Origin: an uncultured delta proteobacterium
Lineage (GTDB): Bacteria > Desulfobacterota > Desulfomonilia > UBA1062
Direction of reading: 5' to 3'
Assembly (NCBI GenBank): GCA_963785235.1
Contig: CAWAUM010000002.1
Span: forward strand, 128,001 to 192,000
DNA: 64,000 bases
Part shown: positions 1-64,000 of the stretch, piece by piece
Layout: every line of letters begins with the position of its first letter
How positions within the stretch are numbered: position 1 is the stretch's first letter
Notes under the pieces: model-generated
What the model was told of the DNA's origin: nothing
The model's database searches: none
The model's input: the letters and a program-made list of their open reading frames with translations, nothing else
Program-made: the position numbers and the translations under genes

Positions 1-1
1 C

Positions 2-1253
2 GGGCTGCTGGACCGTATGAGGGCCATGCCTGATGAGGTGGACGGAGCTGTCAGAGGGATCATCGAGCAGGTCAGGATCAGGGGAGATGAGGCCCTGTTC
101 GAATACACCAGGACCTTTGATAAGTTCGACCCGGAAAAAGACGGGTTCTGCTTCGGGCCGGATGAGATCGCAAAGGCATACCAGGAAGCACCGAAAGACA
201 TCCTCGAGGCACTCGAGTGTGCAGCAAGACGCATAGATGAGTTCCATTCCCACCAGAAGGAGCAGTCCTGGTTCATCACCGATGAATCGGGCACCATCCT
301 TGGGCAGAAGGTCACGGCTGTAGGCAGTGCAGGTATCTATGTCCCGGGAGGGAAAAACGCTTTTCCATCAACGCTCCTCATGAATGTGATTCCCGCGAAG
401 ATTGCCGGGGTAGAGAATGTCGTTGTGGTATCCCCCACCCCTTCGGGCAGGGTCAGCCAGACTCTCCTTGCCGCTGCACATATTGCAGGGGTGGGGAGGA
501 TCTACCGTATCGGAGGCGCCCAGGCCATAGCCGCCCTGGCCTTCGGAACCAGGAGCATCCCCAGGGTTGACAAGGTGGTCGGCCCGGGCAACATTTATGT
601 GGCGCATGCCAAGAGGCTCCTTCAGGGGACCATCGGCATCGACGCCTTTGCAGGCCCTTCCGAGATCCTCGTGATCGCGGATGACGGGGCTGACGCTTAT
701 GTGGTTGCATGCGACCTGCTCTCCCAGGCCGAGCACGATACCCATGGCATCCTCTATCCTGATCACACCTTCGGCGGCCCTGGCTGCGGCGGTATTGAAG
801 GAGTTGGAAAAGGCCATAGTCACCCTGCCACGCAAGGACACCATCAGGGACGCCCTCGATAACCACGGGGCGTGCATCGTGACAAAAGACCTGGATGAGG
901 CTATCGATATCGCGAACCGGGTGGCGCCTGAACACCTGGAGCTCATGCTGGACAACGCCTATGAGTATCTCGGCAGGATCAAGAATGCAGGGGCCGTGTT
1001 CCTGGGTTATATGACGCCGGAGGCCATGGGCGATTATGTGGCCGGACCAAACCATACCCTGCCAACCGGATCAACGGCGCGGTTCTATTCGCCGCTGGGC
1101 GTCTATGATTTCACCAAGCGCACCTCGGTCATCGGGATATCACAGAAAACCCTCGATGCATTAGGGCCTATGGCGGTGCGCATCGCCCAAGCCGAGGACC
1201 TGGAGGCGCATGCACGATCTGTTCAATGCCGCCAAAAGAAACATAATCCTTAA
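2..1253 (+). CDS. hisD: Histidinol dehydrogenase, 5'-truncated by window edge, apparent frameshift at ~740
   Basis: Motifs GIYVPGG, GGAQAIAALAFG, VGPGNIYV, AGPSE, DLLSQAEHD in ORF 17..862; APEHLEL, GDYVAGPNHTLPT in ORF 681..1253. Removing one base near 740 joins them (AEHD-PMASSIL). Confidence 0.95.
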
Positions 1254-2542
1254 AGGTATCCTTCCTCACCTGCCGGGGAAGACCTATCTTGTGGGTGGGT
1301 GTGTACGAGACCTGATGCTGGGCGCCGAGCCATCCGACTTCGACCTTGTCACCTTCGGATCGTCCATGGACCTGGCACGGCAGCTCGGCATAATTTTGGG
1401 CGGCAAGGCCTTTTTCATGGACCAGGAACGTCAGATGGCACGGGTAGCACTGAACCACGGAGACCTGACCATAGACGTATCACCTCCTAAGGGGAACCGA
1501 CATAGCAGCAGACCTTGCGGAGCGGGATATCACCATCAATGCCATGGCCTTGAATCCCTTTGATGGCACACTCATCGACCCACTTGGAGGACAAAAGGAC
1601 CTGCAGGAAAAACGGATCCGGCTTATTGGGGAAAAGAACCTGAGGGACGACCCACTTCGGGGGTTGCGCTGCCTGAGGTTCTCCGTGCAGCTTGGGTTTT
1701 CCCTTGATAGCCTCACTATGGAAATGATCAAGAAAAATGCAGAAAACCTTGACAGGATTGCCCCTGAACGGATCAAATACGAATTCTTGAAGGCACTGAT
1801 ATGTCCTGACAGCGCAACATTTTTCAGCCTCCTCGTTGATGCGGGGTACCCCCACGTGCTCTTCATGACCCCGCTGGATAAAGATCGGATTGGTCTGAGC
1901 CTTGTGTGTGTATCAGGCATAGAGTCCCTTCTCCTGGATGTGCCCTCATACCTCCCCGGTATAAAAGACTCCTTTGCAGATGAGCTGGAGCACGGTTTCA
2001 CCAGGTCCGGGGCACTGCGGCTAGCAGGCTTTTTTGCCTGTGTGGCCGAATCGTCGCAGCTCAATTATAATGAAGACCTGGTGAACACCTGGTGCACGAG
2101 GCTGGCCCTTTCTTCCCTGGCAGGCCGCGTCATTGCAAAGACCATCTCAGGCATGCTGCAGGTGCTTAACCTTGACGAGAAATCCTTTCTCAGCAGCAGG
2201 GGCATGCACCGGCTCTTGTCTGTGTATCAGCATTGTTTGCCGGAGATGCTCCTGCTGGCTCTTGCCTCTGATGCCCTTACAGTCCAGAAGGACGCAGACA
2301 AAACAAGGGATGTATCCATCGAGACACGCGTCGCATCCCTGTGGGAGTATTTCCAGGGAACCTATAAGGCCCAGGTGGCAAACCCGTTACTCACAGGCCA
2401 TGACATCATGGAAAACTTATCAGTGGAGCCGGGTCCAAAGGTGGGGGAACTGCTGCGACTAGTGGAAGAGGGCCGGGCGGACGGTATTATATCCAGCCTC
2501 GACCAGGCCCTGGAATACCTCAGGTCAATCATGGCAGAATAA
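1210..2542 (+). CDS. cca: CCA-adding enzyme/poly(A) polymerase family nucleotidyltransferase, apparent frameshift at ~1495
   Basis: YLVGGCVRD..DFD in ORF 1210..1563; DLAERDITINAMA and DDPLRGLR, ERIKYE, LLTGHDIM..PGPKVG in the frame of ORF 1544..2542. Confidence 0.9.
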
Positions 2543-2784
2543 CACTCAACATTTCTACGCACATCTTACTTTCACCGCACATGCCAGATTCAAGGCAGGA
2601 GAATGAGTGAGGACATTTCATTGTTGCTTTCAAAATCACCTTGGGCACAATAACGGACATATCTTTCATACACCTTTTTTAAAAAAATATGAATATTATT
2701 AGGCTATCAATATCTTTGATATATAACTTGATCAAGACTTCTTTATTCATAACGCTTTGCCTATTTCGAACCCGAGATTAGAGC

Positions 2785-3213
2785 TTATGACTCAAATCTA
2801 TCTTTGAGGTTCATGATGGTCATATCAGCATCTCGGTCATTATTCTGATGGATCAATTTCTCTGCATTTTTTCCCAAAACTTGAACTGGGATTGAATAAT
2901 CAATATCAAGATCCAAGGTTGTCACGTTCTTATGAGTCTCAAGCTTGAACTCCCACGTAGCATCGATACCGCCTTTGCTTTTAACTACAACACGTTTGTT
3001 TGGGATATCTTCAATATTGGTGGCTTCTCCTTTAAATTTCATCCCGGCCATCTTCCAGGTCCAGGTGTAGTGTGCGCCAACACCAGACCCTTTCACATCT
3101 TTAACCTCGAGCAGGTTCGTTATCCACTCCGGATATTTTCTGAGCTCCTCGATATAAGAGTAGACCTTCTCTACCGGTGCATTGATCTCAACCCTTTTGT
3201 GAATTCTTGGCAT
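2785..3213 (-). CDS. SRPBCC/polyketide cyclase-like (START superfamily) protein
   Basis: N-terminal VEINAPVEKVYSY...YPEW signature, 142 aa, AGGAGG RBS. Confidence 0.85.
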   Translation of the reverse strand: MPRIHKRVEINAPVEKVYSYIEELRKYPEWITNLLEVKDVKGSGVGAHYTWTWKMAGMKFKGEATNIEDIPNKRVVVKSKGGIDATWEFKLETHKNVTTLDLDIDYSIPVQVLGKNAEKLIHQNNDRDADMTIMNLKDRFES

Positions 3214-3464
3214 ACTTATTACCTCCTTTCTTTCGTTCTTCTGCCAAGTGTTATCTTCGAAACCACAGATAAACCAATCCGGCAGATTCGTCTCCCTTCA
3301 TGTATAATTTTGACATAAACCATCCCGTTCAAGGGGTTCATCGTGGTGTAATGAAAATTAAAAGGTAACCAATGAATCATTATAAAGAGACACTCAACAG
3401 CATCTACAAAGAATCTATATGCGAATAATCAGACTATATAAAGATACTTCGGTCACTAGGAAAA

Positions 3465-4604
3465 TCAATAGCCATGGACGAGATCGATCACCGTGACTTC
3501 CGGAGGGGAGAGAAAGCGTATGGGCGGCCCCCACGTGCCGGTTCCCCGGTTCACATAAAGGCGGGACCCCTTTGGCAGGTCATACCATCCTGCAATATGC
3601 GAGAAAGAGAGTTGCACCAGATAACGAAAAGGGTAGATCTGTCCTTGGTGGGTATGTCCTGAGAGTTGAAGGTCATAGTTCCCGAGCGATCTTTGATCAA
3701 CAAAAGGCTGATGTTTGAGGAGGAGGGTGAACTTATCCTTTGGCAACAAATTGAGCAGTTCATGCTCCGGCATACCTCTAGACTGGCCGAAATACTTGCC
3801 GGTAGGGTCGTCGACACCTGCAATGTTGATGATGCCCCCGACACTCATTACCTCGTTCCTCAAGATGGTGAAACCGGCCATCCTTGTAATTTCAAGGGCC
3901 TGCGGGAGGCCGGCATAGAATTCATGGTTGCCTGTAATGGCGTATTTCCCGTATCGAGGTTGTATCTCCTGAAAGGCCTCGGCCAACCCTGCGAGGCTGT
4001 CGATCTGTCCGTCCACAAGATCCCCCGTAGATATGAGGATGTCAGGGTTCGCCTTGTGTATCACAGAGAGGATATTCCTTAATCTTTCTTCGCGCACGAT
4101 GATGCCAAGATGGACATCGGAGATCTGTGCAATCCGCAGGTGCCCAATTGCCTCAGGGATTTTGGGTGATCTGAGGGTTATCATCTCGGTGCGAATGTTC
4201 ATTGCGGCGAAATATCCATAAACGGCAATGCCCAAGGCAAGAAAGAGGGGGACAAGAAAAGCGATTCTCGCAGAGGGCAGGAACAGGCCTGTATCTTTGT
4301 GAAAGATCAGCCCTGTACCGTGTACGAAGAGGTGATAGAGATCGGTCAAAAGAGAAAGGGTAAAAAACAGGAATATAATGCCCATCCAATTGTAACCGAT
4401 GTATGCCATCAAACGGGCTGAAAATTCATATCCATGCCTTTCCAGTATGCGGACAAAAATAGGGGCAAAGGTCATGACTGCTAAAAAGAACCCCAGGATT
4501 ATGCCAGCACCGGCCCCAAAAGGGAAGGCGCCCTTCACCTTGAAGAAAGCATAGACATGCACTGCACTATAAACGCTGAAAATGGTGAGTAGGAATAATG
4601 ACAT
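3465..4604 (-). CDS. Membrane-anchored metallophosphoesterase (YkuE/YaeI-like)
   Basis: Four N-terminal hydrophobic segments; DVH, GDLVD, GNHE, SGHTHQGQ, GTWGPPIR motifs. Start set at ATG 4604 behind AAGGAG. Confidence 0.9.
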   Translation of the reverse strand: MSLFLLTIFSVYSAVHVYAFFKVKGAFPFGAGAGIILGFFLAVMTFAPIFVRILERHGYEFSARLMAYIGYNWMGIIFLFFTLSLLTDLYHLFVHGTGLIFHKDTGLFLPSARIAFLVPLFLALGIAVYGYFAAMNIRTEMITLRSPKIPEAIGHLRIAQISDVHLGIIVREERLRNILSVIHKANPDILISTGDLVDGQIDSLAGLAEAFQEIQPRYGKYAITGNHEFYAGLPQALEITRMAGFTILRNEVMSVGGIINIAGVDDPTGKYFGQSRGMPEHELLNLLPKDKFTLLLKHQPFVDQRSLGNYDLQLSGHTHQGQIYPFRYLVQLSFSHIAGWYDLPKGSRLYVNRGTGTWGPPIRFLSPPEVTVIDLVHGY

Positions 4605-4866
4605 TGTGGTCTCCTTGAAGCTTATCACGGTTGTCGTGATATTATTATACTTGATAGAGGATAGATAAAAATTTTCAAGTACCTGGATGGAGTGGTCTTG
4701 GATATATGGCAGCATCAGAGTACATCATCACTTTAGCCACTATGAATAGCCCTGATTAAGCTTTTTTAGTTTATAGACATCATAAAGCAGATATGAAATT
4801 GAATCTCAGGTTTTTCCAAATATTATAAAATCGTCTCTGACCGTGCTTTTCCTTGGTGGTCCCCGT

Positions 4867-5463
4867 TTACTCCTCCCTTGACACCGCGTGCGCAATTCGT
4901 ACAATTTCTTGAGCGATATCTTCAGGTGAAAGAACAAAATCTATACACCCGCTTGCTATTGCGCTCTGAGGCATATCCGGCTGCCCGGCAGTGTCGAGCT
5001 TCTGCGCGATGGTAATGCCTCCCGCTTCTTTTATGCCGCACAGTGCTGCTGCCCCATCACCATCATAGCCAGAGACAATGACAGCAATAAGTTTGCCGTC
5101 CCAGTACTCAGTTAGGGAACGCAGAAAAACTGTAATCACATCGGGCCATCCCCTCGGCTTTGATATCGGCTTGAGACGGAACTCTCCATCAAGAACATGC
5201 AAATCACTCTGTTCCGGGATTATGAACACATGGTTGGGCTCGATGAGTAATTTTTCCGTGATCAGTTCAACCGGCATCTTAGTGTAGCGCGGGAGGATCT
5301 CGTGGAGGTGGGTGGCTACGGTTCTCAGGTGATTAACGATGACGATAGCAACACCCATATCGGCCGGCAGATGGCTTAATAACCGGATATAGGCATCGAG
5401 GCCACCGGCCGAACCGCCAACGCAAACGATAGGAAAGTCTTTTGCAACACTCTTAGCCTTCAT
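4867..5463 (-). CDS. Stand-alone CheB-type methylesterase catalytic domain (no receiver domain)
   Basis: GGSAGG (Ser), NHL (His), SGYDGDGA (Asp), GGITIAQ..TA.QPDMP.SAI typical of the CheB domain of CheBR fusions. Confidence 0.9.
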   Translation of the reverse strand: MKAKSVAKDFPIVCVGGSAGGLDAYIRLLSHLPADMGVAIVIVNHLRTVATHLHEILPRYTKMPVELITEKLLIEPNHVFIIPEQSDLHVLDGEFRLKPISKPRGWPDVITVFLRSLTEYWDGKLIAVIVSGYDGDGAAALCGIKEAGGITIAQKLDTAGQPDMPQSAIASGCIDFVLSPEDIAQEIVRIAHAVSREE

Positions 5464-5690
5464 AGGCAATTCCTCCCATGATATGAACTCCCTTTTTTCG
5501 CTATAAAAAAGTATACTACCAACTCGACAAAACCATGTAGGAAATGTTTACATTGTAGTATATCCGTTTCAGCACTACTATTTTAAGACTGTATGTTTTT
5601 TACTATATTATAAGAGCTGAGAGCTCCATTGCAACCTGGGGTGATACTATGGACGGTTATGTGTAAACACTACCACCTGAGAAATTAGTA

Positions 5691-7352
5691 ATGACTAAAA
5701 AAGATACAATAAAGACCAGCTCAACAAACCTGCGCAGTCGCGCAGAGGCAGAACTGAAGGATCGCCCTGCCGGCCAGGGCGACATCTCACTGGAAAAAAC
5801 CCAGCGCCTGCTCCACGAACTAGAGGTGCACCAGATCGAGCTGGAAATGCAGAACAAAGAACTGCACCGGTCGCAGGAGGAGCTGGAAATCTCCCGGACC
5901 AAGTATTTTGACCTCTTTGACCTCGCCCCGGTGGGGTATCTTACCCTGGATGAGAAAGGGCTCATCCTGGAGGCGAACCTGACAGCCTCACGGTTACTCG
6001 GGATAGAACGAAGTTCTCTGGTCAAACAGCCCCTTATACGATTTATCATCAGTGAGGACCAGGCCGGTTACTGCCTGCAGAACAAGCTACTTCTCGAAAC
6101 GGGCATGCCGCAGACCTTCGAATTGAGGATGATGCGCCAAGACGGTTCCACCCTCTGGATACTCATGGAGACGAGCGCCAAACTCTCAAGTGACAGCGGT
6201 TTGTTCATGTACAAGGTTGTCATGAGCGATATCTCCATACAGAAACGTTTAGGAGAGGCTTTACAAGAAGCTCACAACGAACTGGAACAACGTGTAGAGG
6301 AGCGGACAATTGAACTCAGGACAGCCCTTTCTGAAATCAACACATTGAAAGAACAGCTCGAGGCCGAGAACATTTACTTCCGCAACGAGAATAAAAAGAA
6401 GCATCAATTTGAGAATATTATCGGGAAAAGCGACGGGCTCAAGTATGTTCTCTACCGGGCGGAACAAGTTGCCCCTGCCAACACAACGATCCTCATCCTT
6501 GGTGAAACCGGTACGGGAAAAGAGCTGATCGCTGCCGCCATCCATAACATGAGTCCCCGCAAGGAACGGCCATTGATAACGGTCAACTGTGCCGCCCTGC
6601 CGGCCAATTTAATAGAGAGCGAATTGTTCGGCCGGGAGAAGGGGGCATTTACCGGGGCCGATGCCCGGCGGGTAGGCCGGTTCGAGGTGGCCAATGGCTC
6701 CACTATTTGCCTGGACGAGATCGGGGAGCTGCCCCTTGAGTTGCAGTCAAAGCTGCTCCGGGTGATTCAGCATAACGAGTTTGAGCGCCTGGGCTCGTCC
6801 CATACCATCAAGGTCGATGTGCGGATCATTGCAACAACCAATCGAGACCTTGAAGAAGAGATCCGCAAGGGTCGGTTCCGGCAGGACCTTTACTACCGGC
6901 TCAACGTCTTTTCCATCTCGATCCCGCCACTTAGGCACCGCAAAGAAGATATCCCGCCCATGGTCCAAGCCTTCGTAGAGAGGTATGCCAGAAAATTGGG
7001 CAAACAGATCACGTCCATCCAGAAGGAAACGATGAAGGTATTGCAGGAATACCCATGGCCAGGGAACGTCCGGGAGCTGGAAAGCATCATTGAACGGGCC
7101 GTGATCTTGTGCCCCGGGCCGGTTCTGCAACTGACGGACAAGCTGGGTATTTCATCCACCACACGTTCATCCACGTTGAGGACCTTAGAAGAGGTGGAGC
7201 GAAACCATATTCTTAAAATCCTTTCTGAAACGAGGTGGCGAATCGAGGGAAAGGACAAGGCCGCGGCGATCCTGGGCATGCACCCGAGTACCTTACGGGC
7301 GAGGATGCATAAGCTCGGGATAGTCCGACCGAAGAGAAAATACTCAAATTAG
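5691..7352 (+). CDS. Sigma54-dependent enhancer-binding protein: coiled coil-PAS-coiled coil-AAA+-Fis HTH
   Basis: [47 protein letters not shown]-terminal HTH; N-terminal [27 protein letters not shown] module. Confidence 0.95.
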
Positions 7353-7378
7353 ACTGTCCCCCCTCCTTTCAAAGTACC

Positions 7379-7412
7379 CCTCAATATGTTGAGGTTCCGC
7401 TAAATCTTGAGG
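7379..7412 (+). promoter_or_regulatory. Candidate tandem enhancer (UAS) for the sigma54 activator, copy 1
   Basis: CCTCAA-tatg-TTGAGG palindrome (7379-7394) plus a second TTGAGG half-site 18 bp downstream; ends ~99 bp upstream of the -24 element. Confidence 0.65.
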
Positions 7413-7510
7413 CCAACCGATTCATTTCATACTTATCTGCTATTCCCTCCTCTTCATCTAACCCTCTTTATTAAAAATTGTTTTCAATCTTCTGATCTTT
7501 GTTTTGCTGT

Positions 7511-7526
7511 TGGCTGGCCATTTGCA
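7511..7526 (+). promoter_or_regulatory. Sigma54 -24/-12 promoter, copy 1
   Basis: TGGCTGGCCATTTGCA with exact GG-N10-GC spacing; conserved in the second copy at 11190. Confidence 0.8.
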
Positions 7527-7537
7527 CTAACATTTGT

Positions 7538-7666
7538 ATGATCCTGGTAATCATAAGAATGAAGGTCCTTTCTGAGAAGCGCCTGGAGTTGTCGCAGGCA
7601 ATTGCTTCACTGTTCGGTTCAACAAGGATGGATAGGTATGCCAATAATCAATTCAAAACCTTATAG
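7538..7666 (+). pseudogene. Truncated ABM-family (antibiotic biosynthesis monooxygenase-like) remnant, 42 aa
   Basis: MILVIIRMKVLSEKRLELSQAIASLFGSTRMD matches the N-terminus of the 11217 protein, then jumps to the CsbD leader region. Confidence 0.7.
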
Positions 7667-7676
7667 GAGGAATACT

Positions 7677-7856
7677 ATGAAAGACAGTACGAAGGACCAG
7701 ACGGAAGGCAAGTTTCACAAAGTAAAGGGGAAATTCAAGGAGGTCGCCGGAAAACTCAGCGATAATAATAAGTTGGAAGCCGAAGGCACCGGAGAAAAGA
7801 TAGCCGGTAAAGTTCAGGAAAAGATCGGTCAAGTAGAGAAGGTTCTGGAGAAGTAG
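7677..7856 (+). CDS. CsbD-family general stress protein, copy 1
   Basis: MKDSTKDQTEGKFHKVKGKFKEVAGKLSDN.KLEAEG..EKIAGKVQEKIG; AGGAGG RBS. Confidence 0.92.
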   Translation: MKDSTKDQTEGKFHKVKGKFKEVAGKLSDNNKLEAEGTGEKIAGKVQEKIGQVEKVLEK

Positions 7857-7942
7857 TGAGCGCGGCCTATCATGTACCAGCGGTTAACGGAAGAATCCGA
7901 AACTGACAGAGATGTTCAACAAAGTAAAAGGAGGAAATTACC

Positions 7943-8035
7943 ATGGATAATACAACTCTTATCATTCTCATCGTCGTGTTGTTCCTAGTGTTCGGCGGGG
8001 GTGGCGGTTACTATTGGTCTAGAGGACGGAGGTAA
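7943..8035 (+). CDS. 30-aa single-pass membrane microprotein (not in ORF track)
   Basis: MDNTTLIILIVVLFLVFGGGGGYYWSRGRR; strong AAGGAGG RBS; stop 4 nt before the next start. Confidence 0.75.
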   Translation: MDNTTLIILIVVLFLVFGGGGGYYWSRGRR

Positions 8036-8039
8036 AGTT

Positions 8040-8702
8040 ATGGCTTCTAAAAACATAGCCGTTTATGGAATCTATCCGAACCGGCCAATGGTTGAAAAGG
8101 CGGTTGAAGAATTGAAAGATGCTGGATTTCGTAATGCGGATATCTCGGTGCTGTTCCCTGAAAGTGGCGGAACCAAAGAATTCGCAATCGAAAAGGAAAC
8201 CAAGGCTCCTGAGGGGGCAGCGACAGGAGCCGGAACCGGTGCGGTCATCGGCGGCGCTTTAGGGTGGCTTATGGGTATTGGCTTTTTGGTCATCCCTGGT
8301 ATTGGGCCCTTCATTGCGGCAGGTCCCATCATGACTGCTCTTGCTGGAGTCGGCGCTGCAGGGTTGGTCGGAGGGCTAGCCGGTGCGCTGATTGGCATGG
8401 GTATTCCCGAGTATGAAGCTAACCGATATGAAGGGCGTATCAAGAAAGGGGGAATTCTACTTTCTATCCATGCTGACGATAGAGAATGGAAGAATAAAGG
8501 TAAGGACATACTGAAACGTACCGGGGCTGAAGATATAGGAGATAAAGGAGAAGCCCACGCAGACTATGATGCAAGTGACAGACCTGGAACCAACACCCCT
8601 CAGCGGACAGATTATGAAGAGTCAAGAGCAGGTGAGTCTGTCGAGACAAGAACCCGCGACCTCCTTACTTCAAATACAGAAGGTCCTATCCGAGGCAAAT
8701 GA
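8040..8702 (+). CDS. General stress membrane protein (DUF3341/YflT-like, Gly-rich hydrophobic core)
   Basis: AVEELKDAGF..DISVL, APEGAATGAGTGAVIGG.LG.L.GIG...IPGIGPFIAAGP, GIPEYEA.RYEGRIKKGGILLS. Confidence 0.8.
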   Translation: MASKNIAVYGIYPNRPMVEKAVEELKDAGFRNADISVLFPESGGTKEFAIEKETKAPEGAATGAGTGAVIGGALGWLMGIGFLVIPGIGPFIAAGPIMTALAGVGAAGLVGGLAGALIGMGIPEYEANRYEGRIKKGGILLSIHADDREWKNKGKDILKRTGAEDIGDKGEAHADYDASDRPGTNTPQRTDYEESRAGESVETRTRDLLTSNTEGPIRGK

Positions 8703-8748
8703 TTGATTTTAACGTTTAAACTTTCTTAGGAGGATTTAGGTGGATAAC

Positions 8749-9138
8749 ATGGATAACGAAAAGAACATATACGAGATCCCAAAACATCAAGTTGGAGGAG
8801 AACCCGGTAGCGCCAGTGCTCAGAGCATTCTGGAACACGGCTCCGAAGTTTATGAGCAAGCAGAGCAGGCTGTAAGTGATGTTTACGATAAACCAACACA
8901 GACGGCAAGCGAAGCTTATAAACAGGCCACTGGTTATAGTGGTAAAAATCCTGGCAAGATAATCCTTATCTCATTAGTGATAGGAGTGGGGCTGGTGGTT
9001 CTCTTGATTGCAAGCTCTCGTCTCTCGTATACCGGACGGTTTGTCCAACCCATGCTCAAAGCACTCTCCGACATTGCTCGAGAGATTGTTCGTATAAGTG
9101 TATTGTTAACGGAAAAAGCAATGCAGAAAATTAGGTAA
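8749..9138 (+). CDS. Putative ElaB/YqjD(DUF883)-like tail-anchored protein
   Basis: Amphipathic helical repeats (EQAEQAVSDVYDK..ASEAYKQA) followed by KNP..ILISLVIGVGLVVLL. Confidence 0.55.
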   Translation: MDNEKNIYEIPKHQVGGEPGSASAQSILEHGSEVYEQAEQAVSDVYDKPTQTASEAYKQATGYSGKNPGKIILISLVIGVGLVVLLIASSRLSYTGRFVQPMLKALSDIAREIVRISVLLTEKAMQKIR

Positions 9139-9349
9139 AGTTCCAAGTCTGAAAGAAAAAAAGAGGATCGCTATGCACAACTCAGAAGAAGGGAAAGTGG
9201 GATGGATTTTACTTTGGCTCTTGGGAATCCCGATCCCGGTTTTAGTGGTGCTGTTTCTCATACGTGGGTGCACCTGAGGGAAACCGCAGTTGTTTTAGAG
9301 GTATGTGTGCTATTTAAGGTGAGGCGTAAGGTTTTCTTGAAAGAACAAC

Positions 9350-11008
9350 ATGGATGTCGAAGAGAATGGGAAGGTGGCACAGCAAAGACAGGAAGGCCAG
9401 GAAACGGCGAACAAACGTGTGACAAAAATCTTCCGCTCCATTCCTAGATGGCTGCGCTGGAGTGCCGGGATCCTTTTCGGCATTCTGCTTCTTCTTTTCA
9501 TTGCGCCTTGCTTCCTGGATGAACCGCTCCGGAAATCCATGGAAAGCAACATGAATAGCCATCTGAAAGGCTATTCGGTTCGGTTGCCCGGATTGCATTT
9601 CCAGGTGATAGGGTTATCGGTAACCCTGAAGGGATTAACCGTTTTGCAGCAGGAACACCCGAAACCTCCCGTGGCTGAGTTTCCCTATCTCAAGGCAAGT
9701 ATTCACTGGCAACAGGTTTTATTAGGCAAACTTGTTGCCGAGTTTCAACTCGACCGGCCTAAATTTCATCTCAACCTGCAACAGCTCCTCGCTGAAGCTG
9801 CCAGTAAAACACCGATCAAGGAGCGTGGATGGCAACAGGCAGTAGAAGATATTTATCCATTGAAGATCAACATCCTGAAGATAACTAACGGCGAAATGGT
9901 TTACATAGATCAGGATCCCGATCGCCCTCTTCTCCTGAGCCATATGAACCTGCAGGCAGAAAACATCCGCAATATACAAGCGCCGGACCAAGTCTACCCC
10001 TCCTCTTTCCATCTGGAAACAGTAATTTTCGGGACTGGTCATGGAGTCATCGACGGCAAAGCCAACTTCCTGGCCGAACCGGTTCCGGGAATAAATGCCG
10101 ATTTCAAGCTGAAAAAGGTCCCACTCGACTATTTCAAGCCAGTGTTCGCCCGCGCAAATCTGTCCATAAGCAAAGGTGAATTCTTCGCTTCAGGTAGAGC
10201 GGAGTATGCTCCGAAAGTAAAGACAGCTCATGTGAAAGACCTCACTATCAATAACCTGGAAATTGATTACATCCACACTACAGGTACTGCCGCCGCCGAA
10301 AAGAAACGTGCCCTCGAAGTCAAAAAAACAGCAGACAAGGTGAGCAACGATCCGAGTATGCTGCTCCGTATCGATCAGTTGAATCTGAACAGAAGCACCA
10401 TCGGCATGATCAATAAGAGCGTCAGTCCGCCTTACCGTATCTTCCTCGCCGATACCGATATTCATCTTACCAATCTCTCCAATCAGTTTGCACAGGGTCC
10501 TGCCGAAGCCAGGCTTCGGGGAAAATTCATGGGAAGCGGCGATACGGCTGCGGTGGCACACTTCCGGCCGGAAAAGAACGGGCCCGATTTCGATATCGAT
10601 CTTAAAATAAAGGATACAAAGCTGGTCTCAATGAACGATCTGCTTCGAACTTACGGAAATTTCGACGTCACTGCCGGCCTCTTTTCATTTTACACCGAGC
10701 TGCATGTCAAGAACAACGCCATTACAGGCTACGTTAAACCTCTTTTCAGAGATATGAAGGTATACGACAAGCGAAAAGATAAAGAGAAAAGCGTTTTCCA
10801 TAATATGTACGAGATGATGGTTGGCGGTGTCGCCAAGCTTCTCGAAAACAGGCCTCGAGGCGAGGTCGCAACCAAAGCAGATATTTCCGGACCGGTGGGG
10901 AGTCCAAAAACAAATACACTCCAGATCATTGGTCAACTCATCAAGAACGCCTTCTTCATGGCTATTCTCCCCGGCCTCGAAAAAGAGGATCCCAGCTTGA
11001 GGCGATGA
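9350..11008 (+). CDS. DUF748/AsmA-like domain protein
   Basis: N-terminal membrane anchor, beta-rich body, G.F.FYTEL....ITGYVKPLF..VATKADISG...LIKNAFF.AILPG C-terminus. Confidence 0.8.
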   Translation: MDVEENGKVAQQRQEGQETANKRVTKIFRSIPRWLRWSAGILFGILLLLFIAPCFLDEPLRKSMESNMNSHLKGYSVRLPGLHFQVIGLSVTLKGLTVLQQEHPKPPVAEFPYLKASIHWQQVLLGKLVAEFQLDRPKFHLNLQQLLAEAASKTPIKERGWQQAVEDIYPLKINILKITNGEMVYIDQDPDRPLLLSHMNLQAENIRNIQAPDQVYPSSFHLETVIFGTGHGVIDGKANFLAEPVPGINADFKLKKVPLDYFKPVFARANLSISKGEFFASGRAEYAPKVKTAHVKDLTINNLEIDYIHTTGTAAAEKKRALEVKKTADKVSNDPSMLLRIDQLNLNRSTIGMINKSVSPPYRIFLADTDIHLTNLSNQFAQGPAEARLRGKFMGSGDTAAVAHFRPEKNGPDFDIDLKIKDTKLVSMNDLLRTYGNFDVTAGLFSFYTELHVKNNAITGYVKPLFRDMKVYDKRKDKEKSVFHNMYEMMVGGVAKLLENRPRGEVATKADISGPVGSPKTNTLQIIGQLIKNAFFMAILPGLEKEDPSLRR

Positions 11009-11056
11009 AGTGCCTCGCTCTTTTAATGACGATCCCACCTTCACGTCATCTTAATT

Positions 11057-11090
11057 CCTCTTTATATTGAGGTTCCACCAAATATTGAGG
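11057..11090 (+). promoter_or_regulatory. Candidate tandem enhancer (UAS), copy 2
   Basis: CCTCtttataTTGAGG-tt-CCaccaaataTTGAGG; same 18-bp half-site spacing, ~100 bp before the -24 element. Confidence 0.65.
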
Positions 11091-11189
11091 CTAAACGGAT
11101 CATTTCATACTTTGCTGCTGTTCTTACTTATTCATTTAACCTGCTGTTAATAAATATTTATTTCAGATTTCTGATATTCTTTGAGCTCT

Positions 11190-11205
11190 TGGCCGGCCAT
11201 TTGCT
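11190..11205 (+). promoter_or_regulatory. Sigma54 -24/-12 promoter, copy 2
   Basis: TGGCCGGCCATTTGCT with exact spacing. Confidence 0.8.
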
Positions 11206-11216
11206 GTAACACTTGC

Positions 11217-11801
11217 ATGATCATGTTAATCATACGCATGAAGGTCCTTTCTGAAAAACACATAGAGTTGTTACAGACGATTGCTTCACTTTCCAGCTCC
11301 ACAAGAATGGAGAAAGGATGCCAGTGCTGGGACTTCTGCCAGAGCACTGAAGATGAAAATCGACTCTTTCTTCTTGAAGAATGGGATACACAGGAGAACC
11401 TTATGACCCATCTGAAGTCGGAGCATTTCAGGGTGCTCCGGGGGGCCATGAATCTTCTCGAAGAGCCCTATGAATGGGGGTTCTACACCGATTACAACCC
11501 GGCAGAGTTGGAGAGATTTAATCGAGAAACTGATTCTCTGGCGTATCTCCTGTTGCCGGAAAATTATCATTTGAACCAAAAAAGCTCAGCAGTCAAATCT
11601 AAATCCTATGGGAGGAATACCATGAAATCCAGTACGAAGGACCAGGCGGAAGGCAAGTTTCACAAAGTAAAAGGTAAGATCAAGGAGGTAGCCGGGAAAC
11701 TCAGCGATAATCCAAAGTTGGAAGCTGAAGGTGCCATTGAAAAGATAACCGGCAAAGCTCAGGAAAAGATCGGTCAGGTCGAGAGGGTTTTGGAGAAGTA
11801 G
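11217..11801 (+). CDS. ABM-family (LsrG/quinol monooxygenase-like) protein reading in frame into CsbD copy 2
   Basis: TRMEKGC...FCQSTEDENRLFLLEEWDTQENL..HLKSEHF; no stop before the CsbD ATG at 11622. Confidence 0.75.
   Translation: MIMLIIRMKVLSEKHIELLQTIASLSSSTRMEKGCQCWDFCQSTEDENRLFLLEEWDTQENLMTHLKSEHFRVLRGAMNLLEEPYEWGFYTDYNPAELERFNRETDSLAYLLLPENYHLNQKSSAVKSKSYGRNTMKSSTKDQAEGKFHKVKGKIKEVAGKLSDNPKLEAEGAIEKITGKAQEKIGQVERVLEK
11622..11801 (+). CDS. CsbD-family general stress protein, copy 2
   Basis: MKSSTKDQAEGKFHKVKGKIKEVAGKLSDNPKLEAEG; own GGAGG RBS. Confidence 0.9.
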   Translation: MKSSTKDQAEGKFHKVKGKIKEVAGKLSDNPKLEAEGAIEKITGKAQEKIGQVERVLEK

Positions 11802-11945
11802 TGAGAGCGGGGTATCATGCAACGACATGTCCATGTGCTTCCGGATGCGGTTGCATGATGCACAACAACCGGGACTCCGAAACCATGAAGTCTTCTCAGA
11901 TTAAAAGTGTTCAATAAATAACAACAATAAAAGGAGAACGAACAA

Positions 11946-12698
11946 ATGAAAGTAATCTATTCTATATCTCTAATGGTTGCAGCGGTGGCTATGCTGGCGA
12001 TAAGTGTACCTGTGCACGCTTCGAAAATGGACACCCGCATCGAAACAGCTGCCAAGCAGTCATATGTGTTCAAGACCTACCTCAAGGCTGATGATATCAA
12101 GGTCAAGTCCGTGGATGGTGTTGTGAGCTTAACGGGAACTGTCTCTGAAGAATCCCATAAGTCATTAGCCCAGGAGACCGTGGCGAGCTTGCCAGGGGTA
12201 AAGAGTGTGGACAACAAACTGGAAATCAAAGGAGAAAGCCCTGCCGAGAATTCCGATGCATGGATCACAACGAAAGTGAAAACCATGCTCCTGTATCATC
12301 GGAATGTGAGTGGTATGACAGAGGTTAACACCAAAGACGGAATCGTCACCCTGCAAGGCGAAGCGGACAGCCAGGCACAAAAGGATCTGACGACTGAATA
12401 CGTCAAGGATGTCGAAGGGGTTAAAGGCGTAAATAATCAGATGGCCATGACAAAGACCGTAAAGAAGACACAAACCACAGGCCAAAAGATTGATGACTCC
12501 TCCATCACCGCCCAGGTCAAGATGACGCTGCTCTATCACCGCTCGACCAGCGCTCTCAATACCAAGGTCACTACGAAGAATGGCGTGGTTACATTGAGTG
12601 GTAAAGCCGCCAACGCAGCTGAAAAGGATCTGGCCACCAGATACGCCAACGACGTAAACGGTGTGAAGGCTGTGAAGAACATGATGACTATCGAATAG
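11946..12698 (+). CDS. Periplasmic triple-BON domain protein (OsmY-like)
   Basis: Signal peptide; three repeats of V...DGVV.L.G...A..V.GVK.V.N; DAWITTKVK and DDSSITAQVK. Confidence 0.92.
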   Translation: MKVIYSISLMVAAVAMLAISVPVHASKMDTRIETAAKQSYVFKTYLKADDIKVKSVDGVVSLTGTVSEESHKSLAQETVASLPGVKSVDNKLEIKGESPAENSDAWITTKVKTMLLYHRNVSGMTEVNTKDGIVTLQGEADSQAQKDLTTEYVKDVEGVKGVNNQMAMTKTVKKTQTTGQKIDDSSITAQVKMTLLYHRSTSALNTKVTTKNGVVTLSGKAANAAEKDLATRYANDVNGVKAVKNMMTIE

Positions 12699-12704
12699 TA
12701 GTCA

Positions 12705-12739
12705 GGAGAGATTCTCCCGGCTCGCCGGGGAATCTCTCC
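12705..12739 (+). other. Intergenic GC-rich stem-loop without U-tract
   Basis: GGAGAGATTC(T)CCCGG-ctcg-CCGGGGAATCTCTCC, 15-bp stem with one bulge, directly before the next RBS. Confidence 0.7.
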
Positions 12740-12753
12740 GAAAGGAGGATCAA

Positions 12754-12900
12754 ATGTTGTGGACGATTGCCGTAATACTGATAGTTCTGTGGCTGCTGGG
12801 GTTGGTGAGCAGTTACACCATGGGAGGGTTAATTCACATCTTGCTGGTGATTGCCATTATCGTTGTGCTGGTCAGCGTCATTCAGGGGCGACGAGGGTAG
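12754..12900 (+). CDS. lmo0937-family small membrane protein, 48 aa (not in ORF track)
   Basis: MLWTIAVILIVLWLLGLVSSYTMGGLIHILLVIAIIVVLVSVIQGRRG; AAGGAGG RBS. Confidence 0.88.
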   Translation: MLWTIAVILIVLWLLGLVSSYTMGGLIHILLVIAIIVVLVSVIQGRRG

Positions 12901-13104
12901 TAAAGCGGTCCTCTTGTCCCAAAAAGACAAGGAATCATGCCATAACCAGCATAGCAAGAGATGGAAAAGCGGCAGAGTAATATAAGTCCAAAGTTCCTTG
13001 TGAGATGGGTAGTAGTAAGACCAAACTCCAGCTAAAGAACCGCGGATAACTACCTACAATAACCAATTTCATAAGTAGCCTATACTTCCTCAATATTCCC
13101 CTTT

Positions 13105-13134
13105 TGGGGAGCTGCAACGGCTCCCCCATTTTTT
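13105..13134 (+). terminator. Rho-independent terminator of the stress array
   Basis: GGGGAGCTG-caa-CGGCTCCCC followed by caTTTTTT. Confidence 0.75.
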
Positions 13135-13212
13135 CAAAAAAAAGTCATGAACCAGGTTTCACACTGAGAAAGAAAAGTTGAGGATATACTTTTTATGACA
13201 CCTTACTATTGT

Positions 13213-13833
13213 TTAGTTCTTTTCCTGTAAGTTCTTCTGCTGTTGTGTTGCTGTCCTGACCGCCTCTTTGATGTCTTTATTATTAGGGTCAATGACAAGA
13301 AGACTCTGCCAGAGCATTATAGCCTTATCGAGGTTACCTTTCCTATATTCCTGAAATCCCTGCATGGAAAGAGTCTTCTTACAGTAAGAGAGCTTTGTAT
13401 TCAAATAAGCACTGTTGAATGAGAGCATCTTACTAACATTGTTAAATTTTGCATAATTGTTCTGCAGAACGTAATACATTCTCCCCGCAGAGGCAACATC
13501 CCTCTTTTCTAAAGCCTTGTCGGCGGCTGACTTGATACCTTCAAGGCTCTTCGCATACTCTTTTTCCAATGGCAGATCCTGTGGCTGCTTGCGGCACTCG
13601 GCACTGTAGATGTCAATAGCCCTCTGGTACTCACCTGCATCCATATATTGCCTGGCCAATGTTATGGCTTGAACTGTTACTTGACTGGGTGTCTGCGACT
13701 TATGCTTGACATGGGCCGATGTCTTGACAGGACTTTTTGGTGATGTCCAGCTTTTCATCTCAGCACACGACTGTATGGTGAGCAAGAGTATAAGGGCTAA
13801 GAGAAGCAGTTTTGGTCTAAGGAGATCCATCAT
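13213..13833 (-). CDS. TPR-like putative lipoprotein
   Basis: Hydrophobic leader ending IQSC; helical TPR-like segments (AGEYQRAIDIY, GNLDKAIMLWQSLLVIDPNN); overlaps the stop of the upstream gene. Confidence 0.7.
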   Translation of the reverse strand: MMDLLRPKLLLLALILLLTIQSCAEMKSWTSPKSPVKTSAHVKHKSQTPSQVTVQAITLARQYMDAGEYQRAIDIYSAECRKQPQDLPLEKEYAKSLEGIKSAADKALEKRDVASAGRMYYVLQNNYAKFNNVSKMLSFNSAYLNTKLSYCKKTLSMQGFQEYRKGNLDKAIMLWQSLLVIDPNNKDIKEAVRTATQQQKNLQEKN

Positions 13834-15200
13834 CGGACCGCCTTCTTAACAGACAGCGGCATAGTATGGACACTGTGCTTTTCCATCAACTCAACGAATA
13901 CAGTGACAAGCTCCGGACGGAACTGTATCCCCGACATACGAGTGATCTCACGCAATGCTTCTTCCTCGGAGAGGGCCTTCCTGTAGGGCCTGTCCGAGGT
14001 CATCGCATCAAATGTGTCACCTATGGTTATTATTGCTGCAAACAGGGGAATATTGTCTCCGACCAATTCATCGGGATAGCCTTTGCCGTTGTGCCACTCA
14101 TGGTGGTGCCGAGTGGAAGGGATATACTTGACTAACGAGGGAGCCCAGCTAAGAATGGATGCTCCGTACTCCACGTGGTGCATCATTTCCTTATATTCAG
14201 CTGGGCTGAGTTTACCTGGCTTGAGCAGAATGGAGTCTGGAATCTTTATCTTACCGACATCATGAAAGAGGCACGCTACCTCCAGGTCTGTCAGCTCATC
14301 TTTGGAAAGGCCCATCTCTTTTCCAATGAGCAGCGACAGCTGTGCTACCCGTGCGGAATGCCCATGGGTATAGGAGTCTCTTGCATCTATGGCTGCAGCC
14401 ACTACCTTGACAATGGAAACATAAGCGTCTTCAAGATCCTGGGCATATCTATTCAGTTTGCCCCTTTGATCTGCTATCTGGGCCGACATTTCATTAAAAT
14501 TGCGTGTAAGATTACCCAACTCATCTTGAGAATAGATCCTGAGGGGATTCTTTGCTGTTCCATTTTTCAGTTCATCCACGCCTGCTGAGAGTTCTTTTAT
14601 AGGCTTTATCAGGAAAGATGCCAGCAGCGAACTGGCAATAATTCCAAGAACGACAATGATTCCGAAGACTATAAGTATTCTGTCAGTGACTTTTCTCTGT
14701 GCCTCTATCAGTACAGACCTGTTCATGCCGAGAATCACACTGCCCAGAGACTTATTCATGAAAACAATGGGGCATGATATTTCGAAAATAGTGCCTGATC
14801 GGGTAGGTAATTCTCTTATCATAGTCCCGTCAGCAGCCTTTCTGAGAAGTCGGCCATGGGTGATTAATATAGTCTCCCCGATCATAGGGGTATCGCTATG
14901 GACAATGGCCTTCCTGTTCGGATCGACGATGACCACATAAGGCATGTCACTATTTGATGACTTTGCTTTATAAACAAGAGTATCCAGACCCAGGAGATCT
15001 CTTGACAGAAGGCTGTACCCTGCCGATGCAGCGATACTTTTCCCCACGGATTCCCCTCGTTTGATAATCTCATTCAATATGTAATTGTTCATTATCTGGA
15101 GAGTCATAATACACAGGATAAAAGAAGTGCTGGTGAGGAGAATAACCGTAAAGAAAGCAATCTTGAATCTTAGATTGGCAGAACGGTATCGTTGTGACAT
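13830..15200 (-). CDS. Membrane sensor-HAMP-HD-GYP cyclic dinucleotide phosphodiesterase (start uncertain)
   Basis: Two TM helices, HAMP (PIKELS..DELGNL..NFNEM), YTHGHS.RV, HDVGKI, HHEWHNGKGYP, D.FDAMTSDRPYR. Confidence 0.9.
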   Translation of the reverse strand: MSQRYRSANLRFKIAFFTVILLTSTSFILCIMTLQIMNNYILNEIIKRGESVGKSIAASAGYSLLSRDLLGLDTLVYKAKSSNSDMPYVVIVDPNRKAIVHSDTPMIGETILITHGRLLRKAADGTMIRELPTRSGTIFEISCPIVFMNKSLGSVILGMNRSVLIEAQRKVTDRILIVFGIIVVLGIIASSLLASFLIKPIKELSAGVDELKNGTAKNPLRIYSQDELGNLTRNFNEMSAQIADQRGKLNRYAQDLEDAYVSIVKVVAAAIDARDSYTHGHSARVAQLSLLIGKEMGLSKDELTDLEVACLFHDVGKIKIPDSILLKPGKLSPAEYKEMMHHVEYGASILSWAPSLVKYIPSTRHHHEWHNGKGYPDELVGDNIPLFAAIITIGDTFDAMTSDRPYRKALSEEEALREITRMSGIQFRPELVTVFVELMEKHSVHTMPLSVKKAVR

Positions 15201-15596
15201 CAACAGCAGCGCGGCCTTGAAGAACTTCAAGAGCGTATGTAAATATGAAGCTATTTTCAGCGCAAATGATCTTTGCCCTGAAAAAAACCGTTGTGTAGCT
15301 CCCATAATCGTTGGCATCTTCACACAAAGTACCCAGTCCTCTTTATCGGCGAAAAAAAGGTAACACTTGAATTTACTCAACCTTGCTGCAGCCGTGTGCT
15401 GTATTAAAAAAAGTGTGGTTTTTATAGATATGCTCCAAGCGTGGCCTCTCAGCCAATTGTCACACTCTGGTTTGACCGACCGGTTTAACCATAATGAGAT
15501 GTGACACCCCGGTTCAGTTTGCCCGTTCTTCTGACGTGAATCAAAACGATGCTTTGTGGTTTTACATCCAGGAAAATATTTGGTATACCATAATCC

Positions 15597-16196
15597 ATGA
15601 AGGTTGAAACATGGATGGTCAAGGAAGTAGTCACCATAGGGAGTAATGCGGCCATCAAAGATGCTCTTATGGTTATGAAGAAGCACTCTGTACGGCATCT
15701 GCCCGTGGTGGACAACGGCGCTTTTGTGGGCCTGGTGGCGCTTGGGGACCTCAAGCAGGCCATCATTGCATCCATGATCGAGCAGCTCAAGATAAGTGAT
15801 GTGATGATCCGCGAGCCCTACACGACCTCCAAGGATACTCCCCTTGAGAAGGCCGCTCAGATCATCTATGAAAAGCGCATCGGGTGCCTGCCTGTAATGG
15901 AAGATGATAAGCTCGTGGGTATCCTCACGGTAAATGATATCCTGAAGGCCTTCATAGACATGCTGGGCGTGCTCAAGGGCGGCTCACGCATCGATGTAAT
16001 CCTGAAAAATGTTCACGGGTCATTTGATGAGGTGGTATCCATCATCGAGTCCAAGGGGGGGTACATCATCAGCGCCGGCATGACCATGAACGGTGAGGAT
16101 AACACCCACCATTTCCGCATATCCGGCGGCGATGCGTCTGAGATCGCCCGGGAGCTGACGAACATGGGCTACCGAGGGATCAAGCTCATAGATTAA
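15597..16196 (+). CDS. CBS-pair plus ACT domain protein (AcuB-like)
   Basis: RHLPVVD, IGCLPVM..LVGILT; C-terminal ACT-like GSFDEVVSII. Confidence 0.85.
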   Translation: MKVETWMVKEVVTIGSNAAIKDALMVMKKHSVRHLPVVDNGAFVGLVALGDLKQAIIASMIEQLKISDVMIREPYTTSKDTPLEKAAQIIYEKRIGCLPVMEDDKLVGILTVNDILKAFIDMLGVLKGGSRIDVILKNVHGSFDEVVSIIESKGGYIISAGMTMNGEDNTHHFRISGGDASEIARELTNMGYRGIKLID

Positions 16197-16477
16197 TCCT
16201 GCAAACGCCCAGTTATCTCCTCAAGGCTCACTCCCTCAAGGGAAACAATCTTGTTCCTGTTCCGTTCTCCCTGAATGATGGATATTCTTGATTTCGCAAT
16301 GCCGAGACGTTTGGAAAGAAACCTGATAAGGGCATCATTGGCCTTGCCCTCAACAGCAGGGGCATTCAGGCGGATAATCAGGGCGTCATTCTTGACCTCA
16401 CCGATGCCTTCCTTGGAGGAGTTGGGCTGAACCCTGCATGAAAGGACTACTGAAACCCCTTTTTGGCTAACCCACAT
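16193..16477 (-). CDS. yggU: DUF167/YggU family protein
   Basis: RVQPNSS..L.APAVEGKANDALIRFLS..I.QGE.NR.K. Confidence 0.9.
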   Translation of the reverse strand: MWVSQKGVSVVLSCRVQPNSSKEGIGEVKNDALIIRLNAPAVEGKANDALIRFLSKRLGIAKSRISIIQGERNRNKIVSLEGVSLEEITGRLQD

Positions 16478-16985
16478 TCCCCTTGTCTCTGATCCAGGCC
16501 TGATATGAATCCAGGATCGCATTGAGCTCGGTAAAGAGTGACGACCTTTTATTCTTCAGGTCTGCCAGGCTCCGCTCGATTTCAGTTTTTGACCGCTCCG
16601 CCTCCCTTAAGACCTCCCTGGCCTTGAGTGTTACATGGGTATGCAGCTCCTGGGCCTTCTGCTCCGCCTCCACGAGTTTCTGGTTGGCAGCGAGCTGTAT
16701 GTCAGAGGCCTTCTTTTCGGCATCAGCCAGGATGGAACTTGCGTCGAGATCCACACGCTTCATCTTTTCATCCGAGAACTGTTTGACTGAGAGGAAGAGG
16801 TCTTCCAAGTCCTTCTGCCTGCGCCTTACCGTTTCCACCTCGCTCTTGAGCATGGAGTTCTCCTCAATGAGCATCTCCATGTCTTCGGCCATGTCCATGA
16901 GGAAGGCTATCACTTCATTCTTGTCAAACCCGGACAGCTTAACCTTAAAGCGCTGCTCCCGGATCATCTCGGGCGAGAGTTTCAT
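16467..16985 (-). CDS. divIVA: DivIVA domain protein
   Basis: MKLSPEMIREQRFKVKLSGFDKNEV..FL followed by coiled coil; yggT-divIVA-yggU order. Confidence 0.85.
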   Translation of the reverse strand: MKLSPEMIREQRFKVKLSGFDKNEVIAFLMDMAEDMEMLIEENSMLKSEVETVRRRQKDLEDLFLSVKQFSDEKMKRVDLDASSILADAEKKASDIQLAANQKLVEAEQKAQELHTHVTLKAREVLREAERSKTEIERSLADLKNKRSSLFTELNAILDSYQAWIRDKGNVG

Positions 16986-17294
16986 CTATAGCCCCCCTTT
17001 CAGCCTGTACCCGGTTTCAATGATAGTACTGGCCAGGGCGTACTTGAGGAAGACGATAGCCGCTATGATGATGATGGGCGAGAGGTCGATCCCGCCGATC
17101 ACGATGGGAAGCCGCCTGCGGATCCAGGAAAAGAGAGGATAGGTAGCGCTGCGAAGGAACTTGACGATCGGGTTGTATGGATCCGGGTTCACCCACGAGA
17201 TGAGCGCACCGATGATGACGATCCACATGTAGATGCTCAGGATGATATCCAGGACATTGCCCAAACCGATGAGTATATTGCCGAGGATATACAT
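16986..17294 (-). CDS. yggT: YggT family membrane protein
   Basis: ALISWVNPDPYNPIV.FL...T.P..IRR.LP..GGIDLSP. Confidence 0.93.
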   Translation of the reverse strand: MYILGNILIGLGNVLDIILSIYMWIVIIGALISWVNPDPYNPIVKFLRSATYPLFSWIRRRLPIVIGGIDLSPIIIIAAIVFLKYALASTIIETGYRLKGGL

Positions 17295-17446
17295 AGACCC
17301 CCCCTTACCTCCTGTGTGTAATCATTTTCCTTTTTGCAGGTTTCACTCTGAGAATGCAAGGGATTTTCCTCCGATTTTAAGCCTATTCGAAAATCTGGCC
17401 ATACGGATGCTTGCAGCGGGAATAAAGCTCTGCTAAACCTTGGGGT

Positions 17447-20400
17447 GTGAAATTATCCAGGGTCGAGATCAAAGGATTCAAGTCCATAGCGAAAAAGATA
17501 TCCCTTGCCATCTCCGGCGGGGTGACCTGCATTGCAGGGCCCAACGGTTGCGGCAAGAGCAACATCATTGATGCAGCCAGGTGGGCGCTTGGCGAGCAGT
17601 CGGCCAAGTCCTTGCGTGCCTCATCCATGAATGAAGTGATCTTTTCCGGGACCCAGGATGTGGGCCCCAGTTCCATGGCCAGTGTAACGTTGGAGTTCAT
17701 CAAGGATGGCGGACCTTTCCCCAAGACCCTTGAAGGATTCGAACAGGTAGCCATTACCAGGCGGCTTTTCCGTTCCGGCGAGAGCGAGTACCTCATCAAT
17801 AATGTCAGGTGCCGCCTGAAAGACATAACAGACCTGTTTTTAGACACGGGCCTGCACAAGAGCGGCTATGCCATTATCGAACAAGGCAAGGTCAAGGACA
17901 TCATCCAGGCCAAACCAGAAGAGATCCGCTATCTCATCGAAGAAGCCGCAGAGGTGGGGAAATTCCGCATAAAACGCACTGAGGCACTGAAAAGGCTTGA
18001 GGCCACATCCAAGAACCTCGAGCGCATAAACGACCTGCTGGGCGAGGTGACAAGACAGAGGAACGACCTGAAGACACAGGCCAACAAGGCAAGAAGATAT
18101 CAAGACCTGAGAAAGGAGGTCAATGAGATCTCCAGGCTCCTGTCCGCAAGCGAGCTCAAGGACATTGCCATGCTTAAGGGGGCTTATGAGCAGCAGCTGA
18201 AGAACATTGAGGCCGGACTAAGCCGGATGGAAGAGGCCCGCACGGAACTGATGGGGAAATTGGGTGTGTATGAATCCGAGAGCATCCGCCTCAAGGGCGA
18301 GATGGATGCACTGGCCTCATCCTTGAGCGATACCGAATCAAGGCAATTATTGGCAGCCCGTGAGATCGAGGGATTCCAGGAGAGACTAAAAGACAGTTCC
18401 GCCACCATGGGCATGCTCAGCCAGAACATGGCCGAAGCACACCGGTATATTGATGAAGAGGGGGCCAAGGTTGCTGTGCTCATGCAGGAGCTGTCCGCCC
18501 TTAAGGATGAAATGGATGGGGCGCAGACTCACCTTGCAGGGCAACAGGTGCGCCACGATGAACTTGTACAGGAATACGACGCCCTCGAAAAACTATACAA
18601 CGAGAAGAGGACAGGGCTTTTTGAGGCCATCTCAGAGGTGCGTTCCATTGAGCAGCGCATCATAGAAGTGCAGGGCCGTATCAAGGAGGTCAATGCAACC
18701 ATCAAAAGACGACAGCAGGACCTTTCCTCCTGTGTTGATGCCGCCGGGGCGTTGTCTCAAGAGCTTGTCCTTCTTGAGGCGGAGATTTCCCGGATAAACC
18801 AGTCCATGCAGCCCATACACGAACAGATAGGGGAAAGTGCCGCTGCAATGGAGGCCGCCAGGGCCGCCATTGAGGCAGGTACGCAAAGACTTTTCGGACA
18901 GGAAAAGACCCAGGCAGAGATCCTGGCCAAGCTCTCCGTGCTCAGCAGGATCATCGACGATGAATCCTCAGCACAGCATAGTCCTGATAAAACAAGAACA
19001 AACGGCAAGAAGAAGGTCTCTGACCTGCTCAGTGTTCAGGCCGGTTACGAGGAGGCAGTGGGCAGGTCCATGGGCAATGCCTTGGACTTCCTGATCTTCC
19101 GTGATCATGAGGAGATAGTCTCGCTTCATGGATTCCAGTCAAAAGGCCCCGGTTTTGTCATAGAGCAGCCGCATATCGAAAAGCACAGCCAGGGCACTTT
19201 GTCGGGAGCTTTTGGTGTGCTGGGTCTTCTCAAGGAGTTTATCGAGGCCCATGACGGCTATGCCGATATTGTGCATGCGCTTTCCCAGAACATGTGGGTG
19301 GTTGAAGACCTTGAGGCTGGGCTTACGTTGTGGAAACAGGGACACAGGTCGTGCAGGTTTGTAACCATGGACGGTATGATCCTGGAGCCAACCGGCGTTA
19401 TCAGGACCACGCAGGAACACACAAAGTATGCAGATGTGCTCAAGGCAAAGGCGGAGATGAAGGACCTTGCCGAGCGTGAGAAAATCATTGCCATGGACAT
19501 GGAACAGGAGAGCCTTTCGCTCAAACAGGCCAGGCAGGTGCTTGTGGATCTTACAGCCCGGAACGATGAAGCCTGTGCGGCATTGATTGCCATGGAGCGC
19601 GAGAGGTCTGCCTTTGAGGAGAAAAAAGGGCGTATCCTGGCGCAGAAGGAGAGGATTTTCGAGCAGCATCGAACCTATGAGGCCGATCTTGCCCAGACGA
19701 ATGAACTTGAAGGCAGGCTTGATATTCAGGTTGCTTCGTTGGGGGAGTCCAAAACGGCCCTTGAAGAGGAACGGACAAGGCGCGAGGAGGCACTTAAGGA
19801 GATCGATGAAAGAAAACTCGCATCCAGACAGGGGCTTACACAATCACAGGAGAATATCGGATTGATCCGTGAAAGGGCCAATGATCTGAAGGTCCTATTT
19901 GCAGAGAAGTCCTCGGGCATCAAGGCAATAGAGGAGTCTTTTGAAAAGAGAAGAGAGTCCATTGTAAAAGACCAGGCCCGGCTCGATGAGATCATACGAA
20001 CCAGACTCATGGTGGAGCAGTCCATGGAAACCTCGGAAAAGCAACTGCTCAGCGCACAAAGCTCCATACTGAACCTGAGGGCATCATATACCGCGCTCCT
20101 GCCCGAATATGAAAAGGCGCTGGGCCTGGCCAGATCAGCCCAGGAGGAGTTCAAAGCACAGCGGGCTGCCCTTGATGAGGCTGAGAAATCACGTTCCGAA
20201 ATGCTCCTGAAGAACAAGGAGTTCGAGATTGCGTATGCCATGAACCTCGAACGGATGGAGGGCAGGTTCGGTAACGGCATCCCCGAGATTCCCGAAACCT
20301 TTGATGCCCTGCAGGCACGGCAAAGGGCAGGCGAGATTGAGGATCGTATAGAGAAGATGGGGCAGATCAACTTTGCATCTCTGGAGGCCTTTGAGCAGGC

Positions 20401-20974
20401 CCAGCAGCGATGGGAGGATCTCCATAGGCAATATGAGGACATCGTAAAGGCAAGCACCCGACTGAGAGAGGTGATCTCAAATATTGAGCGCCAGAGCATA
20501 AAATCTTTCAATAGCACCTTTGTCAAGGTGAAGGAGAACTTTCAGGAAATATTCACTGCAATGTTCGGAGGAGGAAAGGCCGATCTTGTTCTGGATGAGG
20601 GCGAAGAGATAGAGGCCGGCATCACGATCTTTGCCTCACCTCCCTTTAAACGGCTCAGGGCCATGAGTCTCCTGTCAGAGGGAGAAAAGACCCTGTGTGC
20701 CATCAGCTTCATATTTGCGCTCTTCAAGGTCCACCCCTCTCCATTTTGCATCCTTGATGAGGTGGATGCACCTCTGGATGATGCCAATGTCATCAGGCTC
20801 AACCGGCTTATCAGGTCTTTTTCAAATGACTCACAGTTTCTCATTGTCACCCATAACAGATATACTATGGAGACAGCGGATATACTCTATGGCATTACCT
20901 TTGATGTGCCCGGGATCAGCAAGGTGGTTTCAATGGTCCTGGACGAGGTACAGGACAAAACAATTCTTCATTAA
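17447..20974 (+). CDS. smc: Chromosome segregation protein SMC
   Basis: GFKSI, GPNGCGKSN, IIEQG, long coiled coils with hinge, LSEGEK, LDEVDAPLD; 1175 aa. Confidence 0.97.
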   Translation: MKLSRVEIKGFKSIAKKISLAISGGVTCIAGPNGCGKSNIIDAARWALGEQSAKSLRASSMNEVIFSGTQDVGPSSMASVTLEFIKDGGPFPKTLEGFEQVAITRRLFRSGESEYLINNVRCRLKDITDLFLDTGLHKSGYAIIEQGKVKDIIQAKPEEIRYLIEEAAEVGKFRIKRTEALKRLEATSKNLERINDLLGEVTRQRNDLKTQANKARRYQDLRKEVNEISRLLSASELKDIAMLKGAYEQQLKNIEAGLSRMEEARTELMGKLGVYESESIRLKGEMDALASSLSDTESRQLLAAREIEGFQERLKDSSATMGMLSQNMAEAHRYIDEEGAKVAVLMQELSALKDEMDGAQTHLAGQQVRHDELVQEYDALEKLYNEKRTGLFEAISEVRSIEQRIIEVQGRIKEVNATIKRRQQDLSSCVDAAGALSQELVLLEAEISRINQSMQPIHEQIGESAAAMEAARAAIEAGTQRLFGQEKTQAEILAKLSVLSRIIDDESSAQHSPDKTRTNGKKKVSDLLSVQAGYEEAVGRSMGNALDFLIFRDHEEIVSLHGFQSKGPGFVIEQPHIEKHSQGTLSGAFGVLGLLKEFIEAHDGYADIVHALSQNMWVVEDLEAGLTLWKQGHRSCRFVTMDGMILEPTGVIRTTQEHTKYADVLKAKAEMKDLAEREKIIAMDMEQESLSLKQARQVLVDLTARNDEACAALIAMERERSAFEEKKGRILAQKERIFEQHRTYEADLAQTNELEGRLDIQVASLGESKTALEEERTRREEALKEIDERKLASRQGLTQSQENIGLIRERANDLKVLFAEKSSGIKAIEESFEKRRESIVKDQARLDEIIRTRLMVEQSMETSEKQLLSAQSSILNLRASYTALLPEYEKALGLARSAQEEFKAQRAALDEAEKSRSEMLLKNKEFEIAYAMNLERMEGRFGNGIPEIPETFDALQARQRAGEIEDRIEKMGQINFASLEAFEQAQQRWEDLHRQYEDIVKASTRLREVISNIERQSIKSFNSTFVKVKENFQEIFTAMFGGGKADLVLDEGEEIEAGITIFASPPFKRLRAMSLLSEGEKTLCAISFIFALFKVHPSPFCILDEVDAPLDDANVIRLNRLIRSFSNDSQFLIVTHNRYTMETADILYGITFDVPGISKVVSMVLDEVQDKTILH

Positions 20975-21081
20975 GGGAAATTATTTGCCGTTTTCCCCTT
21001 TTCTTTCCCAATAAAGCAGCCTAATATGTAGGTTTGAATCGTGCACATATATTGCAAGGAAATATAAAGAGGTAAAGATCC

Positions 21082-22062
21082 ATGACGCGGGTTATCGCTG
21101 TTACATCCGGTAAAGGAGGGATCGGCAAGAGTAATTTCGTGCTGAATGTGGCCATTTGTCTGGCTGCAATGGAATCCAATGTCCTGATTCTCGATGCCGA
21201 CCTGGGGTTAGCCAATCTCGATGTCCTTTTAGGGGTCAGGACTCACAAGACCCTTGAAGACGTAGTCCTGGGAAGGGCGCAGTTAAATGATATCATTATC
21301 AAGACCGATTACCGCATCGGGTTGATCCCCGGCGCCTCGGGCACCCAGGACATTGCGGACCTGGGCAAAGAAGAGATCGGGAATCTCCTGGAGGCGGTCA
21401 AAGAGATCTCCCGGGACACCGATTTTCTTCTGATAGATACCTCATCGGGCATATCGACCGGGGTGGTATCGTTTCTCATGGCAGTACCTGAGGTTGTGGT
21501 CGGGGTGGCCGATGAGCCCACGAGCCTCACTGACGCCTATGCACTCATCAAGGTCCTCAAGCGCAACGGTTATGACGGCAGGATCTCCATGTTCGCAAGT
21601 ATGGTCAAGAACTCTACGGCAGGGCATAACCTCTTCAAGAAGATATCGTCCGCCACCCAGAGATTCCTGGATATTCAGGTTGATTATCTCGGGAGTATCT
21701 ATTCCGATGACAAACTCGTACGGGCGGTAACCGACCAGGTCCCTGCCGTGGTGAGGTTTCCCACCTCGGATATTGCCAGGTGCTACCGGGTCATTGCGCT
21801 GACCATGCTCGGGCAGAAGGCAGTAGGCGCTGATGTTGAAAAGCTCTGGTCACGGCTCATCCATATGATCGTGAAGGGAACAAAACCCAAGGTGATTAGG
21901 GCCATATCTTTTAACGGGGAAGCCCCGGACAAGAACCTTGAGAAGACCTTCCACGACATCCTGGATGAACAGCGTAAGACCCGTCTCCTCCTTGAGCGCC
22001 TGGTAAATAAGCTTGAGCAGGATGGTACATCTACAAAAAGCATTAAGGGTTATTCTGCGTGA
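21082..22062 (+). CDS. MinD/FlhG(FleN)-like ATPase
   Basis: SGKGGIGKS deviant Walker A, DADLGLANLD, EPTSLTDAYALIK. Confidence 0.85.
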   Translation: MTRVIAVTSGKGGIGKSNFVLNVAICLAAMESNVLILDADLGLANLDVLLGVRTHKTLEDVVLGRAQLNDIIIKTDYRIGLIPGASGTQDIADLGKEEIGNLLEAVKEISRDTDFLLIDTSSGISTGVVSFLMAVPEVVVGVADEPTSLTDAYALIKVLKRNGYDGRISMFASMVKNSTAGHNLFKKISSATQRFLDIQVDYLGSIYSDDKLVRAVTDQVPAVVRFPTSDIARCYRVIALTMLGQKAVGADVEKLWSRLIHMIVKGTKPKVIRAISFNGEAPDKNLEKTFHDILDEQRKTRLLLERLVNKLEQDGTSTKSIKGYSA

Positions 22063-22305
22063 TCGCGCAGCTTGAGACACCCTGTGGACCTTTGTGGATA
22101 TCCGGAGGGAAAGATTCGGTTGATACCATTTCGTGGAACCCTCTTGAGGGTCTTCGACATCATGGTGAACTGGACTAGTTGCTCCATCCCCTCGATTTCT
22201 ATTTCTCCCGAGCTGGACAATAAACAATACCGGTGAATCCGTTTGACAAGATCCACAGGTGTGGCATAAAGAGCTGCACCGAAGCAGTGCAGCGAATAAG
22301 GCATC

Positions 22306-23319
22306 ATGGAGGCAACCCTGGTGACGCCACTTGTAGATCTATATGAAAGGCGCATTAATTATGTAAGAATCTCTGTCACCGACCGGTGCAACCTGAGGTG
22401 CAGGTACTGCATGCCGGAGTCCGGTGTACAGTGGGTCCCCCATGAAAAGGTCATTTCCTACGAGGAACTCTATCGCATCTTGAATATATGCATCTTGCGT
22501 GGCGTTGAAAAGGTACGGATAACAGGGGGAGAGCCCCTGCTCCGTAAGGGTATAATCGATTTTATCAAGCATGTGAACGAGATCGTAGGCCTTAAAGATA
22601 TATCGCTGACCACCAACGGCATCCTCCTGGAATCCATGGCAAAAAAGATGAAGGAGGCCGGGCTTAAAAGGGTCAATGTGAGCCTGGATACCCTTGATAG
22701 AAAAAAATTCGCCTACATCACAAAGGTCGATGCCATCGATGAGGTCATCAGGGGTATCTGTGCTGCTCATGAGCATGGGTTGATCCCGGTCAAGGTCAAT
22801 GTAGTGGCTATACGCGGGTTCAATGACAGCGAGATCCCTGATTTTGCGCGGCTCACTGTTACATTACCCATTGAGGTACGTTTTATCGAACTCATGCCCA
22901 TCGGGTGCATCACCAAATATCCTGAGAATGAGGGTATCGGCGCCAATGAGATCAGGGATTCCATTGAGCGCGTGTATGGACCGATGGAACAACTCAAGGC
23001 GGGTCTTGGCCCTGCAAAAGCCTATAAAATCCCCGGGGCAAAAGGGAGCATAGGTATAATCGGTTCCTTAAGTGAACATGATTTCTGCAGGGCATGCAAC
23101 CGCATACGCATCACGGCCAGGGGAAAATTAAGGCCATGTCTTTTTTCCGAAAACGAGATCGACCTTCTCACCCCAATGCGTGGCGGCATCTCTGATGAAG
23201 CCCTGGAAGGGCTCATTGAAGAGGGGGTAAGGAAAAAGCCGCCTTCACATGGCGTATGCCGTGGCCTGGACCTTGTTCAGGCAGCGCCCAGGTCAAAGAT
23301 GTCTGATATAGGCGGATGA
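22306..23319 (+). CDS. moaA: GTP 3',8-cyclase
   Basis: RISVTDRCNLRCRYC, TGGEP, RFIELMP, FC..CNR.R..PCL, C-terminal IGG. Confidence 0.96.
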   Translation: MEATLVTPLVDLYERRINYVRISVTDRCNLRCRYCMPESGVQWVPHEKVISYEELYRILNICILRGVEKVRITGGEPLLRKGIIDFIKHVNEIVGLKDISLTTNGILLESMAKKMKEAGLKRVNVSLDTLDRKKFAYITKVDAIDEVIRGICAAHEHGLIPVKVNVVAIRGFNDSEIPDFARLTVTLPIEVRFIELMPIGCITKYPENEGIGANEIRDSIERVYGPMEQLKAGLGPAKAYKIPGAKGSIGIIGSLSEHDFCRACNRIRITARGKLRPCLFSENEIDLLTPMRGGISDEALEGLIEEGVRKKPPSHGVCRGLDLVQAAPRSKMSDIGG

Positions 23320-23324
23320 AGGAA

Positions 23325-23672
23325 TTAGGCCTGTTCCAGGGTATGCATCATTTCCAGCAGCCTGTTGAAGGACGTAAGGTCTTTTTTAAAGAGGACCTTA
23401 TTGGTGTTCAGGAATGACAGTCCGGAGCACTTTTCCTTTTCAACAGCCCATACCACCTTGCAGTACAGTGATATATCCCCAATGTCATGGAGATCGTCTA
23501 TGGCAAGCCTCACCACTGAACCTACCGGGATATGTGCCCCTGCTATACACACACCCTCAACGCTGGCATTGACCACAGTAATGGTCTTCACGGTCTCGCT
23601 GATCTCTATGGAACCTTTAACTTCAGGAAAGGGAACCCGTTCATGTATCCGTTTTTCTTTTTTGCTGTGCAT
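23325..23672 (-). CDS. Single-domain PilZ protein
   Basis: EKRIHER (RxxxR) and NASVEG (D/NxSxxG) motifs. Confidence 0.85.
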   Translation of the reverse strand: MHSKKEKRIHERVPFPEVKGSIEISETVKTITVVNASVEGVCIAGAHIPVGSVVRLAIDDLHDIGDISLYCKVVWAVEKEKCSGLSFLNTNKVLFKKDLTSFNRLLEMMHTLEQA

Positions 23673-23836
23673 GGTGATAAAAAATACATTGTAGGCACAG
23701 TTCTGTCAAGACCTTATCCCGCTTGAGCGATTGTACGATTATCCCCCTTACTATATAATGCTGTTCAGTTAATTGGTCATCTCTGGAATGATCACCGGTT
23801 ATGAAACCACATGCGTTCGCTTGAAAGGGGGAGGTA

Positions 23837-24986
23837 ATGGATTTCGATCTTTCCGAGCACCACCAGATCCTCAAGGATTCTATAAGGCGTTTTGCCGTCC
23901 AGGAGATAGGGCCGAGAGTTGCTGTCATGGACAGGGATGAAGCCTTTGATGAGGTCCTCTGGCAGAAAGGCAGGGAACTGGGATTTGTCGGTATGGGTAT
24001 CAGCCCGGAATACAGCAGGAAGTTTCATCGATCATGTTTCGCTCGGTATCATGGCAGAAGAGGTAAGCAAGATAGATCCGGGTGTTGCTGTTGTCTTTGG
24101 GGCCCATTCAGTCCTGTGCGGCAACAACATCGAGAGAAACGGTACACAGGGACAGAAGGAGAAATACCTGCCCCTGCTTGCATCCGGTACCATGAGAGGT
24201 TGCATGGGTATTACCGAGCCCGAGGCGGGCTCGGACGCCCTGTCCATCCGGACCAGGGCCTGCAAAGATGGCAGGGAGTATGTGCTCAATGGGACCAAGA
24301 TGTTCATTTCCAATGCCCCTATTGCAGATGTTGCACTCATCTATGCCACAACAGACCCGTCCCTGGGGCCGAAGGGGTTGAGCGCCTTCATTGTTGAAAA
24401 GGCATTCCCGGGCTATACACGGGGCAAGAGTCTTTCAAAGATGGGCCTTCGATCGTCCCCCACCGGTGAGATCATACTTGAAGAGTGCCGGGTGCCGGAG
24501 GAAAACCTGCTCGGCGGTGTCGAGGGTACAGGTCTGGCTATCATGTTTTCAGGTCTTGACGTGGAACGTATCCTCTGGAGCTGCCAGGCCATCGGCATCG
24601 CCCAGGCAGCGTTTGATGCTGCGCACAAGTATGCCAAAGAGCGACGGCAGTTCACACAACCCATCATATCCTTCCAGATGATCCAGGATAAGCTGGCAAA
24701 TATGCTTGTGGATATCGAAGCAGCAAGGCTGCTTGCATACAAGGGACTTGTGAGCCTCGATAAAGGGACTAAGAGGCAGACCAGGATGCTTGCTGCCCAA
24801 GTCAAGCTCTTTGCCTGCGAGATGGTAAATCGCATCACCTCGGATGCACTCCAGATACACGGCGGATATGGCTACATGAAGGAGTTCCCGCTGGAGCGGT
24901 TCGTTCGGGACGGCAGGGCCTATGCCATTGGCGCCGGAACGAGTGAGATCCAGAAGCTCATCATCGGCAGCTACCTCATGACTTGA
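23837..24986 (+). CDS. Acyl-CoA dehydrogenase (isovaleryl-CoA dehydrogenase-like), apparent frameshift at ~24014
   Basis: MDFDLS..GISPEY then TEPEAGSD, NGTKMFISNA, KMGLRSSPT, QIHGGYGY, IGAGTSEI. Confidence 0.9.
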
Positions 24987-25068
24987 GTCGATAAGGATCG
25001 ATCCAAGAGTATACCCTAGGTATTTATAAAGAGTGTACAAAAAACACAGCCGAGAGGTCTGCACTTCG

Positions 25069-26388
25069 ATGAATGGCACAAATATTCTCCTTGTCAATCC
25101 CTGGATTTATGACTTTGCCGCCTATGACCTTTGGGTAAAACCTCTGGGACTGCTCTATATCGGGGCTATGCTAAGGAAATACGGATGCAGGGTGGATCTC
25201 ATTGACTGCCTGAAAACAGGACCCGGTGATTTGAAGAAACAAGGCGGGCATGGGAGGTTCCCCAGAGAGATCATCCCCAAGCCCGCTGCCCTTCATATGA
25301 TCCCAAGGTACTATGCCAGGTACGGCATCACGCCAAGGGCATTTATCGATGAGCTTGAAAAAATCATACGGCCGGATGCGGTGCTTGTCACCTCGATGAT
25401 GACCTACTGGTATCCAGGGGTCTTCGAGGCCATCCGGATAATCAAGGAGCGCCTCCCGGGTGTACCCGTGATCCTGGGCGGCATATATGCCACACTCTGC
25501 ACCGCTCATGCCCGGAAATACTCCGGCGCAGATCATATCATATCCCATGAAGGGGAGATGAAAATTCTCAGGCTTTTCAGTGCTATGTGGGACAAACCCC
25601 TGGAGGATGTCCGAGGAACGGACGACCTTGATACCCTCCCCTACCCGTGCTTTGATCTCATGACAGACCTGCGCTCTGTCAGTATCCGGACCTCGAGGGG
25701 GTGCCCCTATCGCTGTACCTACTGCGCTTCACACTTCCTCTGCAACTCTGAGCGCCGCAGATCGCCGGTGAAAGTGGCCGATGAGATTGAATTCTGGAAA
25801 GCTGAGCACGGCGTGCAGGACTTTGCCTTCTACGATGATGCCCTGCTTACACCAAGGTCTCATGCAACAATTATCCTCAAAGAGATTATATCCAGGGACC
25901 TTTCTGTGAGGTTCCACTGCCCCAACGGTCTTCATGCCCGCGAGATCACCCAAGAGACAGCCCTGCTCATGAGGCAGGCAGGATTCGCCACCATCAGGCT
26001 CGGCCTGGAAACTTCAGACCCGTTGAGGCAGCGCCGGACCGGGGGCAAGGTGACAAACGCCGAGTTTATTGATGCTATGGAGAACCTTCATAAGGCAGGC
26101 TATGGCGATGAAGAGGTCGGTGTCTATATCCTGTGCGGTCTGCCGGGTCAGAGTGCTTCAGAGGTGATGGATGCCGTGAGCTTTGTAAGAGAAAACGGTG
26201 GAAGGCCAAGGCTGTCCGAGTACTCACCCATACCCCACACACACGAATGGGAGGAAGCAAAGAGGTCAAGCCGGTATCCTATAGAGGAAGAACCCCTGTA
26301 CCAGAACAACACCATCCTACCATGCAGATCCGATGCGTTCACCTATGAGCAGTATCAGGAGATCAAGAATTCGCTCAAGGTGTCTTGA
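25069..26388 (+). CDS. B12-binding domain radical SAM protein
   Basis: NPWIYDFAAYDLW.KPLGLL, GGIYATL, TSRGCPYRCTYC, FYDDALL. Confidence 0.88.
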   Translation: MNGTNILLVNPWIYDFAAYDLWVKPLGLLYIGAMLRKYGCRVDLIDCLKTGPGDLKKQGGHGRFPREIIPKPAALHMIPRYYARYGITPRAFIDELEKIIRPDAVLVTSMMTYWYPGVFEAIRIIKERLPGVPVILGGIYATLCTAHARKYSGADHIISHEGEMKILRLFSAMWDKPLEDVRGTDDLDTLPYPCFDLMTDLRSVSIRTSRGCPYRCTYCASHFLCNSERRRSPVKVADEIEFWKAEHGVQDFAFYDDALLTPRSHATIILKEIISRDLSVRFHCPNGLHAREITQETALLMRQAGFATIRLGLETSDPLRQRRTGGKVTNAEFIDAMENLHKAGYGDEEVGVYILCGLPGQSASEVMDAVSFVRENGGRPRLSEYSPIPHTHEWEEAKRSSRYPIEEEPLYQNNTILPCRSDAFTYEQYQEIKNSLKVS

Positions 26389-26393
26389 GATAT

Positions 26394-27332
26394 TCAGGAA
26401 GAAATCTGGAAACCCTTGATGATTGCGGTGAGCACGTCATTGACCGGCGTGGGGATGCCCTGCTCGCGGCCGTATCTGCTGATGGCGCCGTTGAGCGCAT
26501 CGATCTCGGTAAGCCTGCCGCCCTTTGCCATGTCCTGGAGCATGGAGGACCGGTGTGTTACCGTGGGCGGAAGCTGTGATTCAGTGAGGGTCTTATAATA
26601 GGCTTGGGCGTTTTCATAGGGGAGCTTCACCCCCTTGGAGTCAGCAACCTGAAAGATCTCGGCAATGATCCGGCGCATTGTCTCCATGACTTCGGGGGTT
26701 TCCTGTAAACTGCCGTAGGGCACGTTCAAGATGGCCCCCAGGGCGTTCAGCGAGCAGTTGTAGAGCACCTTGCCCCACAGGAAGGAGGTAATCGTATCGC
26801 AGAGTGAGGTGGGGATGCCTGCATCGTTGAAGTGATCGCAGACCTTTTCTATTATGCCCGCAGGGGCTGTCCCGGAAGGCGAGCCTAAAAGCACCTTGTC
26901 GGCATAGACCGTCACCCTTGCAGTGCCCGGTGTCTCGATCTCGGCGCCGAAGATGACGCGGGCACCCACCGTCCGTTCCCAACCCACGGCCTGGGCGATG
27001 GCCTCCCAATTGCCAAGGCCGTTCTGGATGGAAAAGATGAGAGATTTATCATGGATAAAAGGCAGTGTCTGGGTGATGACCGCAGCGGTATGGTAGGATT
27101 TCACGGACAGCAGCACCACGTCATAGGCCCCGGAGAGGTCCCTGGTGCCATAGTATGCCTTTACGGGGCCGATCCTGTGCTCTCCCCAGATGCCGGTGAT
27201 GGTAAGGCCCTGCTTCTGCATGGCCAGCAGGTGGTCGTCTGCACCCACAAAGGTCACGTCATGACCGTGCTCTGCGAGCAATCCCCCGAATACGCTTCCT
27301 AAGGCACCTGCTCCCATCACCAGGTATTTCAT
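26394..27332 (-). CDS. panE: 2-dehydropantoate 2-reductase (ApbA/PanE family)
   Basis: GAGALGS, VKSY, QNGLG, W.K..YN..LN, SSMLQD, TEIDALNGAI. Confidence 0.88.
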   Translation of the reverse strand: MKYLVMGAGALGSVFGGLLAEHGHDVTFVGADDHLLAMQKQGLTITGIWGEHRIGPVKAYYGTRDLSGAYDVVLLSVKSYHTAAVITQTLPFIHDKSLIFSIQNGLGNWEAIAQAVGWERTVGARVIFGAEIETPGTARVTVYADKVLLGSPSGTAPAGIIEKVCDHFNDAGIPTSLCDTITSFLWGKVLYNCSLNALGAILNVPYGSLQETPEVMETMRRIIAEIFQVADSKGVKLPYENAQAYYKTLTESQLPPTVTHRSSMLQDMAKGGRLTEIDALNGAISRYGREQGIPTPVNDVLTAIIKGFQISS

Positions 27333-27402
27333 TGCAGCCCTCTTATCGCGCCCGGTGCTGTATGTGCCCGCGGGCAGCTCATTCCATACCAAAGGCCGCC
27401 AT

Positions 27403-28797
27403 CTACCGCAACCGCCATTTCAGGTATCCGTCGATGGAGGCGATGGCATCCTGGGGGTTCCGGTAAACCGCAAGCCCTGCGTCTCTGAAGATGGAGAACA
27501 TCCGGATGCGCACCTCTTCGATGTCGAGGATGTTTTCGGTAAACTGCGACAGGATGGGGATGACCGGCTTGTTGATCTTCCGGCAGGCCTCTACGATGGT
27601 GTGCGGGCCGCTCTCGATCTGGTCTTTCTGAAAGGACGTAATGAAGTCCAGAGAAAAGTAGGGGATGATGGCATCGATGTTATCATCCCCGGCCATGGCC
27701 TCGATGGTATGGGCCATGATGGTGAAATCAAAGCCGTAGAACCCGAGATCAACCGGATTGGTGGTGCTGGTGTTCACATTGCTGATACGTTCGCTGATGC
27801 GCCTCTGCGCTTCCTGCGACAGTTCGGGCAGCGGCAGGCCTGCCTGCGATGAGAAATCGGAGAAGAGCACCGAGGTGCCACCCCCGGCGCCAAGGAACCC
27901 AAGCCTGGGTCCCGCAGGGGTTTTCTCGGAAATGGCCATCATAGTGAGGTCTACCAGCTGTTCGAAATTCAGTGCCGCTATGCCATTGGATTGCTTCATG
28001 ACAGCAGTCCAGATCTCATGGTTTGCCGCCATGGCGCCTGTGTGGGATGCCGCCGCCTTGGCCCCTTGTTCCGTGATTCCCCCCTTGAGGATGACCACCG
28101 GCTTTTTCCTTGTCGTTTTATTCAAGGCATCCATGAAGCGCCTTGAGTTCTTGATGTCTTCAATATAGGCGGCAATCACCTTTACCGTATCATCCTCGGC
28201 CAGGTATTCCAGATAATCCTCCACCTTCAGGTCGATCTGGTTGCCATACGAGACTACCTTATTGAGCTCGAGTTTGCGGGAATGGGCCATGCGCATGAAG
28301 TTGTGGGTCATGCCGCCGGACTGACCAAGAAAGGCCACATTGCCGATGCCGGTAATAGGGGACTTGGGGATGTCACAGGTAATGGAGGCCTCAGTGCAAT
28401 GGATGCCTATGCAGTTGGGTCCGATGATCCTCGTGCCGCCCTTGGCTGCAGCGTCGAGTAGTGCCTTTTCAAGTTCGATATTTCCGATCTCGGAAAAGCC
28501 CGATGTGAAGAAGTGAAGGTATTTGATTCCCTTACGGGCCGCCGCCTCCGCCGTTTCCAGGGCCTTGTTGGCCGGCACGCTTGCGATGGCGAGATCTACC
28601 GCTTCCGGGACATCGTCCAGAGACGCATATACCTTGACCCCGTTTATATCCGTGTACTTCGGGTTGACAGGATACAACCTTCCCTTGTAGCCGGCCCACT
28701 GGAGTATCTGATAGTAAGGCATCTTTCCGCCTCCCAGGTGTGGGGAGGCACCTATAACCGCAACACTCTCAGGATGAAAAAGCCTCTGAAGATCCAT
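27403..28797 (-). CDS. Acyl-CoA synthetase (NDP-forming) alpha-subunit-like CoA-binding protein
   Basis: P.SVAVIGAS, LYPVNP, GPNCIG, QSGG, SYGNQIDL, AASHTG (phospho-His), NPVDL. Confidence 0.88.
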   Translation of the reverse strand: MDLQRLFHPESVAVIGASPHLGGGKMPYYQILQWAGYKGRLYPVNPKYTDINGVKVYASLDDVPEAVDLAIASVPANKALETAEAAARKGIKYLHFFTSGFSEIGNIELEKALLDAAAKGGTRIIGPNCIGIHCTEASITCDIPKSPITGIGNVAFLGQSGGMTHNFMRMAHSRKLELNKVVSYGNQIDLKVEDYLEYLAEDDTVKVIAAYIEDIKNSRRFMDALNKTTRKKPVVILKGGITEQGAKAAASHTGAMAANHEIWTAVMKQSNGIAALNFEQLVDLTMMAISEKTPAGPRLGFLGAGGGTSVLFSDFSSQAGLPLPELSQEAQRRISERISNVNTSTTNPVDLGFYGFDFTIMAHTIEAMAGDDNIDAIIPYFSLDFITSFQKDQIESGPHTIVEACRKINKPVIPILSQFTENILDIEEVRIRMFSIFRDAGLAVYRNPQDAIASIDGYLKWRLR

Positions 28798-28961
28798 ATG
28801 TACTCCTCATCTATGTTGCACAGGATGTGTTACGAGCATAGCATAATACCAAAACAATAGTAGGTCTACCAGAGATTTATCGCGGGTTCCGAGTCACTGT
28901 TATCCAGGATGGCGCACGAAAGGGCTTGAAACTTTTTTGTCGAACAACTAGAGCATACAGC

Positions 28962-29600
28962 ATGTTTCAAGGGCCGGTCTATTTTAACGCTATGCGGGTT
29001 CCTCTGCCCATGAAGGCCATCTATAAAAGGCTTGGTTTCAAGAAGGGCGTAACCGAACTCAACCCTGCCCAGGAGGATAAGCTTGTGGCTACCATCGACG
29101 AGGCCGCAGGTGCTATTCATCTCAAGGGGGCTGCCTGTATGCTGGAAATTGTCAGGGTTGACCGGTCGGGCGTGGAGTTGGAAGACAGGACGGTCTTTAC
29201 GAGCAGTGCGCTTGCAGGGATGCTTTCCGGTTGCGCTCAGGTGCTGCTCATGGGCGCCACTGCCGGCCAGGAGGTTATGGAAGAGATCTCTTCAGCAACC
29301 CAATCGGAAAACCTGACCCGGGCGGTAATACTCGATGCCGTTGCCAGTGAGATGACAGATTCAGGGCTTGACTGGATAATGGATTTTATGAATCAGGATC
29401 TCATGCGGAAAGCAAGACGACTTACAAAGGCCCGGTTTTCTGCAGGCTACGGGGATTTTTCCCTGGAGAATCAGAAGGCTATCCATGCGCTGCTCCATCT
29501 GGACAAGATCGGCGTTTCCATTACGGACAGATTCATTCTCATGCCGGAAAAGAGTGTCACCGCAGTTGCCGGGATTGTAGTATTGAGAGAAAACAGGTAG
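28962..29600 (+). CDS. Stand-alone methionine synthase reactivation-domain-like protein
   Basis: ATAG..LDAVASE..RFSAGYGDF.L..Q..IGV.IT...L.PEKSVTA; immediately upstream of truncated metH. Confidence 0.85.
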   Translation: MFQGPVYFNAMRVPLPMKAIYKRLGFKKGVTELNPAQEDKLVATIDEAAGAIHLKGAACMLEIVRVDRSGVELEDRTVFTSSALAGMLSGCAQVLLMGATAGQEVMEEISSATQSENLTRAVILDAVASEMTDSGLDWIMDFMNQDLMRKARRLTKARFSAGYGDFSLENQKAIHALLHLDKIGVSITDRFILMPEKSVTAVAGIVVLRENR

Positions 29601-29619
29601 TTTGCAAGAGAGGTAATGA

Positions 29620-32040
29620 GTGAACACAAAACTCAAGATACAAAAGATGATCCGGCAAGGACTGGTTATCCTTGACGGGGCTACCGGCACGGAGCTCCAG
29701 GCTCAAGGTATGCCCGAAGGTGTGTCGCCCGAGTTGTTCTGCATCAGAAACCCCCAGGCCATCAAGTCCGTGCACAGAGGCTATCTCGATGCGGGCTCGG
29801 ATATCATCTATACCTGCACCTTCGGGGCGAACAGGTACAAGCTCGCCGATTACGGGTTATCCGATGCCTATGATGTGAACCGCGCTCTGGCGGTTATTGC
29901 CCGGGAAGCTGCCGGGAAGAATGGCCTTGTTGCAGGGGATATGGGGCCCACAGGGAGATTCGTGGAACCCTTCGGGGACCTTGATTTCGAGGATGCGGTC
30001 ACATGCTATAAAGAGCAGGCGCAAGGGCTTCTAGACGGTGGTGTAGACCTGTTCGTAATAGAGACCATGATAGACTTGCAGGAGACCAGGGCCGCCCTCA
30101 TTGCCATCAAGGAGATCTCGGCAAAGTTCACGATCTGTTCCATGACCTTTGATGCCTCAGGCCGGACGCTCAACGGCACGGATACCGTCTCGGCCCTGAT
30201 CACCCTCCAGGCCCTGGGTGCTGATGTTTTCGGGTGCAACTGCTCGGCAGGCCCGAAAGAGATGATCCCTCTGATCCGGGGGATGAAACCCCTTGCAAAG
30301 GTGCCCCTGGTGGCAAAGCCCAATGCCGGGCTGCCAAGGCTCAAAGATGGCAAAACGGTTTTCGATATGGACCCGCAGGAGTTTGCAGGATTTGCCCATG
30401 ACCTGGTGGATGCCGGGGCCAATCTCCTGGGGGGATGCTGCGGTACGACCCCTGAGCATATCAGGGTGCTGAAAAAGAGGTGCCGGGATCTTACACCGCA
30501 AGCCCCAACCGTGAAATCCCTAAGTGCCCTCAGCTCGCATTCAAAGACCGTGATGCTGGGCAGGGGTGGTCCGCTTGCCGTTATCGGAGAGCGCATTAAC
30601 CCCACGGGCAAAAAGGACCTCCAGCAGGAGCTCCTGGCGGGCACATTTTCTCTTGCCTGCTCATTTGCACGGGACCAGGTGAAAAAGGGTGCGTCCGTCA
30701 TCGATGTGAATGTGGGCATGCCGGGCCTTGATGAGACTGCAACCTTGACGCAGGCGGTAAAGCAGATAACCCTGAGCACTGAAGCGCCCCTGTGTCTTGA
30801 CACATCCCGCCTTGATTCCCTTGAGGCTGCCTTGAGGATCTATCCGGGCAGGGCGCTGATCAATTCCATCTCCGGAGAGGAGAATACCCTTGAGGAACGC
30901 TTGAGGCTGGCTGCATTCTACGGGGCCATGTTTATCCTTCTGCCCATCACGGGCAGGGCTGTACCCAAGACGTCAACCGAACGAAGCACAATCATCAAGG
31001 GCATCTATAAAAAGGCCTTGAAGTTCGGATTCCAGAAAGATGATATCATTGTGGATGCCCTTACCATGGCGGTATCTGCAGATGGATCAGCCGCCCTTGA
31101 GACGCTCAAGACCATTGAGTGGTGCACCGATAAATTCGGGGTAAAAACCGTTGTGGGGCTCTCGAACGTCTCTTTCGGGTTGCCCGAGAGGAAGTGGGTC
31201 AACGCCTCATTCATGGCCATGGCCATCTGCAACGGGCTTACGAGCGCCATAGCGAATCCGGAAAGTGTCGAGCTCATGAACATCAAGAGGGCCGGTGATG
31301 TGCTTACAGGAAGGGATAAAGACGCCGCCGCCTTCATTGCCCATTTCAGCGGCTCACAAGAGGCTTCGCTAGGCGTGACGCTGGCCGCCTCACCCAGGAG
31401 TATGGAAGAGCAGGTATACCAGGCCATCGTCGAGGGGAACAGGGATGGCGTTCTGGCCCTTATCAGAAATGTCATCGAACAAGGACGCTCAGCCAGGGAT
31501 CTTGTGGATGAGGTGATGATCCCTGCCATTCAGAAGGTGGGCGATCTCTATGAGAAGAAGACGTATTTCCTTCCCCAGCTCATAGCCAGCGCTGAGACCA
31601 TGAAGCGCGGCTTCGAATTTCTCCAGCCGCAATTAAAGAAGGAAGGCGCCTCTACGGCCGGAAAGGGAAAGATCATCCTTGCCACGGTCAAGGGTGATAT
31701 CCACGACATCGGGAAAAACATCGTAGGCTTGATGCTGCAGAATAACGGCTTCGAGGTGATCGATCTGGGCAAAGACATAACCCACGAAGAGCTCCTTGAG
31801 GCGGCCCGAAAACTTAAGCCTGACATTGTCGGCCTTTCAGCCCTCATGACGACAACCATGGTGAACATGCAAGGGGCTCTTGATCTTATGAGACAGGCAG
31901 GCATGTCGTGTGACTACCTGGTGGGAGGGGCTGTCGTGACGGCAGACTATGCCGCCTCCATAGGCGCTCATTATGCCAAAGATGGTGTCGAGGCTGTGCG
32001 GATTGCTGAAAACATTATCAAGGCAAAGCAAAACCCCTGA
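29620..32040 (+). CDS. metH: Cobalamin-dependent methionine synthase (Hcy, pterin and B12-binding domains; no fused reactivation domain)
   Basis: LDGATGT, GCNCS, PNAGLP, GGCCGT, IGERINPTGK, GDIHDIGKN, SALMTTT, GGA. Confidence 0.93.
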   Translation: MNTKLKIQKMIRQGLVILDGATGTELQAQGMPEGVSPELFCIRNPQAIKSVHRGYLDAGSDIIYTCTFGANRYKLADYGLSDAYDVNRALAVIAREAAGKNGLVAGDMGPTGRFVEPFGDLDFEDAVTCYKEQAQGLLDGGVDLFVIETMIDLQETRAALIAIKEISAKFTICSMTFDASGRTLNGTDTVSALITLQALGADVFGCNCSAGPKEMIPLIRGMKPLAKVPLVAKPNAGLPRLKDGKTVFDMDPQEFAGFAHDLVDAGANLLGGCCGTTPEHIRVLKKRCRDLTPQAPTVKSLSALSSHSKTVMLGRGGPLAVIGERINPTGKKDLQQELLAGTFSLACSFARDQVKKGASVIDVNVGMPGLDETATLTQAVKQITLSTEAPLCLDTSRLDSLEAALRIYPGRALINSISGEENTLEERLRLAAFYGAMFILLPITGRAVPKTSTERSTIIKGIYKKALKFGFQKDDIIVDALTMAVSADGSAALETLKTIEWCTDKFGVKTVVGLSNVSFGLPERKWVNASFMAMAICNGLTSAIANPESVELMNIKRAGDVLTGRDKDAAAFIAHFSGSQEASLGVTLAASPRSMEEQVYQAIVEGNRDGVLALIRNVIEQGRSARDLVDEVMIPAIQKVGDLYEKKTYFLPQLIASAETMKRGFEFLQPQLKKEGASTAGKGKIILATVKGDIHDIGKNIVGLMLQNNGFEVIDLGKDITHEELLEAARKLKPDIVGLSALMTTTMVNMQGALDLMRQAGMSCDYLVGGAVVTADYAASIGAHYAKDGVEAVRIAENIIKAKQNP

Positions 32041-32091
32041 TGGTTATCTCTTGGTAATCAAGCGGATAAAACTTAGGCTCTCCTGGGTCGC

Positions 32092-32619
32092 TCACTTACT
32101 CTTCAGGAGCTCATTGATCTTGTCCTCAGCCGAGGCACATTGCCAGCAGCCGACGATCCCGCTTTTTGCCACGACGATCTTGGTGGGTACGCCCCGTATA
32201 CCGTAGGTGCGTGCAATCGACCCCTCAGGGTCAACAAGGATGGTGTAGGGAAGGGAGTATTTCTCAACAAAAGGAGCAACCTTTTTCGCTGATTCTGCTA
32301 CATAAATCGATATAAGCTCAAAGTCCTTACCCTTCATGGAGGTATAGAGCTTCTTCAAATTCGGGATATCTTTTTTGCAGTACGGGCACCAGGTGGTGGT
32401 GAAGTTGAGGAGCACGATCTTACCCCGATAGTCTTTCAATGATCTGGTCTTGCCGCTGAGATCCTTCAAGGTAAAGTTGGGAGCCAGGGGGGCAGGCTGA
32501 TTTGTTGTGATCTTCTGAACATTCTGATCACCGGCCCTGGCATCGATTATCGATGCATTCCATGCTAGGAGAACAAAGAGGAGAGAGGCAAGGATAGACA
32601 AACAGATCTTAGGTTTCAT
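32092..32619 (-). CDS. TlpA/ResA-like exported thiol-disulfide oxidoreductase
   Basis: Signal/anchor, APNFTL.DL.G, TTWCPYC, GVP; extra C-terminal CWQC. Confidence 0.88.
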   Translation of the reverse strand: MKPKICLSILASLLFVLLAWNASIIDARAGDQNVQKITTNQPAPLAPNFTLKDLSGKTRSLKDYRGKIVLLNFTTTWCPYCKKDIPNLKKLYTSMKGKDFELISIYVAESAKKVAPFVEKYSLPYTILVDPEGSIARTYGIRGVPTKIVVAKSGIVGCWQCASAEDKINELLKSK

Positions 32620-32638
32620 AATGGGAGAACTCCTTTTT

Positions 32639-33349
32639 TTACATCCAAAATTTGCCCGCAGTAATGAGAAAGTATTCCGCCAATGCAATAAAGATGAATC
32701 CAAAGACCTTTTGGATCCAGACCATCCACGGTCCGGACTTGGGCATGCTTGTCAGAAGGCCGGTGAAGGTGCCGAGGATAATGAGGATTGTCCCCATCCC
32801 AAAGGCAAAGACAAAGAGCAGGCTCATGCCGAAGAGAACATTCTGCTTGGTTGCCACATAGCTTAAAAGAACGGCCAGTACAGGGGCGGAACAGGGGCTC
32901 ATAATGAGTCCCGAAGCAATACCGAGGAGCAGAGCTCCGAAGAGGCCCTTCTTTTGAGTATTGAAAAGAGGACTGCTGAAGATCCGCGGCAGGGGGATAA
33001 AGAATACGTCAAGCATGGCCAGGCCCATAAGGATGAAGACATTGGCGATAAACAGGTTTATCCACGGGTTGGTCTGGATCGCACCAAAGAATCCTCCTGT
33101 GAGCCCGGCGATGCTTCCGAGGATGGTGTATGTCAGCGATGTGCCGAGTACATACACGACAGAGAGGAAGAAGCCGCTGCTGCGCGAACCCTTTTGCCGC
33201 GACCCGATAAAAGATACGGTAATGGGCAGGAGTGGGTACATGCACGGGGTGAAGCTCACCAGGACTCCGCCGACATAGGCTGAAAGATAAGCCAGCAACA
33301 CAGACCCTTGCAGGTATGATTCAAAACTGGTTGTCAGATTTTCAAACAT
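32639..33349 (-). CDS. CcdA/DsbD-like membrane electron transporter
   Basis: SFTPCMYPLLP and MSPCSAP motifs, six TM, PKSGPWM. Confidence 0.9.
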   Translation of the reverse strand: MFENLTTSFESYLQGSVLLAYLSAYVGGVLVSFTPCMYPLLPITVSFIGSRQKGSRSSGFFLSVVYVLGTSLTYTILGSIAGLTGGFFGAIQTNPWINLFIANVFILMGLAMLDVFFIPLPRIFSSPLFNTQKKGLFGALLLGIASGLIMSPCSAPVLAVLLSYVATKQNVLFGMSLLFVFAFGMGTILIILGTFTGLLTSMPKSGPWMVWIQKVFGFIFIALAEYFLITAGKFWM

Positions 33350-33459
33350 ATCCGGCGCGAATGTATCATAAAGGACCTTTATCAACAATCTTGGATTACT
33401 TTTTTTGAGCGATGCACTTTATCAAGATGCCATAAGGAGACTTGACAGGGGCAGTAGTT

Positions 33460-33478
33460 AATAGTAACTATTATCAAT
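33460..33478 (+). promoter_or_regulatory. PerR/Fur-type operator overlapping a sigma70 promoter
   Basis: AATAGTAACTATTATCAAT containing the TAATAGT-a-ACTATTA inverted repeat; TTGACA at 33442. Confidence 0.7.
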
Positions 33479-33531
33479 AACATGTTAAACAACACTCCGT
33501 GCGACTACTTTCCGGGCTTGCCGGTGATTAT

Positions 33532-33972
33532 ATGAGCAAGATACAACACAGGATGACAAGGCAGAAGAGGGTTGTCCTTGAAGAGTTGAGCAAGGTGAAA
33601 ACCCATCCTACGGCGTATGAAATTTTTGAGATGGTCAAATCGAGACTCCCTCGGATCAGCCTCGGAACAGTATATAGGAACCTCGAGCAGCTCTCTTCGG
33701 GCGGACAGATCCGCAGGCTTGACATGGGTCAATCTCAGAGAAGATTCGATGCCGTGGTCGATGATCACGTGCATATCCGATGCATTTCCTGCGGCAAGGT
33801 GGATGATGTTCCCTTGAATCCGGCCATGAGCGCTACTACTATTAAGGATACTGTAAGCAGCCAGAGCGGATATGATGTTTTGGGTTGCGAGTTGGATTTT
33901 CAGGGCATCTGTCCCTCATGTAAAAAAAGCCTCGCCAGTCAAAAGATTGATGGAGCAAAGGCTTACTCATAA
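33532..33972 (+). CDS. perR: Fur-family regulator, PerR-like
   Basis: RMTRQK, HPTA, ISLGTVYRNL, H.H..C..CG, C..C; directly upstream of rubrerythrin. Confidence 0.8.
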   Translation: MSKIQHRMTRQKRVVLEELSKVKTHPTAYEIFEMVKSRLPRISLGTVYRNLEQLSSGGQIRRLDMGQSQRRFDAVVDDHVHIRCISCGKVDDVPLNPAMSATTIKDTVSSQSGYDVLGCELDFQGICPSCKKSLASQKIDGAKAYS

Positions 33973-34006
33973 TAACGAAAAGAACACTACTGCTAAGGAG
34001 GATTAC

Positions 34007-34582
34007 ATGGGAAAGTTAAAGGGTACACGGACCGAAAAAAATCTTCTGGGCTCATTTGCCGGTGAATCTCAGGCAAGGAACCGATACACTTATTTTGCCA
34101 GCAAGGCCAGGAAAGAAGGCTTCATGCAGGTAGCCGATATCTTTGAAGAGACGGCAAACCAGGAAAAGGAACATGCCAAGAGATTCTTCAGTTTCCTCGA
34201 AGGGGGAGACCTTGAGATCCAGGCAAGCTTTCCGGCCGGGGTTGTCGGCTCTACCGTGGAGAACCTTAAGGCAGCGGCCGCCGGAGAGCACCATGAGCAG
34301 GCAGAGTTGTACCCGGGATTTGCCCAGGTAGCACGTGAAGAAGGGTTCGAGGCAATAGCAAAGGTCTGGGAGGCTATATCGGTTGCAGAGACGCAGCATG
34401 AGAAGCGCTACAAGGACCTTGCCGCGAATATCGAGGCTGGAAGGGTCTTCAAGAGAGACAAGGCAGTTGTATGGAGATGCCGCAATTGCGGATACCTCTT
34501 CGAAGGCGCCGAAGCACCGGGTGCCTGCCCTGCCTGTGCGCATCCGAAGGATTACTTCGAGCTCCTCGGTGAGAACTGGTAA
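34007..34582 (+). CDS. rbr: Rubrerythrin
   Basis: FAGESQARNRY, EKEHA, GEHHE, E..HE.RY, WRCRNCGY..CPACAHP. Confidence 0.96.
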   Translation: MGKLKGTRTEKNLLGSFAGESQARNRYTYFASKARKEGFMQVADIFEETANQEKEHAKRFFSFLEGGDLEIQASFPAGVVGSTVENLKAAAAGEHHEQAELYPGFAQVAREEGFEAIAKVWEAISVAETQHEKRYKDLAANIEAGRVFKRDKAVVWRCRNCGYLFEGAEAPGACPACAHPKDYFELLGENW

Positions 34583-34668
34583 CCGACTATTTTACTTGGG
34601 GCCCGACCCCGCGGGCTTTTGTTTGATGCCTCGGGCGTTGGGTATACCTTGATCGGAGGGGCCTGATC

Positions 34669-35247
34669 ATGCTTAAAAAATTATCGTGCTCGATTATCAT
34701 TGTTATACTCATCGCGACATTCCTGTGGGCCGGAGATGATCCCGCACAGATACAAGATTACAGTAAGGCTATAACACAGGTGAAGCTCAGCGTACCCGAT
34801 GACCCTGATGTCAAAGCCTACCTGGGTATCAAGCAAAAGAGCGGCCAGTTCATGTTAAGTGATATAGATGGTGAGATCCTAATCATAGAGATCTTCAGCA
34901 TGTACTGTCCTTACTGCCAGAAGCATGCCCCCATGGCCAACAAGCTCTATCAGGCGATTGAAGAGGGCAAAGAAACGCGCGGCAAGGTGAAATTGATCGG
35001 CATCGGCGTGGGAAACTCAGCGTATGAAGTCAAGTTCTTCAAAAAGAAATATGGGGTGCCTTTCCCGCTCTTTGATGATGCAAACTCAGCCGTGCTGAAC
35101 AGCATCCGTGGCATAAGAACCCCGACATACTTCGGCATCCGGAAAAATGGCAAAACCCTGAGCGTTTTCTTTACACAGCAGGGACCCTATGATGATGCCC
35201 AAACCTTTCTCCAGGCCGTTCTCAAGAAGTCCGGGAGTCCATTTTGA
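34669..35247 (+). CDS. Exported TlpA-like thioredoxin-fold protein
   Basis: Signal peptide; EIFSMYCPYCQ; RTP. Confidence 0.82.
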   Translation: MLKKLSCSIIIVILIATFLWAGDDPAQIQDYSKAITQVKLSVPDDPDVKAYLGIKQKSGQFMLSDIDGEILIIEIFSMYCPYCQKHAPMANKLYQAIEEGKETRGKVKLIGIGVGNSAYEVKFFKKKYGVPFPLFDDANSAVLNSIRGIRTPTYFGIRKNGKTLSVFFTQQGPYDDAQTFLQAVLKKSGSPF

Positions 35248-35255
35248 GGTGTAAC

Positions 35256-35855
35256 ATGAAGACGAGCGGTTATTTATTGATGTTTGCTGCCGGATTGATA
35301 ATCTGTGCAAGTATGCCTGTACTGGCTGCATCGGATGACTTGAAGGATGGGATATACCAGGTGGGAACGCTCAAGCCTGTGGACAGCACCCTTAAGGTCA
35401 AGGTGGGTGAGAAGGCCCCTGATTTCACACTCGGTGCTGTTTCCGGAGGGACAATATCCCTAAAGGACTACAGAGCCAAAAAGAATGTCATGATCTCGTT
35501 TGTCCCTGCTGCATGGACACCGGTCTGCTCGGATCAGTGGCCGGGATATAATATTGCCCAAGAGGAATTCGAAAGGCTTAATACTGCGCTCGTCGGTATT
35601 ACAGAGGACAACATACCGACCCTGTATGCCTGGACCAAGACTATGGGGACCCTGTGGTTCCCTGTGCTCTCTGATTTCTGGCCGCACGGAAAGGCGGCGA
35701 GCGCATACGGCGTGCTGCGTTCAGACGGGACTGCTGAAAGGGCCATCTTCATCATCGATAAGCAGGGGATAATACGCTACATCGATGTCCATGACATCAA
35801 CGCAAGGCCCCCGCTCGAAGGCATTATCACCGAGCTTGAGAAGCTGAACAAGTGA
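35256..35855 (+). CDS. Exported AhpC/TSA-family peroxiredoxin (AhpE-like)
   Basis: APDFTL, PAAWTPVCSDQ, LSDFWPHG, ERAIFIIDK.G. Confidence 0.88.
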   Translation: MKTSGYLLMFAAGLIICASMPVLAASDDLKDGIYQVGTLKPVDSTLKVKVGEKAPDFTLGAVSGGTISLKDYRAKKNVMISFVPAAWTPVCSDQWPGYNIAQEEFERLNTALVGITEDNIPTLYAWTKTMGTLWFPVLSDFWPHGKAASAYGVLRSDGTAERAIFIIDKQGIIRYIDVHDINARPPLEGIITELEKLNK

Positions 35856-35980
35856 ACCCCCCCTGGGTCAATCTTCGGGGGTTCTACAGAGGCTGTCTCT
35901 ATAGTGAAAATACCCTCTGAGTCGAAGGCAATCCTTACGTGGATATGGCAACCATGATCGCTAAACCCGCATGTGTCGGG

Positions 35981-36604
35981 CTATATCCACTTTAAGATTA
36001 CTGCAAAAAGAATCAGGGACGCTGCATTAATCGCAAAGAGTGTCCCGATAAACAGTTTCTGAGTCCTTGGCGCCCAGTCATAAGCATAGAATGCTGCCAG
36101 GAAGAACGGGATGTAAACAGTTACAAAGACCGGAAACGAACCCCACCATGGATAAACCCACACAAAGGTCGGGGTTTTAACCAGGAAGATCTCGATGATC
36201 GAATAGAGTGCGGCATTGGCAATGGCAAAGACCAGCCGGTTGTTTATACCGAAGATTTTCATGGTGGGGTCTTCCGGCAAGAGTTTGCTCAGGATGAGCC
36301 CTGCTATCGAGAACATGAGGCTTATCTCTATGCCTACCCCCACCAGGATCAGAAACGCAGTTCCTGTCGGAACGGTCCACAGCGCATGCCCTGAGAAGTA
36401 CTGGATCAGGGCATTGACGATCTCCACAAACCAATGGACCATGTACAAGGACAGCCCGGCTGCGATTCCCTTCCAGTTTTTCTGGGAGAACTCGTTGATA
36501 TAGACGTAAAGCGTCAAGGCCAGCAACGTGATCACATACCACTGGAAAGGGTCGCCTGACCTTAGTATGGAAAGGGCCATGGTAGTAGCTTCCGGGTGAT
36601 TCAT
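35981..36604 (-). CDS. Hypothetical multi-pass membrane protein
   Basis: 207 aa, ~6-7 hydrophobic segments, GAGGAGG RBS. Confidence 0.75.
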   Translation of the reverse strand: MNHPEATTMALSILRSGDPFQWYVITLLALTLYVYINEFSQKNWKGIAAGLSLYMVHWFVEIVNALIQYFSGHALWTVPTGTAFLILVGVGIEISLMFSIAGLILSKLLPEDPTMKIFGINNRLVFAIANAALYSIIEIFLVKTPTFVWVYPWWGSFPVFVTVYIPFFLAAFYAYDWAPRTQKLFIGTLFAINAASLILFAVILKWI

Positions 36605-36742
36605 GCGAACCTCCTCTTATTGCAAGATGAACATATGATAGCTATGTTCAGTCATTCAGGCAAGCATCCTTAAGAAAAAGAAATGTTATTAAGGCTCAGG
36701 ATGACTTGCAGTGGTTGATTATATCAAAATAAAACTGCCGGG

Positions 36743-37261
36743 TCAGCCGATCTTCTTCAATGTGTTTTGATATTGTTTCACAAGTTCAACATACATCTGT
36801 TTTCCTGCCTGCATGACATCCTTATATGTTTGGTTGATGTCTCCCTTTTCAATAGCAGGAGAACCGGCATAGAGTTTATAATCCGGAACCACCTGGTTCT
36901 TTTTTACCAGGGAGTGCTCTGCAACAATCGACCAGCACCCCACCTGGGCGTTATCGCCAAGGGTAGAGTTCATTCCTATCACGGCATAATCCTTGATGAT
37001 GCTGCTGTGTATCATCGCCAGGTGTCCGATGGTAACCTGTTGCCCAATGGTGAGTATGGACGGTGTATGGATGACTGCAGAGTCTTCAACCGCAGTTTCA
37101 TCACCAATGAATATTGTCCCGAAATCACCTCTGATTACAGCGCACGGACCGATCCAGCAGTTTTTTCCTATCCTCACATCACCAATAATCTCAGCGCTCT
37201 GTGCGATCCATGTCCCTTCGCCCACCTGAGGGACCTTGCCGTTGAATTCGAAGATTGCCAT
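36743..37261 (-). CDS. Gamma-carbonic-anhydrase-like hexapeptide protein (YrdA/PaaY family)
   Basis: IIGDVRIG..IRGD.G.I.IG..H..TIGH.A.IH..GSPA. Confidence 0.9.
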   Translation of the reverse strand: MAIFEFNGKVPQVGEGTWIAQSAEIIGDVRIGKNCWIGPCAVIRGDFGTIFIGDETAVEDSAVIHTPSILTIGQQVTIGHLAMIHSSIIKDYAVIGMNSTLGDNAQVGCWSIVAEHSLVKKNQVVPDYKLYAGSPAIEKGDINQTYKDVMQAGKQMYVELVKQYQNTLKKIG

Positions 37262-37477
37262 AACTTCCTCTTTCTCTTGGAAAAAAATAATAACCTGTTT
37301 TAATCTAAACATATACTTGCCATGAGAAAGCCGGCTCAGTATAGAAAAAAATATATTAGCAACATCTTCTCAAGACAGGTAAAAAAGTGACGATAAGAAT
37401 TTAAATAATTGTATTGTGAAATGAGTTTATTGGGGGCAAGCTCTCTCAATGTTTCTATGGCAGGAGGATGAAAGACG

Positions 37478-39763
37478 ATGCACAACTCAGACCAAGTAAA
37501 CAGCGAATTGGTCTTTAAAGATGATCGTGATGACCGCTTTTTAAAGCCGGAAAAGTTGAATCGTCTGAATAAGGCCCACCTCCAGGGGGCCTTTGTCCGC
37601 TCCGGAGCCAGTGTCCTTATCTGGCTGTTCACCCTGGGTGCATACTGCTACAGAGCCATTGGCAAGGGGTCCTTCGAAGGCGCAAGCGTGGTGATGGCGT
37701 ACATCATCCTGATGAATATCCCCATGCTTGCGATACTGAGCCGCATCAGACGAAAGGTGCTCTATGAGCAGTTTTCGTTCCTTATCAATGTCCTTGAGAT
37801 ACTCGGGTACACCGGGTTCATCTATTTTGTCGGTGGTTTCAGGTCCACCTATCTCACTCCGATTTATGCAGCAATGATCTTCTATGTCGGAGTCCAGGCC
37901 CCAATGCGCTATCCTCTTATCCTGGCAGGGATGTGCTCTCTTTCATTCAGCACGGTGGTTACCCTGGAGCACTTCGGTTATATCCCCCATCAGAATGTGA
38001 TCCTGGCATATGAATATCCATGGTACACAGTGGTCTTTACCTTGAGCATACTGACAGCAGTGCTCTTTGTAATAGCTTTGATGGCGGCATATACGGCAAA
38101 GGTCCTCCAGAAGGCAAGAAAAAACCTGAAAGAGAAAAACCTTGCCCTGGAGAGGACCAACGAGAAATTACGCCACGAGATCGATGATCGCATCAAGGCG
38201 GAGTATGCGCTCCGGGAGAGCGAGGAGAAACTCCATGACATCTTTGAAAATGTTCCCGACGCCCTTTTTTCCCATGATTTGGAGGGGAATTTCATTGAAG
38301 TGAACGGGGGTTTTAAAAGGTCGTTTGGTATAAGCGAAGAAGATCAAATTCCAGGAGAATTGAACATCAAGACCCTGATCCCTGACAAGTATAAGGCGCT
38401 TTCTGATAAGTATCTTGCAGAGATCGTTCACCATGCAAGGAGTGAAGGACTCATCAGGATAATCACAAGAACCGGGGAGAGGATCTTCGAATATCACAAC
38501 TCCCTCATCAGAGATGCAAGAGGAAACCCTAAGGGAGTTCGAGGCTCTGCCCGGGATATTACCGAACGCATCATCGCAGAGCGTGAAAGGTTGAAACTTC
38601 AGAACCAACTACAAAGTGCCCAGAAGATGGAGGCAATCGGCGTCTTGGCCGGAGGAGTTGCACATGATCTGAACAACATCCTTTCAGGGCTTGTAAGCTA
38701 TCCAGAGCTTCTCCTCATGGAGATACCTGAAGACAGTCCCATGAGGAAACCCTTGGTCACTATCCAGAAGTCCGGAGAGAAGGCTGCTTCCATTGTACAG
38801 GATCTCTTAACCTTGGCACGAAGGGGTGTACCTATCTCAGAGGTAGTGAATCTGAACCAGGTCATTACTGAATACCTTGCAAGCCTTGAGCATGAACGTA
38901 TTATGGTGATAAACCCCCTCGTGGAAATCGAAACATCCTTGGACCCTGATCTGTTGAACATCATGGGATCACCGGTACACCTGTTCAAGACCGTTATGAA
39001 CCTGATAGCTAATGCCTTAGAATCAATGCCTTGTGGTGGTACAATCCAGGTATCAACCACGCACAGATATATCGATAAGCCTATGCACGGATATGATGCC
39101 ATCGATAAGGGGAATTATATCATCCTGGTCATAGCTGATACAGGAACCGGCATGACCGAAACGGATCGCCAGCGTATCTTTGAACCCTTCTATACCAAGA
39201 AAGCCATGGGTAGGAGCGGGACCGGTCTTGGGATGGCTGTTGTGTGGGGGACGGTCAAGGATCATCACGGGTACTTGGAGGTGCTAAGTGAGCCGGGGAT
39301 TGGTTCCACGTTTACCCTGTACTTCCCTACCACACAAGAACAGGTGGCTCAGGAAGATGCCCCGGTCTCCATTGATGAATACAAAGGCAACGGGGAAATA
39401 ATCCTTGTAGTGGATGATGTAAAAGAGCAGCGGGAGATAGCCACCAAAATCCTTGAGCGTCTCGGATATCATGTCGAGACGGTTTCCAGTGGTGAGGAAG
39501 CGGTTGAATTTTTAAAATACAAGAGTGTTGATCTCTTGGTCCTTGATATGATCATGAGTCCCGGGATCGACGGTTTGGAAACCTATAGGAGGGTCCTTGC
39601 GGGGAATCCCGACCAGAAAGCTGTAATTGCAAGCGGATACTCCGATACCGAAAGGGTGAAAGAGGCCCTGCGTATCGGTGCAGTGTCATATATCAAGAAA
39701 CCCTATCTCCTCCAGAAGATAGGTGTAGCAATAAAAGAGGCCCTTACCAGTAAGGCAGCCTGA
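37478..39763 (+). CDS. Membrane PAS hybrid histidine kinase with receiver domain
   Basis: TM region, PAS, AHDLNN H-box, DTGTGM, FEPFYT, GTGLG, VVDD..LDM..KP. Confidence 0.93.
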   Translation: MHNSDQVNSELVFKDDRDDRFLKPEKLNRLNKAHLQGAFVRSGASVLIWLFTLGAYCYRAIGKGSFEGASVVMAYIILMNIPMLAILSRIRRKVLYEQFSFLINVLEILGYTGFIYFVGGFRSTYLTPIYAAMIFYVGVQAPMRYPLILAGMCSLSFSTVVTLEHFGYIPHQNVILAYEYPWYTVVFTLSILTAVLFVIALMAAYTAKVLQKARKNLKEKNLALERTNEKLRHEIDDRIKAEYALRESEEKLHDIFENVPDALFSHDLEGNFIEVNGGFKRSFGISEEDQIPGELNIKTLIPDKYKALSDKYLAEIVHHARSEGLIRIITRTGERIFEYHNSLIRDARGNPKGVRGSARDITERIIAERERLKLQNQLQSAQKMEAIGVLAGGVAHDLNNILSGLVSYPELLLMEIPEDSPMRKPLVTIQKSGEKAASIVQDLLTLARRGVPISEVVNLNQVITEYLASLEHERIMVINPLVEIETSLDPDLLNIMGSPVHLFKTVMNLIANALESMPCGGTIQVSTTHRYIDKPMHGYDAIDKGNYIILVIADTGTGMTETDRQRIFEPFYTKKAMGRSGTGLGMAVVWGTVKDHHGYLEVLSEPGIGSTFTLYFPTTQEQVAQEDAPVSIDEYKGNGEIILVVDDVKEQREIATKILERLGYHVETVSSGEEAVEFLKYKSVDLLVLDMIMSPGIDGLETYRRVLAGNPDQKAVIASGYSDTERVKEALRIGAVSYIKKPYLLQKIGVAIKEALTSKAA

Positions 39764-39773
39764 GAGGTTTAAC

Positions 39774-40749
39774 TTAATCTTCCTTCAAAAAAGAGCCTGT
39801 TTTAACCTCATCGAGAAGGATGGGTATGAAGGTGGTCAGATCTTCCGTGATGCAGTAATGTGCGACATGGAATATTGCTGCATTGGGATCGGTATTGATG
39901 GCTACAATGTTAAGGGACCCCTTCATGCCGGATACATGCTGGACGGCACCTGAGATGCCGCATGCAATATAGAGCTTAGGTGAAACTGTGTGGCCAGTGG
40001 TACCGATCTGATGAGAGTATTCGAGCCAGCCTAAATCGCATACCGCACGTGATGCCCCCAAGGCGGACCGCGGTATGACCGCTGCCAGATCCTTTATGTA
40101 GCGATATGTTATCCTTCTTCCCTACCCCTCTTCCAGCGGAGATGATCGCATCTGCATCGCTGAGCCTGCTGTCACGGTGTATGGATTCTTTATATCCAAT
40201 CGTCTTAGATCGTGAGTGTGGAGTAATAACCTCGATTTTCTTCACTGAGCCAGGGGAGTGTGCCTTTGAAGTAAACGACGGGAATACCCCGGGAAGTACG
40301 GTAATGACAACGCAGGGAGTTTGCGGGACTATATCCACCATGAAACGCCCGGAGTAGGCAGAGCAGCTGAATTTACCTTCATGCACCTTCTCCACGGATG
40401 TAATGCACGCCGCATTCAGCTTAATTGCAAGCTGTGGCGCCAGATCATAGCCCATTGATGTATGGGCAAGGCACACGTAAAAGGAGCCATTCTCGGGGAG
40501 GATCTCCATGATTGCTTTGCAATAGGATTGGTTATTGTAGGTATTTAATTGGTTGCCTATAACAGCAATTGTATCGAACCCGGTTTTTTCAGCAATCTCT
40601 GTTGCCCGTGCTTCGTTATTACTGTCAAGAAGGATTATTATTGATAGTCGGCCTCTGCAAAGATCTTGAGCAAAGGTTATGAGCTCATATGTTTCGTGGG
40701 TGATGTGTCCCTGATCAGATTCAGCAATGATAAATATATCTTTATCCAT
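39774..40749 (-). CDS. etfA: Electron transfer flavoprotein alpha subunit, apparent frameshift at ~40098
   Basis: SAGRG then [30 protein letters not shown] in the shifted frame. Confidence 0.9.
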
Positions 40750-40760
40750 AGAACATACCA

Positions 40761-41541
40761 TCATGAAAGAAAGTTTTTTTCATGAAGGATCCGGAGAAGC
40801 TTACGGGCCTTTTCCCGTGAAGATCCTTCAATGAATGTCCCCATGGAAACTGGAGCCGGAAATCTCACACTTATGCATTCCTCACGTATCTCCGGCAGAT
40901 TAAAGTGTTCTGCCCTGATGACTTCTTGCTGCTGGGTCCTTGCCCTCAAGACATTTGAAAGAGATGGGTACCGGGGGGTATTGATCCCTGACTGAATGGT
41001 GAGCACAGCCGGCATTTCGAGCTGGACCGAAAGCCTGCGCCCGCCCTCGATCTCTCTATCCACATTCACGACGCCCTTCTCGGGCTTGATATTCTGTGCT
41101 GATGACCGAGGTGGCATACGGCAGATCCAATAATGCTGCAATGAGCTGGCCTGTCTGACAGGCCATATCGTCCTCGGCCATGACCCCGGCCATGATCAGA
41201 TCATAATCCCTGTTCCGGGCATATGAAGCGATGAACCATGCAGTATTAAAGGGGCTTACATAAATCTCAGGCGTAAAAAGTATATGAACGCCATGGTCTG
41301 CACCCATCTCAATTGCACGGCGGACAGTAGTGCCGGCCCGCTCGGGACCGAATGATAACGCATGGACCGAGGTCCCTGGAAACTTCCCCTTAATAAGAAG
41401 CGCCTCTTCCAGGGCAAACTCGTCGTACCTGTTCATCCTGAACACGGTTGAGGTCTTGAAAACTATTTGGCCGGTACGTTCATCAATGGCAAGAGTATCG
41501 CTGGAATCTGGGACCTGTTTTACACAAACGAGGATCTTCAC
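40761..41541 (-). CDS. etfB: Electron transfer flavoprotein beta subunit, apparent frameshift at ~41101
   Basis: MKILVCVKQVPD, N.YDEFALEEAL, MGAD; REIEGG..PAVLT..NTPRYPS. Confidence 0.9.
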
Positions 41542-41607
41542 ACTTATTATCTCCTGAATTTTCTCCTATAGAAGATAGCGCAGGACGAGAAAGAGTGCAA
41601 GTTAAAA

Positions 41608-41621
41608 AACGAGCGCTCGTT
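41608..41621. promoter_or_regulatory. Perfect palindrome, probable TetR-family operator
   Basis: AACGAGCGCTCGTT between the divergent etfB and phosphatase-ACAD-tetR genes, 10 bp upstream of TTGACA. Confidence 0.6.
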
Positions 41622-41666
41622 CGATAATTGCTTGACAAAACCCCCTCCCTTTGTTATCTTGTTTCT

Positions 41667-42377
41667 ATGAGCATGATTTATCTCATCCGTCACGGCCAGG
41701 CATCCTTCGGCCATAATGACTATGACAATCTATCACCGCTTGGAAAACAGCAGGCCCGAATCCTGGCCCAACACCTATTCGCAACAGGTTTCCGGCCCGA
41801 TGCCGTCTACTCGGGCACCATGGTGCGCCAGAAGGACACGGCCAAGGAGGTTTTGGCTACCTATATCAGAGAGGGCAAAGAGTTGCCAGATCTTGAGCTT
41901 TTAAGCGGTTTCAATGAGTATGACACCACCTCTATCGTAACAGCCATGTTTCCGGCCATGGCACTAGACGACCCGACATTGCATGATGAGCTTGCCAGGA
42001 TGTATGTCAGCAAGGCCTCCTTCAAGCGGGTCTTCGAGACAGCCATGCTCAGGTGGGTCACCGGGGAATTCGATTCCCCGGGGATTGAGACATGGGAAGG
42101 GCTCAAGGCCCGCATTGCAGATTCCTTGAAGTCCATTATGGCCAGGCATGGCAAGGGCAAGATCATTGCGGTCTTTACCTCAGGCGGGGCCATTGCCGCA
42201 TCCCTTGCCCATGTCCTGGGCATCCCAGGCGATTATGCCATGCGGCTGAACTGGCAGATCGTGAATACGTCCATAACGCGCTACATGTATAATAACGAAA
42301 GGATCACCATGGCAGGGTTCAATTGCACAGCGCATCTCGATCTCGCATGTGACCCGGCCCTCATCACCTATCGGTGA
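41667..42377 (+). CDS. Histidine phosphatase (phosphoglycerate mutase-like) family protein
   Basis: LIRHGQASF..YD.LS.LG, RQ..TA, EYD, FTSGG. Confidence 0.9.
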   Translation: MSMIYLIRHGQASFGHNDYDNLSPLGKQQARILAQHLFATGFRPDAVYSGTMVRQKDTAKEVLATYIREGKELPDLELLSGFNEYDTTSIVTAMFPAMALDDPTLHDELARMYVSKASFKRVFETAMLRWVTGEFDSPGIETWEGLKARIADSLKSIMARHGKGKIIAVFTSGGAIAASLAHVLGIPGDYAMRLNWQIVNTSITRYMYNNERITMAGFNCTAHLDLACDPALITYR

Positions 42378-42404
42378 GATCTTACAACAAAAAGGAGAGA
42401 GACC

Positions 42405-43613
42405 ATGGATTTTGAAGTCCCGGATAAGATGAAGGCCATAACCTCTATGATCGACGAGTTCGTGGAAAAGGAACTCATACCACTGGAGCCTGAGTTTCTC
42501 CACAAGACCTTCAGGGAGATGCTCCCTGTCATCGAAGAAAAGCGCAACATGGTCAGAAAGATGGAGCTCTGGGCGCCTAACCACCCCAGGGAGTACGGGG
42601 GCATGGGGCTTAACCTTGTGGAACACGCCTTTGTCTCGGAATCACTCGGCAGATCTCCTCTGGGGCACTTCGTCTTTGGGTGCCATGCCCCTGATGCCGG
42701 CAATATAGAGATCCTCCACCTCCACGGCTCACCCGAGCAGAAGGAAAAATATTTGAGGCCCCTGGTGGAGGGCAAGATCCGGAGCTGCTTTTCCATGACC
42801 GAGGTGGAGATGCCCGGGTCCAATCCCGTGATGATGGACACCACCGCGGTCAAGGACGGAAACGACTACATCATCAACGGCCAGAAGTGGTACTCCACTG
42901 CGGCCGACGGCTCGGCCTTTTCCATTGTCATGGCAAACACCAACCCTGAGGCGCCGCCTTACATGCAGGCGAGCATGATCATCGTGCCTACTGACACCAA
43001 AGGGTTCAACCTGGTGAGGAACATCCCGGTCATGGGGCATTCGGGCGACGACTATGCCTCCCACGGCGAGATCCTGTTCCAGTCATGCCGGGTCCCGCAG
43101 ACGAACCTTTTGGGGCCGGAGGGGTACGGATTCATGATCGCCCAGGAGCGGCTGGGCCCAGGCCGTATCCACCACTGCATGCGCTGGATCGGCATCTGCA
43201 ACCGTGTCTTTGACCTCATGTGCTCCAGGGCCTCCACACGCATCATTCAACCCGACGGCAAGACGCTCGCCACCAAGCAGATCATCCAGGCCTGGATCGC
43301 CGAGTGCGCGGCCAACATCCAGGCGGCCCGGCTCATGACCTTGAACGCGGCATGGAAGATCGAGACGCTTGGGGCCAAGGCCGCCCGCTACGACATATCG
43401 TTCATCAAGTTTTTTGTGGCCAATGTCATGCAGGAGGTAATCGACAAGGCACTGCAGGTGCACGGCGGCATGGGCATGACGGATGACACTATCATTGCTT
43501 TCTTCTACCGGCACGAGCGGGCTGCCCGCATCTATGACGGTGCGGACGAGGTCCATAAGATGTCCGTAGCCAAGAGGATACTCAGGGATTACGAAGGCAG
43601 GAAGGTCCGTTAA
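42405..43613 (+). CDS. Acyl-CoA dehydrogenase, ACAD10/11-LvaC-like
   Basis: APDAGNIE.L, RSCFSMTE, RLGPGRIHHCMR.IG, RIYDGADEVH. Confidence 0.9.
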   Translation: MDFEVPDKMKAITSMIDEFVEKELIPLEPEFLHKTFREMLPVIEEKRNMVRKMELWAPNHPREYGGMGLNLVEHAFVSESLGRSPLGHFVFGCHAPDAGNIEILHLHGSPEQKEKYLRPLVEGKIRSCFSMTEVEMPGSNPVMMDTTAVKDGNDYIINGQKWYSTAADGSAFSIVMANTNPEAPPYMQASMIIVPTDTKGFNLVRNIPVMGHSGDDYASHGEILFQSCRVPQTNLLGPEGYGFMIAQERLGPGRIHHCMRWIGICNRVFDLMCSRASTRIIQPDGKTLATKQIIQAWIAECAANIQAARLMTLNAAWKIETLGAKAARYDISFIKFFVANVMQEVIDKALQVHGGMGMTDDTIIAFFYRHERAARIYDGADEVHKMSVAKRILRDYEGRKVR

Positions 43614-43616
43614 CTT

Positions 43617-44315
43617 ATGGATTCTAATTTGAAATTCGAGACTTTCAAGGGTCTCGTGAGCCTTTCCATGGAGGACCTGTGCCGGGAGCATTTCCTCGTT
43701 AACCGCGAGAGCATCAAGATCAAGAAGGAAGGGGTCGCGGTAAAGAACCTCGTGAAGATCTTCAACGCTGCCCTGACCATAAGTAATGAAAAAGGTTTTG
43801 CCGCCATGAGCCTTCGTGATCTGAGCGCCCAGGCAGGCTTGAGCATGGGGGCGCTGTACACCTACTTCACAAGCAAGGAAGAGTTGTTACAGATGATCCA
43901 GCGACAGATTTCGGTTGTCATACAGGTTTTGTTGGACCAGATCGAGGGAATAGAAGACCCACGATCAAAACTGAAGCGGGTGATCCAGTCTCATCTCTTT
44001 CTCAGCGAGGTCATGCAGCCGTGGTTCTACTTTGCCTATATGGAGACCAAGAACCTTGCAAAGCAGGAGCACAAAAAGGCCATCGAGGCAGAACTTGCCA
44101 CGGAAAAGCTCCTCATCGACATCATGAAGGAAGGCCAGGACAAGGGTGTCTTCAAGGCCGTCAATATGGAGCTCACAGGCGCAGTGATAAAGGCCATGCT
44201 TCAGGACTGGTACCTCAAGAGATGGAAGTATGCCAGGCGGAATGTATCAGTGGAGAAGTATGCCGCATTTGTCGTGGACCTTGTTGAGACATATCTTGCA
44301 ATGCCTCAACAGTGA
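43617..44315 (+). CDS. TetR/AcrR family regulator
   Basis: GF..MSLRDL...AGLSMGALYTYF.SKEELL. Confidence 0.9.
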   Translation: MDSNLKFETFKGLVSLSMEDLCREHFLVNRESIKIKKEGVAVKNLVKIFNAALTISNEKGFAAMSLRDLSAQAGLSMGALYTYFTSKEELLQMIQRQISVVIQVLLDQIEGIEDPRSKLKRVIQSHLFLSEVMQPWFYFAYMETKNLAKQEHKKAIEAELATEKLLIDIMKEGQDKGVFKAVNMELTGAVIKAMLQDWYLKRWKYARRNVSVEKYAAFVVDLVETYLAMPQQ

Positions 44316-44333
44316 TTAGAAGGAGTTAGAGAC

Positions 44334-45399
44334 ATGGATCTTACTGACAAATCCACAAAGGTAAGACAAGGCGAAGAGCTTGATCTCAAGGTTGTTGAGC
44401 AATTCCTCAAGGACTCTATCCCGGGATTATCCGGGGATCTTGTGGTTGAACAGTTCCCCAGCGGGTTTTCGAACCTCACCTATCTTATCAAGGTTGGCGG
44501 CACAGACCTCGTGCTCAGACGCCCGCCTTTCGGACGCAAGGCCAAGACCGCCCATGACATGGGCAGGGAGTACCGGATTCTCACTTCCTTACATCCCGTA
44601 TTCCCCTATTGTCCCAGAGCCGCTGGTCTATACGGAAGATGAATCCGTCATGGGCTGCCCCTTCTATGTAATGGAGCGCATCCCCGGGATCATCCTGAGG
44701 AAGAGGCTCCCTAAGGGTCTCGTGCTGAGCCCGCATCAGATGAGAACCTTGTGCGAGAATCTGCTGGATGTACACTATAAGCTTCACTCTATTGACTATA
44801 AGGCCATAGGCCTTGAGGGCTTCGGCAAACCCGAAGGGTATGTGAGGAGGCAGGTTCAAGGGTGGTCGGAGCGCTACAAGGCCGCCTGGACCCCGGACGC
44901 CCCCACTTTTGAGAAGGTCATGCAATGGCTCCATGACAACATGCCCCCGGATCATGACAAACCCGCCATCATCCATAACGATTACAAGTTCGACAATGTA
45001 GTGCTGAATCCTGATAACCCCCTGGAGATCATCGGCGTGCTTGACTGGGAGATGGCCACCATCGGCGATCCGCTCATGGACCTGGGCAACTCGCTCGGAT
45101 ACTGGGTTCAGGCCGATGACCCCCCTGAGGTCCAGGCGGCAGGCATGCTGCCCACCAACCTGCCCGGGGCGCTCACCCGTGCAGAGATGGTCAAGCGGTA
45201 CGAGGCGAAGGCCGGCATCAACCTCGAGAACTTTAATTTCTATCTCTACTATGGTTTCTTCCGTATTGCCGTGATTCTTCAGCAGATCTATTACCGTTAT
45301 TATCATGGTCAGACGCAAGACGAGAGGTTCAAACTGCTCATCTTCGGTGTGCATATCATAGATGCAGAGTTCAAAAAGCATCTGAAGGGTGAGGCTTGA
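44334..45399 (+). CDS. APH-family phosphotransferase (LvaA/ACAD10 kinase-like), apparent frameshift at ~44616
   Basis: QFPSG.SNLTY, LRRPP..AHDMGRE; FYVME, HNDYKFDN, LDWEMATIGDP. Confidence 0.9.
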
Positions 45400-45410
45400 T
45401 AAAGGAAAAG

Positions 45411-45442
45411 TTTCGGGTACGCCTTTCCAGGCGTACCCGAAA
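45411..45442. terminator. Hairpin between convergent genes
   Basis: TTTCGGGTACGCCT-ttcc-AGGCGTACCCGAAA, perfect 14-bp stem. Confidence 0.75.
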
Positions 45443-45450
45443 AGGGAGGC

Positions 45451-46945
45451 TTACAGCTTGGTGAGAGTACCGGGCTTCAGCTCTTCCACGCCGGCAAGGT
45501 AATTCACCAGATGTTCTCTTGTCTTGATATCGTACTGGGATGTAATGGCGATCTCTTCCATGATAGGCGATCCGCCGCCATGGTAGTTCCCATAGTTCAT
45601 TGGCCCGGTAAAGCCCGAGCATTGGTAGTCTATAAAAAGCATCCAGAATTTGATCTGCTCTTCTATGGGGGCATTGGGGTTGCGGTTGAGGTACTTTTCC
45701 AGGAGCGGCTTCAGTTCCGGGTTCATGGAGGTCGCCTTCATTGGGGAAGGTGGCGGGCAGACCGCCTGCAATACTGCAGAGCATCTCCTGCTCCTCAAAC
45801 ACCGCCTCTCCGGTGAGACATCTGCCCACATTGGCATAGATGGAATTAGGGATGCAGCTGCCGGGGCCATAGGGCACCGGGCCCATGCCCGGGATATAGA
45901 TCTCGGGCTTGCCAAAAGCAGAGGCGGTATACCCTGCCGCATAGCCGAGTTCGGTGATCTTGATGAATTCGGCGAGCATCGTTCTGATATGGCCGGTCTT
46001 CCGGATGCCGTTGTGCCTTGCAGCCATGGATGCCATACCGGTGAGCACATCACCGATGGCCGGCTTGCAGCCGGAATAGCTGTGGCGGTGGAACAGGGCG
46101 AAGAGCAGCGCGCAGATACCGCCGTGATCGTTCTCTCCACAGAGGAAGACCCTGTCCCAGGGCACAAAGACATCATCGAAGATCAGGTATGAATCCGTAT
46201 AGCCGCCGGCGAATCCTTTGTGATATGCTGTTTACGCTTGCGGAAGTTGTGAATGGAGAGCACCTGCTTGACGCCCTCGTGATCAGCCGGTACCGCGAAG
46301 GCCACGGCATAATCCTTCTCGTCAGGCCCGAGAGCCCTGGTGGGGATGACCAGGATTTCATCCGCAATGGAGGCCTCCGATATATGGAGCTTGCATCCCC
46401 TGACCACGATACCGTCGCTCTTTTTCTCCACCACATGAAGGTACATGTCCGGATCGGTCTGTTCAATGGGCCTCTTCGAGCCGTTCGCCCTTGATGTCGG
46501 TCTGGGCGCAGCACCCAACAAGGTCTTTGTCCTGGAAACGGGTGAGCCATTTCAGGAAGTTCTTGTGATACTCGGTCTTCCCGCCGTTGAGCTTGTCGGC
46601 TTCAAATGAGGCTGCATTGACGGCATTGATGGAGTCTATGCCCATGCAGCGCTGGATGCAGAAACCGACTTTACGGCACAGGGCGCGTGTCATATCCTGC
46701 TTTTTGTGGAGATCCTCCGTGTTCTGGTGGATATGACAGAAGCGGTTGATGGTATTGCCCGTAATGTGTGACTTTGCGGTGCATAGATCCTTGAGCTCCG
46801 GGTCTGTGGTAGCATCAAAGGTGACCCCCATGACCTCAAGGGTGGGCAACTGCAGCTCATCATCACGGTCAATGAGCGACCCGTTGTAGTAGAGATTCCT
46901 GCGCATCTTCCGCAACCCTTCTATGTATTGTTCTTTTGTTCTCAT
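45451..46945 (-). CDS. 4-hydroxybutyryl-CoA dehydratase/HpaB family protein (AbfD-like), three apparent frameshifts (~46477, ~46225, ~45728)
   Basis: INRFCH, CIQRCMG.D (Fe-S Cys), TD.KG.R, GIVVRG.K.H, FDDVFVPWDRVF, HRHSY..CK, HGGGSP. Confidence 0.85.
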
Positions 46946-46988
46946 ACAAACCTCCGTTTGAGATGCTCTTTTCGTTTGACGTATATTG

Positions 46989-47675
46989 TTATGACCCTTG
47001 TCTCTTTTTCGGGGTTTCTGTTTTATTCAGCGATACGGCATCGTCTCCGAGGTGCAGGTGAAGGGTGATATCCTTGGAGTTCTTCTGAACCCGTAACCCT
47101 TCGAGTATCAGATCAACCAGCGGATCGACATGATCCATCAGATTGGATGGGGTGCCCAGGAGATGCCACCTGGTGCAAAGGTGTTCAATGGTCCCCAGGA
47201 TCATGGAGCGCACCAGGTAAGGATCGGTGTCCTTTTTAAAGGTGCCCTCTTCCACGCCTTCCTGGATGCAGGACAGCAGCATGCGTGCAGCGGTTCGGAT
47301 CACCTCGTAGGCCTTTGTCTTCAGGAAATTCCTGTTGGTCTTGAGGTGGAGCATGATCAGGGCGGAGTACTGGGGGTTCTTTTCATAGAGGGTCATGTAG
47401 ATCTGTACAAGAGCCCTCAATTTGGATTCAACACCCCTGAGGAACGGCAGCATCTTCTCTGCGCCTCTTAACGCCTCGTCCGTAATCTCCTCGGGAATCG
47501 CAAACAGCAACTCCTCCTTGCTCTTGAAATATTCGTATACGGTGGCGTCAGAGACCCCTGCGGCCTTGCTTATTTCAGAAATGGTTGCATCCTGGAAGCC
47601 CTTTTCGGCAAAAATATTCAGGGCGGATTCGATGATCCTGTCTCTTCTGGCGGTTTTCGGGGTTGGCTTTGTCAT
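46989..47675 (-). CDS. TetR/AcrR family regulator (FadR-like)
   Basis: IFAEKGF..ATISEI...AGVS.ATVYEYFKSKEELL. Confidence 0.92.
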   Translation of the reverse strand: MTKPTPKTARRDRIIESALNIFAEKGFQDATISEISKAAGVSDATVYEYFKSKEELLFAIPEEITDEALRGAEKMLPFLRGVESKLRALVQIYMTLYEKNPQYSALIMLHLKTNRNFLKTKAYEVIRTAARMLLSCIQEGVEEGTFKKDTDPYLVRSMILGTIEHLCTRWHLLGTPSNLMDHVDPLVDLILEGLRVQKNSKDITLHLHLGDDAVSLNKTETPKKRQGS

Positions 47676-47689
47676 GACTTCATCATACT

Positions 47690-47765
47690 AGAGTAAGACT
47701 CTGGCAAAGTCAAGTATTAATTGACACCAACTATTATTTAATGTATATAAATCATAGTGACACTC
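47690..47765. promoter_or_regulatory. Divergent sigma70 promoters with two AGT-N3-ACT inverted repeats (probable TetR operators)
   Basis: AGAGT-aag-ACTCT at 47690-47702 in the tetR promoter spacer; tAGT-gac-ACTc at ~47755-47765 just after TTGACA-N17-TATATA (47721-47749). Confidence 0.55.
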
Positions 47766-47912
47766 CAATAAAAAATTGATTGGCACAAATAGAGTGCGTA
47801 AATGACAGACAGATTGAAGCAGTTATTAGAAAGAGGGCAGACAAAAAGAAAGAAAACCATTATAATGATAAGGTCAAGAAGCTATCACAAGAAACCATAT
47901 TAGGAGAATACC

Positions 47913-48677
47913 ATGGAGAAGGTGGATTTTAGTTTGAACGGGAAGATTGCACTGGTGACCGGGGCCAGCCGCGGAATCGGCGAGGCCATTGCCATTACGC
48001 TTGCTGACTATGGCGCCCACTGTATCCTCGTGAGCCGAAAGGCGGATGCCCTTGCCGGCGTTGCGGAAAAGATCGCCTCCCGCGGCGGCAAGGCCGAGGT
48101 CATGGCCTGCCACGTGGGCGACCTCAAGCAGATCGAGGGGCTCTTCGCCAAGATCAAGGAACGCCATGGCAAGCTCCACATCCTTATTAATAATGCCGCC
48201 ACCAACCCATACTTCGGGGAGATGCTGGGTGCCGATGAAGGGATATGGAACAAGACCTTTGACGTGAACCTCAAGGGACCGTTCTTCCTGATCCAGCATG
48301 CAGCCAAACTTATGATGGAATCAGGGGGCGGCTCAGTGGTAAACGTGTCTTCCATCAACGGTGTCAAGCCGGCGCCTTTCCAGGGTGTCTATTCAATCAC
48401 CAAGGCCGGGCTCATCTCCATGACCATGGCCTTTGCCAAGGAGCTTGCATCCAAGAACATCCGGGTGAATGCGCTGTTGCCCGGCCTGGTGGAGACGAAA
48501 TTCTCCCAGGCTATTCTGGAGAACGAGACGTTCCACGATTACGCAGTCAATATGATACCCATGAACAGGCCCGGGCAGCCCATGGAGATCGCCGGAGCGG
48601 TATTGTACCTGGTGTCGGATGCAGCCCCGTTTACGACCGGGTCGTGCCTGGTGGTGGACGGCGGGGCCTTGGCATAG
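47913..48677 (+). CDS. Short-chain dehydrogenase/reductase
   Basis: TGASRGIG, NNAATNP, YSITK, IRVNALLPG. Confidence 0.93.
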   Translation: MEKVDFSLNGKIALVTGASRGIGEAIAITLADYGAHCILVSRKADALAGVAEKIASRGGKAEVMACHVGDLKQIEGLFAKIKERHGKLHILINNAATNPYFGEMLGADEGIWNKTFDVNLKGPFFLIQHAAKLMMESGGGSVVNVSSINGVKPAPFQGVYSITKAGLISMTMAFAKELASKNIRVNALLPGLVETKFSQAILENETFHDYAVNMIPMNRPGQPMEIAGAVLYLVSDAAPFTTGSCLVVDGGALA

Positions 48678-48734
48678 AGATATTGATCTTTGAAGATAGG
48701 ACCGAAAACTTAACCATAATAAAGGGGAAAAGCT

Positions 48735-49653
48735 ATGAAGATAGATGACATCAAACGTGTGCTCATCCTGGGCGCAGGCACCATGGGACAGCAGATCGGG
48801 CTCCAGTGCGCCATGCATGGATATGAGGTTGTGTATTATGATATCTCCCAGGACATTCTGAATGATGCAGTGAAGCGTGTTGCCAAACTTGCCTCCTGGT
48901 ATGCCTCCACCGGCCGTCTCACCCAGGAGCAACTCAAAGAGACCCTTGCGAGGATTTCATCCACAACAGACCCTGCCAAGGCGGCCGAAGATGTTGACAT
49001 TATCAGTGAGTCGGTGCCGGAAGATCCGGGACCTGAAGGGCAAGGTGTTCGCGCAGTTCAACAAGCTCTGCCCCGAACGGACGATATTTACCACCAATAC
49101 TTCATACCTCGTCCCATCCATGTTTGCCGAGGCCTCAGGCAGACCGGAAAAATTGGCAGCGCTCCACTTTCATGACCTTCGTGCAAACAATGTGGTGGAT
49201 GTCATGCCCCATCCGGGAACAGCGCCAGAGGTTACGAGCCTCGTACATGACTTCGCCAAAAGCATCGGACAGATCGTTATCATGCTCCATAAGGAGAACA
49301 ATGGCTACGTGTTCAATACCATGATCTCAAACCTCTTCTTCTCGGCCATGACCCTGGCGTCTAAAAACGTAAGTTCCGTTGAGGATATCGACCGGGCCTG
49401 GATGGGGATCACACATATGCCCATCGGACCTTTCGGCCTCATGGACCAGATAGGCCTGAAGACCGTATGGACCATCACCGACTACTGGGCCAAGATGGCC
49501 GGCGACAAGGGTGCCCTGAAAAACGCCGACTTCCTGAAGCAGTACGTTGACAGGGGGGAACTGGGATATAAGACGCACAAGGGCTTTTATTCGTACCCGA
49601 ATCCTGCATATCAGAAAGATGATTTTATCATTGGAGAAACGGAAAAAAAATAA
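48735..49653 (+). CDS. 3-hydroxyacyl-CoA dehydrogenase, apparent frameshift at ~49029
   Basis: GAGTMG, ESVPED, TNTS, LHF, GPFGLMD.IGL, G.K..KGFY. Confidence 0.9.
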
Positions 49654-49762
49654 AGTGAGTTTAGGTGTAAGGCCAAGGTTAAGGGTGCATGGGTAAGCCT
49701 CCACCTACGATAGCTATAGAGAGATCAACTAGGGAGAAGTTATAGAACGAGCCCGGCCATTC

Positions 49763-50998
49763 CTAAAATTCCGTAAGACCCGGCCCCACCACACCCTTGA
49801 GGTAGCCTTGAATGATACCTATAGCCCGCTCGAAATCCGTGCGGGATGGTGTCAGCACAGAGATCCTGATATAATCAGACCATCCTGGTCCATAGATGTC
49901 TCCCGGGGTGATCCTGACACCTTGCTCAAGGAGTTTTTCCTGGCTGATGCGACTGGGTACCGATGTTTTTAACCACAGGCAGGGGCCGTTTGTAGACCAT
50001 GTTGTGGCCTGAGACAAGTAGGCCAACCGTGTTCTCTGTTCTGTCTTGAGCCGCTTGACATGCTCTTCCAGATCCGAGGACGCGAGCATGGCAAAAAGGC
50101 ATCGTTGGAGTATGCCTGAGAGAGAGAGGTCGTTGATCTCCTTGAGGTGGATGAATCTGGTGTACAGAGGACTCGGGACCACTGCAAATCCGATGCGCAG
50201 ACCAGGACCCAGAATATTGGAAAGACTCTTGATGTAAACGACCCTCTCATGGGTATCCCGGGCCTTCAATGGGGGAATGCCCTCAATCTCGGAGAGCGGA
50301 TCATCCTCGATTATGAAGAAATCTTTCTTGCGGGCGATTTCCAGAAGCCTGTCCCTTAGGTCTTCAGGGATGGATCCGCCTGTCGGGATGTGTCCTTGCG
50401 GCATGGTGTAGAACAGGCGGATACCAAGGGTACCCAGCCGGTCAAGGTCCTTTTGGCTTGAGATATAGGGCACGGTCTTGACAATGGCCCCAAGGGATTC
50501 AAAGATCCGTACCGCACCCATATAGCCCGGGTCTTCCACGGCAACCACATCGCCTTTTTTTAGCAGGGCAAGCCCGATCAGGAAAAGGGCCTGCTGGGAC
50601 CCGGCAGTGATTATAGGGGTATGATCGATGCCCAGGGATATCATCCATTTCCTTGCCTGCTGCCTCAAGGGTTCATAACCCTGTGGGGGGTCATAGGTCT
50701 GGAGACCCTCAATCGTAATGTTCAGGTGCTTGCCGACCCACAGCAGCAGCTCTTCGGGCGGGTGGATAGTTGCCATGTCAATGACGCCCCCGGAAGAACC
50801 GCACGCAACAAAGGTTCCCACCCCCTGGCGGCTTATCACAAGACCCTTTCCCATGAGGTGCTGATACACGTTTCTCGCCGTTACAAGGCTAATGTTCTCC
50901 TGTATGGACAACTCCCTCACCCCGGGCAGGCGATCTCCGGGCCTCTTTCTCTTCAGGATATCGCCCGCAAGCCTCTCGGCTACCTCTTTGTACCTCAC
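49763..50998 (-). CDS. pdxR: MocR/PdxR-type PLP-dependent GntR regulator
   Basis: GDRLPGVREL..G.GTFV; EDP.Y, IIEDD, SLSN.L.PGLRIG; divergent from pdxST. Confidence 0.85.
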   Translation of the reverse strand: MRYKEVAERLAGDILKRKRPGDRLPGVRELSIQENISLVTARNVYQHLMGKGLVISRQGVGTFVACGSSGGVIDMATIHPPEELLLWVGKHLNITIEGLQTYDPPQGYEPLRQQARKWMISLGIDHTPIITAGSQQALFLIGLALLKKGDVVAVEDPGYMGAVRIFESLGAIVKTVPYISSQKDLDRLGTLGIRLFYTMPQGHIPTGGSIPEDLRDRLLEIARKKDFFIIEDDPLSEIEGIPPLKARDTHERVVYIKSLSNILGPGLRIGFAVVPSPLYTRFIHLKEINDLSLSGILQRCLFAMLASSDLEEHVKRLKTEQRTRLAYLSQATTWSTNGPCLWLKTSVPSRISQEKLLEQGVRITPGDIYGPGWSDYIRISVLTPSRTDFERAIGIIQGYLKGVVGPGLTEF

Positions 50999-51029
50999 TA
51001 CACTCCTCCTTGACTTTATTGAAAATAAA

Positions 51030-51071
51030 TATAACATTAATAAGATAAAGAGTAAATTGTTATATAACAAT
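51030..51071. promoter_or_regulatory. Probable PdxR operator
   Basis: Perfect 16-bp palindrome ATTGTTATATAACAAT (51056-51071) plus a direct TATAACA repeat at 51030. Confidence 0.6.
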
Positions 51072-51084
51072 AAGGAGAGTAAAC

Positions 51085-51972
51085 ATGGTCAGATTATCGG
51101 AAAGGATTCTCGTGAACAGGGGCCTTGCCCAGATGCTCAAGGGCGGCGTGATCATGGACGTTACAAATGCAGAGCAGGCCAGGATTGCTGAAGATTCCGG
51201 CGCAGTTGCGGTAATGGCGCTGGAGAGGGTGCCTTCGGATATCCGGTTGCAGGGCGGTGTTGCCAGGATGAGCGACCCTCTTATCATCAAAGGCATCAAA
51301 GAGGCGGTAACTGTTCCGGTCATGGCTAAAGTCAGGATCGGTCACATTGTTGAGGCCCAGATACTTGAGGCCCTTGAAATAGACTACATAGACGAAAGTG
51401 AGGTCTTGACGCCTGCCGATGAGGAACACCATATCAATAAGCAGGTCTTCAGGATCCCGTTTGTTTGCGGTTGCCGAGACCTGGGTGAGGCCTCACGAAG
51501 AATAGCCGAGGGTGCAAGTATGATCAGAACCAAGGGAGAGGCGGGTACCGGCAATGTTGTAGAGGCTGTCCGGCATATGCGTACCATCATGAAGCAGGTG
51601 CGGGAACTATACTCCATGAGCGAAGACGAGGTCTTCAGCTTTGCAAAAGGACTTGGTGCCCCGCATCAGGTCCTCATGGAAATCCGCGAGCTTAAGGGTT
51701 TGCCTGTTGTGAATTTTGCAGCCGGAGGCATCGCCACCCCGGCAGATGCCGCTCTCATGATGCAGCTTGGGGCTGATGGTGTATTTGTGGGTTCAGGAAT
51801 CTTCAAGTCATCTGAGCCTGCAAAACGGGCCAGAGCCATTGTTGAGGCCGTGGCGCATTACGAAGAGCCTGCATGGATTGCACGAGTATCCGAAGGTCTG
51901 GGCGATGCCATACCGGGCCTTGATGTCAGAACAATGCCGGATGAAGAGCGGCTTGCTAAACGAGGCTGGTAA
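51085..51972 (+). CDS. pdxS: Pyridoxal 5'-phosphate synthase lyase subunit
   Basis: [39 protein letters not shown]. Confidence 0.97.
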
Positions 51973-52520
51973 TGATGATCGGGATCCTTGCGCTCCAGGG
52001 CAATGTCCGCGAGCACAGATTAAACCTCGAGCGTCATGGTGCACAGAGCCGGTGCATCCGGAGCCCCATTGAACTTGATGGTATTGATGGCCTCATTCTT
52101 CCCGGCGGAGAAAGTTCGGCCATGAAAAAGCTCATCGTGTCTTCAGGGCTTAAAGAACCTGTGCAGGGCCTGATCCGGCAGGGACTACCCGTCTGGGGAA
52201 CCTGTGCGGGGGTCATCCTTCTTGCATCCGGAGGCATCTGGCAGAGCGTGGATATTGAGGTTCAAAGAAATGCCTATGGCTCCCAGGTCTACAGCAGGGC
52301 TGCAAAAGGGAGATCCATCATAACGGACAGAGAGTTTTCCATGGTGTTCATCCGCGCGCCACGGATTTGTTCCATTCCGACAAATGCCCAAGTCCTTGCC
52401 GAGCTCGATGGAGACTTCGTGGCTGTCCGCTGCAGCAACGTCCTGCTTACCACTTTCCACCCTGAACTTACGCAAGATACTCCTTTCACTGAATATTTTC
52501 TCAAGATGGTGAATGAATAG
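51972..52520 (+). CDS. pdxT: PLP synthase glutaminase subunit
   Basis: LALQG, PGGES, GTCAG, RNAYG.Q, FIRAP, FHPE. Confidence 0.96.
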   Translation: MMIGILALQGNVREHRLNLERHGAQSRCIRSPIELDGIDGLILPGGESSAMKKLIVSSGLKEPVQGLIRQGLPVWGTCAGVILLASGGIWQSVDIEVQRNAYGSQVYSRAAKGRSIITDREFSMVFIRAPRICSIPTNAQVLAELDGDFVAVRCSNVLLTTFHPELTQDTPFTEYFLKMVNE

Positions 52521-52552
52521 CACCTCTACCGGCCAGGGTCTTGCACCCTTAA

Positions 52553-53497
52553 CTAGGGCCTTTCATTAAAAAACCGCCAGGCTTCTTGAGCCATATTCAT
52601 GTCCCGGCTCACCCTGCCCACAACAAATACTGGCAGATACTGCTTTCCGGAAGGTACAGTATGACCGCCTCCATGTATCATATAGAGGCACACCCTCGAA
52701 CCGGTCCAGGAAAGGCGCTCTATATGTGTATCATCAGCCGGGTCAAGGTCCGGCATCTGTTCAATCTTCGGGTGTAGTTCCCGGTTTTCGCTCTTCAGCC
52801 AAGCGCGGGCGGATTCCATGGAAGACACTACCTCTCCTTTTGAGATCACATAAAAGAGCCTCACCATACCACCTTCAAAGGGATTGATGGGGTCATCTGT
52901 ACCGTTCACTATCATCACGGGCATGCCTGCTCGCGGGGCCGCGCACTTTGAATAATTGTTCCCGGGCATGTTCGCGCCGATTACGGCAATGCCTGCTATC
53001 TTGTCACGAATTTCAGTGGCGAGACGAAAGCACATGTGGCCTCCGTTTGATAGGCCCACTGCATAGACCTTTTTCGGGTCTGCATGCCACTTTGTGCTGC
53101 AGGCCTCGATGAGCTTGGTTATAAACCCCACATCATCAATGTTCTTGGTATGGGCATCATCCTTTGGTGCGGTTCGGCAGTCGTTCCAATACGTCTGATA
53201 CCCGTCCGGGTAGACAACAAGACACTTCTCCTTCTCGGCAACGCGATCGAACTGATCCCCGCATATCTCCCTCATCTTTTTGCCCGTTCCCATGGCGCCA
53301 TGCAGGACAATGATGATGGGCGGGGCTGAGAGTTCCCCTGATGGGATGTATGCAAGGTAAGTTCGATCCATCCCGCCCAGCGACAGGGTTTCCTCCACGA
53401 CCTTACCCGGCAATACCGACTCTGCTGCATGGAGATAGTGCCCAGGAAAAAATGCTGCTACTATGATCAAGTGGGTGAACAAATGATGGTATTGCAT
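52553..53497 (-). CDS. Exported LpqC/PHB-depolymerase-family esterase
   Basis: Signal peptide, VLHG, VYPDG..WN, DDVGFI, GLSNGG nucleophile, GT.D, GGGH. Confidence 0.85.
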   Translation of the reverse strand: MQYHHLFTHLIIVAAFFPGHYLHAAESVLPGKVVEETLSLGGMDRTYLAYIPSGELSAPPIIIVLHGAMGTGKKMREICGDQFDRVAEKEKCLVVYPDGYQTYWNDCRTAPKDDAHTKNIDDVGFITKLIEACSTKWHADPKKVYAVGLSNGGHMCFRLATEIRDKIAGIAVIGANMPGNNYSKCAAPRAGMPVMIVNGTDDPINPFEGGMVRLFYVISKGEVVSSMESARAWLKSENRELHPKIEQMPDLDPADDTHIERLSWTGSRVCLYMIHGGGHTVPSGKQYLPVFVVGRVSRDMNMAQEAWRFFNERP

Positions 53498-53654
53498 AAG
53501 TGCCCCTTGTTTCCTGTAGTATAATAATTAAAAAAAACACGGATATAACAATCCACTTGTATATTCATGATGTAATACTCCAATCCAAGTTTCAGTTAAA
53601 GCAGAATCCATATGACTGTTGACATCCTCGCCCCTTCAACCCCATAGATACATA

Positions 53655-53945
53655 ATGAATTCCCTGGTCGTGAGATGTACCTTCTGCGGGAAACGGCACC
53701 TGATGGATATTGAAGACCTGGATTGCTGGTTTGCAGAATGTGGGTGCGGTGCCTGCGGGTTCGTTCAGGATGATTCGGAGTTCGGCGAGGGATTGAACAA
53801 AGGTGTCGGATTCACGGTGCATGAAGTCCCCAATCCGCGGGGTACGTTTGTCCACCTGGCTGACCCCTTGCCTGTCTTTGTAAATGAGAAGGGATGTTGG
53901 GTGTATGTGTGTTGGTATAAAAAAGATGCGAGGCCTTATGTCTAA
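53655..53945 (+). CDS. Cys-rich hypothetical protein, possible zinc ribbon
   Basis: CTFCG...C...ECGCGACG, 96 aa. Confidence 0.55.
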   Translation: MNSLVVRCTFCGKRHLMDIEDLDCWFAECGCGACGFVQDDSEFGEGLNKGVGFTVHEVPNPRGTFVHLADPLPVFVNEKGCWVYVCWYKKDARPYV

Positions 53946-54010
53946 GTCCTTAGACTGCGTTCACCTATATTTTCCGGTGTTGTACAATTCTTTCATTAAG
54001 GAGGTCCTTG

Positions 54011-55165
54011 ATGGCTAAAAGAGTTCTCAGGACAAACCTGTGTGACATGCTGGGTATCGAGTACCCCATTATTTGCGCAGGTATGGGTCCGGTTCTCATC
54101 GGTGAACAGGCGGGCTCGCCTGTGGATCTCGTGGTTGCCGTTTCTGAAGCTGGCGGTCTTGGTGTACTGGGCGGAAGCGGTTTTACCGTGGATGAGCTGA
54201 GGCAGGCCATCCGTGATATCAGGGCTCGCACAGACCGCCCTTTCGGGGTAGACCTCCTGCTGCCTAAGAATGTGGTCGAGGGCAAGGGTGTTGATTACGG
54301 CGATATCAAGGAAGTACCCCTGAGTGCAGCGTTAAAGACCCTGCCCAAGCCTTACCAGGACTGGATAAGTAAGGTAAGAACCGAACTGGGGTTACCCGGC
54401 GTGGAGGTTATGGTGAAGCTCAATACCACCACCATGCGGCCTCTCGATGCTGTGAAGGTGTGTATCGAAGAGAAGGTCCCCCTTTTCTGCGCAGGACTGG
54501 GAAATCCCGGCTTTATGGTGGAGGAGGCACATGCGAACGGAATCAAGGTACTCGCCATCACCGGCAATGTGAAGAATGCAGTGCGCATGGTGGAAGCCGG
54601 CATTGACCTGCTCGTGGCCCAGGGATTTGAAGGCGGAGGCCATACAGGCAGGGTAGGTACCATGGCGTTGCTGCCCGGGGCATTGGATGCGGCAGGTAAG
54701 GTACCGGTTCTTGCAGCTGGAGGTATCGGTGACGGCAGAGGGCTGGCCGCTGCCCTAGCCATGGGGTGTGCGGGTGTCTGGGTGGGTACCAGGTTTCTGG
54801 CAACGAATGAGGGTGGCGCCTTGGATGTGAACAAACGACGTATCCTTTCTTCCACTGAAGAGGACACCCGGGTGAGCTATGCAATAACGGGAAAGACATC
54901 ACGGACGAGCTACAGCCTGTTCCATGATTTGTGGAATTTATCCGGACTTGAGCCTCTCCCCTTTCCCATGCAGGTGCTGGTCTCTTCAGCCTTGTTCGCA
55001 GATTTGGTGGAGGCAGACAAAGACGAGTACATGGGCGGCTTTGCTGGTCAGGTCTCGGGCATCATCCATGATATCAAGCCTGCCAGGCAGGTGGTGGAAG
55101 AGATGGTTGAAGAGGCTGCCGAAATCCTTACCCGGGGGCTGCCGGAACGCGTGAAGGTACAGTAA
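54011..55165 (+). CDS. Nitronate monooxygenase/FabK-like flavoenzyme
   Basis: YPII.AGMG, AGGLG, PFGVDL, QG.EGGGHTG, AAGGI.DGRG, VGTRF, GQVSG. Confidence 0.9.
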   Translation: MAKRVLRTNLCDMLGIEYPIICAGMGPVLIGEQAGSPVDLVVAVSEAGGLGVLGGSGFTVDELRQAIRDIRARTDRPFGVDLLLPKNVVEGKGVDYGDIKEVPLSAALKTLPKPYQDWISKVRTELGLPGVEVMVKLNTTTMRPLDAVKVCIEEKVPLFCAGLGNPGFMVEEAHANGIKVLAITGNVKNAVRMVEAGIDLLVAQGFEGGGHTGRVGTMALLPGALDAAGKVPVLAAGGIGDGRGLAAALAMGCAGVWVGTRFLATNEGGALDVNKRRILSSTEEDTRVSYAITGKTSRTSYSLFHDLWNLSGLEPLPFPMQVLVSSALFADLVEADKDEYMGGFAGQVSGIIHDIKPARQVVEEMVEEAAEILTRGLPERVKVQ

Positions 55166-55224
55166 ATAGGTGAAGGGGTATATAGATATTAATAATGCCA
55201 GCAGAGCCTAAGGTGAGCTGAAAC

Positions 55225-55258
55225 AAAAAGGCCCCGTCTTATAAAAAGACAGGGCCTT
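55225..55258. terminator. Bidirectional terminator
   Basis: AAGGCCC-c-GTCTT-ataa-AAGAC-a-GGGCCTT with an A-run on the left (U-tract for the minus strand). Confidence 0.75.
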
Positions 55259-55268
55259 GTATTACTTA

Positions 55269-56558
55269 TTAGTCTTCATCGTCATAACCCGTACCAGGAG
55301 GGGCTTCTGATTTGATTGACCGGTTGATTCCCTTTGAAAGTATGGCTGCAATGGAGAAGAGTATTACCATTGCGCCGAAGAGGATCAGTATGATCGTGGT
55401 CAGCCATGACTGGGCTTCCTTTTCTACCTTACCGGAAGCGATCTTGGCCTGCTCGTTGAACTTTTCAACATCCACACCCATGCCAACCCATCCGAATCCG
55501 GCCGGCTTGGGGTAATCCTTTGCGTAGAAAGGTATGGGAGCATACGCCACTATCTTCGTACGGCCTTCGAATTTATAGGTCTTTATTCCCGATTTGCCCA
55601 ATGCGGCTTCTCTGGCGACCTCAGGCATGACCGGATCAATACCGCCAAGCTGATTGAGGTTCAACACCTCTTCACCCTTATTTTTCATTTCCTCGGCAAT
55701 GGCTGAGGTCAGCGGCGGAACAGGTGTACCATCCTTGTAGAGGCCTTCTATATGATAATCATTGGGGTGCGAGATAACAAACCCTCGGTTATCAACCATG
55801 TATGCATAGTTTCCCGTGGAGGCGTCCGCTTCTATGACGTAATTCGCCTCGAACGGCACGATGTTATCCGTGTATTTGGCAAGGGCCCTTGCATCAAGCG
55901 CAAGTTCTATGACCCCGGTAAAACCCTGCTTATCGAACAGCGGAGTTGCCATTCGAATAATCCCTTCGAATCTCTTCCCTTTTTCAAAATCAGCCTTGTT
56001 AACATACCACCCAGTGACAGGAGAGATATACATCTCACCCTTGTTGAGCTCTTTTGCCTTGAGGAAGTACTCCTCAGACTTATACGTTGTGTTGGCAGGA
56101 TTGCTCACATTTACTAATTCGTTTTTGGGGGCTATCTTGCCATCTTTAATTTTTATGAGCTCATTTCCATTGGTGTCTATGAGTGACATTTCCACATAGA
56201 GTGGCAGCTGTTCCTTTACGATGCCTGTATCTTTTTTAACCCAGAGTTCATACGTCTTGGTATCCAAGAACTGCTTATATGTCTCCTGGGTTGAAGGAAG
56301 GATTGTGGTGGTTAACACATCCCTCTGACGTTCACGCAAGAAGTTGGAGATATTCTCTGCCAAATCAGTTGCGCGCACACTGAGCTCCTGTTGCGATTTC
56401 GTATCAAGAGCATTCATCGTACCTGTTTTGGATAAGCCGCCAATATTGAAAATGCTGAAGGCTATGAGGGAAGCGATCAGTAATAAGGGGATCACGACAA
56501 GCAGGAAAAATAACCTTGCAACCGTTAATAAACGAGTTCCTTTAATCGATTCAGGCAT
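55269..56558 (-). CDS. Two-TM periplasmic Cache-domain protein lacking any cytoplasmic output domain
   Basis: TM1, dCache-like motifs (EMSLID.NG.E, YISPV, ATPLF, YAYMVD..GFVISHP, AYAPI, W.G.GV), TM2, then a ~22-aa tail ending GYDDED-stop. Confidence 0.82.
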   Translation of the reverse strand: MPESIKGTRLLTVARLFFLLVVIPLLLIASLIAFSIFNIGGLSKTGTMNALDTKSQQELSVRATDLAENISNFLRERQRDVLTTTILPSTQETYKQFLDTKTYELWVKKDTGIVKEQLPLYVEMSLIDTNGNELIKIKDGKIAPKNELVNVSNPANTTYKSEEYFLKAKELNKGEMYISPVTGWYVNKADFEKGKRFEGIIRMATPLFDKQGFTGVIELALDARALAKYTDNIVPFEANYVIEADASTGNYAYMVDNRGFVISHPNDYHIEGLYKDGTPVPPLTSAIAEEMKNKGEEVLNLNQLGGIDPVMPEVAREAALGKSGIKTYKFEGRTKIVAYAPIPFYAKDYPKPAGFGWVGMGVDVEKFNEQAKIASGKVEKEAQSWLTTIILILFGAMVILFSIAAILSKGINRSIKSEAPPGTGYDDED

Positions 56559-56611
56559 TTTTTCCCCCTTATTCTTTGAATCGTTCTGTTAAAAACCCTC
56601 TGTCCAAAAGC

Positions 56612-56989
56612 TTATCCAAACAGGAAAGTCTTGAATGGGTTGGCGAAGATGAGGATGAGCGTAATAACCAGCGCATAGATAGCGATGGATTCGGCCATGG
56701 CCATACCAACCATCATTGTCATCATGATCTTTCCCTGTGCCGCTGGGTTTCTGCCTACTGCCTCAGAGGCGCCTGCTGCTGCTGCGCCAATGCCTGCGCC
56801 TGCACCGATGCACCCAAGGCCGATAGCAAAGCCTGCGCCGAGCATTGCGCCGACCGAGAAGATCACCTTGATAAGCGGATCCTGAGCAGCCGGGATTGCA
56901 TCAGCTGCGAAGACTCCCTGTGACGCTAGAAGCGAAAGGGCCACTGTTGTTGCAATTGTGAAGAAGATTTTGGTCGCGTTACGAAACAT
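56612..56989 (-). CDS. atpE: Orphan F-type ATP synthase subunit c with N-terminal extension
   Basis: G.G..GAG.GIG glycine zipper, GRNP loop, AMAESIAIYAL with ion-binding Glu, FANPF; AAGGAG RBS. Confidence 0.95.
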   Translation of the reverse strand: MFRNATKIFFTIATTVALSLLASQGVFAADAIPAAQDPLIKVIFSVGAMLGAGFAIGLGCIGAGAGIGAAAAGASEAVGRNPAAQGKIMMTMMVGMAMAESIAIYALVITLILIFANPFKTFLFG

Positions 56990-57063
56990 GTTTATTCTCC
57001 TTTCTAACTGATAATTTTTTCGTATTCATTTTGACTGAGTCCTCATTTCTCTCATTCAAGAAA

Positions 57064-57079
57064 AGCAATAGCTATGCCA
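57064..57079 (-). promoter_or_regulatory. Sigma54 -24/-12 promoter for atpE-Cache
   Basis: Minus strand TGGCATAGCTATTGCT, near consensus, ~75 bp upstream of the atpE ATG. Confidence 0.85.
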
Positions 57080-57175
57080 CGTTGTGACAGTGTTAATATT
57101 TCTCCTGTACCAACTTGATATTAATATCTAATTTAGCTATGAATTCTGTGTATCACCCACTTTGCCTGAACAATA

Positions 57176-57198
57176 CTATTAAACGTATCGTTCAATAG
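57176..57198. promoter_or_regulatory. Candidate enhancer palindrome for the atpE sigma54 promoter
   Basis: CTATT-a-AACG-tat-CGTT-c-AATAG, ~100-120 bp upstream of the -24 element, separated by AT-rich DNA. Confidence 0.5.
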
Positions 57199-57439
57199 AG
57201 TCTCATCATGTTGAACAAAAAGTGTTATATGCCCCATGAACCATCAGTATACTCCCTGAAGGATATTCATCGAGAGCTCCCAAAAACATCCTTTTTGTAT
57301 CTAGTTTAAAGAACTTCTCATGGATGGATAAGGTTCGTGATGGAATGAAGTAATGATAAGGAGTTGCTATTGGTATTACAAGGGGGTGAGCTGCGAGGGA
57401 TTGTTTTGATTTGTAGCTGGGCACCAAACAATAGCTGGT

Positions 57440-57719
57440 ATTTACATAGGACTAGATATAATGACTTGGTCAGTCCTACCGGCATAGCAGAAACAAGGAA
57501 GAAGCCGAAAATGAAACTGCAAATACCCACTATCCAGATGCTGGATGCATACTGGAGAAGCAAGGGCAGGGGGATAGACATACTCATAGCCAGTACCAGG
57601 AATACCTTTCTTCTGTGGTATTTATCCGAGAGGGCCGAGATTACTCCCGCCCCGAATATACATCCACCCACAAGGAGGCCACCCATAATGCCCGGGACAA
57701 GGGTTGAATCGATGCCCAA
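57440..57719 (-). pseudogene. Fragment of an MFS transporter (C-terminal half helices)
   Basis: GAGVISALSDKYHRRK (MFS motif A-like) with three hydrophobic helices; no N-terminal half; degenerates after MPVGL. Confidence 0.65.
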
Positions 57720-57744
57720 TTATTTGTGGATGCATCCTATTGCA

Positions 57745-57786
57745 TGCACTTCATGCCCCGGTCGTGGGACCGGGGCATGAAGTGCA
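57745..57786. repeat. Perfect 19-bp inverted repeat/hairpin
   Basis: TGCACTTCATGCCCCGGTC-gtgg-GACCGGGGCATGAAGTGCA just downstream of the outer-membrane protein gene. Confidence 0.85.
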
Positions 57787-57802
57787 CCCTTTTTAACCTG
57801 TA

Positions 57803-59122
57803 CTAAATCGAGTAATCGAACCCGACAGCGAAGATCCAGGTTGAATTCTTCATGTCCACTGTACCGATGGGGGTTACAATGCTCTCATCTTTCCACCATG
57901 TATAACTGAGCCCGCAATTCAGGTTAAGGCCGGGAAGGACCTTGTAACCGAATCCCGCTGCAAGGTTCACATCATCCGAATACTGAACTTCAACAGACCC
58001 GGGAGTCGCATTGTAGTATGCGTCAATATCGTCCCATCTAAAGAGGGTGTACAGCGTTCCTGCGCTGACTTCCAGTTCAGGTGAGACCTGATAGACCCCC
58101 GCAACCCCGATACTCCAGCAATCACCGGCTAGGTTGGAAATATCCTTTCCAGTTGATGCCTTTCCCCAATTGGCTGCGCTCTGGAACCAGTAATTGGCAT
58201 CCAGCTCACCCCTGAATTTCGGTGTGAACAGGTACGATGCACCCATGCCGATCATGCCGGGGAAATCCCTGCGATTCTTTTCTCCATCTGAGTATAACCC
58301 AACTGACTCGCTGATATTGTCTCCACCCCTGATATCTGTCTTGAGATCCAGTTTCACCGGGGATTCGTAATGCAGAGCGAGATTCAATTTGTCATCCGGC
58401 CTTACCTGAACACCCAGCACCCCGCCCCATCCGTTATCTTCCTGTTCCACATTGACCTTTAACGGGTAATCCGGTGTAGCATCCCCCCCAACGCCGCCTG
58501 TCATCGTCAGACCCCCTTTGATGGAATTAGACACGGAGATGTTACGGATACCGGCAGCAACTGAGATCTTGTCTGAGATCTTATAGGCACCCCCCAAACT
58601 TGTTGCGAGATAGACCGAAGTGCCCTTGAGGTGCTCATTTGTGATGCCGGTGTAGGCTCCATAAAAGGGACTAGCCGGGTCAGTTAATAATTGTGCACCA
58701 AGCCCTCGGGTAGTGATGGAACCATCCGGGTAGTCGATGGACCCCGCACTACCCGGCATGTACAAACCACCGAAGATGGACCACAGTCCTTTCTTGTAGG
58801 AGGCATAGAGGTTGGGAACGAACAAGTCCGGGCTGTCCTGTTCATAGCTCAGCCGGCCGGTGCCCAGAGGATCATTAAAGGAATGGCTGGGCTTCCGGAA
58901 CATCATCTGATTCGAGACATTGAGATGAAACCCGTCGGACAGACTGACCAGACCGGCCGGGTTGTACACCACAATATCTGCCGCATCGGTAGCGGCATTG
59001 CGGTTGGACATGCGCACCCATTCCGCACTCATGTTGGTCAGGTTGTCAATCTGGGCAAAGCCCTGCCCGGAGGATAAAAATAGACAAGTGATTATGCCCG
59101 AGGCGATCAGAAGGTGTTTCAT
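57803..59122 (-). CDS. FadL/OmpP1-family outer membrane transporter
   Basis: Signal peptide, A.D....YNPAGL hatch motif, alternating beta-strands, aromatic C-terminal strand (GFDYSI). Confidence 0.82.
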   Translation of the reverse strand: MKHLLIASGIITCLFLSSGQGFAQIDNLTNMSAEWVRMSNRNAATDAADIVVYNPAGLVSLSDGFHLNVSNQMMFRKPSHSFNDPLGTGRLSYEQDSPDLFVPNLYASYKKGLWSIFGGLYMPGSAGSIDYPDGSITTRGLGAQLLTDPASPFYGAYTGITNEHLKGTSVYLATSLGGAYKISDKISVAAGIRNISVSNSIKGGLTMTGGVGGDATPDYPLKVNVEQEDNGWGGVLGVQVRPDDKLNLALHYESPVKLDLKTDIRGGDNISESVGLYSDGEKNRRDFPGMIGMGASYLFTPKFRGELDANYWFQSAANWGKASTGKDISNLAGDCWSIGVAGVYQVSPELEVSAGTLYTLFRWDDIDAYYNATPGSVEVQYSDDVNLAAGFGYKVLPGLNLNCGLSYTWWKDESIVTPIGTVDMKNSTWIFAVGFDYSI

Positions 59123-59554
59123 AAAGGATCTCCTTTCAAAAGGATCTATTCTATGGTTACCCCAAATGACCTATCCTTTAAACACAGGCTTATTACCACT
59201 CACGGAACCCGGCAAGAAGGGGTTACCGTATACCATGATATACAATTGTATAATAATGAACAGGACTATTCCAGCCAAATACATGACCAATGTGTCCAAA
59301 AATGGGGGTGAACTATCATCAGATGAATATCAAAGAGCTCAGAAGGCAAGAAGATCGGAGCTCTTAGATATGACTGACAGGCTTCCAGCATAATATCCAT
59401 AGAATGGGATGGCAGGTTAAGCCGAAGCAAGTATGAACCTTCAGGCTGCATAAACAACTTTGAAGGCTGCTAATATTACAGACAGTTCGTGACTTTATTA
59501 AAGCCGTATACTATAAGATAAGGAAAAGCACGTACAACGTAAAAAGGTATAGAG

Positions 59555-59725
59555 ATGAGGGAAATTGCCGCCATTGCAGCCTATCTTGTGTCCTGGTTGT
59601 TCTGCGAACTGGTAATCGGGATTAAAAGCGGGTTTATAACACTCATGATCTCCCTGCTCTTTGCCTTTGCCATCTACGCGCTGATCGCATATGCTGAGCA
59701 CGAAGAAGGGGATAAGAACGCATAA
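59555..59725 (+). CDS. 56-aa two-helix membrane microprotein (not in ORF track)
   Basis: MREIAAIAAYLVSWLFCELVIGIKSGFITLMISLLFAFAIYALIAYAEHEEGDKNA; AAAGGT upstream. Confidence 0.55.
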   Translation: MREIAAIAAYLVSWLFCELVIGIKSGFITLMISLLFAFAIYALIAYAEHEEGDKNA

Positions 59726-59803
59726 CGACCCCCTCCCTTTTTTTATACACAGACTATCTTACTCATTGCATCTAAGATAAGGATAAGACAAAATCATCGA
59801 CGC

Positions 59804-62368
59804 ATGAAAAAGAAGATATCCAGCATATACCTGAGATACTCCATCTGGTTGACTGCATTAACCGTTATTGTCCTGATAGTCCTCCTTGCCCTGACCGTTT
59901 ACTATGTGCGCGAACGGGCCATAATAGAGCTTTTCAGCGACCAACAGGCATTTATTGCAGGCCATACGGCATCCCGTATAGAGGAGTCTATTGCCAAGGG
60001 TGAGAAGGGCGTGAGCATGCTCTTGAAGCTGTTATCCACTCAAGGAGCGGGCGAGTTGAGGAAACAAGAGGAGATAAAGACCCTTTATAATGAACTCAGG
60101 GAAAACGTGCTCACCATTTTGGAGATAGATAAGAATGATGTTGCTGTCTATGGATATCCGGAAGATATTTCATCAAGGATGTATGGGAAGAAAATAGAAG
60201 ACTTTGCCCTCTACCATGTACTGAAAAAGATGAATCAAAGATTTATCGGAGAAATCAGAGGCTTAAATATCATAGACAACAAAAACCAGTCATCTCAAGG
60301 TAAGAATATTGGAATTGGTCTGCCTGTTATAACCTCGGGCGGCACCTATGCCGGGGCGATATTGGCAATAATCTCTCCTGAGTTACTCATCAAGCGATTC
60401 ATATCCCTCAATCAAACCCGCACTATGAATATGTACTGGTTGGTTGATGAATCAGGTGCCATAATCTATCATCCCGACCAGGCCAGTATAGGAAAAAATA
60501 TTGCGGAATTGACGCCCCAAGGAAATGCGCCTTTTAAAATGTTTTCTTACACATCGAAACACTACAGCGAGATGACTCTTAACCAGAAAGACAAACAGGA
60601 AAAGTGCATTATTGCCTATTCCCCCATCCGTATAGGCATTGCAAAGTGGTGGATCATTCTCGTTACCCCCTATGAAGATGTCTTAAAACCTATTCGCAGT
60701 GCATCGTTAAACATTATTCTCGGTGCAATAGGCCTTATTACCGTTGTCATCATCACAGCCATATCCATTGCCCGTTCCGATGTAAAACGATTCCGGCTCA
60801 AAGAAGAGCTTAAACGGCTACAGGAGCGGGAGGTATGGCAGGGAAAGCTTTTGCGCGAGAAGATGACCATTGAAGGGATCGTTGAAGGATCCCCGGTCCC
60901 TATGTTTGTGCTGGATCAAGATCATAAGGTTATCTTGTGGAATCGCGCATGTACTGATCTTACCGGGTACAGCGCAGATGAGATGATCAACACGGATAAT
61001 TACTACAAGCCATTCTATGAAGACAAACGACCATTCCTCCTTGACTTCATCATCGATGGCAATGTGGAGGACTTTGAAGCATTTTATGGTGAAGGCAAGG
61101 TCTTGAAATCCGAATCCATCAAAGGGGCATATGAGGCAGTAAAATATTTTAAAAACTTAAGTGGTAAAGAACGACACCTGCATTTCCTTGCTGCTCCGAT
61201 TTTCGATGAAAAAGGCGAAATTGTTGCTGCCATAGAGACCTTTCTCGATGTATCAAAAGAAGTGGAGCTCACGAAGAACCTCCAGGAATACGCTGAAACC
61301 CTTCAAAACGAACTGGATGAGAACATCAGGCTTACGAAAGAGGTGGAAGAGCTCTATAGTTATCTTCAGAGCATATTGAACAGTCTGCCTGATAAGATTT
61401 ATGAGCTGAATAAAGACGGCATTATCAATTATGTCAGCAGGCAGATACGCAGAGGCACGTACGATCCAAAGGGAAAACCCTTCACGGAATATGTGGCCCC
61501 GGAGCACAGGGCTTATGTCATCTCCAAATGGGAGGATGCAAAAAGAGGGATTTTTAAACCCTATGAGCTTGAGATGCTCAGCAGAAAGGGCACAAGGAAA
61601 CATCTCCTGATGACACCAAGCCCTGTAAAGGGCACTGATAGATTCGTTCTGGTGGAGCGGGATATTACCGAACTGAAAGACCTTGAAAAAAAATATTATG
61701 AAAGTCAGAAACTCGCAGCTATTGGTCAATTATCAGCAGGGATTGCCCATGAAGTGAGAAATCCTCTTTCGTCGATAAAAATGAGCCTGCAGATTCTGGA
61801 AAAACGCATGAAGCCTGAAGGCAATGACCTTAAGCGATTCAAGATTGCCCAAAGAGAGGTCGAGCACCTCGAGAAGCTTGTCAGCGATGTACTCATTTAT
61901 GCAAAGCCCACAGCCCCCCGTAAAGATCCGTCTGATTTAAGGTCAATCATTGAGAGTGCCCTTGCCATGGTTGAAAAATCTCTTGAAGACAAGGCTATTG
62001 ACCTGCAGAAAATATATGCACCCGGCAATGATATTATCCCTGTGGATTCACAAATGATCAAACAAGCGCTTATCAATATTTTTCAGAATGCTATCGATGC
62101 AATGGAGCCGCAGGGAAGGCTCTCTATCGGTTTGCGCAAAGAAAATGAATCCCTCCTCATAGAGGTTGATGACAATGGTTGTGGGATAGATGAGGAAGAT
62201 ATCCCCTACCTGTTCAATCCTTTCTTTACCAAGAAGAATTATGGAACCGGCCTTGGTCTTACCCAGGTTAAGAAAATCATTGAACAGCACAATGGAGAAA
62301 TAGAGATAATAAGCAAAAAAGGGTTAGGCACACGATTTATCATTACCCTCCCAACGGGTGTTACATGA
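59804..62368 (+). CDS. Cache-PAS-PAS sensor histidine kinase
   Basis: Two TM with dCache-like YWLVD.SG.IIYHP/AYSPI; two PAS; AHEVRNPL, NAIDA, DNGCG, FNPFFT, GTGLG. Confidence 0.93.
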   Translation: MKKKISSIYLRYSIWLTALTVIVLIVLLALTVYYVRERAIIELFSDQQAFIAGHTASRIEESIAKGEKGVSMLLKLLSTQGAGELRKQEEIKTLYNELRENVLTILEIDKNDVAVYGYPEDISSRMYGKKIEDFALYHVLKKMNQRFIGEIRGLNIIDNKNQSSQGKNIGIGLPVITSGGTYAGAILAIISPELLIKRFISLNQTRTMNMYWLVDESGAIIYHPDQASIGKNIAELTPQGNAPFKMFSYTSKHYSEMTLNQKDKQEKCIIAYSPIRIGIAKWWIILVTPYEDVLKPIRSASLNIILGAIGLITVVIITAISIARSDVKRFRLKEELKRLQEREVWQGKLLREKMTIEGIVEGSPVPMFVLDQDHKVILWNRACTDLTGYSADEMINTDNYYKPFYEDKRPFLLDFIIDGNVEDFEAFYGEGKVLKSESIKGAYEAVKYFKNLSGKERHLHFLAAPIFDEKGEIVAAIETFLDVSKEVELTKNLQEYAETLQNELDENIRLTKEVEELYSYLQSILNSLPDKIYELNKDGIINYVSRQIRRGTYDPKGKPFTEYVAPEHRAYVISKWEDAKRGIFKPYELEMLSRKGTRKHLLMTPSPVKGTDRFVLVERDITELKDLEKKYYESQKLAAIGQLSAGIAHEVRNPLSSIKMSLQILEKRMKPEGNDLKRFKIAQREVEHLEKLVSDVLIYAKPTAPRKDPSDLRSIIESALAMVEKSLEDKAIDLQKIYAPGNDIIPVDSQMIKQALINIFQNAIDAMEPQGRLSIGLRKENESLLIEVDDNGCGIDEEDIPYLFNPFFTKKNYGTGLGLTQVKKIIEQHNGEIEIISKKGLGTRFIITLPTGVT

Positions 62369-62434
62369 GGATGAACTCGCTGACAAAAGAGAATATGATC
62401 AAATCAAACAACAAGGAGAACGAGGGCCGGTAGC

Positions 62435-63814
62435 ATGCCGAAGATACTTGTCATCGATGATGATAGCTCGATCCGCGAGACACTGGACCTTTATCTGACA
62501 GAAGAAGGGTACGATGTCTATACAGCACCCACAGGGACGGACGGCCTCAACACATTCACCCAACAATCGCCTGATGTAGTCATCCTGGATATCAGGCTTC
62601 CTGATGTAAACGGTTTTATGATCCTCGAAGATCTCAGAGAAGAGGATGAAAACGTAAAGGTCATCATGATTACTGCCCATCATGACATGGAATCAACCAT
62701 CAAAGCCATGAAGGAAGGTGCCTTTGACTACATCCACAAACCAGTGGATGTCAATGAACTGGATATCGCTATTAAAAAGGCCATCCATGCATTAGAGATG
62801 GAGAAAAAGATAAAGGGTCTTCTTGTTGAGTCCTCACGGGATTACAAGGTCGGCGACATCATTGGTGAAGGCCCCGGGATGAGGGAGATCTTCAAGACAA
62901 TCGGTGTGGTATCTCAAAGCAGAACCCCGGTGCTTATTCAAGGCGAAAGCGGAACAGGCAAAGAACTCATTGCCAAGGTTATTCATAATAACACCGCTGC
63001 GGATGAACCATATATCGGAATAAACTGCTCTGCAATTGTAGAGACCTTGCTTGAATCAGAGCTGTTCGGCCATGAGAAGGGGTCGTTTACCGGGGCCATC
63101 ACGCGTAAACCCGGCAAATTCGAGCTGGCCCGCTATGGCACGGTATTCCTTGATGAAATTAGCGAGATGTCTTTGAATCTTCAGGCAAAGCTCCTTCGGG
63201 TCCTTCAGGAGAGGGAATTCGAGCGTGTAGGCGGGAAAGACCGGATCAAGGTAAATGCCAGGATCATTGCAGCCACAAACAAAGACCTCCGGGCAATGGC
63301 AAAAGAAGGGCATTTCAGGGATGATCTGTATTACCGACTGAACATCGTTACCATATTTATTCCGCCGCTCAGGGAAAGAAGAGAAGACCTTCAACCGCTT
63401 ATCAATTATTTATTATCCAAGATTAATTTCGATCTCCATAAACATATCGCAGGGGTTTCCGATGATGTGCTCGAGATCTTCAGACAGTATAGCTGGCCCG
63501 GTAACATCCGGGAGCTTGAAAACCTCCTCGTTCGTGCGGCAGTAGTTGCCAAGGGGCAGGTCTTGATAAAGAGCGACTTTCCAGACCTGAACGAGACTGC
63601 CGGGTTCCAGATAACAAGGGAACCAGAGGTGGATTACAGCCATGATGCCTTGGGCAGAATCCTCACCCTCGATGAAGTCGAAGAGATGCATATAAGGAAA
63701 GTGATCAGAGAAACAAAAAAGAACAAAGGCGAGGTCTGTGATATCCTGGGGATCTCCAGGCCGACATTCGAGAGAAAACTTGAGAAATACAATATCCAAT
63801 TTGAACGTGACTGA
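62435..63814 (+). CDS. NtrC-family sigma54 response regulator
   Basis: IDDD..LDIRLP..KP receiver; GESGTGKE, GSFTGA, WPGNIREL, Fis HTH. Confidence 0.95.
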   Translation: MPKILVIDDDSSIRETLDLYLTEEGYDVYTAPTGTDGLNTFTQQSPDVVILDIRLPDVNGFMILEDLREEDENVKVIMITAHHDMESTIKAMKEGAFDYIHKPVDVNELDIAIKKAIHALEMEKKIKGLLVESSRDYKVGDIIGEGPGMREIFKTIGVVSQSRTPVLIQGESGTGKELIAKVIHNNTAADEPYIGINCSAIVETLLESELFGHEKGSFTGAITRKPGKFELARYGTVFLDEISEMSLNLQAKLLRVLQEREFERVGGKDRIKVNARIIAATNKDLRAMAKEGHFRDDLYYRLNIVTIFIPPLRERREDLQPLINYLLSKINFDLHKHIAGVSDDVLEIFRQYSWPGNIRELENLLVRAAVVAKGQVLIKSDFPDLNETAGFQITREPEVDYSHDALGRILTLDEVEEMHIRKVIRETKKNKGEVCDILGISRPTFERKLEKYNIQFERD

Positions 63815-63858
63815 TGCCTATGATAATCCCGGATTATAGAAAGAGGGGCTTCGCAGCA

Positions 63859-63999
63859 TTACACCCTATCAATCCCGGTTACCCCTTTGAGTTTTCTGAT
63901 CTCTGTAAAAATTTTATCTAGCTCCCGGAGATCCTTAACCATAACCCTGAACACGCACCTTGAGTGCCCATCCGGAAGGGAGGAGACGTTCAGCTTGGT
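63859..63999 (-). CDS. 3' end of a RelA/SpoT (p)ppGpp synthetase/hydrolase (ACT domain), partial
   Basis: Minus frame reads TKLNVSSLPDGHSRCVFRVMVKDLRELDKIFTEIRKLKGVTGIDRV-stop, typical of the long-RSH C-terminus. Confidence 0.7.
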   Translation of the reverse strand, partial: TKLNVSSLPDGHSRCVFRVMVKDLRELDKIFTEIRKLKGVTGIDRV

Positions 64000-64000
64000 G

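Follow-up and report, generated by a model that had tools for sequence, protein, structure and literature searches.

The locus raises a plain question: what is a gene for the c subunit of F-type ATP synthase doing by itself, behind a promoter of its own and directly ahead of a gene for a membrane sensor protein that carries no output domain? The window, by which we mean the whole stretch of 64,000 nucleotides that was analysed, comes from an uncultured relative of sulfate reducers, and it holds the following features at this place, listed in the direction of reading on the minus strand.

57176..57198 (-): candidate enhancer (UAS) palindrome, CTATTGAACG-ATA-CGTTTAATAG, ~100 nt upstream of the sigma-54 promoter
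57064..57079 (-): sigma-54 (-24/-12) promoter TGGCAT-N5-TTGCT, TGGCATAGCTATTGCT, found by consensus search
56997..57004 (-): Shine-Dalgarno sequence GAAAGGAG before the c gene, read from the sequence
56612..56989 (-): F-type ATP synthase c-subunit paralogue ("cB"), 125 aa, PF00137 profile match
55269..56558 (-): output-less 2-TM double-Cache protein, 429 aa, dCache_1 at E 2e-14
55228..55258 (-): terminator-like hairpin after the Cache gene, a 13-pair stem followed by a T run

The window c subunit matches the PF00137 profile at E 4.1e-17 and 62.6 bits, against a cut-off of 24. Its N-terminus resembles a signal peptide, its TM1 is Gly-rich, its loop reads GRNP and its Glu lies within MAESIAIY. 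The closest solved relatives are A. woodii c1 (4BEM), the c subunits of Spirulina and of chloroplasts, and that of I. tartaricus (1YCE, E 2.7e-15); the window c and the housekeeping c of the same genome are both single hairpins. The preliminary description had spoken of an intact atpE with no other atp gene in the window, and profile matches bear out both halves of that statement: everything found with PF00119 and PF00006 lies outside the 64 kb. The a-subunit matches (PF00119) fall on contigs C1 and C7 only, so atpB is not beside the window c gene; the alpha/beta matches (PF00006) fall on C1, C3 and C7, with one more at C2:123730-124341. The main atp operon that the same description proposed to look for does exist and has its own c gene. 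Four c genes are present in all: one follows atpB in the housekeeping Fo cluster (atpZ-atpI-atpB-c), one belongs to an N-ATPase operon, and two form paralogous pairs with Cache-only genes; the Fo cluster and the N-ATPase operon are both away from the window pair. Three of the four c genes are F-like, and they face a single F-type a subunit. The c paralogues constitute sequence classes of their own and are not recent copies of the housekeeping gene. The F-type atpA and atpD of this genome, near 576.6 kb and 578.3 kb of C1, are each broken over two frames in the assembly; if these breaks are genuine and do not stem from faulty assembly, the genome would lack an F-type F1 partner, and this counts against the reading that we prefer below.

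The RNP loop is the cytoplasmic part of the c subunit known to contact F1 gamma/epsilon. In the tabulated Cache-linked c subunits of the window's type, R80-N81-P82, E100, S101 and Y105 are invariant (16 of 16 in the family, 77 or 78 of 78 in the wider set), and R80-N81-P82 and E100 are likewise invariant in all 11 c subunits of the second-pair type. Both c isoforms also retain G-x-G-x-G-x-G. Ring size is consequently not predictable from the Gly motif, and the altered ring stoichiometry that had been suggested for the window gene is left unsupported, the motif being of the same kind in both. One position in helix 1 does distinguish the two: the family's housekeeping c has Q there, as do A. woodii c1 and chloroplast c in the alignment, and the window c has I. 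No residue was found that sets Cache-linked c subunits apart, K41 and the loop residues being common to unpaired Syntrophales c subunits as well; this too is counted against the preferred reading.

The Cache gene is co-oriented with the c gene, begins 53 nt past its stop codon, and encodes what had been described as a 2-TM Cache protein without an output, a description that open reading frame, dCache_1 match and structural model all support. The AlphaFold model (pLDDT 83.7) places the TM helices at residues ~5-48 and 364-418; the protein stops ~20 aa beyond TM2 with an acidic C-terminal tail, YDDED, and has no HAMP, kinase, MCP or cyclase transmitter. Foldseek finds 141 PDB matches to the model at E <= 0.001, the best listed being dCache ligand-binding domains (Mlp24 6iop at E 2.6e-12, vpHK1S-Z8, PctA/B/C); a Protein Atlas search returns generic dCache clusters only. 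Over 20 sequences, 56 columns are invariant. They include F17, L20, P24 and L25 in the first helix and I403, L407, G410 and R413 in the last, both predicted to span the membrane, and, among the aromatic and charged residues, Y121, E123, E162, D231 and Y328.

Is the protein a truncated kinase? The preliminary description had allowed for homologues that run on into HAMP and kinase domains. Such homologues exist, and they are distant: HAMP-GAF-PAS-HisKA-HATPase is carried only by ~35%-identical, DctB-like kinases, exemplified by a 1053-aa dCache-HAMP-GAF-PAS kinase (35% identical over 397 aa), whereas the orthologues are all short. The best 120 homologues are 373-458 aa long throughout, the Cache-only frames of the relatives measure 428-457 aa (bar one assembly-fused locus), and no cultured isolate is named as host among the 240 homologues listed. 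The short form is found at 510 bits or more in 19 of 401 genomes of the phylum; kinase-fused forms score at most 317 bits and occur in 27 genomes. Judged by these lengths and scores, the short output-less protein is the native form and not a truncation, and it is a discrete class. With kinase-fused relatives at 35% identity only, the relationship is one of ancestry from a kinase sensor rather than of truncation. At the 11 loci of kinase-fused relatives that were examined, sigma-54 regulators adjoin in 8 and TRAP, TAXI or DASS carboxylate transporters in 5.

The adjacency of the two genes is not an accident of this genome. All 24 other genomes of the Desulfomonilia family have a Cache-only homologue, with a co-oriented c gene directly upstream at all 25 family loci; across the Desulfomonilia and Syntrophales the same holds for 71 of 80 species loci. 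Of the remaining nine, eight run out of sequence no more than 208 nt from the Cache gene, and in the other, which is N-masked, the 3' end of a c gene can still be seen, so that every Cache-only locus with enough upstream sequence has a c gene directly upstream. The spacer at 16 window-type loci is 51-55 nt in 13 and 33 nt in two; the last of them, L017, is the assembly-fused locus. The second pair of the studied genome (C1:729292-731143) encodes a Cache protein 34% identical to that of the window over 425 aa (E 7e-94), of equal length and with the same DDED end, and adjacency is kept at all 9 loci of its type as well as in the studied genome, G000, and in G044. Thus the neighbourhood check suggested earlier comes out in favor of conservation, and the picture of a sole atpE in an unconserved neighbourhood, which would have undone the earlier proposal, does not describe this genome. 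The c and Cache-only genes are a conserved two-gene module: an extra F-type c subunit with a dedicated membrane partner. At 8 Syntrophales loci of the 80, atpZ-atpI-atpB lies just past the two-component genes, atpB being ~5 kb from the c gene; in four Syntrophales genomes atpB has no adjoining c gene.

Three irregularities in this survey can be disposed of briefly. The 610-aa frame of L017, in which c and Cache are fused, was considered as a Rosetta-stone protein and rejected as a probable assembly artefact or pseudogene, because the fusion would direct the Cache domain to the wrong face of the membrane and because the frame arises from a 66-nt in-frame deletion, accompanied by a 3' frameshift, in a MAG that is 86% complete. 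In G426, considered as a possible natural loss of the Cache gene, the middle segment of that gene is out of frame, and the kinase gene and the start of the c gene are broken too, a pattern consistent with indel errors in an assembly of one contig. Separate recruitment of Cache partners to two c lineages, hinted at by a 94-row quick tree, was dropped; a single clade uniting both Cache-linked classes is not rejected (p-AU 0.70).

How the window pair is expressed is suggested by what surrounds it. The sigma-54 promoter is sited where the preliminary description placed it, 75 nt before the c ATG. Its motif, TGGCAY-N5-TTGCW, has this single match in the window (shuffled sequences give a mean of 0.19, and at least one match in 16 of 100) and 33 matches on both strands of the genome. 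Taken by itself the match is possibly due to chance; it is credible because 65 of 70 related loci keep the motif, at a distance of 88-134 nt upstream of the c start. An rpoN gene is present at C11:186555-187031. The upstream palindrome, also proposed from the first inspection, is there: its half-site ATTGAAC/GTTCAAT recurs in 50 of 69 upstream regions, the block 57220-57179 is also conserved in L038, a more distant relative (86% over 42 nt), and several relatives have palindromes of the form ATTGAACG-N3-CGTTYAAT ~205 nt before the c start. GAAAGGA or AAAGGAG occurs in 69 of 69 upstream regions. At the other end of the unit, the only terminator-like hairpin is the one after the Cache gene, 55258-55228(-), and none was found between the c and Cache genes, just as had been supposed. 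The presumed regulators are encoded divergently:

59804..62368 (+), divergent: sensor histidine kinase, dCache-PAS-PAS-HisKA-HATPase (Pfam)
62435..63814 (+): NtrC-type response regulator, REC, sigma-54 activator AAA+ and HTH_8 (Pfam; Sigma54_activat at E 4.4e-67)

At 42 of the 48 related loci with at least 5.5 kb of upstream sequence, an orthologue of the kinase is found upstream of the c gene in divergent orientation, and the regulator is conserved alongside. From this arrangement we infer sigma-54 and two-component control of the window pair, together with co-transcription of c and Cache. Two observations are counted against the preferred reading. Contigs of four RNA runs were placed, from among 16 that hold small shares (0.05-0.11) of sampled words; they are short and of low depth and cover parts of both genes, none of them reaching at least 31 nt to both sides of the c-Cache gap or marking the start or end of a transcript. 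The second pair has no sigma-54 motif, which makes sigma-54 control something other than a property of the module as such. By a reading of open frames in which only the first upstream ORF was followed closely, the second pair of G000 also has no two-component genes among its immediate neighbours. A FadL-like gene was considered as a member of the window unit and rejected; it has no match in the 80 related loci, and comparison with a 96%-identical relative shows that it belongs to an inserted segment.

These facts lead to a composite proposal for the window pair, held tentatively and with somewhat less than even confidence: an inducible alternative rotor subunit and a Cache-only partner that acts directly on it. 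The window would be the sigma-54 version of the module, in which the Cache-PAS kinase and the NtrC-type regulator, binding to the upstream palindrome, turn on the -24/-12 promoter, and a single transcript with a strong ribosome-binding site yields both proteins. Since the c paralogue keeps the RNP loop and the ion-binding Glu, all the residues needed for an F1Fo rotor, its most likely place is in the rotor of the F-type ATP synthase, as an alternative or admixed subunit; its incorporation is what these residues lead us to infer. The partner, a periplasmic dCache sensor held between two TM helices, most likely binds a small periplasmic ligand, and the carboxylate transporters near its kinase-fused relatives might, by a speculative analogy, point to carboxylates. 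Because it has no output domain, its target would be the c subunit or c-ring itself, reached by way of the TM helices and the short cytoplasmic tail; an effect on assembly, stabilization or braking can be imagined, the mode of action being a matter for speculation.

The observations on which the alternatives turn are largely those already given. The Cache-only protein might be a regulatory accessory and nothing else, a co-sensor or feedback component in a signalling pathway, perhaps one acting on the neighbouring kinase, with the c gene as a dosage copy, the two being co-expressed without acting on one another. Many c subunits are needed for each complex, the kinase and sigma-54 regulator adjoin most window-type loci, and the Cache-only family has its origin in DctB-like kinase sensors. 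We nevertheless regard this explanation as unlikely: the second pair in G000 stays together without a sigma-54 motif and, as far as the open frames were read, without two-component genes next to it, the c paralogues are not recent housekeeping copies, and a comparison of the window kinase's sensor with the Cache-only protein gives E 0.009 over 32 aa, no detectable relation. This last comparison cuts both ways. A ligand shared by the Cache-only protein and the neighbouring kinase was rejected on account of it, and since the two need not sense the same thing, it is also counted against direct action on an inducible rotor. A rather improbable explanation, on our estimate, makes the Cache-only protein a biogenesis factor specific for the c isoform, a chaperone, insertion or quality-control factor in the manner of AtpI/UncI that senses no ligand. 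Assembly factors of the AtpI type are known for c-rings, and strict pairing, the short spacer and the invariant residues in the predicted TM segments of the first and last helices would suit such a function; a periplasmic dCache of ~330 aa, with 56 invariant columns spread through the whole protein, is more than a membrane chaperone needs, and atpI- and atpZ-like genes already stand beside atpB in this genome.

Finally, the c paralogue might form a ring or oligomer outside F1Fo that is gated by a ligand-binding Cache protein: an ion conduit, as the preliminary description had contemplated, or some other membrane machine. Such a device would be reminiscent of calcium channels with their Cache-bearing alpha2-delta subunits. 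Within the family the pair stands apart from all other atp genes, the partner has no enzymatic output, and three F-like c genes share one F-type a subunit; these points fit an autonomous device. What speaks against the ion conduit is the RNP loop for F1 binding, which together with E100, S101 and Y105 does not vary among the tabulated Cache-linked c subunits, and the position of the unit beside atpZ-atpI-atpB, with no other c gene adjoining atpB, in the eight Syntrophales loci; we consider the device about as improbable as the biogenesis factor. Direct action on an alternative rotor subunit is accordingly the reading with which we continue. Its most specific form is doubtful: a ligand-sensing auxiliary subunit whose conserved TM helices and acidic tail would dock it on the alternative c subunit or its ring, so that a periplasmic metabolite signal would directly change rotor composition or rotation. 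Prediction of a complex between the Cache protein and the mature c gave an ipSAE of 0.00 in both runs, which were made without controls and are counted neither for nor against a contact.

The module has partial counterparts in several known systems. More than one c gene for an F-type enzyme is a feature of the Na+ F1Fo of A. woodii, where several c genes contribute to one mixed ring (PDB 4BEM), and 4BEM chains are the best solved matches for window c and housekeeping c alike. The A. woodii c genes lie inside the atp operon; the extra c gene described here, in contrast, stands separately, behind its own sigma-54 promoter and with an obligate Cache-only partner. The regulatory layout is that of DctB/DctD (also NtrBC, ZraSR and AtoSC), with a dCache kinase and an NtrC-type activator encoded divergently from a -24/-12 promoter that has a palindrome ahead of it, although the target is a rotor subunit and a kinase-less sensor in place of a transporter or a nitrogen-assimilation gene. 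Accessory membrane proteins tied genetically to the c and a subunits are exemplified by AtpI/UncI and AtpZ; these differ in having no periplasmic sensor domain, in belonging to other families, and in being encoded in the operon and not beside a spare c gene. The alpha2-delta auxiliary subunits of voltage-gated calcium channels contain Cache domains without enzymatic output. An output-less Cache protein beside a membrane ion-translocating complex is a functional analogy to them; alpha2-delta is eukaryotic, of another architecture, and has no detectable sequence link to the window protein. Literature searches found no description of a c and Cache-only module, in agreement with the earlier statement that no such pairing has been described; the papers listed are unrelated, and passages from PMC3543383 and PMC1950547 have no bearing on it.

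The module spans two classes of the Desulfobacterota and is duplicated in one family, which suggests tuning or control of the rotor of a kind not found in textbooks, and it provides a concrete case for the role of output-less Cache proteins. Syntrophic and related anaerobes live on energy quanta below one ATP, and the ion-per-ATP ratio and the running direction of the ATP synthase are therefore central to their physiology. If the docking version were true, the Cache-only protein would regulate an F-type ATP synthase from the periplasmic or membrane side, the first regulator to do so, in bacteria at the thermodynamic limit. Variation of the rotor subunit in these organisms also takes another form: relatives in the same family carry, next to a normal c subunit, one in which several hairpins are fused.

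The c-subunit gene and the gene for its output-less Cache partner are read from the minus strand of the window, in the following setting.

55258-55228, minus strand: terminator-like hairpin 3' of the Cache gene (sequence scan)
55269-56558, minus strand: Cache-only protein (a dCache protein without output domain), 429 aa; dCache_1 match, E 2e-14
56612-56989, minus strand: c subunit, 125 aa; ATP-synt_C match, E 4.1e-17
57064-57079, minus strand: sigma-54 promoter motif TGGCATAGCTATTGCT, the sole consensus match within the window
57198-57176, minus strand: palindrome CTATTGAACG-ATA-CGTTTAATAG, an inverted repeat upstream of the promoter motif
57318-57719: MFS remnant, 133 aa, in the region of an insertion
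57745-57786: strong hairpin
57803-59122: FadL/Toluene_X outer-membrane gene, inside the insertion
59804-62368, divergent from the c gene: histidine kinase, Cache-PAS-PAS (domain matches)
62435-63814, divergent from the c gene: NtrC-type sigma-54 activator (domain matches)

All features named in the preliminary description are present where it placed them, and the observation is confirmed in full. The atpE gene is intact, as claimed: besides its ATP-synt_C match, the product has a signal-peptide-like N-terminus, a Gly-rich helix 1, a GRNP loop and a Glu within MAESIAIY, and it matches solved F-type c subunits (A. woodii, Spirulina, chloroplasts, I. tartaricus). The co-oriented Cache gene does lie downstream across a gap of 53 nt, and its product has the expected two TM helices: the AlphaFold model (pLDDT 83.7) places an alpha/beta domain of two lobes between a long TM helix at the N-terminus and a second TM helix at the C-terminus, with a tail of ~20 residues beyond the latter that ends in YDDED. 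The top matches listed by Foldseek for this model against the PDB are double-Cache ligand-binding domains; those listed include Mlp24 (6iop, E 2.6e-12), vpHK1S-Z8, PctA/B/C and Tlp3. No terminator-like hairpin was found between the c and Cache genes; of the two places for which the description had made a claim, only the 3' flank of the Cache gene has one.

In the source genome (G000) the window is C2:128001-192000. The genome encodes four c subunits, one of them beside an atpB-like gene, which answers the question whether another atpE exists. The other three genes are these, the first two located by ORF reading and a-subunit search.

Contig C7: c gene within a complete N-ATPase-type operon (G000:C7:24652-31450; order beta, epsilon, two small membrane proteins, a, c, b, alpha, gamma)
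G000:C1:339802-340167: c gene of the housekeeping Fo cluster, directly behind atpZ/atpI/atpB-like genes
C1:729292-729660: fourth c gene, followed by a gene for a 431-aa Cache-only protein

The c subunit of the N-ATPase operon has an additional Glu in helix 1. Since the fourth c gene has a window-like Cache protein behind it, the c plus Cache-only pair is present twice in the genome; the two Cache proteins are 34% identical over their whole length (145/425, E 7e-94) and share architecture and a DDED C-terminus. This second pair has a 187-nt spacer; no terminator-like site was found there, and no sigma-54 motif upstream of the pair. Directly upstream is a 515-aa ORF (G000:C1:727593-729140), whose N-terminus resembles, by eye, the GspE/MshE-type N-terminal domain of a type II/IV secretion ATPase. 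The F-type F1 genes are at C1:574-580 kb, where atpA (G000:C1:575805-577158) and atpD (578202-579651) each run over two frames through single-base indels; the break in atpA is one extra base near 576.66 kb. These breaks are probably (long-read) sequencing indel errors in a 13-contig assembly; if real, they would leave the F-type F1 defective.

Adjacency of the two genes is conserved. Within the family, all 24 further genomes, from 11 genera, encode a Cache-only homologue, and both Cache paralogues are found in most members of the window's genus. A co-oriented c gene lies immediately upstream in 25/25 family loci; the sister family has the homologue within a long protein, and 0/5 of its loci have such a c gene. 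The window-type spacer measures 51-55 nt in 13/16 loci and 33 nt in two; second-type spacers measure 94-194 nt. In the remaining window-type locus (L017:706-2538, from relative G010) c and Cache are read as one 610-aa frame, owing to a 66-nt deletion that keeps the reading frame, accompanied by a frameshift at the 3' end; as a genuine protein such a fusion is topologically implausible, and an assembly error or pseudogene is the likely explanation. When species-representative genomes were searched with a profile, 245 loci were confirmed, of which the best 80 are all window-type and come from Desulfomonilia and Syntrophales MAGs. The c gene is upstream in 71 of these 80; eight of the other nine end at most 208 nt from the Cache gene, and in one, which is N-masked, the end of a c gene can still be seen. 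In 8 Syntrophales loci atpZ-atpI-atpB follows directly beyond the two-component genes, and in four Syntrophales genomes no c gene adjoins atpB, an unpaired one being found 6 kb to 1.1 Mb off. Among 401 genomes sampled from the phylum, the short Cache form (at least 510 bits) occurs in 19, from six families; in 27 more the matches do not exceed 317 bits, and nearly all of them fall within 827-1217-aa frames.

A truncated sensor is ruled out by the lengths of orthologues and by their end-to-end conservation. The best 120 homologues have 373-458 aa, the Cache-only frames in relatives have 428-457 aa (the fused locus excepted), and the alignment is conserved throughout, first and last helices and acidic tail included. 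The short form is thus native, and the continuation into HAMP and kinase domains about which the preliminary description had warned appears only at ~35% identity, for example in a 1053-aa dCache-HAMP-GAF-PAS-HisKA-HATPase kinase. Such kinase-fused relatives (L145, L148-L157) are from other families of the phylum. A survey of selected neighbors (52 ORFs in total) at kinase-fused loci found an adjoining sigma-54 response regulator in 8/11, TRAP, TAXI or DASS carboxylate transporters in 5/11 (two of these five also with a Na+-decarboxylase beta subunit) and Peripla_BP_6 binding proteins in 2/11; these loci suggest that Desulfobacterota have a family of DctB-like regulons. Because its ~35%-identical kinases have sigma-54 regulators and carboxylate transporters beside them, the Cache-only family appears to be a sensor module, now transmitter-free, of DctB-like kinase descent. 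Carboxylates as its candidate ligand are a lead, nothing more.

The control region is likewise conserved. The genome encodes rpoN, and the near-consensus sigma-54 promoter that had been proposed recurs as a motif 88-134 nt ahead of the c start in 65/70 related loci. The proposed enhancer-like palindrome has a counterpart in the half-site ATTGAAC, found in 50/69 upstream regions, often palindromic and ~205-255 nt ahead of the c start; the ribosome-binding site GAAAGGAG precedes the c gene in 69/69. Orthologues of the kinase and regulator are divergently upstream in 42 of the 48 loci whose upstream sequence extends to 5.5 kb or more. The sensor of the window's kinase has no detectable relationship to the Cache-only protein.

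The FadL-like gene is rejected as part of the module: no homologue is present in the best 80 related loci, and it is carried on an insertion (~57423-59400, relative to the 96%-identical relative L036) between the kinase gene and the c promoter, from which the strong hairpin separates it. In L035, a relative with 98% identity, the insertion is a different one, ~1.3 kb long and at about 57466; the kinase-c intergenic region is an insertion hotspot.

The c paralogue appears fit for a rotor. Among 132 c subunits, tabulated by context in six classes, R80-N81-P82, E100, S101, Y105 and N117-P118 are invariant across every F-like class, both Cache-linked classes (c subunits encoded with a Cache-only partner) included. 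The RNP loop is the contact of the c subunit with F1, and its invariance argues that Cache-linked c subunits still serve an F1Fo enzyme; it counts against the c-ring as free-standing ion conduit, an idea of the preliminary description, and against c and Cache as an autonomous device. In a 42-row tree each of the five F-like classes holds together (supports 92-96), and a single clade of both Cache-linked classes is not rejected (p-AU 0.70), which fits a single origin of the pair and later duplication as a unit. The class comparison revealed no residue that sets Cache-linked c subunits apart. A. woodii c1 and chloroplast c have a Q in helix 1; at the aligned position the family's atpB-adjacent c has Q in 12/12, the window's class I and the second Cache-linked class M; the sister family's sole c subunit also has M, so no conclusion on ion specificity is drawn. 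The atpB-adjacent c (C1:339802-340167; relatives L122-L132) forms a long branch and has, in 12/12, an extra Glu ten residues past the ion-binding Glu; the sister family's c subunit has neither this Glu nor the helix-1 Q.

Beyond the established gene-level facts of the module, we infer its regulation, co-transcription and rotor incorporation, for which the most likely scheme is as follows. The Cache-PAS kinase would sense a signal and activate the NtrC-type regulator, which would bind the palindrome and open the sigma-54 promoter; c isoform and Cache partner would be produced together, and the c isoform would enter an F-type rotor. As the Cache partner consists solely of a ligand-binding domain in the periplasm, two TM helices that are conserved and a short acidic tail, it can act only by contact, presumably in or at the membrane and most plausibly on its co-encoded c subunit; that action is speculative. 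The Cache-only protein might instead be purely an assembly factor, or the two proteins might be merely co-regulated. A bolder reading, to which we give a low probability, makes it an auxiliary subunit through which a rotary ATPase would sense a ligand.

Known precedents are multiple c isoforms, as in A. woodii, and operons targeted by sigma-54 two-component systems; here the extra c is joined with an output-less sensor, and the two are the presumed target. The literature searches turned up neither a pairing of c subunit and Cache protein, in keeping with the preliminary description, nor sigma-54 control of atpE.

Relatives in the family have a second Fo cluster, for example L158 (G024), in which a 487-aa ORF (L158:1699-3162, plus strand) after the a-subunit gene comprises six fused c hairpins, with Glu kept in the first only and Gln in its place in the others. 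Next is an ordinary single c subunit whose motif reads ESTGIY (L158:3224-3472), followed by b subunits; similar clusters are present in G016:C297, G019:C41, G020:C296, G021:C137 and G022:C41. A bacterial six-hairpin c subunit would sharply lower the ion/ATP ratio.
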